Source: Planctomycetota bacterium (GTDB taxonomy: Bacteria; Planctomycetota; GCA-002687715; CAIWVZ01). Taken from it: 64,000 nt of DNA. Each line of letters starts with the position of its first letter. Position 1 is the first letter of the stretch. Made by a program: the position numbers and the translations under genes. Positions 1 to 64,000 of the stretch are shown here, in pieces. A model generated the notes under the pieces. It was not told the origin of the DNA. It searched no databases and saw only the letters and a program-made list of their open reading frames with translations. Where the stretch lies: assembly GCA_044222185.1 (NCBI GenBank), contig JBGANV010000002.1, positions 832,001 to 896,000 of the forward strand. The letters run 5' to 3'.

Positions 1-755
1 TCAATCGGATCTTCGTCGATGCGATCGAGTTCACCACGAGTGCCATCTCCGGGTTGCTGCAGGACCCCGACGCGTCCGTTCGGCGGCGACTCCTTCAACG
101 GATCGCCGCGTCCTCCAAGGCGTCGGAATTGCTCGAGCCGGCGCTCTCGGCCTTGCGCGACGGCGACGCTGGTGTGCGTGCCGCGGCGCTGGAGGCTCTC
201 GGCGTCGAGGCGCGTGACGGACTCCTCGTCGTCGGCGCCGCGGATGCGGGACGGCGCTGGCGCATCTTCGAGGAACTCCTGCGAGCGGAGGCGGCCGACC
301 ACCTGTCCGGGCTGACGGAGGCGCTTCGTTCCGGTGACGACGAGGGCCGCAACCGTCTCTTGCGTGCGATCGCCGCCAAGGTCGCCACGGATGGCGGCGC
401 CGCGCGCGTCCTGCTGACTCGGGCCGGGGACGCGGATCCGGGCGCCGTGTATGCGCTGCGCCTCGCCTCCCGATCCTCGCTGCCCGCGACGGCCGTACGT
501 GACGTCGTCCTGCGACAAGCGGGTTCTCCGTGCGAACTCGTCGCGCAAGAAGCCATGCGAATCCTCGGGGCGCGGGAGAGCGGAGTGGACGCGGAAGTGC
601 TGGAGCGCGGCCTTCGGCATCCCTCCAAGGCCGTGAACGTCGAGGCAGCATTGGGACTTGCGAGGCGCGGACGCAGCGACGTGAGATCCCTGCTGCAACG
701 CGAGGCGCGGGACCCTGAGTTCGCCGAAGCGATCCGCGCGGTCCTCGGGAACTGA
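1..755 (+). CDS. HEAT-repeat protein (5' partial)
   Basis: Frame is open from the window edge. Repeated LxDxDxxVRxxA units (LQDPDASVRR, LRDGDAGVRAAA, LRHPSKAVNVEAALGL). Confidence 0.75.
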   Translation, partial: NRIFVDAIEFTTSAISGLLQDPDASVRRRLLQRIAASSKASELLEPALSALRDGDAGVRAAALEALGVEARDGLLVVGAADAGRRWRIFEELLRAEAADHLSGLTEALRSGDDEGRNRLLRAIAAKVATDGGAARVLLTRAGDADPGAVYALRLASRSSLPATAVRDVVLRQAGSPCELVAQEAMRILGARESGVDAEVLERGLRHPSKAVNVEAALGLARRGRSDVRSLLQREARDPEFAEAIRAVLGN

Positions 756-888
756 ACGCGACTGCATCGCACCGCTACGTACGGTGCGGGATCTCCGCCA
801 GTGTGCGTAGGGCCGCCCGGGAATGCCGAACCTATCTTGGCGACACCGTTCGCCGGCTCGCCGTCGAACGCGCGCAAAGGAGCAAGTC

Positions 889-1497
889 ATGGGTCCGACC
901 GACGTCCTTTCCGGCGAACATCGCGTGATCGAACAGGTCCTGGGCTGTCTGCAGACGATGATCGACCGGGCGTGCAGCGGTCAGAAGCTCGACGTGGCAT
1001 CTGCGCGCGACGCCATCGCCTTCTTCCGCACGTTCGCGGACGCCTGTCACCACGCGAAGGAAGAGAATCAGCTCTTCAAAGCGCTCGAAAAGCGAGGCTT
1101 CAGCCCCCATTTCGGGCCCGTCGCGGTGATGCTCCAAGAACACGACCAGGGGCGCGCGGCGATCAAGGACATGGTCGATGCTCTCGATCGGCTGGATGCC
1201 GGCCAGCCCGGTGCCGCCGACATCTTCGTCCTCGCTGCGCGCGAGTACATCGAGCTCCTGACTCAGCACATCAGCAAGGAGGACCAGATCCTCTTCCCCA
1301 TGGCGGCCGGCGTGCTGAGCGCCGCCGAGCAGTCGGAAGTCCTCGCGGCTTTCGAGCGCGCGGAACACGACGAGCTCGGTCCCGGCACTCACGAGAAGTT
1401 CCTCGCCATCGCCGACGCCCTCGGAGCCAAGTACGACGTGAGGCGCAAGGAGAGCTGCAACCCCAAGCAGTCGGGGTGCTGCGCGCATCATCACTGA
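889..1497 (+). CDS. Hemerythrin (HHE cation-binding) domain protein
   Basis: LSGEHRVI, CHHAKEE, MLQEHDQGR and HISKEDQILFP motifs. AAGGAG RBS precedes ATG 889. Cys/His tail. Confidence 0.88.
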   Translation: MGPTDVLSGEHRVIEQVLGCLQTMIDRACSGQKLDVASARDAIAFFRTFADACHHAKEENQLFKALEKRGFSPHFGPVAVMLQEHDQGRAAIKDMVDALDRLDAGQPGAADIFVLAAREYIELLTQHISKEDQILFPMAAGVLSAAEQSEVLAAFERAEHDELGPGTHEKFLAIADALGAKYDVRRKESCNPKQSGCCAHHH

Positions 1498-1632
1498 GGT
1501 CGTCGGGTCGTGGGCGTCACGCGGTCGTCCGTGGTGCCGGAATGCCGCACCGCTTCGTGCCTCGAGCTCGAGTTCGATCGCGGTGCTGGCGCATGTCGCG
1601 AGCGCGCCGGACTCTCCGATCGTCCGGTCACA

Positions 1633-3129
1633 TCACTTCGGCCGTGACTCCGCTTCGCGCAACAGCTCTTGGGCGAAGCGGATCGGGACGCCGAAGTTGG
1701 ATCCTCCGAAGTCTCGCAGGATGGCGAAGTTCACGCCGACGACCGTTCCATCGGTGCCGAAGACCGGTCCGCCCGAGCCTCCCGACGTCGTGCCGGCGTC
1801 GTAGACGAGCTGTTTCTCCAACACCGCGTTCAAGGCGCCCTGGGTCGCGACGGGGGTGATGGCGTTCCTCCGCGCGAGATCGTGAATCATGGAGGTGAGG
1901 TCCTTCGCCGCCGCCATGACCTCCTTGGTGACCGTGGGGTCGGTCTTGGCCAGGAGGGCCGTGACGCCCGTGGGGTAGCCAAGGAGGATCACGCGCTGCC
2001 CGCGCAAGCCGCGCGGGTCCGCATCCGAGAGCGGGAGGACTGGCACGTCCTTGACGTCCGAGCGGATCACGGCGACGTCGATTTCGTCCTGGCGAAGGTG
2101 GATCGTCTTCGGATCGATCTCCGCGGGCGCCTTGCCGGGAAAGCAGATCTCGAGGCGAAGGAACACAGGCTCGAAGCCGACGCGTCGCGCGAGTTCGGCG
2201 TTGGAGTTCTCCCACCACGGTTGCACGACGTGGCGGTTCGTGACGACCCATCCCGAGTCCGAAACGAGGAACGCGCTTCCGACGTACTCGATCTCCACGC
2301 GTTCGCCGGCAGCGTCCTTGAAGAACTCTCCGCCCTTCTCCGCGGGCTGCTGGAAGGAGAACACGCCGTGAACGAACCCCACGCCGTTGGAGTATTCATC
2401 GAGGACGCGGGTCAGCGCCTGGTGACTCGCAACCAGCGAGTCGACGACCAGCGCACGGCGCGCGAACTCCGCGCGTAGCTTCTCGACGTCGGCGCGGGAT
2501 GAGGTCGTCAGCTGTGACTGCCGCCGCTCGTACTCAGCGAGTTGCTCGCGCAGCTTCAGAACCTCGGCCGCGTGCGTGACCTCCTGGTCGTGGAGGAGCT
2601 CCTCGAACTTCGAAAGCGGACGCCGGCCGCCGATCCGGCCGCCGGCGTACGCGATGGCGAATACGAGCAAGAGGACGAGGACGGGGACTCCCACCTTCAG
2701 TTGCCACGTGGCCCGCGTCAGCAAGTCGGCGATCAACCCGCGCGTCGCCGCGCGGATCCCGCTGTGACGGTGGACGAGTTGGGCGTCGTCGAGCATCTGG
2801 CGTACGGGTTTGCAGACGCTGCCGGGGCGTGAGTGAATGCGGAAGCGCGCCTGTGGCCCGTCCGTGCCGAGCTCGATGATGTCCTCCGGATTGAGGATGA
2901 CCTCTTCGATTTCCTTGCCGTTCACGAAGACGTCGCCCTCGAGGCGCCGCAGGTGGAATCGACACCCGTCTCGAAACACGCGCAGCTCGGCATGGCGTGC
3001 GGCGATCGGAGTCCCAACCGGGTAACGGACGTCGGCCGAGGCGTCGCTCCCCATGAGCAGGACGTCCCGATCATAGGTCACCGTGTCGCCGCGGAACGGA
3101 CCAGAAAGGTGAAGGAGCTGCGCTTTCAC
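1633..3129 (-). CDS. FHA-like domain + TM + coiled coil + trypsin-like serine protease
   Basis: N-terminal FHA-like fold, hydrophobic VGVPVLVLLLVFAIAY, protease motifs VVTNRHVV, DVAVI and GGSGGP. Confidence 0.85.
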   Translation of the reverse strand: MKAQLLHLSGPFRGDTVTYDRDVLLMGSDASADVRYPVGTPIAARHAELRVFRDGCRFHLRRLEGDVFVNGKEIEEVILNPEDIIELGTDGPQARFRIHSRPGSVCKPVRQMLDDAQLVHRHSGIRAATRGLIADLLTRATWQLKVGVPVLVLLLVFAIAYAGGRIGGRRPLSKFEELLHDQEVTHAAEVLKLREQLAEYERRQSQLTTSSRADVEKLRAEFARRALVVDSLVASHQALTRVLDEYSNGVGFVHGVFSFQQPAEKGGEFFKDAAGERVEIEYVGSAFLVSDSGWVVTNRHVVQPWWENSNAELARRVGFEPVFLRLEICFPGKAPAEIDPKTIHLRQDEIDVAVIRSDVKDVPVLPLSDADPRGLRGQRVILLGYPTGVTALLAKTDPTVTKEVMAAAKDLTSMIHDLARRNAITPVATQGALNAVLEKQLVYDAGTTSGGSGGPVFGTDGTVVGVNFAILRDFGGSNFGVPIRFAQELLREAESRPK

Positions 3130-3165
3130 GCGGGGATCATACTCGTCGCTGCGCGCTCGACCGCG

Positions 3166-6100
3166 TCAACCGTTCGATTCGGCGGCGTGAGCGGGCGCGC
3201 GGTCGCGGAAGCGCTTGGGCCGGAGGTCGTCGAAGAACGAGTAGGCGACCGGTGTGACGAGCAACGTGAGCAGGAGCGAGAACGTCTGCCCGCCGATGAC
3301 GACCACGGCGACGGCGCGCCGTTCCTCCGCCCCGGGCCCGGCGCCGAACGCCAACGGCAGCATGCCTGCGACGAGGGCGAAGGTCGTCATGAGGATGGGA
3401 CGCAGCCGATCCCGGTTGGCCTGGATGATGGCGTCGAAACGGCTCATGCCGCGGCTGCGGAGCGCGTTCATGTGATCGATCTGGAGGATGGCGTTCTTCT
3501 TCACGACGCCGAAGAGGACGAGGATCCCGAGCGCGGAGTAGAGGTTGAGCGTCCCGGAGACGAGGTGGAGCGAGAGCAGCGCGAACGGGATCGACAACGG
3601 CAGCGAGAGCAGGATCGTGAACGGATGGATGACGCTCTCGAACTGTGAGGCGAGGATCAGATACATGAAGACGACGGAGAGGATGAACGCCCAGATGAAC
3701 TCCTTCGAGGTGCGCTCGAGCTCGCGGCTGCGGCCCGAGACCGTCGTGGAATAGGCCGCCGGCAAGTTCATGTCGCGGACGATCCCGCGAAGGACGGCGA
3801 TCCGGTCGCCGAGCGCAAAGCCCTGCGCGACCCCTCCGCGGACGGACACCATTCGCTGTCGGTCCATGCGGTCGACTCGCGACGCGCTCTTGATCGGGGA
3901 GAGCCGCGCGATGTTGCCCACCTCGACGAGTGTTCCGCCCTTCCCCGGCAGATAGAGGTTTTCGACGATGTCCGGCCGATCGCGATCCTTGGAGAGGAGC
4001 CGCAGCTCGACGTCGTAGTCCTCGTTGGCCGCCGGGTCGCGGAAACGCGAAACCTCGTCGTCGCCGCCGACCATGATGCGCAACGCCGTTCCGATGTCGC
4101 GCGCATCGACTCCGAGGTCCGCAGCGCGCTCTCGGTCGATCTCCACCTTGACTTCGGGTTTGTTCACGCGCAGCGAGGTGTCGAGTCCGCGAAAGCCGCC
4201 GATCTCCAGCGCGCGCTTGCGGAGTTCCTCGCCGTAGGAGTTCAGCGCGCTCAGCTCGGGACCGCGCACGACGAAGTCGATGTCGAACGGGCCCCCGCCG
4301 AGGTTGATGGCCTGGAACGCGCGGATCTGGCAACGCAGGTCCTTCATCGTGCGGAGACGTCGGTCGAGCTCCGTCATGACGTCGGTTTGCGAATAGTTTC
4401 CCTCGAACGCCTTCGCGGGAGTGCCCTTGACGAGCTCCCGCCACATGCGATCGAGCGACAGGACGCGCTCCTCGTGGGGCGCGATGCGAACGTAGATCGT
4501 CCCCGTGTTGACGAGACCCAGGAACCCGCCGCCCGTCGTGCCCTGGACGAACTTCACGCCGCGCGTCTGGCGGATCATGGACTCGATGGACCGCATGGCG
4601 TCATCCATCGCGGGCAGGCTCGTCCCCTCGGGTCCGTTCACCTGGATCGTGAATTCGGCTTCGTCGACGTCTGACGGGACGAACTCCTGCTTCACCAGGT
4701 CGAACAGCGGGACCGAGCACGCGATCACCGCGATCGCGAACAGTCCAGTGAGCACGCGGAACCGGAGCGACACGCGGAGCATCCACTCGTAGGACTTGTC
4801 GATCCAGTGGTAGAAACCGCGCCGCGACGACGCCAACCCGCCCGGATGCATGGTGTCACCCGTCCTCAGGAGGCGCGCCGACATCATGGGCGTGAGCGTG
4901 AACGACACGAGAAGGCTGACGAGCACGGAGACGGCCGCCGTGATCCCGAACTGATAGAGGAATCGCCCCGAGACGCTCGACATGAACGACACGGGGACGA
5001 AGATCACGACGAGGCTCAACGTCGTCGCGAGGACGGCGAGGCCGATCTCCCGGGTCGCCTCCTTCGCCGCCTGCATGGGCGGCATGCGCTTCTCCTCGAT
5101 GAACCGGAAGATGTTCTCGAGGACGACGATGGCGTCGTCGATCACGACTCCCACCATGAGCACGAGTGCGAGCATGGTCACGCTGTTCAGCGTGAACTTG
5201 AGCGCCCACATCATCCCGAAGGTGGCGATGACGGACGTGGGAATCGCGATGGCGGCGATGAACGTCGCCCGCAGGTTGCGCATGAATGCCAGGACGACGA
5301 GGCTCGCGAGGATGCTGCCGAGCACGAGGTGCAGGCGGATCTCACCGAGCGCGTTGTAGATGTACTGGGACTGGTCCCGGATGATCTCGACGTGCACGTC
5401 GGAGGGAAGCTGGGCCTTCAGCGCTTCGAGCTTCGCCTTGCAGCCTTCGATCACCTCGACGGTGTTTGCGCCCGTCTGGCGTTGAATCTCGACGGTCACG
5501 GTCGGCACTCCGTCGAGCCGTGCGATCGAGCGCTGCTCCTTGGTGCCGTCCTCCACCGTGCCGATGTCGCGGATGCGGATCGGCACGCCGTCGATGGTCG
5601 AGATGACGACGTCTTCGAACTCTCTTGCCGACGTGAGCTTCCCCTGCGTGCGGAGGCTCTGCTCGCGGACCATTCCCGTCACGTTGCCGCCGGGAACCTC
5701 GGTGTTCTGGCGCTGGATCGCGTCGCGCACCGCCGTGATCGGCAGCTGGTACGCGACCAGCTTGTCGGAATCGACGCTGACCGTGATGGCGCGCTCGAGC
5801 CCGCCGCTGATGCGCACTTCGCCCACGCCGGTGGATCGCTCGAGTTGGATCTTGAGCACCTTGTCGGCGAGCTCGGTGAGCTCGCGGACGGATCGTGAGC
5901 CTGCGAGCGCGACGGTCAGCACGGGATCGCTGTCGTTGTTCACCTTGGCGATGACCGGCGGCCGCGCCTCCACGGGCAGGTCCCGAACGACGGTCGCCAC
6001 GCGATCGCGGACGTCCTGAGCGGCGACGTCGATGTTTCGCCCGAGGCCGAAGGTCACGAGGATGATCGAGCTGCCCGGCACGGAGATGGACCGCAACTGG

Positions 6101-6336
6101 TCGATGCCCTCGACCGTGTTGACGACCTCCTCCACGCGGTACGTGACTTCGGTCTCGACTTCCTCGGGCGCCGCGCCGGGGAGCGACGTCTGCACGCGGA
6201 CGGTCGGGAGGTCGACGGAGGGGACGCGATCGACGCCGAGGTTCACGTAGCCAGTCGTGCCGACGACGACCATCGCCAGGATGAGCATCGTCGCGAAGAC
6301 GGGGCGTTGAATGCAAAGCTCGGCGAGTTTCTGCAT
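3166..6336 (-). CDS. RND efflux permease (AcrB/HAE1 family)
   Basis: 1056 aa with RPVFATML, GVVIDDAIVVLENI, KKNAILQID and RLRPILMTT motifs. Confidence 0.96.
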   Translation of the reverse strand: MQKLAELCIQRPVFATMLILAMVVVGTTGYVNLGVDRVPSVDLPTVRVQTSLPGAAPEEVETEVTYRVEEVVNTVEGIDQLRSISVPGSSIILVTFGLGRNIDVAAQDVRDRVATVVRDLPVEARPPVIAKVNNDSDPVLTVALAGSRSVRELTELADKVLKIQLERSTGVGEVRISGGLERAITVSVDSDKLVAYQLPITAVRDAIQRQNTEVPGGNVTGMVREQSLRTQGKLTSAREFEDVVISTIDGVPIRIRDIGTVEDGTKEQRSIARLDGVPTVTVEIQRQTGANTVEVIEGCKAKLEALKAQLPSDVHVEIIRDQSQYIYNALGEIRLHLVLGSILASLVVLAFMRNLRATFIAAIAIPTSVIATFGMMWALKFTLNSVTMLALVLMVGVVIDDAIVVLENIFRFIEEKRMPPMQAAKEATREIGLAVLATTLSLVVIFVPVSFMSSVSGRFLYQFGITAAVSVLVSLLVSFTLTPMMSARLLRTGDTMHPGGLASSRRGFYHWIDKSYEWMLRVSLRFRVLTGLFAIAVIACSVPLFDLVKQEFVPSDVDEAEFTIQVNGPEGTSLPAMDDAMRSIESMIRQTRGVKFVQGTTGGGFLGLVNTGTIYVRIAPHEERVLSLDRMWRELVKGTPAKAFEGNYSQTDVMTELDRRLRTMKDLRCQIRAFQAINLGGGPFDIDFVVRGPELSALNSYGEELRKRALEIGGFRGLDTSLRVNKPEVKVEIDRERAADLGVDARDIGTALRIMVGGDDEVSRFRDPAANEDYDVELRLLSKDRDRPDIVENLYLPGKGGTLVEVGNIARLSPIKSASRVDRMDRQRMVSVRGGVAQGFALGDRIAVLRGIVRDMNLPAAYSTTVSGRSRELERTSKEFIWAFILSVVFMYLILASQFESVIHPFTILLSLPLSIPFALLSLHLVSGTLNLYSALGILVLFGVVKKNAILQIDHMNALRSRGMSRFDAIIQANRDRLRPILMTTFALVAGMLPLAFGAGPGAEERRAVAVVVIGGQTFSLLLTLLVTPVAYSFFDDLRPKRFRDRAPAHAAESNG

Positions 6337-6348
6337 GGTCGGTGCGCG

Positions 6349-7737
6349 CTATGGACGTGAGTCGGGGCGGGATTCGGTGTCGCCTCGAACGGCAAGCACG
6401 TCGGCGAGCATTCCCAGCGTGCGCAGGAGTTCCAATTCGAGGAGCCGCACGTCGTACGTCGTGCTCGAGATCTGGAGCTGCGCCGAAAGCAGCACGTCCT
6501 GCGCGACGAGCCGTTCGAGGTTCGTCGCGAGCCCGACTTTGTACGACTCGTCGGACTGTCGATAGGCGGTCTGTGCCGACGCGAGTTGAGTGTCGAGCTC
6601 GGCGAGACGGGTGCGGGCAGCCGCAAGGTCCTGCCAGACGACGTCGACCTCCAACTCGACACCGCGCCGAATGGCCGACAGAGTCTGCTCCGCCTGCCGC
6701 AACTCGGAGAGTGCCTGCCGGATGTCGTCTTCGATCAGGCCTGCAGAGAAGATGGGCGTCAGCAGCGAGACGAAGATCGACCAGTTCATGCCCGGCGGCG
6801 ACGCGTCGCGATCCACGGAGAAGGCGGCGCTGAGGTCGATCGTGGGGATGTAGCGGCCATAGGCGACGTCGACGGCGTGGCGCGCGGCACGCATGCGCGC
6901 GTCCGCGGCACGGACGTCCTGCCGCGTGGTCAGGGCGCAGAGCCGCGCCTCGTCGACCGTGTTCCATCGCGTGGCGAGGTCGACGTCTTCAGTCAACGCG
7001 AGCGAACGCACGGGCGAGGCCGTCAGGTTCTCGAGGAGGACGCGGCCGTTCGCGACGTCGTTGCGGGCGTCGATCAGCGAGACGCGCGTACGCGATGCCT
7101 GTGCGTCGTTCTGCGCGACGTCGAGCACGCGTGCCATGCCGACTTGCTGGCGCGCCTTGGCGTCACGGACACGCTCCTCCTGGAGCGAGAGCGAGTTCGT
7201 GAGCACGGTGACCAGGCGCTCCGAGCGCAGAATCCTGAAGTAGACGCGCGCCACGTCGATGAGCAGCGACTCCTGGAGGTCGAGGAGGCGGAAGCGTCCG
7301 GCCTTCACGAGATCCTCGCGGCGTTCGATCTCGGCCGTGGTGCGCGGCCCCCCGAACAGAAGTTGGTCGGCTCTGAACCCGATGTCGTGAGTTGCGTTGG
7401 CCCCGCCGGGGGCACCGGTCGGAGCCTCGGCCGCGCCGATCGACGCCCGTCCATCGATCGTGGGGAGGAACGCGGCGGCGGCGCGCTTGCGTGCGATCAG
7501 CGCTTGGACGTAGTTCTCGCCTTCGATGGCGAGGCGCTCGTTCTGGCGGTTTGCGAGGCGCAGCGCCACGAGGAGCGAGAGTGGCTGTCCCTCGGCCGGC
7601 AGGGCGACGGCGGGCGGGTCGTCGCCGTCCAGCACGCGGCGGTAGCTTGCGACGTCGGCCCCCTCGTCGATCGAGCACGCGCCGAGGGCCCAGACGGCGA
7701 CCGCCAGGGTGACGAGCGCGGACCCACGGCGGGTCAT
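6349..7737 (-). CDS. TolC-family outer membrane efflux lipoprotein
   Basis: Start MTRRGSAL with lipobox ALGAC. OEP repeats (AAAFLPTID, YGRYIPTIDL, YKVGLATNLE). ATG overlaps the upstream gene's stop. Confidence 0.9.
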   Translation of the reverse strand: MTRRGSALVTLAVAVWALGACSIDEGADVASYRRVLDGDDPPAVALPAEGQPLSLLVALRLANRQNERLAIEGENYVQALIARKRAAAAFLPTIDGRASIGAAEAPTGAPGGANATHDIGFRADQLLFGGPRTTAEIERREDLVKAGRFRLLDLQESLLIDVARVYFRILRSERLVTVLTNSLSLQEERVRDAKARQQVGMARVLDVAQNDAQASRTRVSLIDARNDVANGRVLLENLTASPVRSLALTEDVDLATRWNTVDEARLCALTTRQDVRAADARMRAARHAVDVAYGRYIPTIDLSAAFSVDRDASPPGMNWSIFVSLLTPIFSAGLIEDDIRQALSELRQAEQTLSAIRRGVELEVDVVWQDLAAARTRLAELDTQLASAQTAYRQSDESYKVGLATNLERLVAQDVLLSAQLQISSTTYDVRLLELELLRTLGMLADVLAVRGDTESRPDSRP

Positions 7738-9089
7738 CGCGGCGGGTCTCCGGGACGACTGGCCGGAAGGGAAGCCGACCCGCGAACGCGAACGGGCGTC
7801 CCGTGCGCGAGCGACTGGGCTCCGTCGGTGACGACGACGTCCGTGGCGCCGACGCCGGATCGGGCCTCGACCCAATCCCCATCGCGTTCGCCGAGGACGA
7901 CGGGTTTCTCGACGGCCTTGCCGTCGACGACCGTGTACACCTTCTGGACTCCGGCGAACGACGCGATGCTCGACGCCGGGACGAAGATCACGTTCGCGCT
8001 GGATTCGGTTTCGATCGCGGCCTTGGCGAATGCGCCGACCTTCAGCCTGCGCTCGGAGTTCTGGATGGAGATCTCGACGGTGAAGCTGCGCGTGCGGACG
8101 TCCGTCTGCGGATTGATGCGCGTCACGACGCCGATGAACGGATCGCGCCACGCCTCGACTTCGACGCGCACGCGCTGACCGAGCTTGATGCGGGCGAGAT
8201 GGCGCTCGGGCACCGGCGTGCGCAGCTTGATCGGGTCCTCGTCAAGGAGCTTGAACATCGGCGAGCCTTCACGCACGTAGTCGCCCACGCTGACCATTCG
8301 CGCCGCGATGGCGTAGCTGCGGGTTCCGCCTTCGTCGCGCCCGTCGGCGGCCGGCATGTCGCGCGCGGGAACGTTCTCCGCCGGGACGGCGGCCGTGGTG
8401 TCCGCGAGCTGTTGCTGCGACGTGCGCAGGTCGGCCTGTTTCGAATACGCCTCCGCGATCAGGGCCTTCACGTTCAGCCGTTCGACGTCGAGCGTGCTCT
8501 TCGCCACGTCGACGGTCGTCTGCAGGTCGGCGTAGTCCTGGTCGGACATGAGCGGCGGGGTCTGCTCGTGAAGTTGCTTCCCGCGCTGGAAGCGGGCTTC
8601 GGCGTTCGCTGCCTGCATCTGCGCGCGACGGACGGATGGCAGGTCGTCGAGCGTCTTGTCCATGGACGGGATCTCGGCGACCCCGAGCTTCGCCAACGTC
8701 TCGCGGAGGGCGAGCGACTTGCGGCTGATCTGCAGCTCGTAGTCCGTCGGGTCGACGCGCGCGAGGATCTTTCCGGGCCCGACCACGTCGCCGACGTCGT
8801 GGAGGACCGCCATCACGCGGCCGGGCACCTTCGCAGAGAGAGTCATCTCCTCGTCGGCGAAGAGCGTTCCGGTGACGCGCACGGCGCGTTGAAGCGGACC
8901 CGTGCGCACGGGGCCCACGGCGACTTCCGTCGGCGCGGGCTGCGCGGGGGTGGTCGAGACCGTCGTCGGCGGCGAGCACGCGGACGTGAGGAGTCCCACG
9001 GTCGCGACCGCGAGCAGGAGGGAGCGCCCCAAGAGGCGCAGGCCCGAGTCGCGACGGGTCGTTGGGGCTGTGGGGGAATTCGGCGGCAC
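7734..9089 (-). CDS. RND periplasmic adaptor (MFP) subunit
   Basis: Lipobox LLTSAC, LSAKVPGRV..DVGDVV, alpha-hairpin, GVVTRINPQTDVRTRSF. Confidence 0.92.
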   Translation of the reverse strand: MPPNSPTAPTTRRDSGLRLLGRSLLLAVATVGLLTSACSPPTTVSTTPAQPAPTEVAVGPVRTGPLQRAVRVTGTLFADEEMTLSAKVPGRVMAVLHDVGDVVGPGKILARVDPTDYELQISRKSLALRETLAKLGVAEIPSMDKTLDDLPSVRRAQMQAANAEARFQRGKQLHEQTPPLMSDQDYADLQTTVDVAKSTLDVERLNVKALIAEAYSKQADLRTSQQQLADTTAAVPAENVPARDMPAADGRDEGGTRSYAIAARMVSVGDYVREGSPMFKLLDEDPIKLRTPVPERHLARIKLGQRVRVEVEAWRDPFIGVVTRINPQTDVRTRSFTVEISIQNSERRLKVGAFAKAAIETESSANVIFVPASSIASFAGVQKVYTVVDGKAVEKPVVLGERDGDWVEARSGVGATDVVVTDGAQSLAHGTPVRVRGSASLPASRPGDPPR

Positions 9090-9243
9090 GTTTCGTTGCG
9101 GGATCCGCGCGAGCGGGACGCGCGAGACTCACGGCCGTGGTTCTATCAGCCGCGCGTCCCATACACTCATGCAACGGTGCGGCGACGCGGGCTATTGCAT
9201 CGGATGGCCGCGCCGGCATGCGACGTCTCCTCGTGCGGTCGAT

Positions 9244-11497
9244 TCAGAAGTTCCCGATGGTGAATCCATCGGCGGAGCTGAGCCTGGGCCCGGATGGCAG
9301 CGTCAGCACGGCCTGGAAGTAGATGGTCGTGCCCACGGCACTGGGCGCCGACGGTGCGAGAGCCGAGATCGTCGTCAGAGCGCTCGCCGGAGATGTCCCG
9401 CTACCGACGACGAAGGCCGTCGCCGGATCGATCAGGACCGTTCCGAATGGCGCGAGCGCGACGGATCCGGGCGCGGCCGCCGCAACGAGCACCCACGGTG
9501 TCGTCGGCGCCGCACGAAGCTCCAGCGATGCGGGTCGCGAAAGTCGCGCGGGGAGGAGCGCGCCGAGCTGCGTCGTCGTGTTGGTGAGGATGCACGGGCC
9601 GACGCCGACGAGGTCTACGTCGCCGTCCCGGTCGAAGTCCGCGGCCGTGACGGGGATCGACAGTCGCATGGGCAGCAGCTCCCAACTGCCCCAGCCCCCG
9701 GGTTGGCGGCGGAGGAGGCGGCCGTCCGCCTGAACGAGATCGAGATCTCCGTCGCCGTCCACGTCGATCAGCGCATCCTTCGACGGCCAGACGACGGAGC
9801 CGAAGTAGGGCGGTGGGGTCGCTCCGCTCACCGCGAAGACGCCGGTTCCGGAGTTCAGGGAGATCGTCCAGTCCATGATGAGGTCGACGTCGCCGTCTTG
9901 ATCGATGTCGCCGACACAGACCGACTGCCGCTCGTTCGTCGGGAACGGTGCCGCGGTGAACGTGCCCGCTCCATCGTTCAGGAAGAGGGCGCTCGACTCC
10001 GTCCCGTTGAGATTGGAGTTGGCTTCGATCAGATCCAGGTCCCCGTCGCTGTCGACGTCGGCCAGTTCGACGTCGAACGTGGCGTGCGCCGGAAGGGCTA
10101 CGGGGGCTGCGAACGTCCCGTTGCCGAGGTTGCGGATGATCAGCGTCGATGCGAGGAACGAATTGGGAGTGAAGGGGTTGCCGTTGGCGCGCCGGGCGAC
10201 GACGAGGTCGGGGAGGCCGTCACCATTCAGGTCCCCGCTGCGCACCGCCGTGGTCCTGCGATCCCATCAACGTTCCCGGTGCGGGCACGAGGTGGCCCTG
10301 GGAATCGTTGAACAGGACGAGGTGGCCGCCGCCATATCGGGCGACGACGTCCTGATCGCCGTCCACGTCGACGTCGACGCGCAGGAGGCGCAGCTCGAGG
10401 AAGTCCTGCGTCGCCGGTTTCGGCGCGGCCACGAGCACGGTTTGGATCGCGGCGCCGACGACGCCCGACGTGGAGATCGGATGAACGGTGATCGCGAGAG
10501 CGGACCGCACGATCAACTCCGGGCGCCCGTCGCCGTCGACGTCGACGAGCGCTGGGACTCCCGGGCTCGGAATGGGGCCGACCACGGGCGCAGCGAACGT
10601 ACTTGCGCCCGCGTTCAAGAGGACGCTGACCTGGGCGAGGCCCTCTGGCACGTCGATCACGTCGGGGCGTCCGTCGCCGTCGACGTCGCCGATGGCGAGG
10701 TGCTGTCCGAGGCTGAAGCCGAGTCCGACCGTCGCGGCCAGCGTGAACCCGTTGACGCCATCGTTGCGGAGCAGGAAGCCGAGTGAGCCCGCCGCGTGAG
10801 CCGCGGCGAAGACGTCCAGGTCGCCGTCGCCGTCGACGTCGGCCAGCAGGATCTGGGACGCGAAGCACGCGGTGTTGGCGGGAAACAGCCCCGTGACGTC
10901 GGTGAAGCCGCCCGAACCGTCGTTGCGCCACAGCCGCGGCGTGCTCGGGCTGGGAGTTCCGTTCGAGAGAGAGAACGGGGGATTCTCGAAACCGAAGACG
11001 ATGTCCAGATCTCCGTCGCCATCGACGTCACCCGCGGCGATCGCGGTCACGATGCCCGGCGGGAACTGGGGAAGTCCCGTCGTGGCAGTCGTGAACGACC
11101 CGGCGAGGTTGTTGACGCGGAGTGTTGCGAGTGCGAGCGACGCGTAGCTCGTCTGGTTGATCGAGAGCACGTCGGGGAATCCATCGCCGTTCATGTCGCC
11201 GGCGACCGTCAACGGGTCGTCAGGCCGGATGAAGTAACCCGCGGTCGCCGCCGACAGTCCCAGCAGCGGCGCGGGTGTCACCTGCCGCGTGAAGCTCCCG
11301 TGGCCGTCGTTCACGAGAATCCCCGAGTTCTCCGTCAGCAGGTCCATGTCGCCGTCGGCGTCGAAGTCGATCGGCTGCGCCACGAGCGTCGTCGGCGACG
11401 GAATCAGTTCCTTCGCCAACAGGTACGGAGTCGTCTGGGCACGCGCCTGCGCAGCGACGAGGACGGCCGTGGAGAGGAGAGCCCGAAACGATGCCAT
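9244..11497 (-). pseudogene. Secreted FG-GAP/VCBS-repeat protein split by a +1 frameshift near 10245-10265
   Basis: ORFs 10220-11497 and 9244-10245 overlap in different frames and both carry GDxDGDGDLD repeats. Removing one base joins ...TLMGSQ to TTAVRSGDLNGDG. Could be an assembly error. Confidence 0.7.
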
Positions 11498-11664
11498 GTG
11501 ACCTCCGCGCCCTGAGCCATGCAAGCGGCGCTCCGAGGGGTGATCGCGCAATCCACCCCAGGAGTCCGGCGCGCGCGCGCCGCTCGGCGGCCCCCGGGAC
11601 GTTACCGGCGGGTAATCCCCCGACCGGATCGGACGCCGCTCCCGTGACTGTTAGCCTGCGCGCC

Positions 11665-12588
11665 GTGAGCAGCCGGACCCTTTCCCGCGTCGTCGTCATC
11701 GCGCTTTCGCTCGTCACTTTGATGATTGCGGGGTGCTCCGGAGTCGATCCGGAGGTTCTCGCCGTCGAGAGCCGTCCCGTGGTCGAATCGCGAGCGACGG
11801 CCGCCAGCGAACTGATGCGGGGCACGGACCTGCGCAGCCGCGTGCGCGAGGACACGGCGGGTCGCCTGCGTGAATCCCTCGGTGCCTTCGAGAACGCGCG
11901 TGCGCTCGGCAGTCCCGACGCGGCGGAGCGCAAGGAGATCCTGACGAAGGCCGCCGAGGTGTGCTTCGACCTCGCGACCGTCCTGTCGGACGCGGATCCC
12001 AAGGGCCCGGAGCTTCTGCCGCTCTTCGAGAAGAGCAAGAACTACGCGTTCGAATGCCTGCTCCTCGTCCCCGAGTTCAGGGCGCTCATGGAGACGACGA
12101 AGAACCGCGTCGACAAGGACGCCGTCGCACTCGTGCCCAAGCCCTACGCGAGCGTGTTGCTCCTCATGGCGTCGGCCTGGGGCCGGAGCGCGCAGTTGCG
12201 CGGCACCTTCGCCGAGATGGCCGATCATCCGAAACTCGTCGTGCTGGCGCGACGGGCGTTGGAACTCGACGAGACGGTTCAGTTCGCCGGACCGCATCGC
12301 TTCTTCGGCGCCTATTACGCGGCGCTGCCGGGGATCGCCGGCGGCGACATGAAGAAGAGCCGGACGCACTTCGATCGTGCGATCGAGCTCGCGCCGCAGT
12401 TCCTCGACAACCACGTCATGCTCGCGAGCGACTGGGCGTTGGAGGAAGGCGATCGCGACCTCGCCAGGCGCGAGATCGAGTTCGTCCTGAGTCAGACGAT
12501 CGCCGACTCGGATCCGCTCTGGCTCGATCAGACGCGCGCGCAGGCCGAGGCTCGCAAGCTCTTCTTGCGGCTCGACGCCGGCAAATGA
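11665..12588 (+). CDS. TRAP transporter TatT-like TPR lipoprotein
   Basis: Lipobox IAGC and the C-terminal HRFFGAYYAALPGIAGGDMKKSRTHFDRAIEL segment typical of TatT. Start uncertain. Confidence 0.75.
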   Translation: MSSRTLSRVVVIALSLVTLMIAGCSGVDPEVLAVESRPVVESRATAASELMRGTDLRSRVREDTAGRLRESLGAFENARALGSPDAAERKEILTKAAEVCFDLATVLSDADPKGPELLPLFEKSKNYAFECLLLVPEFRALMETTKNRVDKDAVALVPKPYASVLLLMASAWGRSAQLRGTFAEMADHPKLVVLARRALELDETVQFAGPHRFFGAYYAALPGIAGGDMKKSRTHFDRAIELAPQFLDNHVMLASDWALEEGDRDLARREIEFVLSQTIADSDPLWLDQTRAQAEARKLFLRLDAGK

Positions 12589-12604
12589 CGGCGACGGGCC
12601 CGCG

Positions 12605-13345
12605 TCACGGGGAGTCGTCGACGTTGAGGCGATAACCGATGCCCACCTCCGTCTGGAGGATGCGGGCGCTCGCGTTCTTCTCGAGCTTGCGCCGCAAATG
12701 AGTCATGTAGACGCGCAGGTAGTGTGGCTGCGCGCCGCTGCGCGGTCCCCACACGCTCGCGAGGAGCTGGGCGTGCGTCACGAGCTTCCCTGCGTGGCGG
12801 ACGAGCGTCGCGAGGATGCGGAACTCGATTGGCGTCAGGTGAGTCTCGTCGCCGCCGATGAAGACCCGATGCGCGGCCAGGTCCACGCGAAGCGGCCCGA
12901 CGGTGAAGACGCTCCCGCCCTTGCCGTCCGCCGCGCCGGCGGGCGGACCGCGGCGCATGACGGCCCGCAGCCTCGCCATCAGCTCGGGTACGCCGAACGG
13001 TTTCGTCAGGTAGTCGTCCGCGCCGGCGTCGAGGGCGGCGACCTTGTCCGATTCGCGACCGCGCGCCGACACGACGACGATGGGAATCGTGGACCACTCG
13101 CGCAGGCGCTTCGTGACGTCGATGCCGTCCATGTCGGGGAGACCGAGGTCGAGGAGGATCGCGTCAGGCATGTGGTCGGCCGCGAACCGCAGGGCCTCCG
13201 CGCCGTTGCGGGCTTCGATGTATCGAAAACCGTGCGCCGACAGGCTCGCGCGGAGGAACTTGAGGATCGGGGCCTCGTCCTCGACGACGAGGATCGCAGG
13301 ACCCGGCGATCCGCCTTCGGGGCGTTGCGACTCGGACGGAGTCAC
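12605..13345 (-). CDS. kdpE: KDP response regulator
   Basis: ILVVEDE, DLGLPDMDG, GADDYLTKPF and YLRVYMTHLRRKLE. GTG overlaps the kdpD stop. Confidence 0.93.
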   Translation of the reverse strand: MTPSESQRPEGGSPGPAILVVEDEAPILKFLRASLSAHGFRYIEARNGAEALRFAADHMPDAILLDLGLPDMDGIDVTKRLREWSTIPIVVVSARGRESDKVAALDAGADDYLTKPFGVPELMARLRAVMRRGPPAGAADGKGGSVFTVGPLRVDLAAHRVFIGGDETHLTPIEFRILATLVRHAGKLVTHAQLLASVWGPRSGAQPHYLRVYMTHLRRKLEKNASARILQTEVGIGYRLNVDDSP

Positions 13346-16029
13346 GGTGCCATTTCCCCCTCGTCGCCCTGTGGCGCCGGATCCTCGCAACCCTCGCCAT
13401 CGGGGATCGTCAGCGTGAACACGGCGCCGTTCGTCGGTCGATTCGATCCCGTGAGCGTGCCGCCGTGAATGGACGCGATCGCGCGTGACACCGTGAGTCC
13501 GAGACCGGCGCCGCGAGCCCGCTCTGCGCCGACGCCGCGATGGAACCGGTCGAAGATCCGCTCCTCGTCGCCGGGGGCGATTCCGGGGCCGTCGTCCGCA
13601 ACCGTGACGACGACGTCGCGCGCGTCGCGCACGCCGCGGATCACGACGTGCGCCTGCGGCGACGTGAACTTGGCGGCGTTCTCCAGCAGGTTGACGAGCA
13701 CCTGCTCGATGAGGGTCGGGTCCGCGTGGATCAGGAGCACGTCCGAGGGTACGTCGACGGCGACGTCTCGCCGACCCATGACGGAATCGACCCGGCGTCT
13801 GGCGCCGGCGATGATCTCCTCCAGCGGGCACCACTGACGGCGCACGGTCATGGCGCCCGACTGGATCCGGGTGAGCTCGAGCAGGTTGTGCACGAGCCGC
13901 TCGAGTCGCTCCGCCTGGTCGCGGATCGACTCGGCGAGATCGCGCCGGACCTCTGCCGACGCCGGCTCCGTCGCGTCCGCCAGCGTCGTCGCCGCACCCG
14001 TGATCGCCGCCAGTGGCGTCCGCAGATCGTGCGACACGGAGCTCAACAGGTCATTCCGCAGCCGTTCGGATTCGGCGGTGAGGCGCGCGGCGGCCGCCTC
14101 CTCGTCGAGCCGCGCGCGCTCGATGGCGAGGGCCGTCTGCCGCACGGCGTTGTCGAGGAGTTGCCGCTGGCTCGGCGTGAACCCCGTCGCGCGCGCGCCC
14201 AATGCGACCGCGACCACGCCGAGTGAGCGCGTCGCGCCCGCGAGGGGCAGGAAGAGGTCGGTGCCGCCCGGCAGCGTTTCCGTTCCCGCGCCGGCCGGTC
14301 GTCCATGCTCGAAGACCCAGCGCGCCACCGTCGCGTCCCGGGATCCGTCGGATTCGGAGTCGAGGTTCCCACGGGCGTCGGCGAGAGCCATCGTCACCGT
14401 CGTGTCGAACATCTCGCTCAAGTGCCGGGCCGCGGCGGCGGCGATCCCCGCGCAGTCGCGACTGGCGGCGAAGTCGCGGCTCATGGCGTAGAGCGCGGCC
14501 GTGCGGTGCTCGCGTTCGCGGGCGGTCTGGGCTTGTGCGCGGACGCGGGCCGTGAGCCCGCTGACCATCAGGCCCGTGAGCGTGAGCACGCCGAAGGTCA
14601 CGAGGTGGCGCAGATCCGCCACGTCGAACGTGAGGAACGGCTCCACGAAGAAGAAGTCGAACGCGGCGACGGAGGCGAGCGACGAGAGGAGCGATGGACC
14701 GCGCGACGTCCGACTCGAGACGAACAGGATGGCGAGCACGTAGATCATCGCGTGATCGGCGATGTTGAGGATCGGTCGGCCCAACAGGCCGATGCCGGTC
14801 GCCACGGCGACGGCACCGGCGGCGATCGCGTAGTCGGCGAAACGGAAGCCGCGCTCATGGGCGACCGGTGCGGCGGGAGGCTCGGACGCATCGTCCCCGG
14901 CGGTGACGAGGACGTCGATGGACCCCGAGCGCGCGATGAGGTCACGAACGAGCACGCCGGCGCCACGGCCGCGCACCGAGCCGGGCTTGCCGACGATGAT
15001 TCGCGTCACGTTGCGCGCGTTGGCGACCGCAAGGATCTCCGCGGCGGCGTCATCGCCCGTCACGGTGATGGTCTCGGCACCGAGGCGCTCGGCAAGATCG
15101 ATGTTGGACGCCAACCGGTCACGGTCCGCGTGGGAGAGGCGCTCGCTATCGGCTGTTTCGACGGAGAGCGCGAGCCACGGCGCGCGCAGGCCCGACGCCA
15201 TGCGATATGCGGCGCGCAAGAGGCTGGCCGAGTGCGGCGACGGGCTGATCGCCACGAGAAGACGCTCGCTCGTCGCCCACGGCTGCGCGATGCCCTGCTC
15301 GATCTTGTAGGTCGACGCCTGTTGGTCGACGCGCTCGGCGGCCCTCCGCATGGCGAGCTCGCGCAGAGCGATGAGGTTCCCCTTGCGGAAGAAGTTATCG
15401 ACGGCGCGTTCCGCCTGCTCGCCCCCGTAGATCTTGCCTTCGCGCAGGCGGCGGAGGAGGTCGTCCGGCGGGAGGTCGACGAGTTCGATTTCGTCCGCCC
15501 GGTCGAACGCCGTGTCGGGGATCGTCTCGCGGACGCGGATCCCCGTGATCTGCGCCACGACGTCGTTCAGGCTGAGGATGTGCTGGACGTTCAGCGTCGT
15601 CCACACGTCGATGCCAGCGTCGAGCAGGTCCTGGACGTCCTGCCAGCGGCGTGCGTGGCGGGTGCCGGGGACGTTCGCGTGGGCGTACTCGTCGATGAGC
15701 GCGAGCGCCGGACGGCGAGCGAGCATGGCCTCGCAGTCGAACTCGGCGAGGGTGCGTCCCTCGTACGGGAGGAGGCGCGGCGCGAGTCGTTCGAACCCAC
15801 GAGCCATGGCTTCCGTTTCGGGACGACCGTGCGTCTCGATCCAACCGATCACGACGTCGCGCCCGTCGGCGACCTGCGCGCGGGCCGCCTCGAGCATGGC
15901 GAACGTCTTGCCGACGCCGGGCGCGAATCCGATGAACACCTTCAGCCGACCCTGCTTGCGGGCTGCTTCCTCCGACCGCGCACGCTCGAGCATGGCATCG
16001 GGATCCGGTCGGCGTTCGGTGTTGGCCAT
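13342..16029 (-). CDS. kdpD: Sensor histidine kinase KdpD
   Basis: GRLKVFIGFAPGVGKT, USP domain, 4 TM, GAF, SVSHDLRTPL, HATPase. Confidence 0.96.
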   Translation of the reverse strand: MANTERRPDPDAMLERARSEEAARKQGRLKVFIGFAPGVGKTFAMLEAARAQVADGRDVVIGWIETHGRPETEAMARGFERLAPRLLPYEGRTLAEFDCEAMLARRPALALIDEYAHANVPGTRHARRWQDVQDLLDAGIDVWTTLNVQHILSLNDVVAQITGIRVRETIPDTAFDRADEIELVDLPPDDLLRRLREGKIYGGEQAERAVDNFFRKGNLIALRELAMRRAAERVDQQASTYKIEQGIAQPWATSERLLVAISPSPHSASLLRAAYRMASGLRAPWLALSVETADSERLSHADRDRLASNIDLAERLGAETITVTGDDAAAEILAVANARNVTRIIVGKPGSVRGRGAGVLVRDLIARSGSIDVLVTAGDDASEPPAAPVAHERGFRFADYAIAAGAVAVATGIGLLGRPILNIADHAMIYVLAILFVSSRTSRGPSLLSSLASVAAFDFFFVEPFLTFDVADLRHLVTFGVLTLTGLMVSGLTARVRAQAQTAREREHRTAALYAMSRDFAASRDCAGIAAAAARHLSEMFDTTVTMALADARGNLDSESDGSRDATVARWVFEHGRPAGAGTETLPGGTDLFLPLAGATRSLGVVAVALGARATGFTPSQRQLLDNAVRQTALAIERARLDEEAAAARLTAESERLRNDLLSSVSHDLRTPLAAITGAATTLADATEPASAEVRRDLAESIRDQAERLERLVHNLLELTRIQSGAMTVRRQWCPLEEIIAGARRRVDSVMGRRDVAVDVPSDVLLIHADPTLIEQVLVNLLENAAKFTSPQAHVVIRGVRDARDVVVTVADDGPGIAPGDEERIFDRFHRGVGAERARGAGLGLTVSRAIASIHGGTLTGSNRPTNGAVFTLTIPDGEGCEDPAPQGDEGEMAP

Positions 16030-16034
16030 GGGCG

Positions 16035-16604
16035 TCAGCGCAGCCGGTCGAGCGCGAGATTCAGGAGAAGGACGTTCACTCGCGAGCACCCGAGCATGCC
16101 GAACGTCGGACCCTCGGTCAACTCGGCGACGAGCGCCCGCACCCGGGGCTCTTCCAACCCTCGCGCACGCGCCACGCGGGCGACCTGCCGGTAGGCGGCT
16201 TCCGGTGTCACGTGCGGGTCGAGCCCGCTGGCGGATGCGGTGACGAGGTCCACGGGCACGACATCGGCTCCGGCGGGGTCGAGAGCTCGAACCGCCGCGG
16301 CGCGGGCGGAGACCACCGCTGCCAGTGCGGGGTTGGTCGGACCGAGGTTCGAGCCCGCCGAGTTGGCCGCATCGTAGGGGAAGGCCGCCGTCGCCGACGG
16401 CCGACCGTGGAACCATCTCGGCCCTGTGAACGACTGCCCGACCAGCTCGGAGCCGACGACGACGCCGTCCTTCATGACGAAACTCCCCGAAGCGCGATGG
16501 GGGAAGAACACGCGGGCGATCCCGGTGACCGTCAGTGGATAGATGAACCCGAGCAGCAGCGTGAATGCAGCGAGCAGGATGGCTGCTGGGCGGAAGTGAG
16601 TCAT
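16035..16604 (-). CDS. kdpC: K+-transporting ATPase subunit C
   Basis: GSELVGQSF..FHGRPSA, VTASASGLDPH, RVNVLLLNLALD. Confidence 0.95.
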   Translation of the reverse strand: MTHFRPAAILLAAFTLLLGFIYPLTVTGIARVFFPHRASGSFVMKDGVVVGSELVGQSFTGPRWFHGRPSATAAFPYDAANSAGSNLGPTNPALAAVVSARAAAVRALDPAGADVVPVDLVTASASGLDPHVTPEAAYRQVARVARARGLEEPRVRALVAELTEGPTFGMLGCSRVNVLLLNLALDRLR

Positions 16605-16612
16605 GGCGATTC

Positions 16613-18700
16613 TCACGCGAGGTGGAGCGCGCTCAGGCACACGTCCACGAGCTTGATGCCGGCGAAGGGGACCAGGAGTCCGCCGACGCCGTAGATGAGT
16701 AGGTTGCGACGCAGGAGACTCTCGGCCGAGGCTGGCCGGAACCGGACACCGCGCAGCGCGAGCGGGATCAGCGCGACGATGATGAGCGCGTTGAAGATGA
16801 CTGCCGACAGGATCGCACTCTGGGGCGTCTTCAGCCCCATGACGTTCAGTGCTCCGAGAGCGGGATGCGTGGCTGCGAACGCGGCCGGGATGATCGCGAA
16901 GTACTTCGAGACGTCGTTGGCGAGACTGAACGTCGTCAGCGCGCCCCGCGTGATGAGCAGCTGCTTGCCGATCTCGACGATCTCGATGAGCTTCGTCGGA
17001 TTGGAGTCGAGGTCCACCATGTTGGCGGCTTCCTTCGCCGCCTGCGTGCCCGAGTTCATGGCGACGGCGACGTCGGCCTGGGCCAGGGCGGGCGCGTCGT
17101 TCGTGCCGTCGCCCGTCATGGCGACGAGGTGGCCGCGACTCTGATGCTCGCGGATCAGTGCGAGCTTGCGCTCCGGCGTCGCGAGCGCGAGGAAATCGTC
17201 CACGCCAGCTTCGGCGGCGATCGACGCCGCCGTCATGGGGTTGTCGCCGGTGATCATCACCGTGCGGATGCCCATTCGGCGCAACTCGCCGAAGCGCTCG
17301 CGGATGTCGCGCTTGAGCACGTCCTTCAGGTGGATCACGCCCAGGACCTGGGCTCCGTCGGAGACCACGAGCGGGGTGCCACCGCTCTTGGCGATCGCCA
17401 TGACTGCATCTCGCACGTCCTTCGGGATCACGCCGCCCTGCGGACGGATCCAGTCGGCCACCGCGTCTTCGGCGCCCTTGCGGAGGCGGCGACCGTCCGG
17501 CAGGTCGACACCGCTCATGCGCGTCTCCGCGGAGAACGGCACGAAGGTTCCGCACACGGCGCGGACGTCGCGGGGCGCGAGCCCGAAGCGCTCGCGCGCG
17601 AGCGCGACGATGCTGCGGCCCTCCGGCGTCTCGTCGGCGAGCGACGCGATCTGCGCCACGTCGGCCAGCCGTTCGCGCGTGATGCCGTTCGCGGGCGTGA
17701 ATTCGATCGCCTGGCGGTTGCCGAGCGTGATCGTCCCCGTCTTGTCGAGCAGCAGAACGCTGACGTCACCTGCGGCTTCGACGGCGCGACCTGACGTGGC
17801 GATGACGTTGTGTCGCACCATGCGGTCCATTCCGGCGATCCCGATGGCGGAAAGGAGCGCGCCGATCGTCGTGGGGATGAGGCACACGAGGAGCGCGATC
17901 AGGACCACGAGCGACAGCCCGCCGCTTGCGCCGCCGAACGCCGAGAACGGCCGCAGTGTGACCGTCACCACGAGGAAGACGATCGTCAGTCCGGCGAGCA
18001 GGATGTCGAGGGCGATCTCGTTCGGGGTCTTCTTCCGGCGTGCGCCTTCGACGAGCGCGATCATGCGGTCGAGGAAGGTGGAGCCAGCCTCGGTTGCGAC
18101 CTCGACGACGAGCCAGTCGGAAAGGACGCGCGTCCCGCCGGTGACGGCACTGCGGTCGCCGCCGGCCTCGCGAATCACTGGAGCGCTCTCGCCAGTGATG
18201 GCGCTCTCGTCGACGGACGCGATTCCTTCCTTCACGTCGCCGTCGCATGGGATGATCTCGCCGGCCTCGACGATCACCCAATCACCCTTGGACAGGCTCG
18301 ACGACGGCACCTTCTCGAAGAATGCCTCGCGCGAGTGCTCGAACAGGCGGCGGGCGATCACGTTCTCGCGCGTCTTCCGCAGTTCGTCCGCCTGCGCCTT
18401 GCCCCGTCCCTCGGCGACGGCCTCGGCGAAGTTCGCGAAGATCAGCGTGAACCACAGCCACGCGGAGATCGCGATCTCGAAGCCGACGTCGCCGCCGCCT
18501 CGGTGCAGCGTCCATGCGACGTTCACCGTGGTGAGGGCGGAACCCACCCAGACGACGAACATCACGGGGTTTCGGAGCTGGCGCTGCGGCGCGAGCCGGA
18601 CGATGGCGTCGCGGATCGCGCGACGGATCAACGGGCCTCGGAAGCCCGACCGCGAGACGCGAGCCTTCTGGTCCGGCTGGATACGGCTGACGGCATTCAT
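16613..18700 (-). CDS. kdpB: K+-transporting ATPase subunit B
   Basis: [29 protein letters not shown]. Confidence 0.97.
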
Positions 18701-18708
18701 GGGATCGA

Positions 18709-20418
18709 TCACCGCCCTTTCATCATCAGGTGCTCGACGATCGGGCCGAGCGCGAGCGCCGGCACGAACGTGAGCGCAGCAACCAGGAGGACCGATCCGA
18801 GCAACAGCACGACGAAGAGGACGCCGTGGGTCGGTAGCGTCCCCGGGCCCGCAGGGATCGACTTCTTCGCGGCGAGCGAGCCGGCGATGGCGAGCACGGG
18901 AATCGCGAGGAAGTAGCGGCCGAGCACCATCGCCACGCCCAGAACCGTGTCGTAGAAAGGCGTGTTCGCGCCGAGTCCCGCGAACGCGCTCCCGTTGTTG
19001 TTCGCCGCCGACGAGAAGGCGTAGAGAATCTCCGAGAACCCGTGGGGTCCCGGGTTGGCGATCCCGGCGAGACCCGCCTCGCACGAGACCGCGAGCGCCG
19101 TGCCCATCAGGACGGTGAGCACGGGGATCAGGACGACGAGGGACGCCATCTTGATCTCGAAGGCTTCGATCTTCTTGCCCAGGTACTCGGGCGTGCGACC
19201 GACCATGAGCCCCGCGATGAACACGGCGATGATCGCGAAGACGAGCATGCCGTAAAGACCCGAGCCGACGCCGCCGAACACCACCTCGCCGAGCTGCATG
19301 AAGAGCATCTGGACGAGGCCGCCCATGGGAACGAACGAGTCGTGCATCGCGTTGACGGAGCCGTTCGACGCGGCCGTCGTCGCCGCGGACCACAGGGCCG
19401 ATTCGGCTGCGCCGAAACGGACCTCCTTGCCTTCGAGGTTCGGGACGCTGGCCCCCGAAGGCGCCCCGACGGCCGCCGACAGCGTCGGTGTTCCGTTCGT
19501 CTCGCCGGCGATCACGGAGGCCGCGAGCGGCACGAACAGGAGCATCATCGCGATGAAGATCACGCGCCCCTGGCGCCCGTCACCGACGAGCCGGCCGAAC
19601 GTGAAGCACAGCGCCGCGGGAAGGAGGAGGATCGAGAACAGTTCGAGGAACCCCGTCAGCGGCGTTGGGTTCTCGAACGGATGCGCGGAGTTCGCGTTGA
19701 AGAACCCGCCGCCGTTCGTGCCGAGTTGCTTGATGGCGACCTGCGAGGCCACGGGGCCGAGCGGGATCGTCTGCGTTGCGACCGTCGCTGAATCGAGTCC
19801 GCGCACGGACGTGCTCGGGGAGAGCGACTGCACGACGCCGAGGCCGCACAGCGTGATCGCGAGCACGAACGAGAGCGGGAGAAGGACGTAGACGACGCTG
19901 CGAACGAGGTCGGCCCAGAAGTTCCCGATTGTCGTGGATTCGCGTCGCGAAAAGCCCCGCACGAACGCGACGAGAACGGCGATTCCCGTTGCAGCCGACA
20001 CGAAGTTCTGCACTCCGAGTGCGGCCATCTGCGAGAGGTGGCTCATGGTCGATTCGCCGCCGTAGGACTGCCAGTTCGTGTTCGTGGCGAAGCTCAACGC
20101 GGTGTTCAGCGCGCAGTCTGGTGACACGGCGGGCAGGTGATCCGGGTTGAGCGGGAGGAGCGGCTGCAGGCGCAGGATGGCGTAGACGGCGCCGGCCCCG
20201 AGCGCGTTGAACACGAGCATGGCGACCGTGTAGGTCTTCCAGCTCATCTCCCGTGCCGGATCGACCTGCGCGACCGCATACAGCGTGCGTTCGATGGGGC
20301 CGAGGACACGCCCGAGTCCCGTGGGCTGACCCATGAACACGCGGGCGATCCAGCGGCCCACGGGAACCCCGAGCGCGCACAGGGCGGAGACTTGGAGGAC
20401 GAGAGGGATCCAGGTCAT
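18709..20418 (-). CDS. kdpA: K+-transporting ATPase subunit A
   Basis: [48 protein letters not shown]. Confidence 0.97.
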
Positions 20419-20422
20419 GACG

Positions 20423-20515
20423 TCACTCGATCGATTCGGGTCGCAGCAGCGCGACGAAGAGGTAGATCAAGAGCCCGACGGCGAGGACGCAGGCGATCGC
20501 GGTCATGGTCTCCAT
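20423..20515 (-). CDS. kdpF: KdpF (30 aa; not in the ORF track)
   Basis: Hand translation METMTAIACVLAVGLLIYLFVALLRPESIE, with the KdpF signature YLFxALLRPE directly upstream of kdpA. Confidence 0.9.
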   Translation of the reverse strand: METMTAIACVLAVGLLIYLFVALLRPESIE

Positions 20516-20521
20516 GGACGC

Positions 20522-20605
20522 TCACTTCACGCGTTCGCAGAGACCCGCGAACGCGAACGCGGCGAGGAAGAGGACGGCGAGGACGGCGACGCAGATCAGG
20601 TCCAT
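20522..20605 (-). CDS. 27-aa hydrophobic micro-peptide heading the kdp operon
   Basis: MDLICVAVLAVLFLAAFAFAGLCERVK with a strong AAGGAG RBS; stop lies 6 bp before kdpF. Confidence 0.75.
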   Translation of the reverse strand: MDLICVAVLAVLFLAAFAFAGLCERVK

Positions 20606-20773
20606 CGGGGGCTCCTTCAGGGACACGTGGAGTTGTAGGAGCGGGCACGTGGACGTCGCGCAGAGTTGGGACCTTTCGGCGCTAGGGCGGCGCTAGCGAC
20701 GTCGCTTCCTCGTCATCCCGGGCGCGTGCGTTTCCCAGACGGTCGTTGCCAGAAAACGTGAAGGTGTGCCATC

Positions 20774-22996
20774 ATGCCCGGCACCCGGCTTGACAGCCGG
20801 GAAAAGAGCATGCCCAGCGAACTTTCGAGCGTCGTCCACGACAGTGAGCTCGTGAGACGCCGGGTCACCGAATGCCAGCGCAAGATGGTCGGTGATCGGC
20901 GGCGCGGTCGGCTGCTCCCATTCCGCGAGTACCAGGCCGAGTACGACGACGTCGCCGATCTGTGCGTCGAGTTCTTCGGCAAGCTCGCGGAGCTGGAGGG
21001 CGTGCCGCCGAGTTCGCTGGCCTCGGCCATGGCGAGCCCGTCCGTGGTCGTCGTCGAGCCCGCGAAGGCCCCGGCTCGTGCCGACGAGCGCAAGACGGGT
21101 CCCTACATCCTCGAGGGACGGCTCGGCCGCGGTTGGTCCGGCGAGGTGTTCCTCGCGCACAAGGCCGACCTCCCCGAGGTCAAGTACGCGATCAAGCACT
21201 TCGTGAGCGTGGGGCGCTCTGAGTACTTCGACATCCTGAAGCGGGAGGCTTCGGTGCTCGCGAAGCTGCGCGGCCTCGCCAGCATCTGCCAGTTCGTCGA
21301 ATTCGGCATCGATCGCGGGATCCCGTTCCTGGTGACGTCGTACGTGAAGGGACCGACGCTCGAGGACTGCCTTCGCCAGACCCCCGGGAACGTGAGCGAG
21401 TTTCCCGATCGCGAGCCGAGCTTCGTGTTCGATCCGGACGATCCGATCGCCGTGCTCCCCGGGCCGGCGAGTTCTCTGGCCGAGCCGGTGGCGGATCCGA
21501 ACGACATCTCCACGAGCGTCGTTACCGTACCCGATGCCGTCATCGCGTTGCCATCGGCGGTGCCCGGCGACCGTCCGCCACCGAGCGGGCTGCGGGGACG
21601 CCTGGCGCGGCTGCGCGCGCGCGTCACCGACGGGATCGATCGCCGGCGGGCGCAGCGCGCCGATTACCCGGCGACTGCCGAGCGCATCAAGGACTGGATC
21701 CGCTTCTTCGAGCTGGCGGCGCGGGCCCTCGGCGAGGCGCATCGACTCGGCATCGTCCATCGCGATCTCAAACCCGCGAACGTGATCATCAACGAACGCG
21801 GCGAGCCCGTGGTTCTCGACTTCGGTTTCGCGCTCGACAGCCGCGACAAGTTCGACTCGCTCGACAGCATGGGAATTCTCGTCGGCACCGTGTCGTGCAT
21901 GTCCCCGGAACAGTTGATGGAGAACTACCTCCCCGTCGATGCGCGCACGGACGTGTGGTCGCTCGGCGTATGCATGTATCGCGTGTTCACGGGGCACCAC
22001 CCGTTTGCCCACGGCATCCTGACCAACAAGGCTCCGCTGCGGGCGGCGGACAAGGGGGTGCTCTTCGGCGAGATCATGGTCAAGGAGACGGATCCGCCGC
22101 ACCGCTTCAACCGCTCGATCCCGCGCATGCTCGAGCAGGTGATCATGACGTGCCTGCAGAAGGACCGCGATCGGCGCTATCGCGACGGCAACGAACTCGC
22201 CGAAGACCTGCGCCGCATCCGGCAGGGATATCCGATCCTGAAGGACCGCGTCCCGCTGGCGCGGCGCTACGTCCTGCAGTTTCGACGCAAGCCCGAGCGA
22301 ACGCTGCTCGTCACGCTCGCATGCTTGATCCTCGTGGGTAGTGCGTCCTGGGGGATCCTGCGCCGGTTCGACGCCGTCAACGCACTGAAGATCGCAGGGC
22401 CGAACCTCTCGCCCGCCGAAGTGACCCACAAGGCGGACTTCGTCATCGAGGCCACGGGGCATCTCGTCGAGGAAGTGAAGAACCTGCGGAAGAAAAAAGG
22501 CGATCCGACCTGGGACCGGGAGCTCGCCGTCAGCCTTTATCACAAGGGCCTCGCGCTCCTCGACGTGGAGTCGCCCTACAGCGCCAAGTTCGTCGAGCTG
22601 CGGGGCAGGTTCCTCCACCCGTACGAGAAGTGGGTCGAGGGGAATGCCGTCGTCGAGGAGCGATACCTGGACGCGCTGAAGGCTTGGAACCGCGTCTCGC
22701 CCCTGCCCGACAGCCGCCCCGCGAAGAACGAGCTGAAGGCCAAGGTCGACGACGCGAACCGGAACCGGGCCAGGGCGCGGCTCAACTACGAACTGCACCG
22801 CTCGGATCCGCCGACCTACGACGGGGACCACGAGTCCGAGCAGGCGGACTTCAAACTGCGCCAGCTCTTGCGCGACGTTCTGCCGGAGTTGCGGCGCGAG
22901 ACCGAGAGTCTGCACGCCGATCTGAACGATCTGGAGCTGGCGCGGCCCCAACCCGTCGTGGTCGACCCGGGACTGTTCCCGGGGCCACGGGAATGA
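20774..22996 (+). CDS. Hanks-type Ser/Thr protein kinase with TM helix
   Basis: GRGWSGEV, YAIK, HRDLKPANV, DFG, SPEQ, DVWSLG and a TM helix LLVTLACLILVG. Start may be 20810. Confidence 0.92.
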   Translation: MPGTRLDSREKSMPSELSSVVHDSELVRRRVTECQRKMVGDRRRGRLLPFREYQAEYDDVADLCVEFFGKLAELEGVPPSSLASAMASPSVVVVEPAKAPARADERKTGPYILEGRLGRGWSGEVFLAHKADLPEVKYAIKHFVSVGRSEYFDILKREASVLAKLRGLASICQFVEFGIDRGIPFLVTSYVKGPTLEDCLRQTPGNVSEFPDREPSFVFDPDDPIAVLPGPASSLAEPVADPNDISTSVVTVPDAVIALPSAVPGDRPPPSGLRGRLARLRARVTDGIDRRRAQRADYPATAERIKDWIRFFELAARALGEAHRLGIVHRDLKPANVIINERGEPVVLDFGFALDSRDKFDSLDSMGILVGTVSCMSPEQLMENYLPVDARTDVWSLGVCMYRVFTGHHPFAHGILTNKAPLRAADKGVLFGEIMVKETDPPHRFNRSIPRMLEQVIMTCLQKDRDRRYRDGNELAEDLRRIRQGYPILKDRVPLARRYVLQFRRKPERTLLVTLACLILVGSASWGILRRFDAVNALKIAGPNLSPAEVTHKADFVIEATGHLVEEVKNLRKKKGDPTWDRELAVSLYHKGLALLDVESPYSAKFVELRGRFLHPYEKWVEGNAVVEERYLDALKAWNRVSPLPDSRPAKNELKAKVDDANRNRARARLNYELHRSDPPTYDGDHESEQADFKLRQLLRDVLPELRRETESLHADLNDLELARPQPVVVDPGLFPGPRE

Positions 22997-23066
22997 CCCA
23001 CCGCCGCGAACGTTGGCGGTCGCGCGACCCCCTGCCAGACTCGCCGCACGGAATCGGAGGACGCGG

Positions 23067-23723
23067 ATGAAGATCACCATCGCCTGCACGCTGATGCTTC
23101 TCGTGGCGGTCGCCTGTCAGACGTCCCCTGGAACTGCGAGCAATCAGACGGTGACGTTCGAAGCGCCGGTCGACGTGGTCGGAGCGGCGCCGACCGGCTG
23201 GACGACGGCGGAGATGGCCGGCACGGGTACTGCGGCCGAATGGCGTGTGATCGAGGATCAGAGTGCGCCCGTGAGCGCGAACGTCCTCAACGTCGCAACA
23301 CACAATGCCGAGGCGACCTTCAACATGTGCCTCTTCGACGGGTTGGTTGCGCGTGACGTGGAGGTGTCCGCAAACCTGAAGCCGCTCTCGGGGCAGACCG
23401 ATCAGGGCGGCGGGATCATGTGCCGCGTGCAGGACTCGCTGAACTACGACCTCACGCGCTGGAATCCGCTCGAGCGCAGCGTGCGTCTCTACACCGTTCG
23501 CGGCGGCAAGCGCACCACGCTGCAGAGCGTCGAGATCGACGTCACGCCCGGATGGCACAAGCTCACGCTGCGTTGTACGGGCCGCACGCTGGTCGTCTTC
23601 TTCGACGGGACGAAGGTGACGTCGGCGACCGTCGACGAAGACGAGCGGGCTGGCAAGATCGGCCTGTGGACGAAATCCGACGCGACGACGTCGTTCGACG
23701 ACGTGGACATCCGGCTGCTTTGA
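23067..23723 (+). CDS. Lipoprotein with ConA-like/DUF1080-type beta-sandwich
   Basis: GGAGG RBS, lipobox VAVAC, DQGGGIMCR..Y..RWNPLE, WHKL, GKIGLWTKSD..FDD. Confidence 0.7.
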   Translation: MKITIACTLMLLVAVACQTSPGTASNQTVTFEAPVDVVGAAPTGWTTAEMAGTGTAAEWRVIEDQSAPVSANVLNVATHNAEATFNMCLFDGLVARDVEVSANLKPLSGQTDQGGGIMCRVQDSLNYDLTRWNPLERSVRLYTVRGGKRTTLQSVEIDVTPGWHKLTLRCTGRTLVVFFDGTKVTSATVDEDERAGKIGLWTKSDATTSFDDVDIRLL

Positions 23724-23945
23724 TCCGGTCGCCGCTCACGCACTGACCGCCGATGCCTGCCCGCGCACGCCGGTTTCCGGCGCCGATTCGCAGGCTTTCC
23801 CAGGGAATCCGGCTCAAGCCGTCGTTCGCGGTGGACGAGATATATCCCTGAAGCAAGACCTGTATCGCGCAGGTCAAAGATCTCAGCAGTGCACCGATCA
23901 GGCGCGTCGGCATGACTGGCGTCCCCGACGGGCAAGAGGACCACG

Positions 23946-24548
23946 ATGAAAGTTCAGAAAACCATGTTGGTTGCGGTGACGTTCGCCCTCACGGCGTTCG
24001 TTGCGTCCGCGCAGGTGTCGGGAACGTCAGGAACGCCGACGGGTAACGACCCGGGTGCAACCGGCGGCACGGCCGTGTCGTCGGACACGCCCGTCGTCGG
24101 CGACCCGTCGCTCGGCGGCAACCCCGGATCGTTCGTCAACGAGCCGACGGCGGTTCCGACGCTCAGTCTGACGGAGTCCCAGGCCTTCTACACTTTCCAG
24201 CTCACGGGCGGCGCCTCGAAGAAGTTCATGGTGCTGTTCTTCGGTGTCCGCGGTGGGACGACCTACCTGGACTACGGGGCCTACGGCGCGGTCAACCTGG
24301 ACATTCTGGCCCCCTCGTTCCCCCAGTTGATCGGCCCGTTCGACCAGAACGGAGCGACGATGTTCATGATCGATCGGCCGGCGACGCTCCCGCGCAATGC
24401 CATCGGGCTGAACCTCGCGCTTCAGGGCGTCTGCGTGGACTTCACCTCGTACTTGGACATGGACGGCATGCTCCAGTACTCGGTGAGCCTCACGCCGACC
24501 AACGTCATCTCGATCTACCTGCAGTCGCAGGCGACGTTCGGAAGTTGA
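23946..24548 (+). CDS. Secreted hypothetical protein
   Basis: GAGGA RBS, signal peptide (ASA|Q), G/T/P-rich linker, beta-rich C-terminal domain. Confidence 0.75.
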   Translation: MKVQKTMLVAVTFALTAFVASAQVSGTSGTPTGNDPGATGGTAVSSDTPVVGDPSLGGNPGSFVNEPTAVPTLSLTESQAFYTFQLTGGASKKFMVLFFGVRGGTTYLDYGAYGAVNLDILAPSFPQLIGPFDQNGATMFMIDRPATLPRNAIGLNLALQGVCVDFTSYLDMDGMLQYSVSLTPTNVISIYLQSQATFGS

Positions 24549-24581
24549 GCGGTCCGGTCCGCTGACTCCCATTCGTTCGAC

Positions 24582-24624
24582 GCGGGCGCGGCTGTCTTCG
24601 GGCAGCGGCGCCCGCTTCATTTTC
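24582..24624 (+). terminator. Putative intrinsic terminator
   Basis: Hairpin GCGGGCGCGGCTGTC-TTCG-GGCAGCGGCGCCCGC followed by TTCATTTT, between convergent genes. Confidence 0.55.
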
Positions 24625-24632
24625 GGCTTCCC

Positions 24633-25934
24633 TCAGAGCAACGGTCGCCCCAGACGCAGCGCTCGTTGGAGCCACCATCCCGCGAAGAGCGACGTCACGA
24701 TCGCGACGAGGACCAGGACGACGTAGAGGCGGTCGTCGATGATCTGGGCGTCGAGCGCCATCGATGCGAGCACGATTCCGGGGCCGCCGCGGGCGTTCAT
24801 CACCATGGCCAGGTTCACGGATCCGTGCTGGGACTGGCCCGCGAGGCGCGCGCCGAAGAAGACACTCGTCGCTTTGATCAGGCACGCGATGGCGGTGAAC
24901 GCGAGGAAGAACGCCAACGGCAGGTGGTGGACCAGGTCCAGGCGAAGCCCGACCATGGCGAAGTAGACGGGAATGAAGAACGCGGACGAGAACTGCCGGA
25001 TCGCCGTGCGAGCCTCGTCGCGCTCGGTCGTCGCCGCGGCCGCGACCATGCCCGCGACGAACGCCCCGAACATGATGTTCACGCCGAGGTAGAGCGCGAG
25101 CAGGGTCAGGCCCATGAGGAACGTGAGGAGGTAGCCCACGGGGCTGCCCCGGTTCACGACGTTCCATTTGTTCAGCGCGAAGAAGCGGAAGGCGCGCCGT
25201 CCGAACCCGAGAGCGAGGCCGAAGAACACCAGGGTGACGATCACGTGGTAGCTCAAGGCCTTGGCGCTGCCCGGCTCGATGTGGAGCTGGCTTGCGAGGC
25301 CGAACTCCCGCGTGCCTGGGGCTCCCGCGACGAGGGAGAGCGCGATCGCGAGGATCACGTAGAGGATGATGTCCTCGATCACGGCCGCACTGAGGACGAT
25401 CCGCGCGAATGGCGTGTCGACGAGGTCCAGGTCCAGAAAGATCTTCGACACGACGGGGATGCTCGTGACGGCGATCGCGATGGCGATCACGAGGTTGAAC
25501 GCCAGGGGGAAGGTCTCGAGGCTGCGGGCGGCACCGTGGAACGACGAGAGGTCGACGAGGGGGCCCAGCGCCAGAGCTATTCCGAATGGGAGGACGGTAC
25601 CCGTGGCCGTGATCCAGGCGGCTGCGCGGCGCTCGGCGGCGGCGAACGACGAGCGAATCTCCATCCCCGAGCAGAACAGGAGGAGGATCAGCCCGAGCTT
25701 GTAGATCGCCGTCAGCATCACGTTGGCGTTCCAGTTGCTGCCGAAGACGGTCCGGTAGAAGTCGGGCAGGAGCTGGCCCGCGACCGTGGGGCCGAGGAGC
25801 AGGCCGCCCATGATCTCGCCGATGACCCGGGGGAGGCGGAGCTGCTGGAACAGGAATCCGACCCCGTGCGCACAGGTCAGAAGTGCGGCCAGCGCGAGCA
25901 GAACGTGGGCGTGGGCAAGGTCGAAATCACTCAT
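24633..25934 (-). CDS. Cation:proton antiporter (CPA2 family)
   Basis: LPRVIGEIMGGLLLGPT, AVTSIPVVSKI, SAAVIEDI, MNARGG; about 12 TM helices. Confidence 0.9.
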   Translation of the reverse strand: MSDFDLAHAHVLLALAALLTCAHGVGFLFQQLRLPRVIGEIMGGLLLGPTVAGQLLPDFYRTVFGSNWNANVMLTAIYKLGLILLLFCSGMEIRSSFAAAERRAAAWITATGTVLPFGIALALGPLVDLSSFHGAARSLETFPLAFNLVIAIAIAVTSIPVVSKIFLDLDLVDTPFARIVLSAAVIEDIILYVILAIALSLVAGAPGTREFGLASQLHIEPGSAKALSYHVIVTLVFFGLALGFGRRAFRFFALNKWNVVNRGSPVGYLLTFLMGLTLLALYLGVNIMFGAFVAGMVAAAATTERDEARTAIRQFSSAFFIPVYFAMVGLRLDLVHHLPLAFFLAFTAIACLIKATSVFFGARLAGQSQHGSVNLAMVMNARGGPGIVLASMALDAQIIDDRLYVVLVLVAIVTSLFAGWWLQRALRLGRPLL

Positions 25935-26186
25935 GGCGGGTGAACGGGCAGCGGATGATATCCCTCTCCAGATCAAAGAGATCGGTTCACGACGCATTCC
26001 CTTCATCGGCAGGGATCGGCCCGGGGTGGCGACCGGTCCGGCCGCTTTAAAGGGCGGGGGCCGTGTACTACCCTCTCCAGCCTTTCGCCGACCGGGCTGC
26101 TCGAAGTCGCCCCGGATCTCACGTGACGGGCCTGTGAACGCACCTATCACTGGATCGTAAACCCAATCGCATCGGCAAGTTGCGGC

Positions 26187-27326
26187 ATGACTACCGAATC
26201 GCAAGCGTCCCAGTTCACCAAAGGCCTCGACGGCGTCGTGGCCGCGCAGACGCGCCTGTCGAAAGTCGTCGGTGACGAGGGAAAGCTCTTCTACTGCGGC
26301 TACCCGATCCAGACGCTGGCAGACAACGCGACCTTCGAAGAGGTCTGCTTCCTGCTCTGGAACTTGCGCCTCCCGAACAAGACCGAGCTCACCGCCCTGA
26401 AGAAGGAGCTTGCGTCGTACCGCGAGGTGCCCAGTGCGGTGGTCGAGCTCATGCAGAAGGTGCCGCGCGACACGCACCCGATGGCGGTCCTGCGCACCGC
26501 AGTCTCGGCACTCGGTTCGTTCGACCCGGACACGGACGACATGTCGCCCGAGGCGAATCTGCGGAAGGCCAAGCGGCTGACTGCGCAGGTCGCGACGATC
26601 GTCGCGAGCTGGGATCGGATCCGGAACGGTCGCGACGTACTGAAGTCCGATCTCAAGCTGTCGCACGCTGCGAACTTCCTGTACCTGCTGTTCGGCAAGA
26701 AGCCGACGACCGACGTGGAGCACGCCCTCGACGTGGCGCTGGTCCTGCACGCGGACCACGACATGAATGCGTCGACGTTCGCGGCGCGAGTCACCTGCGC
26801 CACGCTCTCGGACATGCACTCCGCCGTCACGTCGGCGGTGGGCACGCTGAAGGGACCCCTTCACGGCGGCGCGAATCAGCAGGTGATGGAAACCCTGCTG
26901 AAGCTCGGTGACGTGAGCCAGGTCGAGCCCTACGTGAAGGCGCAGCTCGCCAAGAAGGAGAAGGTGTCCGGGTTCGGTCACCGGGTCTACAAGACCACCG
27001 ATCCCCGCGCGCCGATCCTGGCCGCGCTCTCCGAGAAGCTGTCGAAGAAGGCCGGCGAATCCCGCTGGTTCGAGATGTCGAAGAAACTCGAAGAGGTGAT
27101 GATCCGAGAGAAGCAGATCTACGCGAACGTGGATCTCTACTCGGCGTCGGCCTTCTACGCGATGAAGATCCCGGTGGACATCTTCAGCGCGCTCTTCGCC
27201 GTCTCGCGCGTCGCCGGCTGGACCGCCCACGTCCTCGAGCAACTCGGTGACAACCGCCTGATGCGCCCCCGCGCCGAGTACCTCGGCGAGCTGAACAAGG
27301 CCTGGGTCCCGATCGAGAAGCGCTGA
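26187..27326 (+). CDS. gltA: Citrate synthase (short type; 2-methylcitrate synthase not excluded)
   Basis: KGLDGVVA, HADHDMNASTF, GPLHGGAN, GFGHRVYK, NVDLYS. Confidence 0.92.
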   Translation: MTTESQASQFTKGLDGVVAAQTRLSKVVGDEGKLFYCGYPIQTLADNATFEEVCFLLWNLRLPNKTELTALKKELASYREVPSAVVELMQKVPRDTHPMAVLRTAVSALGSFDPDTDDMSPEANLRKAKRLTAQVATIVASWDRIRNGRDVLKSDLKLSHAANFLYLLFGKKPTTDVEHALDVALVLHADHDMNASTFAARVTCATLSDMHSAVTSAVGTLKGPLHGGANQQVMETLLKLGDVSQVEPYVKAQLAKKEKVSGFGHRVYKTTDPRAPILAALSEKLSKKAGESRWFEMSKKLEEVMIREKQIYANVDLYSASAFYAMKIPVDIFSALFAVSRVAGWTAHVLEQLGDNRLMRPRAEYLGELNKAWVPIEKR

Positions 27327-27336
27327 CCGCCGCCGA

Positions 27337-27531
27337 GGAGCGCCGCGCTCCAGTGCGGCCGGATCGACGGGGCACCAGCTTCGTCGTGAATGCGATCGAC
27401 GTCGGTTTCGCAGCGAGCCGTGGGGTGGCCGCGATGGGGCGTCGGGGCGGTCACACCAGGGTTCTCGCGACCGGGCAGGGCGACAGGGCAGAGCCCTGTC
27501 GATCCAGCCGCGCTGGAGCGCTGCGCTCCTA
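27337..27531. repeat. REPIN-like inverted doublet, copy 1
   Basis: GGAGCGCCGCGCTCC..GGATCGACGGGGCACCAGCTTCGTCG at 27337 (+), with an inverted copy CGACAGGGCAGAGCCCTGTCGATCC..GGAGCGCTGCGCTCCTA ending at 27531. Confidence 0.75.
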
Positions 27532-28560
27532 TTTCGGAGTTCCCGCGGGGCTTGCTGGTGCGTGCGACCGAAGGCGGAAGTAGGCCGGCCGCAGATGTTG
27601 ATCGACGCGCCCCACCTCGATCTGCACGCGCAACAGAGACACGGCCGCGAACTGGACGTCGAGCACGAACTTCTCGATCAGGTCCCGGCGCGGGTCGATG
27701 GTGATCGTCGCCTCCGTCCAGGCCCAACGGGTCTCGCCATCCTTCGACGGCGATGGCGAGAGTCGGAACGTCCGTCGCCCGGCACGCGTGTCGCTCGGGC
27801 CCGTCACCTCGGTCATCGCGATCTCGGCCGCGTTCGTCTTCAGGTCGCGGACGAAATCCCACGACAGGAACCGGAACAAATCGGCGTCCGTACCGTCGGC
27901 GCCGTTCATGGTCACCTTGACCTTGATCGGCCCGGACGCGGCGGCGGTCGTCGTGCCCTCGCCCGGCCGGTACGTCCAGTGGTCCCTGCCGTCGAAGCCG
28001 CTGACCTCCTCCACCGCGCCGGCCTTCAGCTGGCGCATGACGTATTGGCCGGCCTTGTTGATCTCCAGCCGGAAGCTCCGAGCGCCCCCCTCAGCCTTCG
28101 AGTCGCCGAGTCTTTGCAGGAAGTCCAGGGCCGAGGACTGGAAATCGACGTACAGCTCGACGTCGTCGAACTCGGCGTAGCCGTCGGCGGCACGCTCGAG
28201 CAACGAGCGCGGCGTCGCCGGGGCGTCCCGCGTCCCCACCATCACGACCACGGCCATGACGAGGATCGTTGCAGCGATCGGGGCGGCGCGTGACAGGAAG
28301 CGGCGGCTCCAGCGTGGGCGCGGCATGGCCGGCGGGGACAGCGCGAGTTCGAGCGCCATCGGGAACGGTGGCGCCGACTCGCGGATCTCGTCGCACGCGG
28401 CGTGCGAGGCGGCACGTGCCCGCTCCAGCCCCACCAGTTCGGCGCGCAGACGTTCGTCGGTCGCCAATCGAGCCGCGAGGGCGCGCCGCTCGATCGGATC
28501 GAGTTCGTCGTCGATCCAGGCGCTCAAGCCAACACCCACGTCGTCGGGATCGGCGTTCAT
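27529..28560 (-). CDS. Anti-sigma factor (N-terminal anti-sigma domain, TM, LolA/RseB-like periplasmic domain)
   Basis: LSAWIDDELD..ERRALAARL and a TM helix; translationally coupled to the ECF sigma gene. Confidence 0.78.
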   Translation of the reverse strand: MNADPDDVGVGLSAWIDDELDPIERRALAARLATDERLRAELVGLERARAASHAACDEIRESAPPFPMALELALSPPAMPRPRWSRRFLSRAAPIAATILVMAVVVMVGTRDAPATPRSLLERAADGYAEFDDVELYVDFQSSALDFLQRLGDSKAEGGARSFRLEINKAGQYVMRQLKAGAVEEVSGFDGRDHWTYRPGEGTTTAAASGPIKVKVTMNGADGTDADLFRFLSWDFVRDLKTNAAEIAMTEVTGPSDTRAGRRTFRLSPSPSKDGETRWAWTEATITIDPRRDLIEKFVLDVQFAAVSLLRVQIEVGRVDQHLRPAYFRLRSHAPASPAGTPK

Positions 28561-29093
28561 TCCGTGATCTCCTGGATGAGTCCGCCGAGCATGGCGCGGA
28601 GCCGAATGCGCGCGCGATGAAGCGTCACGCGCACGACGGCCTCGCTGGTTTCCATGACGGCGGCGGTTTCCTTGGTCGAGAGGCCCAGGCCGTCGCGCAG
28701 GTAGACGGCTTCTCTCCAGCTTGCGGGCAGCTCGCCCATCCGTTCGCGAACGACGGCGCACTCCTCCCGTCGAATGGCGACATCCGGCGGCGACGCCGTC
28801 CCGATCGACCGGGGCTCGTTCACCGCCTGCAACGCGAGCTCGAGCGACACCGGCTCCCGCCGGCGACCGGCGCTGATGCAGAGGTTTCGGACCACGTGCA
28901 GGATGAGCGGGCGGAGGGGCCGTGAGCGGTCCATGGGCCGTTCCTGTCGCCACAGGCGGAGGAATGCCTCCTGGCAGACGTCTTCCGCAAACGCTCGGTC
29001 GCCGCTCAGCGCGTAGGCCAGGCCGAAGGCATCTGGCCACGCGGCGCGCGCCTCCAGCAGGTCGATAGCCCGGTCGTCGGAAACGGATGGCAT
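28557..29093 (-). CDS. ECF RNA polymerase sigma factor
   Basis: AEDVCQEAFLRLW (region 2) and LPASWREAVYLR..GLSTKETA..VRVTLHRAR (region 4). Confidence 0.9.
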   Translation of the reverse strand: MPSVSDDRAIDLLEARAAWPDAFGLAYALSGDRAFAEDVCQEAFLRLWRQERPMDRSRPLRPLILHVVRNLCISAGRRREPVSLELALQAVNEPRSIGTASPPDVAIRREECAVVRERMGELPASWREAVYLRDGLGLSTKETAAVMETSEAVVRVTLHRARIRLRAMLGGLIQEITE

Positions 29094-29150
29094 CGCGGAT
29101 GGGACCTCGCAGCACCACACGCACGGGATCGCGGCGACGTTAACTGCGAT

Positions 29151-29472
29151 TCAGGGATCCGATGCGGTGATCTCGAGCACGCGGTCCTTCTCCATGCACC
29201 GAAGCGCATCCGGCTCCAGCTCCGACATGCGGATGCCACGCGTTGGACGGAGTCCGATCGCCTCGGTTTCCAGGCGGCCGCGACAGGTGTGGACCAGGAG
29301 CCCGATGCGCGCCGCAGCTTCGGATGCGAGGACTCCGGTGATGGCCCCGATCCAGGCCCGGCGAGTTCGCGACCCGCGCGACCTCGAAGCCGAGGCCGGC
29401 GGCCTTGAAGGCCTTCTTGACCCGGTGCAGGTCGGCGGTCGACCGGACGATGATCGTGATGAACTCGCACAT
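29151..29472 (-). pseudogene. Disrupted hypothetical gene (frameshift, probable internal deletion)
   Basis: N-terminal MCEFITIIVRSTADL..GFEVA in one frame and C-terminal AWIGAITGVL..RIGLLVHTCRGRLE..MEKDRVLEI in the +1 frame, joined near 29360. Confidence 0.5.
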
Positions 29473-29580
29473 GCGTGCCCGAGCCTGCCCTCGAATTCGG
29501 CGAACGGGTCCTTCCAGGGCTGACGTTCCGGCGGCGAATGGCTGTCCCGTCACTTCGGACCCTCGTCGGATCGATCGGGC

Positions 29581-29766
29581 GGAGCGCCGCGCTCCGCGCG
29601 GCCGGATCGACAGGGCTCCAGCCCTGTCGTGAACGCGCCTGCCCTCCCGTTCGCCGCGTGCCGCGTCGTCGACGTAGGAGGGTGTCACGCGGATGAGAGC
29701 CGGCCCTCGACGTTCACGCGACGGTGCCGAGCCCCGTCAGTCCGGCCCCGCAACGCGCTGCGCTCC
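29581..29766. repeat. REPIN-like inverted doublet, copy 2
   Basis: GGAGCGCCGCGCTCC-GCGCGGCCGGATCGACAGGGCTCCAGCCCTGTCGTGAACG at 29581, with a degenerate inverted copy at 29711-29766. Confidence 0.7.
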
Positions 29767-29815
29767 TCCGCGTCGGGGCGCGCAACCTGCTGCGTTCGTC
29801 GCCAACGTCCGCGCC

Positions 29816-30298
29816 GTGCGTGTCGGCACACGCTGGATTCACGCGGCATCCGTGGCCGTCCTCGCTCTGACCTCGTGCACGACGTGCAACGGCGACGTCC
29901 GCAGCTACGTGCTCCGCCTGCGGCCGGGGGCCGAGGTGAGACGGGGACTCGTGGACTTCGCGCGGCGCGAGGGCATCCGAGCGGGCTGCGTCGTCAGCGC
30001 GGTTGGCAGCCTCACGCGCGTCGCATCGAGGTATGCGAATCGGCAGGAGACGACGGCGCTCGACGGGCACTTCGAGCTCGTCGCCCTGTCGGGCCACCTG
30101 TCGGCGGACACATTCCACCTGCACATGGCAGCCGGCGATGGCGACGGCCGGACCGTCGGCGGACACGTGATGGAGGGCAACGTCGTCTACACCACGCTCG
30201 TGATCGTCATCGAGGATCGCCTGCGCTGGAACTTCCGTCAGGAGGTGGATCCGACGCTCGGGTACGTGGAGCTCGCTCCGGAGTCCCGGACGCGGTGA
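29816..30298 (+). CDS. PPC/DUF296 domain protein
   Basis: LRLRPGAEV, SAVGSL, FELVALSGHL, HLHMAAGD..GGHV. Start moved downstream of the repeat. Confidence 0.85.
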   Translation: MRVGTRWIHAASVAVLALTSCTTCNGDVRSYVLRLRPGAEVRRGLVDFARREGIRAGCVVSAVGSLTRVASRYANRQETTALDGHFELVALSGHLSADTFHLHMAAGDGDGRTVGGHVMEGNVVYTTLVIVIEDRLRWNFRQEVDPTLGYVELAPESRTR

Positions 30299-30458
30299 CC
30301 GGCGGTCGACGCACCCTCGCACTCAGCCGCCCGGCGTAGTTCGGATGGGCGGCTCGGCGTAGGCCGGCGCCTACGCACTCAGGCGGGCGCGCGCCACCTA
30401 CGCTCGTGAGCGGGAGGAGGCTTCCACGCTTGTCTCCTTTGGTACCCTGCGGCCAGCC

Positions 30459-31520
30459 ATGGAAACCGTCACAGAGCTCAAGTTGTCGCCGCGGGAGCGG
30501 TTCCTCCGGGCGGCTCGCCGACAACCCGTCGACCGGCTGCCGATCTGGTTCATGCGGCAAGCCGGGCGATACCTCCCCGAGTACCGAGCTCTGCGACAGG
30601 GTCGCACGTTCATGGACATGGTGCGATCGCCCGAGCTGGCGGCCGAGCTGACGTGCCAGCCGATCCGCCGGTTCGACTTCGACGCGGCCGTGATCTTCTC
30701 CGACATTCTCGTGCCCGTGGCGGCCATGGGACGCGGTGTCCGGTTCGAAGAGGGCGAGGGGCCCATCATCGAACCGGCCGTGCGCACGCGCGCCGACGTG
30801 GAGTCGCTGGAGCCGTTCGACCCGGATGTCGCCACGGGGTTCCTCGGTCAGTCGATCCGCCTCGTACGCCAGCAACTGGGTCCCGATCGCGCAATCATCG
30901 GCTTCTGCGGCGGGCCGTTCACCGTCGCGAGCTATCTCATCGAAGGCCGCTCCTCCCGAGACTTCGGGCGCACGAAGGCCCTGATGCATTCGGATCGGGC
31001 GACGTTCGCCGAGCTCCTCGCGCGCGTCGTCGACGCGTCGGTGCCGTACCTGGGCATGCAGGTGGCCGCGGGCGCCGACGTCCTCCAGATCTTCGACTCG
31101 TGGGGCGGCGCTCTCGACGCGGACACCTACCGCGAGGTCGTGCTCCCGCACCTCGAGCGCCTGGTCGTGTGCGCGAAGGCGCTGGGCGTCCCCGTCATCC
31201 TCTACTGCAACGGGGGGATGCACCTCGTGCAAGTGCTCTCCGAATCCGGCCCCGACGTCCTGAGCCTGGACTGGCGCGTCGACGTCCGTGCGGCGATCGC
31301 CTCCCACGGATCGCGCTTCGCGTTCCAGGGCAACCTCGATCCGGGCTGTCTGCTGGGGACTCCCGCGGGTGCGGCGGCGGAGGCGAAGCGCGTCCTCGAT
31401 CGTTTCGAGGGCGCGGCCGGCCACATCTTCAACCTCGGGAGCGGCATCACCCCCGAGGCGTCCATCGAGTGCGTGCAGGCGGTCATCGACGTCGTCCGCG
31501 CGAGAGGGAGGAAGCCGTGA
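30459..31520 (+). CDS. hemE: Uroporphyrinogen decarboxylase
   Basis: PIWFMRQAGRYLPEY, FSDILVP, QGNLDP. Confidence 0.96.
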   Translation: METVTELKLSPRERFLRAARRQPVDRLPIWFMRQAGRYLPEYRALRQGRTFMDMVRSPELAAELTCQPIRRFDFDAAVIFSDILVPVAAMGRGVRFEEGEGPIIEPAVRTRADVESLEPFDPDVATGFLGQSIRLVRQQLGPDRAIIGFCGGPFTVASYLIEGRSSRDFGRTKALMHSDRATFAELLARVVDASVPYLGMQVAAGADVLQIFDSWGGALDADTYREVVLPHLERLVVCAKALGVPVILYCNGGMHLVQVLSESGPDVLSLDWRVDVRAAIASHGSRFAFQGNLDPGCLLGTPAGAAAEAKRVLDRFEGAAGHIFNLGSGITPEASIECVQAVIDVVRARGRKP

Positions 31521-32917
31521 ACCAACCCCTTCAGTTGAACGTGCCCGCTGACCTCCTTCAGCGGTACGGCACGGCCGCGCCCCGGTACACGTCCTACCCG
31601 ACGGCCGTCGACTGGAAGGACAACCTGAACGCTGCCGAGTATCCCGAGCGGCTTGCCCGCGTCGCGAAGAGCAACGACCCGCTCTCCGTCTACGTGCACA
31701 TCCCGTTCTGCGAGGCGCGCTGCTTCTTCTGCGGTTGCAACGTCGTCATCACGAAGAACCACCAGAAGTCGAACCCCTACATCGACTCCCTCGAGCGCGA
31801 GTTCGCCGCGGTGAAGTCCACGGGGATCGCCAACCGTCCGGTGCGCCAGTACCACTGGGGCGGCGGCACGCCGACGTTCCTGAGCGAAGACGAGATGCGC
31901 CGCCTGCACGACATCTTCCGCAACACGTTCCGGTTCGCCGAGGACTCGGAGGTCGCCATCGAAGTCGACCCGCGCCACACGACGCCCGGCCAGGTGAAAC
32001 TCCTGGCGGAGATGGGGTTCAATCGCGTGTCCATGGGCGTGCAGGACTTCGACGAGAAGGTTCAAGAGGCCGTCCATCGGATCCAGTCCGAGGCGCAGAC
32101 GCGATCGATCGTCGAGTGCGCGCGGGATGCGGGCATCCGTTCGATCAACATCGACCTGATCTACGGGCTCCCGTACCAGACCCTCGATGGGTTCAAGGTG
32201 ACGCTCGAGCGCGTCCTCGACATCCGACCCGAGCGCGTGGCGCTCTACCACTACGCCCACGTGCCGTGGATCCGCAAGCACCAGAACGCCCTGCCGGACG
32301 AAGCCTTCCCGGACTCGACGGTGCGGATGAACATCTTCACGTACGCCGTGGCCGCGTTCACGGCGGCCGGCTACGAGTACATCGGCTTCGACCACTTCGC
32401 ATTGCCCGACGACGAACTGGCCGTCGCGCGCCGCGGCGGCTTCCTCCAGCGGAACTTCATGGGGTACTCCACGCGGCGTGGCACCGACCTCATCCCGTTC
32501 GGAGTGTCGAGCATCGGCGAGATCGACGGCGCGTTCGTCCAGAACCCCCACGAGGTCGACCCGTGGACGAAGCGCGCGAACGAAACGGGCTTCGCGGTCT
32601 ACCGCGGACACGTGCTCGACCGGGAGGACCGCCTCCGTCGCGAAGTGATCCTCTCGCTCATGTGCAACAACCGGATCGACAAGCGCGCGATCGAGCGCGA
32701 CTGGCAGATCGACTTCGACAGCTACTTCGCACGCGAATTGGGCGAGCTCGAGGGGCCCGAGCGCGACGGGCTGGTCGTGCGCGGCAAGGACACCGTGGAC
32801 TCCACGCCTTTGGGTCAGGTCTTCCTCCGCAACCTCGCGTTGCCGTTCGATACGTATTACCGCAAGCGGCAGGAGGCGGGCTCGGGCACGGGCCGCACGT
32901 TCTCGAGGACGGTTTGA
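31517..32917 (+). CDS. hemN: Oxygen-independent coproporphyrinogen III oxidase
   Basis: PRYTSYPTA, HIPFCEARCFFCGC radical SAM motif, GGGTPT, RNFMGY. Confidence 0.95.
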   Translation: MNQPLQLNVPADLLQRYGTAAPRYTSYPTAVDWKDNLNAAEYPERLARVAKSNDPLSVYVHIPFCEARCFFCGCNVVITKNHQKSNPYIDSLEREFAAVKSTGIANRPVRQYHWGGGTPTFLSEDEMRRLHDIFRNTFRFAEDSEVAIEVDPRHTTPGQVKLLAEMGFNRVSMGVQDFDEKVQEAVHRIQSEAQTRSIVECARDAGIRSINIDLIYGLPYQTLDGFKVTLERVLDIRPERVALYHYAHVPWIRKHQNALPDEAFPDSTVRMNIFTYAVAAFTAAGYEYIGFDHFALPDDELAVARRGGFLQRNFMGYSTRRGTDLIPFGVSSIGEIDGAFVQNPHEVDPWTKRANETGFAVYRGHVLDREDRLRREVILSLMCNNRIDKRAIERDWQIDFDSYFARELGELEGPERDGLVVRGKDTVDSTPLGQVFLRNLALPFDTYYRKRQEAGSGTGRTFSRTV

Positions 32918-33957
32918 TGAACGTCGTCGGCAAGGTGGGGCCGGGCGGCCGGTGGGGCTTGATCGCACTGAACATGGGCGGGCCGGATCGCCCCGAGGCG
33001 ATCGAGCCGTTCCTGCGAAACCTGCTGGCGGATCGCGACATGATCCGCCTGCCGCTGCCGCTGAAGCCTCTCCAGGGGACCTTCGCTCGCCTCATCGCGA
33101 AGCGACGTGCCGGCGTGGTTCGAGTGAACTACGAGCACCTCGGTGGCGCGTCGCCGCTTCTCGATTTCACCTGGAAGCAGGCGCGGGCGATCGCAGCGAT
33201 CCTGTGCGAACTCGGTGTCGACACGACGCCGTTCGTGGCGATGCGGTACTGGCATCCGTTCGCGAACGAGGTGGCCCGCGAGATCGCCTCGGCGAAGCTC
33301 GACGGACTGATCGTGCTCTCGTTGTACCCGCAGTTCTCGTACGCGACGTCGGGCTCGAGCCTGAAAGACATGACCGTGGCGTTGGCGCGTGCCGGCCTGG
33401 GCGCCATGCCGGTCGTCAGCATCGACAGGTTTCCGACACTGCCCGGATACATCGACGCGACTGCCGCGTCCATCGTCCGCGCGGTCGAGGCGATCGGCGG
33501 GCCTGCGCCGCACGTGTTGTTCTCGGCCCACGGGCTTCCGCAGAAGTACGTCGACTCGGGCGATCCCTACCGCAAGGAGATCGAGCTCTCGTACCGGGCG
33601 ATGGTGGGGCGTCTTCCGAGACACCTGGAGTGCTCGCTCTCCTTTCAAAGCCGAGTGGGTCCGCAGCAGTGGCTGAAGCCCTACACGGACGCACACGTCC
33701 GCGAACTCGCGGCACGGGGAGTCAAGCGCCTGCTCATGATCCCGCTCGCGTTCGTCTCGGATCACGTCGAGACGCTCTCGGAAATGGACGTGGACTACGG
33801 CGGACTTGCGCGCTCGCTTGGCATGGAATTCCACCGGGCACCGGCACTGAATGACGACCCAACCTTCATGCGCGCGCTCGCCGAGCTGGCGTTCGCGCGA
33901 TGGAGCGAGCGCGAGCCGCATCCGATCGAGCGAACGGGCGGGCGGGTGAGGGCCTGA
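32917..33957 (+). CDS. hemH: Ferrochelatase
   Basis: NMGGP, MRYWHP, LYPQFS, FSAHGLP, FVSDHVETL. Confidence 0.95.
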   Translation: MNVVGKVGPGGRWGLIALNMGGPDRPEAIEPFLRNLLADRDMIRLPLPLKPLQGTFARLIAKRRAGVVRVNYEHLGGASPLLDFTWKQARAIAAILCELGVDTTPFVAMRYWHPFANEVAREIASAKLDGLIVLSLYPQFSYATSGSSLKDMTVALARAGLGAMPVVSIDRFPTLPGYIDATAASIVRAVEAIGGPAPHVLFSAHGLPQKYVDSGDPYRKEIELSYRAMVGRLPRHLECSLSFQSRVGPQQWLKPYTDAHVRELAARGVKRLLMIPLAFVSDHVETLSEMDVDYGGLARSLGMEFHRAPALNDDPTFMRALAELAFARWSEREPHPIERTGGRVRA

Positions 33958-33960
33958 TTC

Positions 33961-35361
33961 ATGGTGCTGCGATGTGCAGTGATCGGGGGCGGGATCAGCG
34001 GCCTTGCCGCGGCGTTCGACCTCATGCGCGGCGGCGCCGACTGCGTGTTGCTCGAGGCCGATTCGTCCCCAGGTGGCGTCGTGCGTTCACGGCGTGTCGG
34101 CGCGTACCTCTTCGAGGATGGTCCCAACTCGGTGCCCGCGACGGCCGAGCCGTTCGTCGCGTTCGCGAAGGATCTGGGGCTGGGCGACCGGATGATCCGC
34201 TCCCGCGACGAGGCATCGATCCGCCACGTCTACGATCACGGGCGACTGTGCAAGCTTCCCGGTGGCGCGAAGGAGTTCTTCACGACGCCGCTGCTGACCT
34301 GGGGGAATCGTCTTCGCCTCTTCATGGAGCCGTTCGTCGGCGCGCGCCGCAGCGGCCCCGAAGAGAGCGTGGCCGACTTCTTCGGCCGACGCTTCGGCCG
34401 CGGGATCACGTCGACGTTCGTGGATGCGATCGTCTCCGGGATCTTCGCCGGCGATCCGACTCGCCTCGGCGTCGCGAGCGCATTCCCCGAGATGCACGCC
34501 ATGGAGGTCGAGCACGGAAGCCTCTTCGGCGCCATGAAGGCTCGAGCGAAGAAGCGACGTCTGGAATCGAACGGCGCTCCGCGGCCGAAGGCATCCCAGA
34601 TGGTGTCGTTCCCGGACGGCCTGGGCGAGGTCCCATCCGCATGTGCGGCCGCCTTGGGCCAGAGGGTCCGCTGCGGCGTCGACGTCACCTCGATCGAACG
34701 CGCCAAGACCGGCGGCTTCGTCGTGACGACGCGCCGTGGTGGCGCCGATGAGTCGCTCACGGTCGATCGCGTCGTCATGGCCACGCCGGCGGCGAAGAGT
34801 GTCGCCCTGCTCGCGCCCCTCGCCCCGACGGCCGCGGCGCTCGTCAAGCAGGTCGAGCACGCGTCGATGGCGATCGCGCAGGCCGGATTCCGGCGCGACG
34901 CCCTTCCGGGATTGCCCGAGGGCTTCGGATTCCTCATCCCGCGCCGTGAGCGATTGCGGACGCTTGGTTGGATCTTCGGCTCGCAGATCTTCGCGGGGCG
35001 TGCCGACGACGGCACGGTCGCGATCACGGGCTTCTTTGGCGGCGTACACGACCCGAGTGTCCTCGATCTGGGTGACGCGGAGTTCCAGACCCAAGCTCTC
35101 GGCGAGCTGGCGACGGAGCTGAAGCTCCCCGCGCCGCCGCGCCCCGACGTGTTCCGCGTCGTGCGATGGCGGTCCACCATCCCGCAATACAACGTTGGAC
35201 ACGCAGAGAGGGCGAAAGCCGTCGTCGCCGCGGTGGGCGCGGCGGCTCCGGGATTGATCCTCGCCGGGAACTGGGTCGCAGGCGTGGCGGTGCCCAAGTG
35301 CATCCTGCGCGGGCGGGCCGCCGCGCGCGAAGCGTTGACGCCTGGCGGAGCGCAGCCATGA
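33961..35361 (+). CDS. hemY: HemY-type protoporphyrinogen oxidase
   Basis: VIGGGISGLAAA, FEDGPNS, GIFAGDP, GFGFLIP, IPQYNVGH. Confidence 0.92.
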   Translation: MVLRCAVIGGGISGLAAAFDLMRGGADCVLLEADSSPGGVVRSRRVGAYLFEDGPNSVPATAEPFVAFAKDLGLGDRMIRSRDEASIRHVYDHGRLCKLPGGAKEFFTTPLLTWGNRLRLFMEPFVGARRSGPEESVADFFGRRFGRGITSTFVDAIVSGIFAGDPTRLGVASAFPEMHAMEVEHGSLFGAMKARAKKRRLESNGAPRPKASQMVSFPDGLGEVPSACAAALGQRVRCGVDVTSIERAKTGGFVVTTRRGGADESLTVDRVVMATPAAKSVALLAPLAPTAAALVKQVEHASMAIAQAGFRRDALPGLPEGFGFLIPRRERLRTLGWIFGSQIFAGRADDGTVAITGFFGGVHDPSVLDLGDAEFQTQALGELATELKLPAPPRPDVFRVVRWRSTIPQYNVGHAERAKAVVAAVGAAAPGLILAGNWVAGVAVPKCILRGRAAAREALTPGGAQP

Positions 35362-36191
35362 GGCAACTGGTCAATTTCCTCATCGCCGTCGTGCCCCTGA
35401 TCCAATGGGAGGTGTTGCGGCGCGGGCACGATGCCTTCCTTGCGACGGCCGACGCCCACCGATCGGGACGCAGCGATGCACTGCTTGCGTGGCTCGGGCG
35501 GCTTCTGCACGTCGCGTTGTTCGTGTGTCTCTCGGTGCAGGCCGGGTTCCTCGCGCTGACGACCCCAGCCGCCGGGCTGAGCGCACTCGCCCTCGCGTTG
35601 TCGATCGTGTACGGCGTCATCGAATGGCGAAGTGGGATCCGCAACCTGGGCGTGTTCGTCGCGCTCGGCGTCTTCGGCTTCCAACTCGCGGCGACCGTCT
35701 CGGGTTTCGGCATGCCTGCGGAGGCGGGGCCCGCGCGGAGCAACCTGTTTGCCGTGCACGTGATCACGATCACAGTCGCCTGTGCCACGCTGCTTCTGTC
35801 AGGCTTCTTTGGTGCGATCTACATGGTGATGGAGCGGCAGATGCGGCGGCGGACGTTCGGGCTGCTCTACGGCCGCCTGCCCACGCTCACCGAGCTCGCG
35901 ACGCTCAACCGCGCCTCGGCGACGGTCGGGTTCGTGATCATGACCGTCGGGCTGAACTTCGGGATCTGGCAGGCGCACGACGACAAGACGCCCCAGTTCT
36001 CCTACCGCGACCCCAAGGTCGTGGCGACGATCATCCTGTGGCTGTTGTTCGGGGCCATCGGGATCTCGCGTTGGACCAAGCTCCTCAGTGGTCGCAAGGC
36101 CGCGGTCGCGGCCGTCGCCGGACTGGGCGTGCTCGTGGTCACGTTGGCCGTGTCACTCGTTCCAGGACTCTCGTTCCACCGGTTCGACTGA
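35358..36191 (+). CDS. ccsA: Cytochrome c assembly CcsA/HemX-like membrane protein
   Basis: About 8 TM helices, conserved His (AVHV), RLPTL..L, GIWQAH..DPKV; directly upstream of hemA. Confidence 0.75.
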   Translation: MRQLVNFLIAVVPLIQWEVLRRGHDAFLATADAHRSGRSDALLAWLGRLLHVALFVCLSVQAGFLALTTPAAGLSALALALSIVYGVIEWRSGIRNLGVFVALGVFGFQLAATVSGFGMPAEAGPARSNLFAVHVITITVACATLLLSGFFGAIYMVMERQMRRRTFGLLYGRLPTLTELATLNRASATVGFVIMTVGLNFGIWQAHDDKTPQFSYRDPKVVATIILWLLFGAIGISRWTKLLSGRKAAVAAVAGLGVLVVTLAVSLVPGLSFHRFD

Positions 36192-37435
36192 TGGATACGA
36201 CTCAAGCCCATGAGCTCGTACTCGTCGGGCTGTCTCACAAGACGGCGCCGGTCGACGTCCGTCAGAAGAGCGCGATCCCGAAAGCGAAGCTCCGCGATCG
36301 GCTCACGCAGATGTGCGCCGAGACGACTTCGGCCGAGATGCTCATCGTCTCGACCTGCAATCGCACGGAGATCCTCGCGGCAGGCCCGGACGGCCGCGAG
36401 GTCGAGCGGCGGATCCGCGACGCCTTCCCGAACGAGGCGCGGCCTTCGCTGTACTCGCATCACGGTCCCGAAGCGGTGATCCACCTCTTCAGCGTGTGCT
36501 CGGGGTTGCGTTCGATGGTGCTGGGGGAAAGCGAAATCCAGGCCCAGATCAAGGACGCGTGGACCGAGGCCCAGGCGGCCGGGACCGTCGGGACGTCGCT
36601 CGAGGCGCTTCTCCAACAGGCCATGCGCGTCGGCAAGCGGATCCGCACGGAGACGGCGCTGACCCGGGGGACGCTCTCCGTCGCGAGTGCGGCCGTCGAG
36701 CTGTCGACGAAGGTGTTCAGCGACCTGAAGCAATGCCGAGCGCTCGTCATCGGAGCCGGGGAGACCGGGCTCCTCGTAGCGACGCACCTGCGAGAGCGAG
36801 GCATCAAGGACCTCACCTTCACGAACCGGACGCTCGAGCGCGCGCAGCTCGCGGCGGAACAGTTCTCCGCATCCGTGATCCCGTTCGACCAGATGATCGC
36901 CGCGGTGGCCGATCACGACGTCGTGGTCGCCTGCGTGGAGGCGCCCATGGTTCTGTTCGGCGCGAAGGAGCTGGAGTCGCAGAAGTGGCCGTCGCGTGAC
37001 GTGCCCAAGGTGTTCGTCGACCTGTCGATCCCGCGCGCGCTCGACAAGAACGTGAACGGTTTCCGGGACGCATTCCTCTTCGATCTGGACGCGTTGCAGG
37101 CGATCGTCGACAAGCACCTCGAAGCGCGTCGCGCCGAAGTGGAACAGGCCGACCGGATCATCCTGGAAGAGGTCCACAAGTTCCTCGCCCTGCGCATCTA
37201 CGCCGCGCTGTCGCCCGCCGTCGCCGGCCTCGCCGAGCAGTTCGAGGCCATGCGCCAGAAGTGGCTGGAATCCCACAAGGGCGTCGACCCGGCGGTTCTC
37301 GACGCGTTGTCGAAGGATCTCTCCAAGCATCTCCTCGCGGTCGCGCAGTCGCAGATCAAGGCGGGGACCAAACTCACTCAATCCGAGCTGGCGATCGAGA
37401 GGTCGTACCGGCGGTACCGGGAGCAGCACACATGA
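36191..37435 (+). CDS. hemA: Glutamyl-tRNA reductase
   Basis: GLSHKTAPV, STCNRTE, SMVLGESEI, IGAGETG, DLSIPR. Confidence 0.95.
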   Translation: MDTTQAHELVLVGLSHKTAPVDVRQKSAIPKAKLRDRLTQMCAETTSAEMLIVSTCNRTEILAAGPDGREVERRIRDAFPNEARPSLYSHHGPEAVIHLFSVCSGLRSMVLGESEIQAQIKDAWTEAQAAGTVGTSLEALLQQAMRVGKRIRTETALTRGTLSVASAAVELSTKVFSDLKQCRALVIGAGETGLLVATHLRERGIKDLTFTNRTLERAQLAAEQFSASVIPFDQMIAAVADHDVVVACVEAPMVLFGAKELESQKWPSRDVPKVFVDLSIPRALDKNVNGFRDAFLFDLDALQAIVDKHLEARRAEVEQADRIILEEVHKFLALRIYAALSPAVAGLAEQFEAMRQKWLESHKGVDPAVLDALSKDLSKHLLAVAQSQIKAGTKLTQSELAIERSYRRYREQHT

Positions 37436-38337
37436 TCGGCCTCGCGACCCGCGGCAGTCCGTTGGCACTCTGGCAGGCCGAGCACGCCCGAGCGGCCCTG
37501 GCGTCGGCGATGCCGGGTGAGCGGATCGAGTTCGTGACGGTGTCGACCTCGGGCGACGACGTGCAGGACCGACCGGTGGTGCTCATGGGAGCGACCGGCG
37601 TGTTCACGGTCGAGGTGGATCGGGCGGTCGTCGACGGCCGCGCTCGGTGCGGAGTGCACAGCTTGAAGGACCTCGCCACCCAGCTCGAAGGCGGAATGGT
37701 CCTCGCGGCCGTGCTTCCGCGTGGGCCCGTGGAGGACGTCATCGTCTCTCCGAGGTTCGGGACGCTGTCGGCGCTGCCTGAGGGCGCCAGGGTCGCGACC
37801 GGCAGTCTCCGGCGTCGCGCCATGCTCCTGCGCAAGCGGCCGGACCTCGTCTGCGTGGACATCCGTGGCTTCGTCGGGACGCGGCTGAAGAAGCTCGAGC
37901 GCGGAGACGCGGACGCTCTTCTCATGGCTCGCGCGGGCCTCGAGCGTCTCGGCATGAAGGACCGGATCACGGAGGTGCTTCCCATCGACGCGTTCCTGCC
38001 GGCCGTTGGGCAGGGCCTCGTGGGGATCACGTGCCGCGCCGACGATCGCGAGATGGTCGAAGCCTGGCGCCGCGCAGGTGATGCCGACGGGTTCGCCGCG
38101 GGAACCGCCGAGCGTGCGTTCCTCGCGACGCTTCGCGCCGGGTGTCATGCGCCCGTCGGTGGGCACGCCGTCATGCGAGCCGGTCGACTGCACCTCGAGG
38201 GCCGCGTCCTTTCGAAGGACGGCGTGCGCGAGGTCGCGGGCAGCGCGTCATCGTCTTCCGCGGATGCTGCAACGCTCGGCGCGGACCTCGCGCGCCGGTT
38301 GATGGCCGATGGCGCGTCCGAACTGCTCGAGGGGTGA
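37432..38337 (+). CDS. hemC: Hydroxymethylbilane synthase
   Basis: ATRGSPLALWQA, VHSLKD, TGSLRR, LPAVGQG, AGCHAPVG. Confidence 0.95.
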   Translation: MIGLATRGSPLALWQAEHARAALASAMPGERIEFVTVSTSGDDVQDRPVVLMGATGVFTVEVDRAVVDGRARCGVHSLKDLATQLEGGMVLAAVLPRGPVEDVIVSPRFGTLSALPEGARVATGSLRRRAMLLRKRPDLVCVDIRGFVGTRLKKLERGDADALLMARAGLERLGMKDRITEVLPIDAFLPAVGQGLVGITCRADDREMVEAWRRAGDADGFAAGTAERAFLATLRAGCHAPVGGHAVMRAGRLHLEGRVLSKDGVREVAGSASSSSADAATLGADLARRLMADGASELLEG

Positions 38338-38413
38338 CGCGGCCGATCGACGGTCCGTGACGTGATCGCCGGCAGCGCGCGGTGGCGGAACAGCCTGCGG
38401 GAGCACTCGTCCC

Positions 38414-39037
38414 ATGCCAACCATCGACTCGTGGAATGACGCCTGGTCGCACGTCGGCGCGGTGCCTCCTGAAGGGCTCTACGGGCGCATCGTCTCGGCC
38501 TACAGCGAGCCGCATCGCGCCTACCACACGCTGCAACACCTGGACGAATGTCTCGCACGGCTCGCGCCCGTCGCGCACCTTGCACGAGGTCTGGGCACGG
38601 TCGAACTCGCCGTGTGGTTTCACGATGCGATCTACGACACCAAAGCGACGGACAACGAAGCGAAGAGTGCCCGCTGGGCGCGCGCCGCGCTGCAGGCGAC
38701 CGACGCCGACCGGGAGATCGCCGACCATGTCGAACGGCTGATCCTCGCGACGCGCCACGACGCCATTCCTGACGATGCCGACGCGCGCCTCCTCGTCGAC
38801 GTGGACCTGTCGATCCTCGGGGCGGAGGACGGCCGCTTCGCCGAATACGAAGCCCAGGTGCGCGCCGAATATCGCTGGGTGCCGGAGGCGGCCTACTGCG
38901 AGGGACGGTCGCGCGTGCTGCGTTCGTTCCTCGATCGCCCCGCCATCTATTTCACGCCATGGTTCTCGGACGCGCTCGAGGCGCGTGCGCGCCGGAATCT
39001 GACTCGCTCGCTGGCCGTTCTGGCCTCATCGGGCTGA
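38414..39037 (+). CDS. HD-superfamily metal-dependent phosphohydrolase
   Basis: YSEPHRAYHTLQHL, WFHDAIYD, DNEAKSA, DVDLSILG, VRAEY. Confidence 0.85.
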   Translation: MPTIDSWNDAWSHVGAVPPEGLYGRIVSAYSEPHRAYHTLQHLDECLARLAPVAHLARGLGTVELAVWFHDAIYDTKATDNEAKSARWARAALQATDADREIADHVERLILATRHDAIPDDADARLLVDVDLSILGAEDGRFAEYEAQVRAEYRWVPEAAYCEGRSRVLRSFLDRPAIYFTPWFSDALEARARRNLTRSLAVLASSG

Positions 39038-39107
39038 CGCGATCCGATGGCTCGGTGGCGCCGCCCTCGCCGCGGGGCAAGCAGATTCGGGCGAGTGGCC
39101 GTATTGT

Positions 39108-41273
39108 GTGCCCATCGGGCGACAGGCGCCCGCAGGGAGCACTTCCACGGTTCGATATCCACGACACCTTTGGAATGACGGCCATGACCCGCTCGCAGAC
39201 GATGCAGAGGGGTGGTTCCGGCGATTCTGGGCACGCAGCCACCGCTCCAAGCCGTCGAGCCTGTACGTCGACTACGCGGTCGCCCAGAGGATCCGCACCT
39301 TCGAGGGGATCGAGGCACGCCGCGCGACGGACCGCAAGACTGGTGAAGAGGTCTTCCTCGAACTGATCGACAGATCGCCCGCATCGCAGGTGCGACAGGA
39401 AGAGTACGCGCGGTTCCGGCGCGACTTCGAGGCGATCGCTGCGCTGAAGCACGAGAACATCCTCGCTCCGATTTGCGAGCGCGCGATCGACGGTCAGCGC
39501 TACATCGTTCGCAAGTGCGTGGACGCGGCGTCCGCGGGAGAGGTCTTCACCGTGAGCGGGGCAACGACCGACCAGGTCGTGAACATCGTCCGCCAGGCTG
39601 CAGCCGCGATCGCGTTCGCCCATTCGCAGGGCATTCACCATCTGAACGTCACACCGCAGAGCGTGCTCGTGGAGCCGAACGGTCACGTCTGGGTCGCGGA
39701 TTTCGGACTCGTTCGCGATCACGTGGCGTTCTCGGGACCGCGCGCGACGTCCGCGAACCTGACCGCCTTCGGTTGCCTGCCGCCCGAGCGCCTCCTGTTC
39801 GACATGCGGAGGATGGGGCCACAGACCGACGTCTACGGGCTCGGTGCGCTCCTGTATCTGGGCCTCACGCGGAAGGCTCCGCACGCGGGCAGGCGCGCCG
39901 CGGACGTGGCCGCCTCCATCCTCGGCGGCGCTCCGAAGCTGGCGATCCCGGGCGATGCCCCCGGAGTGCGCGGACTCGAGGCGGTTTGTGCCCGGGCGTT
40001 GCGGTGCCGCATGCCCAGGTTCCCGGACGCGGCCGCGTTCCTGCAGGACCTCGATCGTGCGAGCCGAAGCGCTCTCATGACGAATGACGAACCGGACCCG
40101 TCGGCGCGACGCGCGCGGCCGACGAGATTCGCGTGGATCCTCGGAGTCGTCGTCGCGCTCGCGTGCGGCGTCGCATGGCACGTTCCTGACGCGAACGACC
40201 TGCACACGACCCGCGCCATGGAGGTGATCGCCAAGGCGCAACGCGACGGACATCCCGACGACGCGGCGTGGATGGCAGATCAGTGGCTGCAGGTCGTCAC
40301 GGGAGAGTTGCGCAGCGATCTCGCCGAGGCCTGGATCGGAGCCGAGATCGAACGGGCCGTCGTCCAGGCGAGTGCGCGCCGGCCAGATCGGGCCGATGCG
40401 ATCCTGGAGATGGCCACGACGCGCTGGAAGGAGGAGTGGAAGGGACAGCCCGCGCGGGCCGAGAAGCTGCTGTCGACCGGCCGGGCACGAATCGACGAAG
40501 TACGCGGAGGGACGGTCGATCCGGCCAAGGGCAGCGTCGCCAGCGTGCTCCAACCTGCCGACAGGCGGGCGAGACTGCGGGACGTGAACGCAAAACGCCT
40601 GACCTACGCGTTCTGCGCCATCGCCCTTCTGGCGGCGCTCGTGACGTCCGTGAGTCGGCGTGCATCGGAACAGATCGGCCTCGGCGCCGCGCTGACGATC
40701 CTGGGAATCGCCGGGCAGTTCGTCCGCGCGGATGTCCCGCTCGCGTGGTTGCTAGACGGCGTCTACGCGGCGGTGGCGGCGGCCGGGACGTACCTGGTGG
40801 CGCGCGCGCTGCCGTCGGGCGGCACCCGCATTCCGGCGTTTCTCTTCGCGGCCGCGGCGGCCGTGCGCTTTGCGACCGAGTTGATCGGGCGGCCGTTCGA
40901 GACTTCGCTCGCCTTCGACCTGCTCATGATCGCCGGCTCGGCCATGGCCGCGGTTCTGGTCGTGGCGGGCGCCCGCGTCGTTCCGGCGCGGCGGCTGCTT
41001 GGTTGGGTGGCCGGAGTCCTCGCCATGGCCCTGTGCGTCGTCGTCGTTCGTTACCGCGGCCTGATCCCCGTCGGGTCGCTGCTCGCGAGCGACGGAGGCG
41101 ACTGGCCGGAAACGGCGCCTTACGTGTGGTGTGTCCGCATCGCGGCGCTTGCGATCCCGGCGCTCCTCGTCGGGTTCACCTTCCAGGCGCTGCCGTACGG
41201 CGGCCGATCGCCGGCTGCGCGTCCGGTAATCCGCAGCACGGCTCGATACGGTTCGGCGCTCTATCGCGAATGA
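39108..41273 (+). CDS. Ser/Thr pseudokinase fused to a polytopic membrane domain
   Basis: Kinase fold (LKHENI, DFG, TDVYGLG) but VFLE replaces VAIK and HLNVTPQS replaces HRDLKPxN. Several C-terminal TM helices. Start uncertain. Confidence 0.72.
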   Translation: MPIGRQAPAGSTSTVRYPRHLWNDGHDPLADDAEGWFRRFWARSHRSKPSSLYVDYAVAQRIRTFEGIEARRATDRKTGEEVFLELIDRSPASQVRQEEYARFRRDFEAIAALKHENILAPICERAIDGQRYIVRKCVDAASAGEVFTVSGATTDQVVNIVRQAAAAIAFAHSQGIHHLNVTPQSVLVEPNGHVWVADFGLVRDHVAFSGPRATSANLTAFGCLPPERLLFDMRRMGPQTDVYGLGALLYLGLTRKAPHAGRRAADVAASILGGAPKLAIPGDAPGVRGLEAVCARALRCRMPRFPDAAAFLQDLDRASRSALMTNDEPDPSARRARPTRFAWILGVVVALACGVAWHVPDANDLHTTRAMEVIAKAQRDGHPDDAAWMADQWLQVVTGELRSDLAEAWIGAEIERAVVQASARRPDRADAILEMATTRWKEEWKGQPARAEKLLSTGRARIDEVRGGTVDPAKGSVASVLQPADRRARLRDVNAKRLTYAFCAIALLAALVTSVSRRASEQIGLGAALTILGIAGQFVRADVPLAWLLDGVYAAVAAAGTYLVARALPSGGTRIPAFLFAAAAAVRFATELIGRPFETSLAFDLLMIAGSAMAAVLVVAGARVVPARRLLGWVAGVLAMALCVVVVRYRGLIPVGSLLASDGGDWPETAPYVWCVRIAALAIPALLVGFTFQALPYGGRSPAARPVIRSTARYGSALYRE

Positions 41274-41280
41274 CCGATCG

Positions 41281-41757
41281 GTGGATGAGCCGACACTTCG
41301 CTCGACCATCGCCTCGTTCACCACTCGTGGATTCGTCGTCCGGAGGGCAGGCGTCGCACCGATCGTCGGTCTGTCCGCGGTCACGTCCGCCGCAGCCGCG
41401 GGGAGTTCCCATGGCAGGAGACTTCCCGAATTGCTCGCGCGCGTGCTCGTGCAGGCGGCAATCCTCTTGCTCCCGATCTCCGTGATCGTGCGACGGTGCG
41501 GAGAGGTCCGCTGGGCGCTCGTGATGTCGTCGGTGGGCCTCGTCGCACTCGATCAGATCGCGACGGGACACACGTCGGTGTACGACCTCATCCCAGGCAC
41601 GGCATGGAACTGGCAGGGCAAGCTTGCCGCCACAGCGATCGCACTCGCGGTGCTCACCGCCATGCCGGCGCGAGGGCGGACCGGATCGCTGTCGATGCCG
41701 ATGGCGCTCCATGCACTCGTCAACACTGCACCGTCGGTCGCGCGCACGCTCAGGTGA
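41281..41757 (+). pseudogene. Probable CPBP (CAAX/Abi) metalloprotease remnant
   Basis: WNWQGKL is joined almost directly to RTGSLSMPMALHALVN (CPBP motif-4-like). The central EExxxR motif is absent. Confidence 0.45.
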
Positions 41758-42125
41758 TGTCGAGGCCGAGCCCGCGGCCCGGGACGTATCGGCGTCGTCT
41801 GAGCGCCACCATCGTCTGAGAACACCTGCGACGACCGCGTCCCCCTCGCTGAGTCGCGATGCCTGAGTTCCGCGACGCACGGTCGACGCGCAGCGCGCTC
41901 GACCTCCATGCGAGATCGGCCTTCCGAACGGCGCGTCGCCTGTCTGAGGAGGCACGCACGACCATCGTCCTCAGCTTCGACGGCGATCGCGACGCGGATG
42001 CGATTCGTTGCTCATGGAGACGACACAGAGGATCGCGCTCACCCGATCCCGGCCGAAGCCTGGCGCCAAACCAACGAGGTATACTCCGCCCCGACGTAGC
42101 GCCCCCGCACCGGAGGAGTCTGATC

Positions 42126-43730
42126 ATGCACGATTCTTCGTCCGAACGATCTCGACCGCAGCCGAAGGGCGAACCGAGATGGGACGACAATCGGTTCCGC
42201 CTCATCGTCGAGGCCACGCCCAATGCGATGGTGATGGTCGACGCGCGAGGACAGATCGTTCTGGTCAACTCCCAGGCCGAGCGACTGTTCGGTTACTCGC
42301 GGAAGGAGATGATCGGCCAGGCCGTCGAGATGTTGCTCCCAGAAGAACGCCGCGGGCTCCACGAGGTGTTCCGGCGCGAGTTCGCTTCCGAGCCACAGGC
42401 TCGCCCCATGGGTACGGGACGCGACCTCTACGGCCGGCGCAAGGATGGCACCGACGTGCCCGTGGAAGTCGGCCTCAGACCCATCGTCCAGGACGAAGGC
42501 CTCCACGTGCTGAGCTCGATCATCGACATCACCGAGCGCAAGCGATCGGAGCAGGCATTGCGCGACGCCAATCATCGCCTGGAGGTTGCGCTCGCGGAGT
42601 TGGCTTCGGCCCAGGGAAAACTCGTCAAGCGCGAGCGCCTGAGCGCGCTCGGCCAGATGGCGAGTGGCATCGCCCACGATTTCAACAACGCCCTCGCACC
42701 CATCGTCGGATTCACGGAACTGATTCTCGAGTCGCCGGACGCCGTTGCGCCGTCGCACCGCGCCGACCTCCGGGTCGTCCACACTGCGGCCTGCGACGCG
42801 GTGAACGTCGTTCGACGGCTTCGGGAGTTCTACCGACCGCGGGACCAGCAGGATGCATCGGTCCCGGTCGACCTCGTGGAAGTCGTCGAGCAGGCGATCG
42901 CCATGACGCAGCCCAAATGGAAAGACGAGGCTCTTGCGACCGGGGTTTCCATTCGGGTGATGACCGACCTCGTCGACGTCCCGGTCATCTCGGGTGATCC
43001 GCCCAGCCTGCGTGAGGTCCTCGTCAACCTGATCCTGAACGCCATCGACGCCATGCCGAGCGGAGGAACACTCTCGATCTCCACGCAGAGCGCGGGGGAA
43101 GTGGCGGAATTGCGCATCCGCGACACTGGGACGGGGATGACTCCCGAGGTTCGCGATCGTTGCTTCGAACCGTTCTTCACGACGAAGGGCGAGCGCGGCA
43201 GCGGCCTCGGGCTGGCGTTGGTGCACGGAGTCGTCAGGCGGCACAGCGGTACGATCGATCTCGTCTCCGAGGTGGGGAAGGGAACCGAGTTCACCATTCG
43301 CATTCCCACGCCGACGCGGCGGGCGTCGCCCAGCAATCGTCCGAGCCGGAATCCCGCGCGGCCTCTACACGTTCTCGTCGTCGACGACGAATTCCTCCCG
43401 CGCGAGGTTCTCGTTCGCTTTCTGTCGTCCGACGGACACACGTGCGAAGTCGCGACGAACGGCCGCGAGGGTTTGGACAAGTTTCACGCGGGGAGCTTCG
43501 ATCTCGTCGTCACCGACAGCGCGATGCCAGACATGAACGGCGAGCAGCTCGTTGCCGCCGTCCGTGCGGTGAACCCGGAAATCCCAATCGTCATGGTGAG
43601 CGGCTTCGGAGACCTCATTGCGGCGTCCGGGAAGGTTCCGCCGGGCGTGACGCAGTGTCTGGGAAAGCCCGTGACGCTTTCGGAATGGCGCAAGGCACTC
43701 GACCAGTTGAATCAGGACAAGGGGAGCTGA
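42126..43730 (+). CDS. PAS-domain hybrid histidine kinase with receiver domain
   Basis: PAS (NSQAERLFGY, DITERK), GIAHDFNN, EPFFTTK, GSGLGL, receiver VLVVDDE..TDSAMP. GGAGG RBS. Confidence 0.92.
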   Translation: MHDSSSERSRPQPKGEPRWDDNRFRLIVEATPNAMVMVDARGQIVLVNSQAERLFGYSRKEMIGQAVEMLLPEERRGLHEVFRREFASEPQARPMGTGRDLYGRRKDGTDVPVEVGLRPIVQDEGLHVLSSIIDITERKRSEQALRDANHRLEVALAELASAQGKLVKRERLSALGQMASGIAHDFNNALAPIVGFTELILESPDAVAPSHRADLRVVHTAACDAVNVVRRLREFYRPRDQQDASVPVDLVEVVEQAIAMTQPKWKDEALATGVSIRVMTDLVDVPVISGDPPSLREVLVNLILNAIDAMPSGGTLSISTQSAGEVAELRIRDTGTGMTPEVRDRCFEPFFTTKGERGSGLGLALVHGVVRRHSGTIDLVSEVGKGTEFTIRIPTPTRRASPSNRPSRNPARPLHVLVVDDEFLPREVLVRFLSSDGHTCEVATNGREGLDKFHAGSFDLVVTDSAMPDMNGEQLVAAVRAVNPEIPIVMVSGFGDLIAASGKVPPGVTQCLGKPVTLSEWRKALDQLNQDKGS

Positions 43731-43819
43731 GGCGACCACGCACCCACCGGGAGGTGCGTTTCGGGTTGGCCGTCGACCTTTTGTGACGTCCGCAGGACGC
43801 CGATACTGGACGACGAGCC

Positions 43820-44557
43820 ATGCCGCACGTTCTCCATACCGGTCCTGCCGCTGATGCATCGGCCACGCTCGCGGCGATCCGCGAGGTCGGGTTCGACGTC
43901 GTCAGCCTGCCGTCGATCGTCATCGAAGCCGTCCCCGTGGACGAACCGCTGCGGCAGGTCGTCGCGGCGCATGCGCCCATCGCCGCGGTGATCGTCACGA
44001 GCCGCAACGCCCTTGCTTCGCTCGCCGAGCTTCGACCCTGGATCGATGGCGTCGATCTTTTCGTGGTCGGCGCGGAGACGGCGCGGCGTGCGGAGGCCCT
44101 GGGCTGGCGGCCCGCCGCCGTGGGGCGTGACGGCGCCGACCACCTGGCCGATCTCGTTCTCGCACGGGGCGATCTGCGAGGCCGGACGGTTCTCTTCCCG
44201 TGCGGCGATCGCGCGCGCCCCACGATCGTCGAGCGTCTGACCTCCGCCGGGGTGGCCGTGATCGCGCTTGGCGTCTATCGAACGCGTGGCGAGGTCATCG
44301 CGCCGGGTCGGCTGCGGGACGCCGTGCCCGGAGCCCAGGCAGTGATCTTCACGAGCCCCTCGGGAGTGGAGTCGTTCCTGGCGTCCGCGACGGCGGCAGG
44401 GCTCGCTCACGAGGTGAGGACTCTCCTCGCGTTGAGTTTGGGGCGCACGACGGATGAGGCGGCGGCCCGGGCTGGCTTCGGGCGACGGGCCGTGTCAGAA
44501 CGTCCCTCGCCGCGAGCCCTGGCCGATGCGCTCGCGGCCCGATTGAAACAACCATGA
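43820..44557 (+). CDS. hemD: Uroporphyrinogen-III synthase
   Basis: IVTSRNA, VVGAETA, VYRT, FTSPSGV, LGRTT; coupled to hemB. Confidence 0.88.
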
Positions 44558-45561
44558 CTGCTGCATCCGACGACCGGTCCCTTCGCGAGCATCTCGTCAA
44601 ACGCCCGCGGCGGCTCCGCGGACACCCGGCGCTGCGTCGCATGGTGAGCGAGACGACGCTCACTCGTGATGACCTGGTGCTCCCGCTGTTTTGTGTCCCG
44701 GGGAAGGGCGTCCGGACGGAAGTCAGCTCCATGCCGGGCGTCTTCCGCGAATCGGTCGACTCGATCGCCGAGACATGCCGCGCCGCGCAAGACCTGGGAA
44801 TCCCTGCAGTGATCCTCTTTGGGATCCCCGAGACGAAGGATGCGGCAGGCACGGCGTCCTGGGATCCGAATGGAATCGTGCAGCGCGCGCTCGACGCCGT
44901 GGAGAAGGCCGCGCCGAACGTCCTGCGGATCGTCGACCTCTGCTTCTGTGAATACACGGACCACGGCCACTGCGGCGTCCTTCGAGCGGATGGGTCGCTC
45001 GACAACGACATGACGTTGCCGAACCTGGCGCGGCAGGCGACGTCGCTGGCGGGAGCGGGCGCGCAAGTGATTGCACCCAGCGGCATGCTCGATGGCATGA
45101 TCGCTGCGATTCGATCCGCGCTGGACGCCTCGAAGTTCTCGGACACTCCCATCCTCTCCTACGCCGCGAAGTATGCCTCCGGGTTCTACGGGCCGTTCCG
45201 CGATGCGGCGGACTCCGCGCCCGCGTTCGGCGACCGCCGGGGCTATCAACAGGACCCCGCCAACTCGGATGAATCGCTCCGCGAGGTGGCCCTCGACCTC
45301 GAGCAGGGCGCGGACATGGTGATGGTCAAGCCCGCGCTGCCCTACCTGGACATCATCCGGCGCGTGAAGGACACGTTCGGTGCGCCGACGGCGGCGTACC
45401 AGGTGTCCGGCGAGTACGCGATGATCAAGGCGGCCGCGCGCAACGGCTGGATCGACCACGACCGCGTCGTGGACGAGTCACTGCTGTCGATCAAGCGGGC
45501 CGGCGCCGACTTCATCCTCACGTACTTCGCCCGCGAGGTCGCCAAGCGGCTGCCCCACTGA
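44554..45561 (+). CDS. hemB: Porphobilinogen synthase (Zn-type)
   Basis: [37 protein letters not shown]. Confidence 0.97.
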
Positions 45562-45587
45562 TTCCCTCCGCGAGAACGAGCTTCCGC

Positions 45588-46883
45588 ATGAATTTCACCC
45601 GAAGTGAAGAGCTGATGGCGCGGGCGTCCACCGTGATTCCCGGGGGCGTGAACAGCCCGGTGCGCGCCTACAAATCCGTGGGCGGCACGCCGCCGTTCAT
45701 GGTTCGCGGCGAAGGCCCCTACATCTTCGACGAGGACGGCAACCGGTACGTGGATCTCGTGCTCTCGTATGGGCCGCTGATCCTCGGGCACTGCCATCCG
45801 AAGATCCGCGAGGCGCTGCATCGCTGCGTCGATCTGGGGACGACCTTCGGCGCGCCGTCGCGGGGCGAGGTCGAGATCGCCGAGCTCATCACGCGGTGGA
45901 TGCCGTCGATCGAGCAGGTGCGCCTCGTCAATTCGGGCACCGAGGCCACCATGGCGGCGATCCGCCTCGCGCGCGCCGCGACGGGCCGCCCGTGCATCCT
46001 GAAGTTCGACGGGAACTACCACGGCCACGGCGACTCGTTCCTCGTGAAGGCGGGCTCCGGTGCGTTGACGCAAGGTGCGCCGGATTCGCCCGGGGTCCCG
46101 AAGTCGTTGGCCGAGCTGACGCTCGTCGCCCAATACAACGATCTGCCGAGCGTCGAGGCGATCCTGAAGCAGCGCGGCGCGGAAGTCGCGGCGATCATCG
46201 TCGAGCCCGTCGCGGGGAACGTCGGATGCATGCTGCCCGACCCGGGCTTCCTCGCGGGATTGCGTGCGCTCTGCGACCGCCATGGCGCGCTCCTCATCTT
46301 CGACGAGGTGATGACCGGGTTCCGCGTCGCAAAGGGCTGCTACCAGTCGATCTGCAAGGTCAAGCCCGATCTCACGACGCTCGGGAAGGTGATCGGCGGG
46401 GGGCTGCCGGTCGGCGCCTATGGCGGTCGCCGCGATCTGATGCAGCGCATCGCACCGGCGGGTGACGTCTATCAGGCCGGCACGCTGTCCGGCAATCCGC
46501 TGGCGGTGGCGGCGGGACTCGCCCAGCTGCGCGAGATGGAGGCGAAGAACTCCTGGGTGGCGTTGGAGGATGCGGGCGCGCACCTCGAAGCCGGACTCAC
46601 GCACATCTTCGAGACGACGAAGACGCCGGCCGTCGTTCAGCGGCAGGGTTCCATGCTCTGCGTGTACTTCGCGAAGAAGACCTGTCGGACGCTGAACGAG
46701 GTCATGGCGTCCGATCGCGAGGCGTTCAAGCGGTTCTTCCATGGCATGCTTCGCCACGGAGTGCTCCTGCCGCCCTCGCCGTTCGAGTGCTGGTTCCTCT
46801 CGACGGCGCATGACGCCGAGGCGCTCGACCTCGTCCTCGACGCGGCGCGCATGACGCTTCGCGAGAACTCCTCGTCCGTCTGA
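45588..46883 (+). CDS. hemL: Glutamate-1-semialdehyde 2,1-aminomutase
   Basis: PGGVNSPVRA, NSGTEATM, DEVMTGFR, GKVIGGGLP. Confidence 0.97.
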   Translation: MNFTRSEELMARASTVIPGGVNSPVRAYKSVGGTPPFMVRGEGPYIFDEDGNRYVDLVLSYGPLILGHCHPKIREALHRCVDLGTTFGAPSRGEVEIAELITRWMPSIEQVRLVNSGTEATMAAIRLARAATGRPCILKFDGNYHGHGDSFLVKAGSGALTQGAPDSPGVPKSLAELTLVAQYNDLPSVEAILKQRGAEVAAIIVEPVAGNVGCMLPDPGFLAGLRALCDRHGALLIFDEVMTGFRVAKGCYQSICKVKPDLTTLGKVIGGGLPVGAYGGRRDLMQRIAPAGDVYQAGTLSGNPLAVAAGLAQLREMEAKNSWVALEDAGAHLEAGLTHIFETTKTPAVVQRQGSMLCVYFAKKTCRTLNEVMASDREAFKRFFHGMLRHGVLLPPSPFECWFLSTAHDAEALDLVLDAARMTLRENSSSV

Positions 46884-47845
46884 TGTTCCGATTCGGCATC
46901 ACCGACCTCACCGGATTGGCGTCCGCCGAATCGACGCCGGGGCGCGAGGTCTCGGCGCCGCTGTTGTGGTCCGCGCTCCACGCGGATCCGGAGCGGTGGG
47001 GTGGCCCGTGCCGCGCCGCGTTCAATCGCATGCGGATGGGGAACGGGGTCTACAAGTACACGGCGCCTCATCGGTTCGACGACATCATGCCCGCGCTCAT
47101 GGACGTCCTGCGGCGGGAACTCGGCGCGCAGGATCCGCTTCACGTTCATGACCTCGGCGTGAGCGACGGCACGACGTCCTTCGAACTGCACGCCGAGCTC
47201 GCGCGGCATTGGAAGCGGATCCGATTCGTCATGTCGGATTTCTTCGACTCGCTCTACGTCGTTCGATTCGAAGACTCGCCGTGGACGTGCATCCTCGACG
47301 CGACGCTGGCACCCATCCAATACGTCAGTCGCCGATTCGTGCTCACGCCGCAGCGGCGACCCGGCTGGCGGCTGCCCTTCAATCGACTCCTGCTGCGATC
47401 GGTGGAGCGCGCGCTCGGGCCGCGGGCGACGGATGCCGCGAAGCGTAGCGATCTCGCCGTGGAGCCTCCGAAGTCGCCGCCTGGCGTGCGGATCGAGCGC
47501 GTTCGCATGGTCACGAAGGCCTGTGCCGACCTGCTCGCCCGGGATTCCAACGTGACGTTCATCCGTCACGACGTGCTCACGCCGATCGCGGGCAAGTTCC
47601 ACCTCGTCCGCGCCATGAACGTCCTCAACCGGTCGTACTTCGATGCGGCCCAGCTCGCGCTCGCGATCTCCCACGCCCGCGAGGCCCTCCACGACGGCGG
47701 CGTCCTCGTCGTCGGCCGGTGCATCGACGAGCAGGATGGACGCAGCGCCACGACCGTCTATCGCAAGTCCGGCGGCAAGCTCGAGTTCATCACTCGTTTC
47801 CACGAGGGCTCGGAGCTGGAATCGCTGATTGGCGCGATGCGCTGA
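46883..47845 (+). CDS. Hypothetical protein with a class I SAM-methyltransferase/CheR-like fold
   Basis: VHDLGVSDG (motif I-like), HDVL, FHLVRAMNVLNRSYF, LHDGGVLVVG. TGATG overlap with hemL. Confidence 0.6.
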   Translation: MFRFGITDLTGLASAESTPGREVSAPLLWSALHADPERWGGPCRAAFNRMRMGNGVYKYTAPHRFDDIMPALMDVLRRELGAQDPLHVHDLGVSDGTTSFELHAELARHWKRIRFVMSDFFDSLYVVRFEDSPWTCILDATLAPIQYVSRRFVLTPQRRPGWRLPFNRLLLRSVERALGPRATDAAKRSDLAVEPPKSPPGVRIERVRMVTKACADLLARDSNVTFIRHDVLTPIAGKFHLVRAMNVLNRSYFDAAQLALAISHAREALHDGGVLVVGRCIDEQDGRSATTVYRKSGGKLEFITRFHEGSELESLIGAMR

Positions 47846-47866
47846 CGGTCCGCGGTCGCTCCGGGT

Positions 47867-49420
47867 TCACACGTTCCACGGGGGCGCCAGCAACCTTCGC
47901 TTGCCGTCGGCGGAGAGCGGCGGCGGATTGGCTCGATCGAACTCCCGATCCCAGAGCTTGCACGTGACTTCCACGTGGCGCTGATCGAGGGCCTCGCAGT
48001 AGTTGGTGAACGTGCAGCGGCGGACCTCGCTGCCACGACCAAGCTCGATCTTGCGGAACCAGTCCGGGTCGGCGAGTGACTGACGCGCGGCCGCGACGAC
48101 GTCGGCTTCCTGCCGCAGGAGAATGCCCTCGGCCTGGTCGAACGTCGTCACGCCGCCGGCGGTGACGATCGGGACCTGGAACCCGGCCTTGCGGACGGCA
48201 TGGCGGATTTCGGCGGAGAGGTGCACGTTGCGACCGAAGGGCCCGCGCGCATCCGACTTCACCGTCGGCATGCATTCGTGACCGCTCGGCCCCGTGTAGG
48301 GATAGACGGCCTCACCCACCTTCGGCTGCCTCGCATCGTCGAACTTCCCGCCCTTCGAGATCGAGAGGAAGTCGGCACCGGCGCGGGCGAAGCTCACGCC
48401 GAACGACACGGCATCTTCGATGCGGCTTCCGCCGTCGATGGCCTCGTCCCCGAGATAGCGAAGACCGACGCACCAATCGTCGCCCACGCGCTTGCGCACG
48501 GCGGAGAGGACCTCGATCGGGAGCCGCGCGCGGCCATCCAGCGTCGTTCCGTAGCCGTCCGTGCGCGTGTTCGTCCGTGAGAGGAACGAAGCCATCGTGT
48601 AGGCGTGGGCGTAATGAAGCTCGACGCCGTCGAAGCCGGCGCGCCGCGCCCGGTCGGCGGCATCGGCGAAGAGCGGGGGAAGCGTCCGCGGCAGGTCGTT
48701 CACGTGCGGGAGATGGACGTCCGTGACCCGCTCGCGGTATCCGAAGTCCAGATCGTCGCGCTCGCGCGGCGAGAGGATCGAACGAGCCTGCTCGATCGGC
48801 AGGCGGCAGAGCGCTGCCCGAACGACGGCGTCATCGGCCTCGAGCAGCGTGACGTCGCCGAGGACGCGGGCCAGACCCTCGCGATGCGTCTGGACGATCC
48901 GGAGGAACTGGCCGAAGAACCGGGCGGGCTCAGGACGGCGCCTGACGGCGAGGAAGTCGATGCACTGGATGAGGAGTCGAGTCTGACCGCCACTCGCGGC
49001 GCGCACGGTGCGCACCAGTTCGGCCAGCCCCGGGAGGTAGCGGTCGTGCCCGATGCGAAGCAGTGGCCCGCTCGGGATGTCGCGGATGCCGGTCGCTTCG
49101 ACGACGATCACTCCGGGCCGCCCTTCGGCGAAGCGCCGATACCAATCCAGCACCGCAGGAGTCACCAGGCCGTCGGCGGTGGCGCGCCACGGAACCATGG
49201 CCGGGACCCACGTCCGCGTGCGGGCCACGAGTGAGCGGCCGAGGCGGACCGGAGAGAACCACCGCGCGCGTCGCGCCTCCTCCGCCGACGGCCATCGGGC
49301 GGGCGGCAGCGAATGGAAGACGGGGGCGAAGCCTTTGCTGCGGGAGTCGTTCAAGCGGCCGATTCTATCGTCGACGCGTGACCCGGCGCACGGACGCGAA
49401 TAGACTGCGCGCCGCATCAC
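47867..49420 (-). CDS. NADH:flavin oxidoreductase (Old Yellow Enzyme family)
   Basis: GFDGVELHYAHAYTMASFLS, NTRTDGYG, ARQSLADPDW and a C-terminal CTFTNYC..C cluster. True start probably downstream. Confidence 0.88.
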   Translation of the reverse strand: MMRRAVYSRPCAGSRVDDRIGRLNDSRSKGFAPVFHSLPPARWPSAEEARRARWFSPVRLGRSLVARTRTWVPAMVPWRATADGLVTPAVLDWYRRFAEGRPGVIVVEATGIRDIPSGPLLRIGHDRYLPGLAELVRTVRAASGGQTRLLIQCIDFLAVRRRPEPARFFGQFLRIVQTHREGLARVLGDVTLLEADDAVVRAALCRLPIEQARSILSPRERDDLDFGYRERVTDVHLPHVNDLPRTLPPLFADAADRARRAGFDGVELHYAHAYTMASFLSRTNTRTDGYGTTLDGRARLPIEVLSAVRKRVGDDWCVGLRYLGDEAIDGGSRIEDAVSFGVSFARAGADFLSISKGGKFDDARQPKVGEAVYPYTGPSGHECMPTVKSDARGPFGRNVHLSAEIRHAVRKAGFQVPIVTAGGVTTFDQAEGILLRQEADVVAAARQSLADPDWFRKIELGRGSEVRRCTFTNYCEALDQRHVEVTCKLWDREFDRANPPPLSADGKRRLLAPPWNV

Positions 49421-49440
49421 CCGCCAATGGAAGGTCCACC

Positions 49441-51294
49441 ATGACTGCTCTTGGGCGCTTTCTCGTCACCGTTCTCGTGGCCGTCGCCTCCAGCGCTTTC
49501 GTCCCGGCGCAGGGGGGAGACGTGCTCCTGCTCGTCGCCGACAACACGCCACCGACGGTCAAGGCCTCGATCGAGCGCGGGCTGAAGGCGGGAGTGACTC
49601 CTTCGACGGTCCGCACGGCGTCGCCGAAGGCACTCGCTGCTGCCCTGAAGGACAAGACACCGCTCGCGATCGTCATCTACTCGGAGCCGAACGACGTCCA
49701 GTCCGTCACCCGCGAGGGCGAGAAGCTGAAGGTCCCGGTGATCGACCTCGGTCATACGGTCGTGCGCTCCAAGCCCGTGCCCTTCTCCCAGTACGCCGAT
49801 CCGGCCGAGGAGGCCAACTGCGCCGCGTACTGGCTGATGCTGCCGTTCGCGCATTACGACGTCGCCGTGTTCGCTCCGACGTCAGGTCCGCTGCAAGCGA
49901 GCGCGAAGGCGTTCGAGGCGGCCATGAAGAGCCTGCTGGACAAGCGGATCCTCTCCACGGGTTCACCGCCGACCGATGCCAAGTCGGCGGCCGCAGCGTT
50001 GGAGAAGGCACGAGCTGCGGGCGCGACGGCGGCGTACGTCTGTGCCGAACCCGGAGACGTCATGCTTCTCGCGAAGGCGGCAAAGGCCATGAGCCCGCCC
50101 ATGGTCGTGATGGCGTCATCCGCAGCGCTCGGGTTCAGTGGAACTCGACGGGACGACCCGACGGCGCCGCAACCGTACCCCGACGGGACGGTCATCATCG
50201 GGCGCGATCTCCCCGAGATTCCGACGTGGAAGGATTTCCCCGAGCAGAAGCCGCTCTTCTCGCAGACGGGCGACTCGACGTTCCACGAGATCGAGGCGTT
50301 CGACGCGGGTCTCGCCGTCGCGCGCGCGCAGAAGGCCGGCGCAGAGTCCGGGGCGGACGTCGCGGCGAAGCTCGCCGACGGTACGGCGGCCGGGCTGCGC
50401 GGTACGTTGGCGGACGCGGGTAAGGGCGAGAGCTTCGGGAGCAGCCGACTGCGCTACGTGCCGTGGTTCATGGACGGCGGGAAGCTGAAGCCATTCCCAG
50501 CCGTCGGCGATCCCGAGAAGCCGCGGCCGAGGCCAACACGCTCGGCCTATCCCACGACGGGTTGGAACTCATTCACGCAATGGAACACCGGCGTGTTCCG
50601 CGCCGACCCGGGCTCGACGATCGTGGAGTTCGCCTGGACGGATGGCAAGCTCCGCACGATCGAGCAGGAACTCGGGACGATGAAGTGCTCGACCGGTGGC
50701 GCGCAGCCGGTGATCGATCACATCATCCGCGAGAAGCTGATGGCGCAGGTGCTCGGGGTCGCCTCGGAGAAATTCAAACGCAATCGGGACGGCACGGCGA
50801 AGTCCGGCGAGTCGTTCAACATCTCGTTGGTTCACCGCGCACCGGGGAAGATCAAGCACAAGCAGATCTGGAAGGCGTACGTCGCGGGCGATGATCCGGA
50901 GGCCGGCGGCCGCGCATTCGGCACCTACTGCTTCATCTACAGCACGTTCATCTATCGGACCATCTTCAAAGGGCACGAGCTTGACGAGCCGCTCGCCCTG
51001 GCCGATCTGGATGACCTGTGCCTCCCCATGGCCGAGGGCGATCTCTACGTCGCCGGGACACGGCGCAACGTGATCTACCAGATCATCGTGATGTTCGGCG
51101 GGTCGATGGCTCTGACCGCGGCGCACGAGATCGGGCACCTCGCCAGCCTCGGTCACGACGAGAAAGATCCGCACAGCCTGATGAACGTGAAGGAAGGTGC
51201 AGGTATCCACCACGACGCCGGGTTCTTCATCCCCGAGCACTGCGCGATCATGGAGAAGACGCTGGGCATCGTCCCGAAGGCGACCAAACCGTAG
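49441..51294 (+). CDS. Secreted periplasmic-binding-protein-like domain + metzincin metalloprotease
   Basis: Signal peptide, alpha/beta PBP type I-like region, C-terminal AHEIGHLASLGH plus SLM Met-turn. Confidence 0.7.
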   Translation: MTALGRFLVTVLVAVASSAFVPAQGGDVLLLVADNTPPTVKASIERGLKAGVTPSTVRTASPKALAAALKDKTPLAIVIYSEPNDVQSVTREGEKLKVPVIDLGHTVVRSKPVPFSQYADPAEEANCAAYWLMLPFAHYDVAVFAPTSGPLQASAKAFEAAMKSLLDKRILSTGSPPTDAKSAAAALEKARAAGATAAYVCAEPGDVMLLAKAAKAMSPPMVVMASSAALGFSGTRRDDPTAPQPYPDGTVIIGRDLPEIPTWKDFPEQKPLFSQTGDSTFHEIEAFDAGLAVARAQKAGAESGADVAAKLADGTAAGLRGTLADAGKGESFGSSRLRYVPWFMDGGKLKPFPAVGDPEKPRPRPTRSAYPTTGWNSFTQWNTGVFRADPGSTIVEFAWTDGKLRTIEQELGTMKCSTGGAQPVIDHIIREKLMAQVLGVASEKFKRNRDGTAKSGESFNISLVHRAPGKIKHKQIWKAYVAGDDPEAGGRAFGTYCFIYSTFIYRTIFKGHELDEPLALADLDDLCLPMAEGDLYVAGTRRNVIYQIIVMFGGSMALTAAHEIGHLASLGHDEKDPHSLMNVKEGAGIHHDAGFFIPEHCAIMEKTLGIVPKATKP

Positions 51295-51449
51295 TGCGGC
51301 CTGCGGAAGTCGGGCTCGGCGGGCCCGGGTCCGATGCGGTCAACTTCCCTTGAAGATCCCGGGGTCGTCTGCCAGAGTACGCGCCGTTCTTGCATCGGCA
51401 GGAACGAAGCAGCCCTGAGTCCTCAGCACGATACTAGCTGGAACCAACC

Positions 51450-51539
51450 ATGGCAACGAACAGCCGACGAGTGAAGAGAGCCAACCACGGGAAGCGCCCG
51501 CGCAATCGTCTGAAGCGCCGGAAGCACCGTCGCCTCTGA
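51450..51539 (+). CDS. 50S ribosomal protein bL37-like peptide (29 aa; not in the ORF track)
   Basis: MATNSRRVKRANHGKRPRNRLKRRKHRRL contains the ANHGKRP motif of mycobacterial bL37 and has its own terminator. Confidence 0.82.
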   Translation: MATNSRRVKRANHGKRPRNRLKRRKHRRL

Positions 51540-51590
51540 TTCACCGCTGACTCGCGACTTCATCAGGCCAGTCGCGCAGGAAACTTGCCG

Positions 51591-51629
51591 GGGGCTCGCC
51601 ACTTGCTCGTGGCGGGTCCCTTTCTTTTT
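51591..51629 (+). terminator. Intrinsic terminator after bL37
   Basis: GGGGCTCGCCAC-TTGCTC-GTGGCGGGTCCC stem (with G:U pairs) followed by TTTCTTTTT. Confidence 0.75.
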
Positions 51630-51631
51630 CC

Positions 51632-51791
51632 GGAGCGCCAGGCTCCGTCTGGCTCGGCGGGGGAGGCTCCGCCTGTACCGGAACGTCGATGGGCTTCTCG
51701 TTCGCAACGCACAGGAGCCCGATCGATCACCGCACCGCCCAGGCAGGGCGGAAGCCCTGCCACCCACCCGCGCGGAGCGCTGCGCTCCTAC
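51632..51791. repeat. REPIN-like inverted doublet, copy 3
   Basis: Degenerate GGAGCGCCAGGCTCC at 51632; minus-strand GTAGGAGCGCAGCGCTCC..GGCAGGGCTTCCGCCCTGCC at 51742-51791. Confidence 0.65.
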
Positions 51792-54700
51792 GGGTACTGC
51801 ACGAATCCCAGCGGCAGCGAGGTGATCGCCGGCACGAACGGCACGCACTGCGCTGGCGCGGGCGTCGTGAGGCCGCAGAACGACGGGACGACGTTTCCAG
51901 ACACCATCAGGCTTTGCAGCGTCGTGCGCAGCGCATTCGCGGCGGTCAGACCGTGTGCGTTCACGGCGACGCGTACGCGGCCGACGCCGGCTGATCCGCC
52001 GTTCGCCGTGATCGTGGTGGGAGTCGTACCCTGCGGGGGCCGCCCGCCGATGCCGCCCATGGCGCTGAGTACCTTCACGTTGGACGGCAGCGCAGCCGGA
52101 AATTGGGCGTCGGCGACCGCCCCGATGAAGATCGATCCGCCGGAGCCGGCTCCGCCGCTTCCAGGCGCGCAGAGAACGAGCAGCGGGTCCTGGTTCGGGA
52201 TCGGGAATGCGTCGATGCCTCGCTGACCGTCCTCGCCGTTGGCGAAGATGCGGCCGTGGGACCCCAGGGCGAAGATCCGATCCGACAGGAGGACGACGGA
52301 GCCTCCGCCGTTGCCTCCGCGACCACCGATCGAGAGACACGGCACGATGATCGCGAGTGAGCCGCCACCGCCGCCACCACCCGATCCGCCGGCGAAGAAC
52401 CCGCTGGGGAACGCGCTCCCGGACGATGGGAGAAGCGTCGCGAAGTCGCTCGCAGTGGCTCCGAAGATGTCCACGTCGGCAGCCGGTCGACCGGGCGTCG
52501 CCGCGGGAACGTTGGCGTTGCTTCCGTAGGTGACGCCGGCAGTCGCGGCGAGCGTGGCGCCTGCCTGCCCGGGGAATCCCGGCGTTGCGAACCCGGCACC
52601 GGCACCGGCGCCCGCTTGTCCACCGGTGGGCGATACGCCGAGTCCCCCGCGCCCGCCGGACGGCACGTACGTCGCCGCGCCGGTCGCTCCGCACGGCGTC
52701 GTCGTTCCGTTGGCGAGCAGCTTCTCGCGCTCGCGGTCCATCGGGAAGTACCCACACGATGCCGCCAACTGCGCAGCCGACGCGCCCAGGTTCGGAGACG
52801 GGATCACGAGAGGCAGCGTGGGAAGCACGCGCACGCTGCTCGGTGTCCCGATCACCGGAAGCGTCGCCAATCCCCACGGGTAATAGGCTCCGCCGTGCCC
52901 TCCGAGGCCGCCGCCGGCCGGCGGTCGTTGGAACTCCGTGCGGAAGTAGAAGAGGTGGGGCGACCCGAGGACGTTCGTGCTCGCGTCCGCGAGTGACCCG
53001 CCTCCGACGTTCAGGAGGCCGTCGAAACGAAGATCTCCATGCGACCTGAGAACGAACGGGTAGTTCTGGTCCACCAGGTTGTGGACGTTGAATCCGGCCG
53101 TCGAACCGCTCGCCGTGAATTCCGTCGCCGTGGCTTTGAAGATCACGCGCTTTGGTCCCGCGCTGATCGTTCCGAACGGCGTGTTGACGGAGGTCGCGAG
53201 CTGGATGGTCGCCGGAACGTCGATGGCGTCGAAGTCGAAGATGCGCGGCGACCCGTCATGGCGTCGCGTGTTGAACAAGAAGATGCCGTCGTACATGTTC
53301 GACGTGAAGCAGGGGTTCCCGTTCGCGTTGTCGAGGGCGAAATCCTCGGCCGGGTTCGGGTTCGGGAGGAATGCGAGGCCCTGTCCGACCAGGACGTTCG
53401 TCACCGAGGGATTCCATTCAGCCAACGCCTGAAGCGCGCAGCGGTCGAGGCGGTGGAAGCGATCCGCCGGGAGCAGCGGAGGAACGGCGTCGAGGCTGTT
53501 CGCGGGGTCCGTGAGTCGCGGGACGACGTCGATCGTGATCGGATTCGAGATGCGGCCGTCCGGGTTGATCACCGTCACGCTGATGGTCGCTGGCGCGGCC
53601 AGAGGGAGCGGAAGATCCGCGATCAGCGTGTTGCCGTCGAGCAGCACGACGCGTGGCGCTACGACCCCGCCGAACATGACGACGGGGACGTTGACCGCTG
53701 CCAGTTGCGGCACGACGCCGAACCCCTGGGAAACGCCGTCAGCGCACGGGGTGGATTCGAGCGAGCACGGAGCCGGGCTGCCGCCCGTTGGCGCTGGGCA
53801 GGCCGGCGTCGTCGGCGACGTCAGGTTGCAGTCGCAGCCGAAGGTATTGGTCGGCGCCGGCAGCGTTCGCGCGAAGAAGTTCGACCCGCAGATCGTGACG
53901 GGCGTCGAGACGAGCTGCGCGAGAGTCCCTGCGGAGGTCGTGAGAGTGCGCAGCCCGCCGGGTGTGATCACGTTTGGGACCACCGATGCGAGGCTCGGTG
54001 GGTTCGCGTCCTGCACGAGCACGTCCATCTCGTTGCTGGGGAGCTCCGTTTGGTTTCCCGTTCGAACGCAGCGCGGGTTGACAACTCGCAGTCGCTTCAC
54101 GCCGAGGTAGGGCCTCCACGCACCCGTCTGGTCGCCGACCGAGGCGGTGACGCTGATCGAGGACGACGACGTGACGCCCGCCGCAGCACCCACCGCGGCG
54201 AACAGGGGTTGCTGCGGGTTTGCCGCGTCGAAGATCTCGGTTCGCGTCTGTGCGAGCACCGACGACTGCTGCGGCACGGTCGGGGCGCCGAACAGCGGGC
54301 TGAACCCGGAGATGAAGTTCGTTCCCGTCAGCGACAACGTCGAGCCCGTGTCGAGGATGACGGGGTAGGACGATGGCCCGCCGAGGACGTTCACGGCAGT
54401 GGTCGGCTGCGCGTTGGTGATGGTCGGCGCCAGCTCGACGTACGTGAGCGTGAACGGAGCCGTCACCTGCTGATCGGGGTTGATGATCTCGAGGGTCACC
54501 GGGCCCGTGCAGTAGGGTGGCGCCTGGATCGTGAGCGTCGTGGGCGTCGGGGTGCCCAAAATGCACGAACCCGCATTCGCGAATGCGCCCGCGGCAGGTG
54601 CGAACGTCGTCGAGGTCCCCGCGCCAACGGGCGTGAACCGGACGCTCGCACCCACGAGGAAGTCCGTCCCCGAGATCGTGATCTGCCCACCCTCGGGTGA

Positions 54701-56953
54701 GATCGACGCGGAGGGAGTGACGGCGCTGATCACAGGCCCGCGTCCCAGGCAGTAAGTGAAATTCACGGGCGCGAAGATCGGCGCGACGGACGGTGGGTTC
54801 GTGATGAGCTGGATCGGGAACGAGCCCACGGTGGATGCCGGCGGGCACGACGGCATGGCCGCGGGCGGGACGACCGCGGTGATCGTCGTGCTGTCGACGA
54901 CCACGACGTTCGAACAGGCCACTCCCGCGATCGTGAGCGCGGGGAGGTTGCAGTTCGCCTGCGCCGGGAAGTTGACTCCCGTGAGCGTGAGGAGCGTTCC
55001 GCCGGTCTCGATGCCGGAGGGGGCTGGCGTTCCGGCGGGGCAGGTGTTGCCGGATGCGACGACGCTCGTGATGACCGGGTCGTCGTACACGAGCGTGGCC
55101 TGCGCCGTGCGCTGCCCGTCGAGGTTGATCACTTCGACGAGAACGTTCCCCGAGCAGAAAGGCGGGGCCGTGACCGTCACCGTCGTCGCCGAGGGGCCCG
55201 TGGTGCTACATGCGCCGATTGCTGCGAAGGCGGACGGAGGCGGGGAGATGTCGAATACCCCGGTGGGCGGCGGCGGTGTGAATCGCACGATGGCGCCGTT
55301 GAGGAAATCCACGCCGGAGATCGTAACTGTGGCGCCGTCCGCCGGGACGTGCGACGGCGTGATCGACGTGATCGTCGGCGTGCGGCCCAGGCAGTAGAGG
55401 AAGTTCTGCGGAGCGAGGATCGGCACGGTCGCTGGCGGATTCGTCACGAGCTCGACTGGGAACGATCCGATGGACGTCGACGGTGGACACGAGGGCGTCG
55501 GGATCGGCGGCACCTGGGCGACGATCGCGTTGCTGTTGAGCACGACGACGTTCGTGCAGGCGACGCCGCCGACCGTGATCGACGGCGCGCCGCAATTGGG
55601 CTGGGCTGGAAAGTTGATCCCGGTGATGGTGATGAACGTACCGCCCGTTTCGGCGCCGCTCGGAGTCGGGGATCCGCTCGCGCAATCGTTCCCGGAGGAC
55701 GTCAGCCCGAGGATCACGGGTGCGTCGTACTGGAGTGACGTCGAAGCGGAGGCCTGCCCGTCGGGGTTGATCACCTGGACGGCCACGACGCCGGAGCACA
55801 GCGGCGGCGCTTGCAGCGAGACGATCGTCGCCGTCGTCGCCGACGTGGAGCACGCACCGAGGCTCGCGAAGGAGCCGGGCGGAGGCGTCACGTCGACGGG
55901 CGCGCCGGGCGGATTCGTCGGAGTGAACCGCACGATCGCCCCCACGAGGAAGTCGGAGCCGATCAACGTGATCGGTGCTCCGTCCGCGGGGATCGTCGGC
56001 GGGAGGATCGACCCGATCGCGGGAGTCCGCCCCGAGCAGTACGTGAAGTTGACGGGGGCCGACGCGAACGTCGAGGACGGCGAGAGCGTGGTGTTGTTGC
56101 GCACGGCGACGGTTGCGGCGCCGGCAGACGTGGCCGGAGGGCAGGTGGCGAACGGCGTCGCGGGAACGATCGCCGTGATCGTGGTCGAGTTCACGACCGT
56201 GACGGAGGTGGCCGGAACGCCTCCGACGAGCACGTCGGGGGGGAACGTGACGGCGTTCGATTGGGCGAGGAAGTTCGTGCCCGTGATCGTGAGCAGAGAG
56301 CCGCCCGTCTCGGGTCCGGACGGAGATGGCGTACCGACCGGGCAGGATCCACTCGATGTGACGCCCGTCACCGCTGGTGGAAAGTTCACCGCCGGATCGA
56401 CCAACTGGAACTCCACGGCGTTGGAGAGGAGGAACGGCGTGGCGCCGCCGGAGCCGTCGTCGCAGATGGCTTGCAACGTCAGCGGGGGGAGGCCCGGCAA
56501 TGCGAATTGGGGGTCGAATAGATCGGCGCCGACCGTGATCGCGAACGAGCTTGGACCGGCGATGCCGGGCGCGAAGACCGGGTCGAATGGACGGGAGTAC
56601 GAATCGATGACGAAGAGCGGCGCGGGAGCCGCGTTCGGGTCGATGAAAGCGATGCCCGGGAGCGGCGTGGCGGGAACGAGAACGCCGTTGCAGCTCGCCA
56701 CGCCGAGCACCAGGAGGATCCTCCGCGGAGTGACCCCAGAGAATGGCGAACTGGGTGTCGACGCGAAGGTGAGCGTCAGTGCCTCGGTGCGGACGACGTC
56801 GAGGATCAGCGGGATCGTCGTCGTCGAACACGTCACCGTCGTCGCCGGTGTGAGGTGAGACGGCGACGGAGTCGTCAGGGTCAACGTGAAGGACTGGGCG
56901 CACAGGCTCGCGGAACACAGGGCCGCGAACGCAACGGTCAAGACTCTTCGCAT
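51788..56953 (-). CDS. Giant secreted IPT/TIG-repeat protein with Gly-rich C-terminal domain (1721 aa)
   Basis: Signal peptide, repeated GGTxxTITGxNF / VxNPDGQ units, GGxGGxGGG tail. Confidence 0.85.
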   Translation of the reverse strand: MRRVLTVAFAALCSASLCAQSFTLTLTTPSPSHLTPATTVTCSTTTIPLILDVVRTEALTLTFASTPSSPFSGVTPRRILLVLGVASCNGVLVPATPLPGIAFIDPNAAPAPLFVIDSYSRPFDPVFAPGIAGPSSFAITVGADLFDPQFALPGLPPLTLQAICDDGSGGATPFLLSNAVEFQLVDPAVNFPPAVTGVTSSGSCPVGTPSPSGPETGGSLLTITGTNFLAQSNAVTFPPDVLVGGVPATSVTVVNSTTITAIVPATPFATCPPATSAGAATVAVRNNTTLSPSSTFASAPVNFTYCSGRTPAIGSILPPTIPADGAPITLIGSDFLVGAIVRFTPTNPPGAPVDVTPPPGSFASLGACSTSATTATIVSLQAPPLCSGVVAVQVINPDGQASASTSLQYDAPVILGLTSSGNDCASGSPTPSGAETGGTFITITGINFPAQPNCGAPSITVGGVACTNVVVLNSNAIVAQVPPIPTPSCPPSTSIGSFPVELVTNPPATVPILAPQNFLYCLGRTPTITSITPSHVPADGATVTISGVDFLNGAIVRFTPPPPTGVFDISPPPSAFAAIGACSTTGPSATTVTVTAPPFCSGNVLVEVINLDGQRTAQATLVYDDPVITSVVASGNTCPAGTPAPSGIETGGTLLTLTGVNFPAQANCNLPALTIAGVACSNVVVVDSTTITAVVPPAAMPSCPPASTVGSFPIQLITNPPSVAPIFAPVNFTYCLGRGPVISAVTPSASISPEGGQITISGTDFLVGASVRFTPVGAGTSTTFAPAAGAFANAGSCILGTPTPTTLTIQAPPYCTGPVTLEIINPDQQVTAPFTLTYVELAPTITNAQPTTAVNVLGGPSSYPVILDTGSTLSLTGTNFISGFSPLFGAPTVPQQSSVLAQTRTEIFDAANPQQPLFAAVGAAAGVTSSSSISVTASVGDQTGAWRPYLGVKRLRVVNPRCVRTGNQTELPSNEMDVLVQDANPPSLASVVPNVITPGGLRTLTTSAGTLAQLVSTPVTICGSNFFARTLPAPTNTFGCDCNLTSPTTPACPAPTGGSPAPCSLESTPCADGVSQGFGVVPQLAAVNVPVVMFGGVVAPRVVLLDGNTLIADLPLPLAAPATISVTVINPDGRISNPITIDVVPRLTDPANSLDAVPPLLPADRFHRLDRCALQALAEWNPSVTNVLVGQGLAFLPNPNPAEDFALDNANGNPCFTSNMYDGIFLFNTRRHDGSPRIFDFDAIDVPATIQLATSVNTPFGTISAGPKRVIFKATATEFTASGSTAGFNVHNLVDQNYPFVLRSHGDLRFDGLLNVGGGSLADASTNVLGSPHLFYFRTEFQRPPAGGGLGGHGGAYYPWGLATLPVIGTPSSVRVLPTLPLVIPSPNLGASAAQLAASCGYFPMDREREKLLANGTTTPCGATGAATYVPSGGRGGLGVSPTGGQAGAGAGAGFATPGFPGQAGATLAATAGVTYGSNANVPAATPGRPAADVDIFGATASDFATLLPSSGSAFPSGFFAGGSGGGGGGGSLAIIVPCLSIGGRGGNGGGSVVLLSDRIFALGSHGRIFANGEDGQRGIDAFPIPNQDPLLVLCAPGSGGAGSGGSIFIGAVADAQFPAALPSNVKVLSAMGGIGGRPPQGTTPTTITANGGSAGVGRVRVAVNAHGLTAANALRTTLQSLMVSGNVVPSFCGLTTPAPAQCVPFVPAITSLPLGFVQYP
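54400..56390 (-). repeat. Three tandem ~205-aa IPT-IPT units within the CDS (approximate bounds)
   Basis: SGSCPVGTPSPSGPETGG, SGNDCASGSPTPSGAETGG and SGNTCPAGTPAPSGIETGG, each followed by NFxYCxGR. Confidence 0.75.
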
Positions 56954-56966
56954 GCTCGCCTCGCGA

Positions 56967-59900
56967 TCAGAAATCGGTCGTGTCCGCAGGTGGATCGATC
57001 ATCGCACTCAGCGAGATCTGGCGTGCAAAGGCCGGTGTCGCCGATTGGGTTGGAATTGCGATGCGGATGATGGCCTTGGCGCCACCGCCTCCGTTGTTCG
57101 AGCCGACCGTCCCGCCCACGCCGCCCGTCCCGCCGATGCCAGTGATCACTGCTGTATCCCCGATGCGGATACCCTGCAGCGCCGCCAGGCCGATGCCACC
57201 TCCGCCGCCGCCACCACCACCGCCGCCGGAGTAGGTCGTGATGACGTTCACACCACCGGACCCGCCGTCGCCACCGTTGGTGTTGATCGTTCCGTTGATC
57301 GTCAGGATCCCGTCGCAGGCGAGGAACAACCCGCCGCCTCCGTGTCCGCCGCGCCCGTTCTGACCGAGATCGGCGAAGACGGACGATGCGGTGACGGGCG
57401 TCGTGCTGCCGATGCCGCCGGCCCCGCCGCCCGCGCCGCCGGGCGGCAGGCCGAATTGAAGTCCCGTCGATCCCGTCAATTGCGGGAACGGCAGGTAGAG
57501 GGTCGGGAAGGAGTAGGCGTTCCCACCCAATCCGCCGGCAGCCACGTACGGCGATGGCGCGTCCTGTCCGGCCACGCCTGCGGTGCTCATGGCTCCGCCA
57601 CCGCCGCCGGCCGCGATCCACGCGTGACCGCCGCCGCCGCCGAAGGCCTGAGCGAAGGGGACTCCCAGGAACGGGTTGTTCGGCGCCGTTCCGCTCGCAC
57701 CCGCGCTCGAGGATTGGAGCGAGAGATTCGCGAGACTCACCGCGTCGCCGCCGATGCCAGCTCCCGCTGGGACCTGGTCGGTCGCGATCAGGGATTCACC
57801 GCTGAGGTCGATGGTGCCATCGAGCGTCAGGTTGCCGCGGCAGCGGATGATCAACGGGGCGGCGCCGTGTGCGTTCACGAGGAAGCCGGCCGGGATCGTC
57901 GTGTCGAGGTCGAACGTGAAGATGACGGGCCCCGATCCGCTGACGACCGTGTCGAGCGAAATGCTGCTGCCGGTGAGCGCGAACGGATGGGGCGCCTGTC
58001 CCGCAAGTCCGGGGACGAGTGTGAAATCGTTGCCCGTGACGTTGTCGCGCAGCTCACCTCCCGGTTGGATCACCGGCGTCGAGCTTGGTTGTCCGTCGAC
58101 GTTCGCGGCGATGACGTCCAGACCGAACGGCAGGAGCAGCCCTGAGTTGGTGACGTCCGGCGTCGTGAAGCGCAACGTGTGCTCGTCGATCATCGCGCTG
58201 AACGTGAGCGCCGCGGCGAGGTTCAGTGCGCTGTACGCAGCGATCGTCGTCGTGGTCGGGGTCGCCGTTCCGAAGGAGGTTGCCTGCGTGAAGAAGTTGT
58301 TGCCCTTCACGTCGATCGTCTGACCGCCGGCGACTCGTCCGACGTTGTTGGGCTCGATGGAGAGAACCGTTGGAGCCGGGCCGCGGTACACGACGTGATT
58401 GCTAGGCTCATTCGCCGGAATGGAGGCGTAGTCCCGGTGGACGGTGGAAAACTGAGACGGCAGCGTGATCCGGACGAATTTCGTGCCCGTGTTCGTCAGG
58501 CCGGGCCCGCTGGATCCGCTGGCCCCCGTCGGATTCAGCCCCGGTGGATACCCGGGGAAGGTCACGGCAATGCTGAACTGACCAGGAGCCGTGATCGATA
58601 CCGGCTGCGCGACCAGCGCCGCATCCGCGTCCGTCCCGAGGATGTTGGAGCCGACGCGCACCTGCGCTGCGCCGATGGCGGGATCGAGAAGTGAGTAGCC
58701 ACCGATCACCGGGCACGTGCCGACGATCGTACCGGCGGAGCCCGCAGCCCCCTCGTCGATCGAGCCCGGCGTGACGGACGTCACGGTCACCCCGCCAGCG
58801 ACGAAGTTGTAGTAGACGTAGTCCGTCGTCGGCGCGGAGAGTGCCGACTGGCGTGGGGACGAGGAAACGTGATCGCGATTCCGCACGGTCACGGCCGCAA
58901 CTCCCTCCGCCCCGGCGGGGACGACGGCGTCGATCTGCGTTCCCGAGATGACCGTGACGGAGGGCGACAAGGCATCACTTCCGCCGAACGAGGTGAAGAT
59001 CACCGTCGCACAGTCCAGGAAGTTGGTGCCCGCGATGTGCACGGTGTTCCCGCCGGTGACGGGCCCGCCCTTGGGCGAGATCGCCGTGATCGTGGGAAGC
59101 ACCGCGGACTGGAACGCGAGGAACGTGGAGGAGCTCTCGGGCGAACTGATCGTCGATGAGGTGGCGTTCGCAGGGTGGTTGGGGAAGAGCCCGGAGGACG
59201 TGTAGTCGACGGTGACCAGGATCTCGCCCGTCGGCGAGTTGATACCGCTCGTTCCCCCCCCGATGGTCGACGGTGCGGTGCAGCGAAGCACCGCGCCGCT
59301 CGCGGCCGTGACGACGGTGACGTTGGTTGCGAACGACGAGAGTGCGCCCCCGCACGCTCCCGTCGTCGAGAATCGGATCGAGGGGAGGAACGGGGCGCGT
59401 GCGAGCACGGGCCCGCGGATCTCGATCGTCGGCGTCGTTCCTTCGGTGAAGGTGTGTGGCGTCACGAGGGTCACGGGTCCCAGGGCCGCCGGTTCGTCGA
59501 ATCGCAGGTCGACGTGGGGCGACGCGAGAAAGGTGGCGCCGCTCGTCGGATTTTGGAGACCGATGGCCTGGAGCTGGAAGATTGCCGGCAGACCAGCGAG
59601 GGCTCCGACGGGGACGCTCACGAAGAGGCGGACGTTCCCCGTGAGGTCGGTGCGCAGTCCCGGAGCCGCGGGGTTGCCGCCGTTGAGTCCGAGTCCGTCC
59701 CAACCCGGAACGGGAATCCAGTGAGCCGGATCGATCTCGAGAGCGCCCGAAAGCAACGGGTGCGTGAACGAGTAGGTCGTGCATGGCACCGCCCCGCAGC
59801 CGCCGATCAGGATCGTGATCGGCAGAAGCGGCGCGAACCCGGCGACGTCGATCTGGAGAACCTCACCCGGTATGAATGACGCGCTCGGGGCGACCGCACT

Positions 59901-59993
59901 GGGATCGACGACCGAGCGCACGGTGAGGGTCTGGCCGTCGGCGACCACGACGAGGGCAGCGACGAACACGGCGATCCGGGCGTGACTGATCAA
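56967..59993 (-). CDS. Secreted IPT/TIG-domain protein with Gly-rich C-terminal domain (~1008 aa)
   Basis: TTG start with GGAGAGG RBS, signal peptide, ISPKGGPVTGGNTVHIAGTNF, Gly-rich tail similar to the neighbouring gene's. Confidence 0.82.
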   Translation of the reverse strand: MISHARIAVFVAALVVVADGQTLTVRSVVDPSAVAPSASFIPGEVLQIDVAGFAPLLPITILIGGCGAVPCTTYSFTHPLLSGALEIDPAHWIPVPGWDGLGLNGGNPAAPGLRTDLTGNVRLFVSVPVGALAGLPAIFQLQAIGLQNPTSGATFLASPHVDLRFDEPAALGPVTLVTPHTFTEGTTPTIEIRGPVLARAPFLPSIRFSTTGACGGALSSFATNVTVVTAASGAVLRCTAPSTIGGGTSGINSPTGEILVTVDYTSSGLFPNHPANATSSTISSPESSSTFLAFQSAVLPTITAISPKGGPVTGGNTVHIAGTNFLDCATVIFTSFGGSDALSPSVTVISGTQIDAVVPAGAEGVAAVTVRNRDHVSSSPRQSALSAPTTDYVYYNFVAGGVTVTSVTPGSIDEGAAGSAGTIVGTCPVIGGYSLLDPAIGAAQVRVGSNILGTDADAALVAQPVSITAPGQFSIAVTFPGYPPGLNPTGASGSSGPGLTNTGTKFVRITLPSQFSTVHRDYASIPANEPSNHVVYRGPAPTVLSIEPNNVGRVAGGQTIDVKGNNFFTQATSFGTATPTTTTIAAYSALNLAAALTFSAMIDEHTLRFTTPDVTNSGLLLPFGLDVIAANVDGQPSSTPVIQPGGELRDNVTGNDFTLVPGLAGQAPHPFALTGSSISLDTVVSGSGPVIFTFDLDTTIPAGFLVNAHGAAPLIIRCRGNLTLDGTIDLSGESLIATDQVPAGAGIGGDAVSLANLSLQSSSAGASGTAPNNPFLGVPFAQAFGGGGGHAWIAAGGGGGAMSTAGVAGQDAPSPYVAAGGLGGNAYSFPTLYLPFPQLTGSTGLQFGLPPGGAGGGAGGIGSTTPVTASSVFADLGQNGRGGHGGGGLFLACDGILTINGTINTNGGDGGSGGVNVITTYSGGGGGGGGGGGIGLAALQGIRIGDTAVITGIGGTGGVGGTVGSNNGGGGAKAIIRIAIPTQSATPAFARQISLSAMIDPPADTTDF

Positions 59994-60151
59994 GCGCCTC
60001 TCCCAAGCAATCCCGAACGTGGCTTCGGCACGACACCCCCGCCATTGGACGACCGACTCGACCAGCCTTCCCTCGCGGTCGGACGGACCCGACGAGGTCG
60101 TCGTGCGGCGCGCGGGGACGCGACGAGGACTCCAAGCGTTTGCGGCGTCGT

Positions 60152-60181
60152 ATACTATGGCCCTCCTGCGAGCACGGTCAA
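60152..60181 (-). promoter_or_regulatory. Putative sigma70 promoter for the IPT genes
   Basis: TTGACC-N18-TAGTAT on the minus strand in the divergent intergenic region. Confidence 0.45.
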
Positions 60182-60324
60182 TCGCACAGTGACTGGGTTT
60201 GGAGCGTGGGTGACAGCCCGCGCCCCGGCCGCTTTTGGTGAGATCGTTCCGTGTTATCCAGGGCGCCGCACGCGTGCGTCGACCGGTTCGCTCGGATCTC
60301 ACACCCGGAAAACTGGCCCACCGT

Positions 60325-62064
60325 ATGCCCGAGCTCCAAGTCCTGACTGGACCGCTCCAGTGGAAAACCGTCCGATTGGAGGGGTCGCGATTCCTCATCG
60401 GGCGGAAGGACGGTTGCCATCTCGTGCTCAAGGATGGGTGGGTGTCCCGTGAGCACACGGTCATCATCGAGCCGCAGCCGGGCGAATTCCACGTCCAGGA
60501 CCTGGACAGCGAGAACGGCACCTACCTGAATGCGGAGCGGATCCGCGAGCGGGTGATGAAACACGGGGACATTCTCCGCGTCGGCCGTACGGAGATGCGA
60601 TTCGTTCTGCGGGCGACTGCAGGCGATCCGGCGTTTCCGCCCCAGGCGAACGTACCGCCACCGCCACCCGCCGCGTCGCCTGCGCCAGGACCGGCGGACG
60701 CTCCCAAGCCTGCACGCGTGTTCGACATGACGCAGACCGTCATCGACAGTCGCATCACCAACGGCCCGCCATCCGACACGCCGCGGATCGATCTTCGCGA
60801 GCGCGTTCGGCGCCTGGAGAGCCGGCTCCATCAGCTGGAGGAGGACAACGCCGCGTTCGCGGCCGAGAACGCCGTGCTCAAGCGCAACTTCGCCCGGATG
60901 GGGTTGCTCGATCGCACGACCGGTCAGGTGGACGTGTCCCGTTTGACTCCTCAGAGCCGGCCGGTCGTTCCGGAATCGCTCGTGCCGTTCATCTCGAATC
61001 CGTCGGCGCACATCGCGTTTCCCACGCCTGACGGCGGCGCGGTCGAGCCTGAGACCGTGCGACCCTCGGGGTGCCCGCCGGGGGTCTTGAAGGTGGGCAT
61101 TTTGGGGATCGACGGCGCCGGGCAACGTCTGGCCGAGGCTTTTGCACGTCTGGGCTACCTCCGCAACGTCGTTGTGGTTTGCGAACGCGACTCCATGCGC
61201 GGCGGCATGATCGAGCCTGAGTGGAGGTTGTTCGTCGACGTGCCGGAGCGGGCGCGTGGACCGGCCGATCACCCGCTGAACGCAGTTCTTCCGCGGATCG
61301 AGGAAGTCTGTGCTTCGGCGTTTGCTGGCGCTTGTGACCTCGTGTTCATTTGTTGCGATCTGGCCAGCCCGCTTGCCGCGGACGCCGTATCCATGCTCGC
61401 GGGTGTGATCCGCGGCCACGGGGTCAGGGTTGGCGCGCTGGTCCTGATCGATGACACGGAAGCGGGGCGTGAGCCGCAGAAGGCGGGGCGCGCCGCGGCG
61501 ACGTGGTCGGCGCTTCGGGCGGCGAGCGATGCGGGGACGGTTGGCCCGGTAATTGCCGCGGAACGGAGTCGGTTTGGAGCTTCGGCTTCGGGGCCGGGCC
61601 GGTCGATGGATGATTCGGTGGCGGGCGTCTGCGACGCACTTCTGCGACTACCGGCGATGCCGGGACTGGTGGCGGACTGGGAGCCCTCGCACGCCCGTGA
61701 GTGTCTTCTCGAGCAAGGGTTTGCGACCATGGGACGCGCGGCGTCAAAAGACGCGGGTGAGGATGCGCTCGAGCGTTGCGCTCGGCACGCGATCACCAAG
61801 GGTGCCATGTGCGGGCTGATGCCAGCCTCGCGCGCCCGGTCGGCCTTCGTTTTCGGGATGGTCGGAAGCGAGATCCTGGCCAAGGAGCCTGCTGCGGCAG
61901 GCCGGCTGGAATCTGCCTTGGAGCGAGTGTCCGGGGATTTGCCCCAGGCGCGACGCCTCCGCGGCGTTTATCAGGACGCAGGACGATGGGTTCGCACGGT
62001 GGCGTTTCTGGGCGGGCAGCCCTTCCCCGAAACGCCTTGGCTCGAGCGTGAGAAGAGGCGCTGA
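60325..62064 (+). CDS. FHA domain + Pro-rich linker + coiled coil + tubulin/FtsZ-like domain
   Basis: Intact FHA motifs (IGR, VSREH, SENGT). From about 61084: KVGILGIDGAGQRLAEAF, CDLVFIC, VGALVL, GFATMG, RGVY..VAFLGG, following FtsZ/CetZ topology. Confidence 0.72.
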   Translation: MPELQVLTGPLQWKTVRLEGSRFLIGRKDGCHLVLKDGWVSREHTVIIEPQPGEFHVQDLDSENGTYLNAERIRERVMKHGDILRVGRTEMRFVLRATAGDPAFPPQANVPPPPPAASPAPGPADAPKPARVFDMTQTVIDSRITNGPPSDTPRIDLRERVRRLESRLHQLEEDNAAFAAENAVLKRNFARMGLLDRTTGQVDVSRLTPQSRPVVPESLVPFISNPSAHIAFPTPDGGAVEPETVRPSGCPPGVLKVGILGIDGAGQRLAEAFARLGYLRNVVVVCERDSMRGGMIEPEWRLFVDVPERARGPADHPLNAVLPRIEEVCASAFAGACDLVFICCDLASPLAADAVSMLAGVIRGHGVRVGALVLIDDTEAGREPQKAGRAAATWSALRAASDAGTVGPVIAAERSRFGASASGPGRSMDDSVAGVCDALLRLPAMPGLVADWEPSHARECLLEQGFATMGRAASKDAGEDALERCARHAITKGAMCGLMPASRARSAFVFGMVGSEILAKEPAAAGRLESALERVSGDLPQARRLRGVYQDAGRWVRTVAFLGGQPFPETPWLEREKRR

Positions 62065-62124
62065 CGGGGCGCCGCGTGCGAACGCCGAACATGAGGGGCC
62101 ACATGGGACTCGCTGGATCACGAC

Positions 62125-63660
62125 ATGGACATCTTGGATCGCGCGGGGGGAGCCCTCCTCGGGATGGCAATCGGCGAGGCGCTCGGCGCACCGCTCGAGG
62201 GCCTGACGCATGAGCAGGTGCTGAAACGACTGGGGCGGCTGGAGGGATTCGTCGATCCGCGGCGGACGCAGCCTCCTTATCGTTCGGGGTATTTCCAACT
62301 CGGCGTGTACGAGGACGAGACGCAGATCGCGCTCGCCGCGGCGGAAGTCGCCATCAAGAACAACGGGTTCTCACCGGACCTGTTTCGCGACCGCCTGGAT
62401 GAGCTCGGACAGCCCGTCGACGGCAACGCGTTCGGTTGTTTCCGGCGCGCACGGCGGAACTTCCGCGTTGCCGTCAGGCGCATGCAGAAGGGCGCGACCT
62501 GGCAGACCTCGGGCGTGAACACAGCGGGCAGCGGGGCCGCGAGCCGAGGAATCCCCATCGGGGTCTACTACCACTCCGATCGCGTCCAGCGGACACGCAA
62601 GGCGATCGAGGCGGGCCTCGTCACGCACAAGGACCCGCGAGGAATCGCTGCATCGGTGGCCATGGCGCACGGTACGGCGGTCGCGATGGCTGCCGCGCCG
62701 CAGGGCTTCGACATCGAGGGGTTCATCAGGACCCTCGTTGCAGAGTGCCGCGAGGCCGAAGACGTGATGGCGGCGGAGTACGGGCAGTATCTGCAGGTGG
62801 GTTTCGAGCCGTTCCTGCACCAGATCTCCGACGGTCTGAAGATGCTGACCGAGCTCGTGACCCTGGACCTCGAGCCCGCGTTCGCGAAGATCGTCGGGTT
62901 CGCTCACGGCAAGGGATCCCGACCGATCACGCAGGCGACGCGTGGCTTCTCTCTGACGGAGCTGCTCACGACGTTCTACTTCTTCCTCACGGGCCTCGAT
63001 TCGTACGAGGAAACCGTGCTCGACGTCGTTGCGGAGGGTGGAAGCAGCGATTCGCTCGGTTGCCTCGTGGGCGGACTCCTCGGCGCCTTGCACGGTGCCC
63101 GGGGGATCCCCGATACGTGGCGCGCTCAGCTGAAGAACTCGGACCAGGTCGAGCTGCGCGGGCGAATCCTGGGGGGTGCGCCGCGCGAAGGGTTGAAGTC
63201 CCTCCTTCTCCTCGAGGCAGCACTCACGCAGCCGATTCCGAAGGTCCGGCCCAAGCAGAAGGGGGACGCACAACGCGGTGGTCCGCGTCGCGGCCCTCAA
63301 CGCGGCGGTGGCCGAGGCGGGCCGCGAGGGCGGCCGATGCGCGGAGGCCCGCGCGGAGCCGGGGGAGGCCGCGGGGCCCCGAGGGGCGGACCGGGCGGAA
63401 GGCGTCCCATGGGCGGCCGCGGCGGCGGTCCGGGCCGGGGGCCCGGGGGAGGCGGCATGCGCGGCGGCCCGGGCGGCAGGCCTGGCGGTCGGCCCGGGTA
63501 TGGTGGCGGACCTCGTCCGCCCGGGCGTTCCGGTTACGGTGGCGGCCCCGGGCCGACCCGTCCGCCGTCGGGGGACTGGCCGCCGGCACCCGGGGGCGGT
63601 CCCGGCGCGTCGCCGGATCGGCCCCGGCCGCGTCGGAGTTCCCCTGAGGCACCGGAATGA
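62125..63660 (+). CDS. ADP-ribosylglycohydrolase (DraG/ARH) family protein with RGG-rich tail
   Basis: GALLGMAIGEALG, YEDETQ, AGSGAASR..PIG, VTH, GGSSDSLGCLVGGLLGALHG..IP..W, then about 140 aa of R/G/P low complexity. Confidence 0.88.
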   Translation: MDILDRAGGALLGMAIGEALGAPLEGLTHEQVLKRLGRLEGFVDPRRTQPPYRSGYFQLGVYEDETQIALAAAEVAIKNNGFSPDLFRDRLDELGQPVDGNAFGCFRRARRNFRVAVRRMQKGATWQTSGVNTAGSGAASRGIPIGVYYHSDRVQRTRKAIEAGLVTHKDPRGIAASVAMAHGTAVAMAAAPQGFDIEGFIRTLVAECREAEDVMAAEYGQYLQVGFEPFLHQISDGLKMLTELVTLDLEPAFAKIVGFAHGKGSRPITQATRGFSLTELLTTFYFFLTGLDSYEETVLDVVAEGGSSDSLGCLVGGLLGALHGARGIPDTWRAQLKNSDQVELRGRILGGAPREGLKSLLLLEAALTQPIPKVRPKQKGDAQRGGPRRGPQRGGGRGGPRGRPMRGGPRGAGGGRGAPRGGPGGRRPMGGRGGGPGRGPGGGGMRGGPGGRPGGRPGYGGGPRPPGRSGYGGGPGPTRPPSGDWPPAPGGGPGASPDRPRPRRSSPEAPE

Positions 63661-64000
63661 ACGAGTTCCTGGAGTTCGACCACCAGAGCGACAAGGGCAT
63701 GGTCCGGTCAGAGAACCAGGACCGTGCCGGCGTCTGGGTGCCGCCCGCGTTGGACGAGGCGCGAAGGAAGGGCACGCTCTTCGTCGTCTGCGACGGCATG
63801 GGTGGTCATAACGGCGGAAGCGTCGCGAGCGCGACGACCGTCGACGCATTGCTCGCGAGCTATCGCGAGGGGGACCAGCCAGGTGTGCGCAGCCGCCTCG
63901 CGGCTTCGATCGACCGTGCGAACGCGGCCGTGCGCGTGAAGGCCGGCGCCGACATCACGCTGCGGAACATGGGAACGACCTGCGTTGCGGTCGCCATCCG
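63657..64000 (+). CDS. PP2C/PPM Ser/Thr protein phosphatase (3' partial; not in the ORF track)
   Basis: Hand translation SDKGMVRSENQD..LFVVCDGMGGHNGG..MGTTCVAV. ATGA overlap with the ARH stop. Confidence 0.92.
   Translation, partial: MNEFLEFDHQSDKGMVRSENQDRAGVWVPPALDEARRKGTLFVVCDGMGGHNGGSVASATTVDALLASYREGDQPGVRSRLAASIDRANAAVRVKAGADITLRNMGTTCVAVAI

Follow-up and report, generated by a model that had tools for sequence, protein, structure and literature searches.

The window analyzed here, a 64,000-nucleotide stretch of a planctomycete contig, ends (60325-64000) in three co-oriented ORFs on the + strand, which we call genes 1, 2 and 3 (Table 1). The ORF calls agreed with the layout described in the first-pass annotation: a 60-bp gap separates gene 1 from gene 2, and gene 2 overlaps gene 3 by an ATGA. 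A kinase gene anticipated beyond the window was found on the assembly sequence directly after the phosphatase gene, with a 13-bp gap before it and a 4-bp overlap with the next ORF, giving the four-gene order FHA-FtsZ-like / ARH / PP2C / kinase. At the assigned start of gene 1, the aligned orthologues begin with the same MxELQVLNG.

Table 1. Features of the operon; L002 coordinates refer to assembly sequence reaching beyond the window
Feature	Position	Strand	Details
Gene 1, FHA / linker / helix / TubZ-FtsZ-like protein	60325..62064	+	579 aa, ATG at 60325
FHA domain	60325..60606	+	residues 1-94; beta-sandwich, pLDDT 86-97
Pro-rich, Thr-containing disordered linker	60619..60771	+	residues 99-149; pLDDT ~40, poorly conserved
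35-residue helix, candidate coiled coil, conserved motif EDNARLAAENAVLKRA	60793..60897	+	residues 157-191, DSSP
Two-domain tubulin/FtsZ fold, closest to TubZ	61093..62061	+	residues 257-579; profiles and model
T4 tubulin-signature loop position, reads DLVFICCDLASPLAADAVS, without GGGTG[ST]G	61336..61392	+	HMM alignment to FtsZ
Gene 2, ARH domain and Arg/Gly/Pro-rich tail	62125-63660	+	511 aa
ARH (ADP-ribosylglycohydrolase) domain	62125..63264	+	residues 1-380; motifs GEALGAPLE, YEDET, GGSSDS
Gene 2 Arg/Gly/Pro-rich low-complexity tail	63265..63660	+	132 aa, 7 RGG motifs
Gene 3, 5' part of Stp1-type PP2C	63657..64000	+	runs past window end
Hanks kinase / 2 TM / FHA gene	L002:6684-8258		524 aa; thirteen bases after PP2C

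The protein encoded by gene 1 opens with an FHA domain (Pfam match to residues 24-87, E 4.7e-16, 59.4 bits vs. a cut-off of 20.7). Residues G26, R27, S41, R42, H44, N64 and G65 are invariant across 10 aligned orthologues and cover the Gly-Arg, Ser-x-x-His and Asn-Gly ligand residues, which we take to bind phospho-threonine. Among NCBIfam models the domain matched FhaB/FipA best, scoring 68 bits where the cut-off is 125; a paper claiming that FipA binds FtsZ is listed as RETRACTED and is given no weight here. Beyond the linker, the orthologue alignment shows conserved residues L164, L168, E181, V184 and L185 in the helix, which may form a coiled coil. The full-length model had a pLDDT of 84.6, and the protein was computed to be soluble.

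For the window protein, no domain library reports an FtsZ-like fold, and a single-sequence search against the PDB returned no FtsZ match. A family profile of 37 rows, searched against the PDB, matched Methanocaldococcus (M.) jannaschii FtsZ at E 3e-16 and the TubZ-like RepX at E 2e-16, and a profile of just 10 C-terminal domains from the same order matched FtsZ at E 3e-6. The AlphaFold model of residues 220-579 (pLDDT 90.2, pTM 0.91) combines a Rossmann-like nucleotide-binding domain with helix H7 and a C-terminal domain, and it aligns end to end to TubZ (2xkb, E 7e-17, TM 0.74), FtsZ and CetZ, with structural alignments spanning about 320-380 columns. There were at least 500 PDB matches to the model at E <= 0.001, the best 50 of which were all TubZ, FtsZ or CetZ, and an uncultured phage 'FtsZ' protein matched at E 3e-19 and TM 0.77. 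Judged by the family profile, the predicted model and its fold matches, the window protein is a member of the FtsZ/tubulin superfamily at the fold level, as first annotated.

Within the superfamily, the window protein lacks a match to Pfam Tubulin (PF00091), which with FtsZ_C marks canonical FtsZ, and its relatives L014 and L016 reached 20.7 and 27.7 bits on Pfam Tubulin, below the cut-off of 33. We defined the TubZ-type C-terminal domain as PF22453 or PF21493, and found no PF22453 match in the window protein. The nearest sequence relatives without an FHA domain are canonical TubZ-like proteins, which match Pfam Tubulin and TubZ-like_C and are separated from the rest of the tree by a 100/100 branch. 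The domains of these relatives, this branch, and the best fold matches to TubZ and phage 'FtsZ' together point to a TubZ-like origin of gene 1. FtsZl1, defined by a Tubulin_2 match and the order FtsZ-like N-domain / coiled coil / alpha-helical C-domain, was ruled out as an identity, since Tubulin_2 (PF13809) had no match in the window protein or the genome and the domain order also differs.

The canonical signatures were taken to be GGGTG[ST]G (loop T4) and NxDxxD (loop T7), and both loops were located in the window protein by HMM alignment. They read CDLASPLAADA and ADWEPS, so the canonical FtsZ signature is missing; the family profile contains nothing that corresponds to the T3 GAG loop, and nucleotide loops T1, T3, T4 and T7 are degenerate in this organism's copy. 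Contigs from three runs of another study span the degenerate region with substitutions only and no indels, so the degeneration is not an assembly error. In some relatives one loop stays close to canonical, as GGxTGxG, and T7 keeps DxD. T4 reads GLGG[AVS]TG[IVA]G in L014, L015, L016, P0006 and P0015; the relatives without FHA have GGGTG there. The pattern GG.[TS]G.G is kept in 6/27 FHA-bearing rows vs. 6/10 rows without FHA, counts that include five near-duplicate pairs. How many independent losses occurred is uncertain because the tree is poorly resolved within the FHA-fused clade (9/26 inner branches open). These sequences suggest that GTP binding was lost in the window protein; a divergent pocket could still bind nucleotide.

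The expectation that this planctomycete has no canonical FtsZ was borne out: neither Pfam Tubulin nor Tubulin_2 had a match in the genome (93.8% complete), and the Pfam Tubulin search was positive in 13/14 control genomes. An active tubulin partner, which had been proposed to follow, is not encoded after the operon and was not found elsewhere in the genome, where the searches turned up no other tubulin-family gene.

Gene 3, completed from the assembly, encodes a 337-aa protein; its end, at L002:6670, lies 670 bases beyond the window end. Its product matches Pfam PP2C_2 and scores 245.2 bits on the NCBIfam Stp1/IreP model, above the equivalog cut-off of 230. The metal motifs DGMGGH, GDSR, TDG and EDN are intact, and a C-terminal membrane anchor is present in the protein itself and in 10/10 orthologues. 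The kinase is Hanks-type (Pkinase 185 bits), with intact VAVK, HRDVKPNN, DFG and APE motifs; it scored 242 bits on PknB-type models, short of the PASTA kinase equivalog cut-off of 450. A hydrophobic stretch at about residues 305-373, found in this protein and 7/7 orthologues, makes a hairpin between the kinase domain and the FHA domain at the C-terminus, which should leave the two of them on the cytoplasmic side.

Gene 2 proved to be the ARH-family protein with an RGG tail that had been described, both by its Pfam ADP_ribosyl_GH match (PF03747, E 4.3e-47, 161.6 bits vs. a cut-off of 26.2) and by its tail composition (R 19%, G 40%, P 22%). Orthologue tails are likewise Arg-rich, with G at or above 30% in 7/11 rows. 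The domain aligned to MJ1187 (E 1e-20), 6dre (E 8e-13), DraG and ARH3; chain 6dre is deposited as ADP-ribosyl-(dinitrogenase reductase) hydrolase. The metal-ligand motifs xTDDT and GGDxDT of MJ1187 and DraG read YEDET and GGSSDS here, and in the alignments two canonical acidic metal-ligand positions are replaced. YEDET occurs in 8/8 orthologues and GG[S/N]xD[S/T] in 7/8, with the first Asp kept as D in L017. Only two NCBIfam models matched, Tri1 (58.3 bits vs. a cut-off of 490) and DraG (83.1 bits vs. 337), and neither equivalog assignment was accepted. Gene 2 shares a Pfam family with Tri1, DraG and ARH3, but differs from them in these low equivalog scores, its altered metal-ligand motifs and its long RG-rich tail. 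No transferase that could partner it was identified; searches for DraT/PARP families found no match in the genome, and carry no weight because they matched no control genome either.

The annotated genes were proposed to form an operon, and the neighborhoods of relatives from three families, all in one order of Planctomycetota MAGs, keep the FHA-FtsZ-like / ARH / PP2C / kinase order. Since gene 1 is just 24-38% identical across these relatives, the arrangement is more than chance; the conserved order also partly reflects shared ancestry, as every genome here is an uncultured MAG from a single order. PP2C and kinase genes come after gene 1 in 8/8 loci that reach past ARH/PP2C (this one, L014-L018, L020 and L021), while L013 and L019 stop at contig ends. 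The FtsZ-like gene and PP2C directly flank the ARH gene in 8/10 loci (this one and L013-L019). The other two, L020 and L021 from family f2, lack an ARH gene and run FHA-FtsZ-like / PP2C / kinase; an ARH orthologue was found in 0/9 f2 genomes at E 1e-10. An ARH-PP2C pair also occurs where no FtsZ-like gene was found, at loci L116-L119 and in genera g2 and g5, whose genomes, searched whole, are small or reduced and 86-97% complete. Overall, the gene 1 module was found in 10/23 genomes of the order and not found in 12/23. It is thus accessory, performing nothing indispensable, and not an essential divisome. Beyond the order, a 401-genome sample of the phylum gave a single clear match, a TubZ-like protein that lacks FHA.

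Several known systems resemble parts of this locus. TubZ and the PhuZ-type phage tubulins belong to the FtsZ/tubulin superfamily and are GTPases that act in plasmid and phage segregation; among the matches listed they are the best structural match to gene 1 over both domains. Gene 1 differs by its added N-terminal FHA, linker and helix, by the lack of a tubulin signature and of TubZ-like_C or Tubulin matches in the window copy, and by its place in a chromosomal operon with a kinase and a phosphatase, where no TubR-like adaptor gene was recognized. FHA / PP2C / Hanks-kinase triads are familiar from the T6SS threonine-phosphorylation pathway (Fha1-PpkA-PppA) and the actinobacterial FhaA/FhaB-PstP-PknA/B cluster, which likewise encode an FHA-bearing client together with a membrane kinase and the PP2C that opposes it. 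Here, however, the output domain of the client is a tubulin fold, and the locus contains no T6SS or peptidoglycan-synthesis genes.

The general theme, a divergent tubulin-superfamily protein coupled to Ser/Thr kinases, is already known in the phylum. Makarova and Koonin (2010) describe kinase-FtsZl1 fusions in Planctomycetes (PMC2875224), and a later study names a tubulin-like domain as the one most often partnered with cytoplasmic STKs in Planctomycetota (PMC11032199). FtsZl1 (Pfam Tubulin_2) is similarly wired to Ser/Thr phospho-signaling, but its contexts are vWA/OmpA and it is joined to the kinase in one protein, whereas gene 1 fuses an FHA reader, probably keeps a TubZ-type C-terminal domain in its fold, and has its kinase as a separate membrane protein. 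The Halo_FHA ESCRT loci of haloarchaea fuse FHA to a CdvA-like cytoskeletal/membrane-remodeling protein and include Ser/Thr kinases and phosphatases (PMC10936438); they involve another cytoskeletal family in another domain of life and serve as an analogy only.

We put at about even the chance that this is a four-gene Ser/Thr phospho-signaling operon built around a TubZ-derived tubulin-fold protein, in which a membrane-anchored kinase and phosphatase gate a probably nucleotide-free scaffold, not a dynamic GTPase filament. The kinase would phosphorylate threonines on itself and/or on the gene 1 linker, and the gene 1 FHA domain would dock on those phospho-threonines. Docking could recruit the tubulin-fold protein to the membrane and/or, with the helix, link molecules into an assembly that the PP2C would dissolve. 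In lineages like this one, such a phospho-switch may have replaced the ancestral GTP switch. The same kinase and phosphatase would also serve the ARH-RG protein, as a second client or accessory that is separable from the module. It would be either a hydrolase of ADP-ribose whose metal site is unusual or a pseudoenzyme that binds ADP-ribose; nucleic-acid binding and clustering are possible roles for its Arg/Gly-rich tail. Of the dual control suggested in the first-pass annotation, regulation by phosphorylation is well founded on gene context; regulation by ADP-ribosylation is speculation, given the f2 operons without ARH, the ARH-PP2C pairs without an FtsZ-like gene and the non-canonical metal motifs.

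A bolder version of this scheme, which we regard as rather unlikely, would have a mobile-element TubZ domesticated in one planctomycete order, its GTP assembly switch replaced by threonine phosphorylation, with FHA docking at the membrane kinase and the coiled coil assembling a nucleotide-free scaffold, and the RG-tailed ARH adding an ADP-ribose layer. If true, it would describe a tubulin-superfamily pseudo-GTPase gated wholly by post-translational modification, in a phylum without FtsZ.

It is improbable, in our assessment, that gene 1 instead encodes a working, phospho-regulated GTP-dependent filament that replaces FtsZ in division or DNA segregation. TubZ relatives are segregation filaments, the fold is complete in both domains, FtsZ is absent from the genome, and some relatives have near-canonical loops, but the window copy has no recognizable T4, T3 or T7 motifs. 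The sparse distribution of the gene within and beyond the order, including the g2 and g5 genomes where it was not found, also speaks against a replacement for FtsZ.

We consider it very improbable that the FtsZ-like protein is a target of ADP-ribosylation, whether endogenous or by Tre1-like toxins, with the ARH removing the mark, or that it acts as a decoy or sensor for FtsZ-targeting ADP-ribosyltransferases. Tri1 reportedly reverses Tre1's ADP-ribosylation of FtsZ, and the ARH, the genome's sole PF03747 gene, has Tri1 and DraG as its distant NCBIfam matches and usually sits between the FtsZ-like gene and PP2C. However, either gene persists without the other in related genomes, the altered motifs are shared by orthologues, and neither protein had a match in PADLOC 2.0. 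The earlier proposal of a decoy or sensor against toxins or phage thus gained no support from the loose ARH link, the equivalog scores or PADLOC.

The phospho-signaling scaffold can also be compared with a conflict or anti-phage system. Within the operon, PADLOC 2.0 matched just generic kinase and PP2C models (the kinase domain matching ones such as PD-T4-6), not a known defence system, and three ORFs downstream had no match. Tubulin homologues figure among GTPase-centered conflict systems (PMC7159879). That a phage-derived tubulin homologue serves here as sensor or effector under kinase control is highly improbable, even with phage and plasmid tubulins as the nearest fold and feature relatives, since the PADLOC kinase matches reflect generic Hanks-domain similarity, no effector domain (nuclease, protease, pore former) is present, GC content is level with the surroundings, and the locus and its upstream neighbors are syntenic across families, unlike a variable defence island. 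In this genome, PADLOC models also match a DUF2290 + helicase pair located 2.4 kb downstream; it could count toward a defence role, but was not found beside the operon in relatives, where downstream ORFs had no matches at the loci. Upstream, it is the divergent TIG-repeat genes that share the synteny across families.

Profile searches and structure prediction resolved the C-terminal part of gene 1, the first gene of the operon at the window's end, whose N-terminal FHA domain is recognized by the domain library (E = 4.7e-16). No domain library reports an FtsZ-like domain in this protein, and PHROGs gave no match for that domain. A single-sequence search of PDB sequences with gene 1 returned no FtsZ, so that profiles were needed, and a word-indexed homologue search with residues 230-579 recovered only the query itself. 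A HMMER full scan of 1.84 billion representative proteins with the same residues found 36 relatives at E <= 0.001, 13 of them at <= 1e-10. The profile of 37 family rows matched Methanocaldococcus (M.) jannaschii FtsZ across both domains (E = 3e-16) and the TubZ-like RepX (E = 2e-16). A profile built from only the ten C-terminal domains of the order also matched FtsZ (E = 3e-6), and its alignment puts the family onto the FtsZ nucleotide loops T1, T4, and T7. The AlphaFold2 model of residues 220-579 (pLDDT 90.2, pTM 0.91) retrieved TubZ first in Foldseek (E = 7e-17, TM 0.74), then FtsZ and CetZ, over ~320-380 columns among the matches listed. The viral structure library ranked a phage "FtsZ" protein highest (E = 3e-19, TM 0.77), ahead of further tubulin-like proteins from phages, including PhuZ. 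Clusters of phage tubulins also came up in a feature search of the ESM Atlas (score 0.92), which we take as a lead only. Based on the two profile searches and the AlphaFold2 and Foldseek results, we consider the FtsZ-like fold, which the first-pass annotation had proposed from sequence, to be settled.

In the full-length model of gene 1, an FHA sandwich (residues 3-94) leads through a disordered linker (99-149, pLDDT ~40) and a single helix of 35 residues (157-191) to the tubulin fold (257-578). The FHA ligand residues are invariant in the orthologue alignment, which fits a working reader. A linker motif of four relatives (loci L013-L016), (F/L)D(M/L)T(I/V)H(E/D)PG, was considered as a phospho-site and kept as a lead only, the window protein reading IDSRITNG there.

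The ORF listing places five tightly spaced ORFs in this region, all on the plus strand, with even GC content across them (see table). Promoter and terminator scans were at chance level: 0.9 promoter-like sites were expected and 3 observed, none of them in a useful position, and terminator-like sites numbered 6 where 4.8 were expected. Several studies of activated sludge and bioreactors have metagenome runs with DNA nearly identical to L002:2200-8900; in one of these studies, pieces from three runs span the operon with a few substitutions and no indels.

Features of the operon, its surroundings, and related loci. L002 is a 20-kb stretch across the window's end (window position = L002 position + 58000); L014-L016, L020, and L021 are relatives' loci.
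Feature	Position	Strand	Remarks
Gene 1, FHA-FtsZ-like	window 60325-62064	+	579 aa
Gene 2, ARH-RG	window 62125-63660	+	511 aa; 60-bp gap after gene 1
Gene 3, PP2C	window 63657 to L002:6670	+	337 aa; ATGA overlap with gene 2
Gene 4, Hanks kinase-FHA	L002:6684-8258	+	524 aa; 13-bp gap after gene 3
Fifth ORF	overlaps gene 4 stop	+	unconserved
ORFs u212, u163, u250	L002:8255-10400	+	212, 163, 250 aa; 3' of kinase
DUF2290 protein and UvrD-like helicase	L002:10649-13545	-	helicase 739 aa; 2.4 kb past kinase, outside window
IPT/TIG-repeat protein	window 51788-56953	-	1721 aa
IPT/TIG-repeat protein	window 56967 to ~60011	-	~1014 aa
Over-extended ORF	window 56967-60521	-	listed as 1184 aa; excess = window 60012-60521
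Extra FHA gene of relatives	L014:14021-14347, L015:2705-2992, L016:2580-2915, L020:13501-13749, L021:2901-3209	opposite to kinase	

A kinase had been anticipated beyond the window, and gene 4 is one: it carries a Hanks kinase domain (E = 1.8e-54) with the motifs VAVK, HRDVKPNN, DFG, and APE, and a C-terminal FHA domain (E = 6.6e-18). By hydropathy, a hydrophobic stretch of ~50 residues lies between the two domains in this protein and in 7/7 orthologues, from which we infer a two-helix hairpin that would leave both domains cytoplasmic. The PP2C of gene 3 passes the NCBI Stp1/IreP model (245 bits vs 230), contains the motifs DGMGGH, GDSR, TDG, and EDN, and has a C-terminal hydropathy anchor, as do all 10 of its orthologues.

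To compare gene order, we used tblastn of six operon proteins against nine relatives' loci. The operon proposed by the first-pass annotation proved to be conserved: the complete order FHA-FtsZ-like/ARH/PP2C/kinase-FHA is found in five loci (L014, L015, L016, L017, and L018), and two others (L013 and L019) show FHA-FtsZ-like/ARH and then reach the contig end. The remaining two (L020 and L021), from family f2 of the same order, have FHA-FtsZ-like/PP2C/kinase-FHA without ARH. An ARH orthologue was found in 12 of the 23 genomes across the order and in none of the nine f2 genomes. Conversely, three ARH loci (L116, L117, and L118) have ARH-PP2C(-kinase) without any FtsZ-like gene; a fourth, L119, ends inside ARH. 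PP2C is therefore the constant member, usually with the kinase, while the FtsZ-like and ARH genes are each variable, a pattern of gene content which argues that both are probably clients or accessories of the kinase/phosphatase pair. Because they vary separately, it also speaks against ARH acting specifically on the FtsZ-like protein, and the earlier idea of a link to FtsZ through ADP-ribosylation, or of an FtsZ decoy, does not hold up. An extra FHA-domain gene lies just past the kinase on the opposite strand in five relatives; none occurs within 20 kb at the operon's own locus.

Gene 2 belongs to the ADP-ribosylglycohydrolase (ARH) family (E = 4.3e-47) and is the sole PF03747 gene of its genome. 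Among solved structures, those closest to it in sequence are MJ1187 (E = 1e-20), chain 6dre, DraG, and ARH3, and it scores far under the NCBI Tri1 and DraG equivalog cut-offs; in PHROGs it matches the phage ARH family phrog_6572 (E = 8e-19). Where MJ1187 and DraG have GDALG..E, xTDDT, and GGD[TA]D[ST], the clade of gene 2 has GEALGAPLE, YEDET, and GG[S/N/D]xD[S/T]. YEDET is invariant in 8/8 ARH orthologues, and the first Asp of the last motif is kept only in that of L017. These altered motifs make hydrolase activity uncertain. The protein ends in a 132-residue tail (R 19%, G 40%, P 22%); the orthologues also have Arg-rich tails, with at least 30% G in 7 of 11 rows. Searches for DraT and PARP families gave no match in this genome and likewise none in any control genome, and are thus uninformative.

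The nucleotide loops of gene 1 have diverged strongly. The window protein has CDLASPLAADA at T4 vs GGGTGTG in FtsZ, ADWEPS at T7 vs NLDFAD, and GIDGAGQ at T1, and the FtsZ T3 loop GLGAGA has no counterpart in the family profile. The T4 region is covered by contigs of an independent study (three runs) with substitutions only and no indels. Among the 37 aligned rows, which include five near-duplicate pairs, 27 have the FHA domain; GG.[TS]G.G is kept in six of these (L014, L015, L016, P0006, P0007, and P0015) and absent in 21. The ten rows without FHA are stand-alone proteins of 353-414 aa, six of them with a canonical GGGTG-type loop, the tubulin signature; all five that were scanned match Pfam Tubulin, and four match TubZ-like_C. 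A tree was built from 29 rows after removal of three fragments and five duplicates; in it, a 100/100 branch separates the seven FHA-less rows from the rest. At least two changes of the T4 signature are required on the branches with good support, the most parsimonious count being five, and resolution is poor inside the FHA-fused part. The picture is of a TubZ-like GTPase to which an FHA domain would have been added, with loss of the nucleotide motifs following in several lineages, including the present one.

In the genome itself (completeness 93.8%), there are no matches to Pfam Tubulin, for which the same search was positive in 13 of 14 controls, or to Tubulin_2, and the family profile has a single match. 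This bears out the expected FtsZ-less host and fits the account in PMC11032199 that Planctomycetota lack FtsZ. With no other tubulin match in the genome, the active tubulin partner that had been envisaged was not found. Across the order, the family profile matches 11 of 23 genomes at E <= 1e-5, ten strongly and one as a weak partial match; two genera (g2 and g5; genomes of 2.4-3.2 Mb, 86-97% complete) have none. When 401 sampled genomes of the phylum were searched, the total was 15; besides these 11, there were three weak matches and G334, which alone matched clearly outside the order. G334 has two FHA-less TubZ-like genes, L114 (G334:C32, E = 1e-41) and L115 (G334:C57, E = 1.5e-11), the clear match being a protein of 447 aa; tblastn found no PP2C or kinase neighbours for them. 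Full-length relatives in named records are all Planctomycetota MAGs. Of the 80 loci listed from a full-length-alignment search, most encode FHA proteins that are unrelated; the whole protein is covered only in L022-L027 and L029, on contigs of relatives already found. The FHA-FtsZ-like family is thus narrowly distributed (10/23 genomes, one uncultured order) and dispensable.

FHA/PP2C/Hanks-kinase triads are known from the T6SS threonine-phosphorylation pathway and the actinobacterial Fha-PstP-Pkn cluster: a membrane kinase makes phospho-threonine marks, an FHA client docks, and PP2C erases the marks. The logic of the present operon is similar, with a tubulin fold and helix as the client body. 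The helix could pair two chains, and phosphorylation may either recruit gene 1 to the membrane or make it able to assemble. By analogy with the triads, we infer that phosphorylation gates this recruitment or assembly, a phospho-switch that would replace GTP in this lineage.

Links between tubulin-like domains and Ser-Thr signalling are an established theme in the phylum. Makarova and Koonin (PMC2875224) described FtsZl1 and noted a kinase domain at the N-terminus of four FtsZ-like proteins from planctomycetes, and in Planctomycetota the most frequent partner of cytoplasmic STKs is reported to be the tubulin-like domain (PMC11032199). In haloarchaea, fusions of FHA with CdvA-like proteins have STK and STP as neighbours (PMC10936438). 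No paper in our literature search described an FHA-tubulin/FtsZ-like fusion, although such architectures may be among those in the supplementary tables of PMC2875224 and PMC11032199; in main texts, the search found neither an ARH-PP2C operon nor an FHA-fused, TubZ-type, motif-degenerate family with separate membrane kinase, PP2C, and ARH-RG proteins. A paper on FipA-FtsZ binding is marked RETRACTED and was set aside as support. The finding is a variant that is new within the tubulin/FtsZ superfamily and FHA-kinase-phosphatase signalling, with a predicted function.

How Planctomycetota organize their shape and their division, which proceeds without FtsZ, is an open question. One order of the phylum retains a full tubulin fold, but unusually this is joined to a phospho-threonine reader, encoded in one operon with a membrane kinase and phosphatase, and has its GTP motifs at various stages of loss. 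The family may offer a natural series from a cytoskeletal GTPase to a nucleotide-independent, phosphorylation-gated scaffold, with concrete proteins to test. The tie of the ARH-RG protein to PP2C is a separate small puzzle in bacterial ADP-ribose signalling.

Downstream of the kinase, u212, u163, and u250 have no Pfam family above threshold, no PADLOC match, and no tblastn match in the relatives' loci; lacking Pfam and tblastn matches, they are not counted in the system. The 212-aa ORF has an N-terminal hydrophobic segment. Further on, the DUF2290 protein and UvrD-like helicase match a PADLOC model pair (PDLC02998, E = 9e-13; PDLC03002, E = 7e-146) and are a candidate defence pair adjoining the operon in this genome. 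The genes divergent from the operon encode two giant secreted proteins that have IPT/TIG repeats and Gly-rich C-terminal regions. Homologues occupy the same position in L013, L014, L016, L017, and L019, and not in the f2 loci, which could reflect a functional link or plain synteny. The ORF listed for the second of them is over-extended: its first ~70 residues are antisense to the 5' end of the FHA gene and "match" relatives only through conservation of the FHA coding sequence. Judging from a signal-peptide-like stretch, translation probably begins further in.
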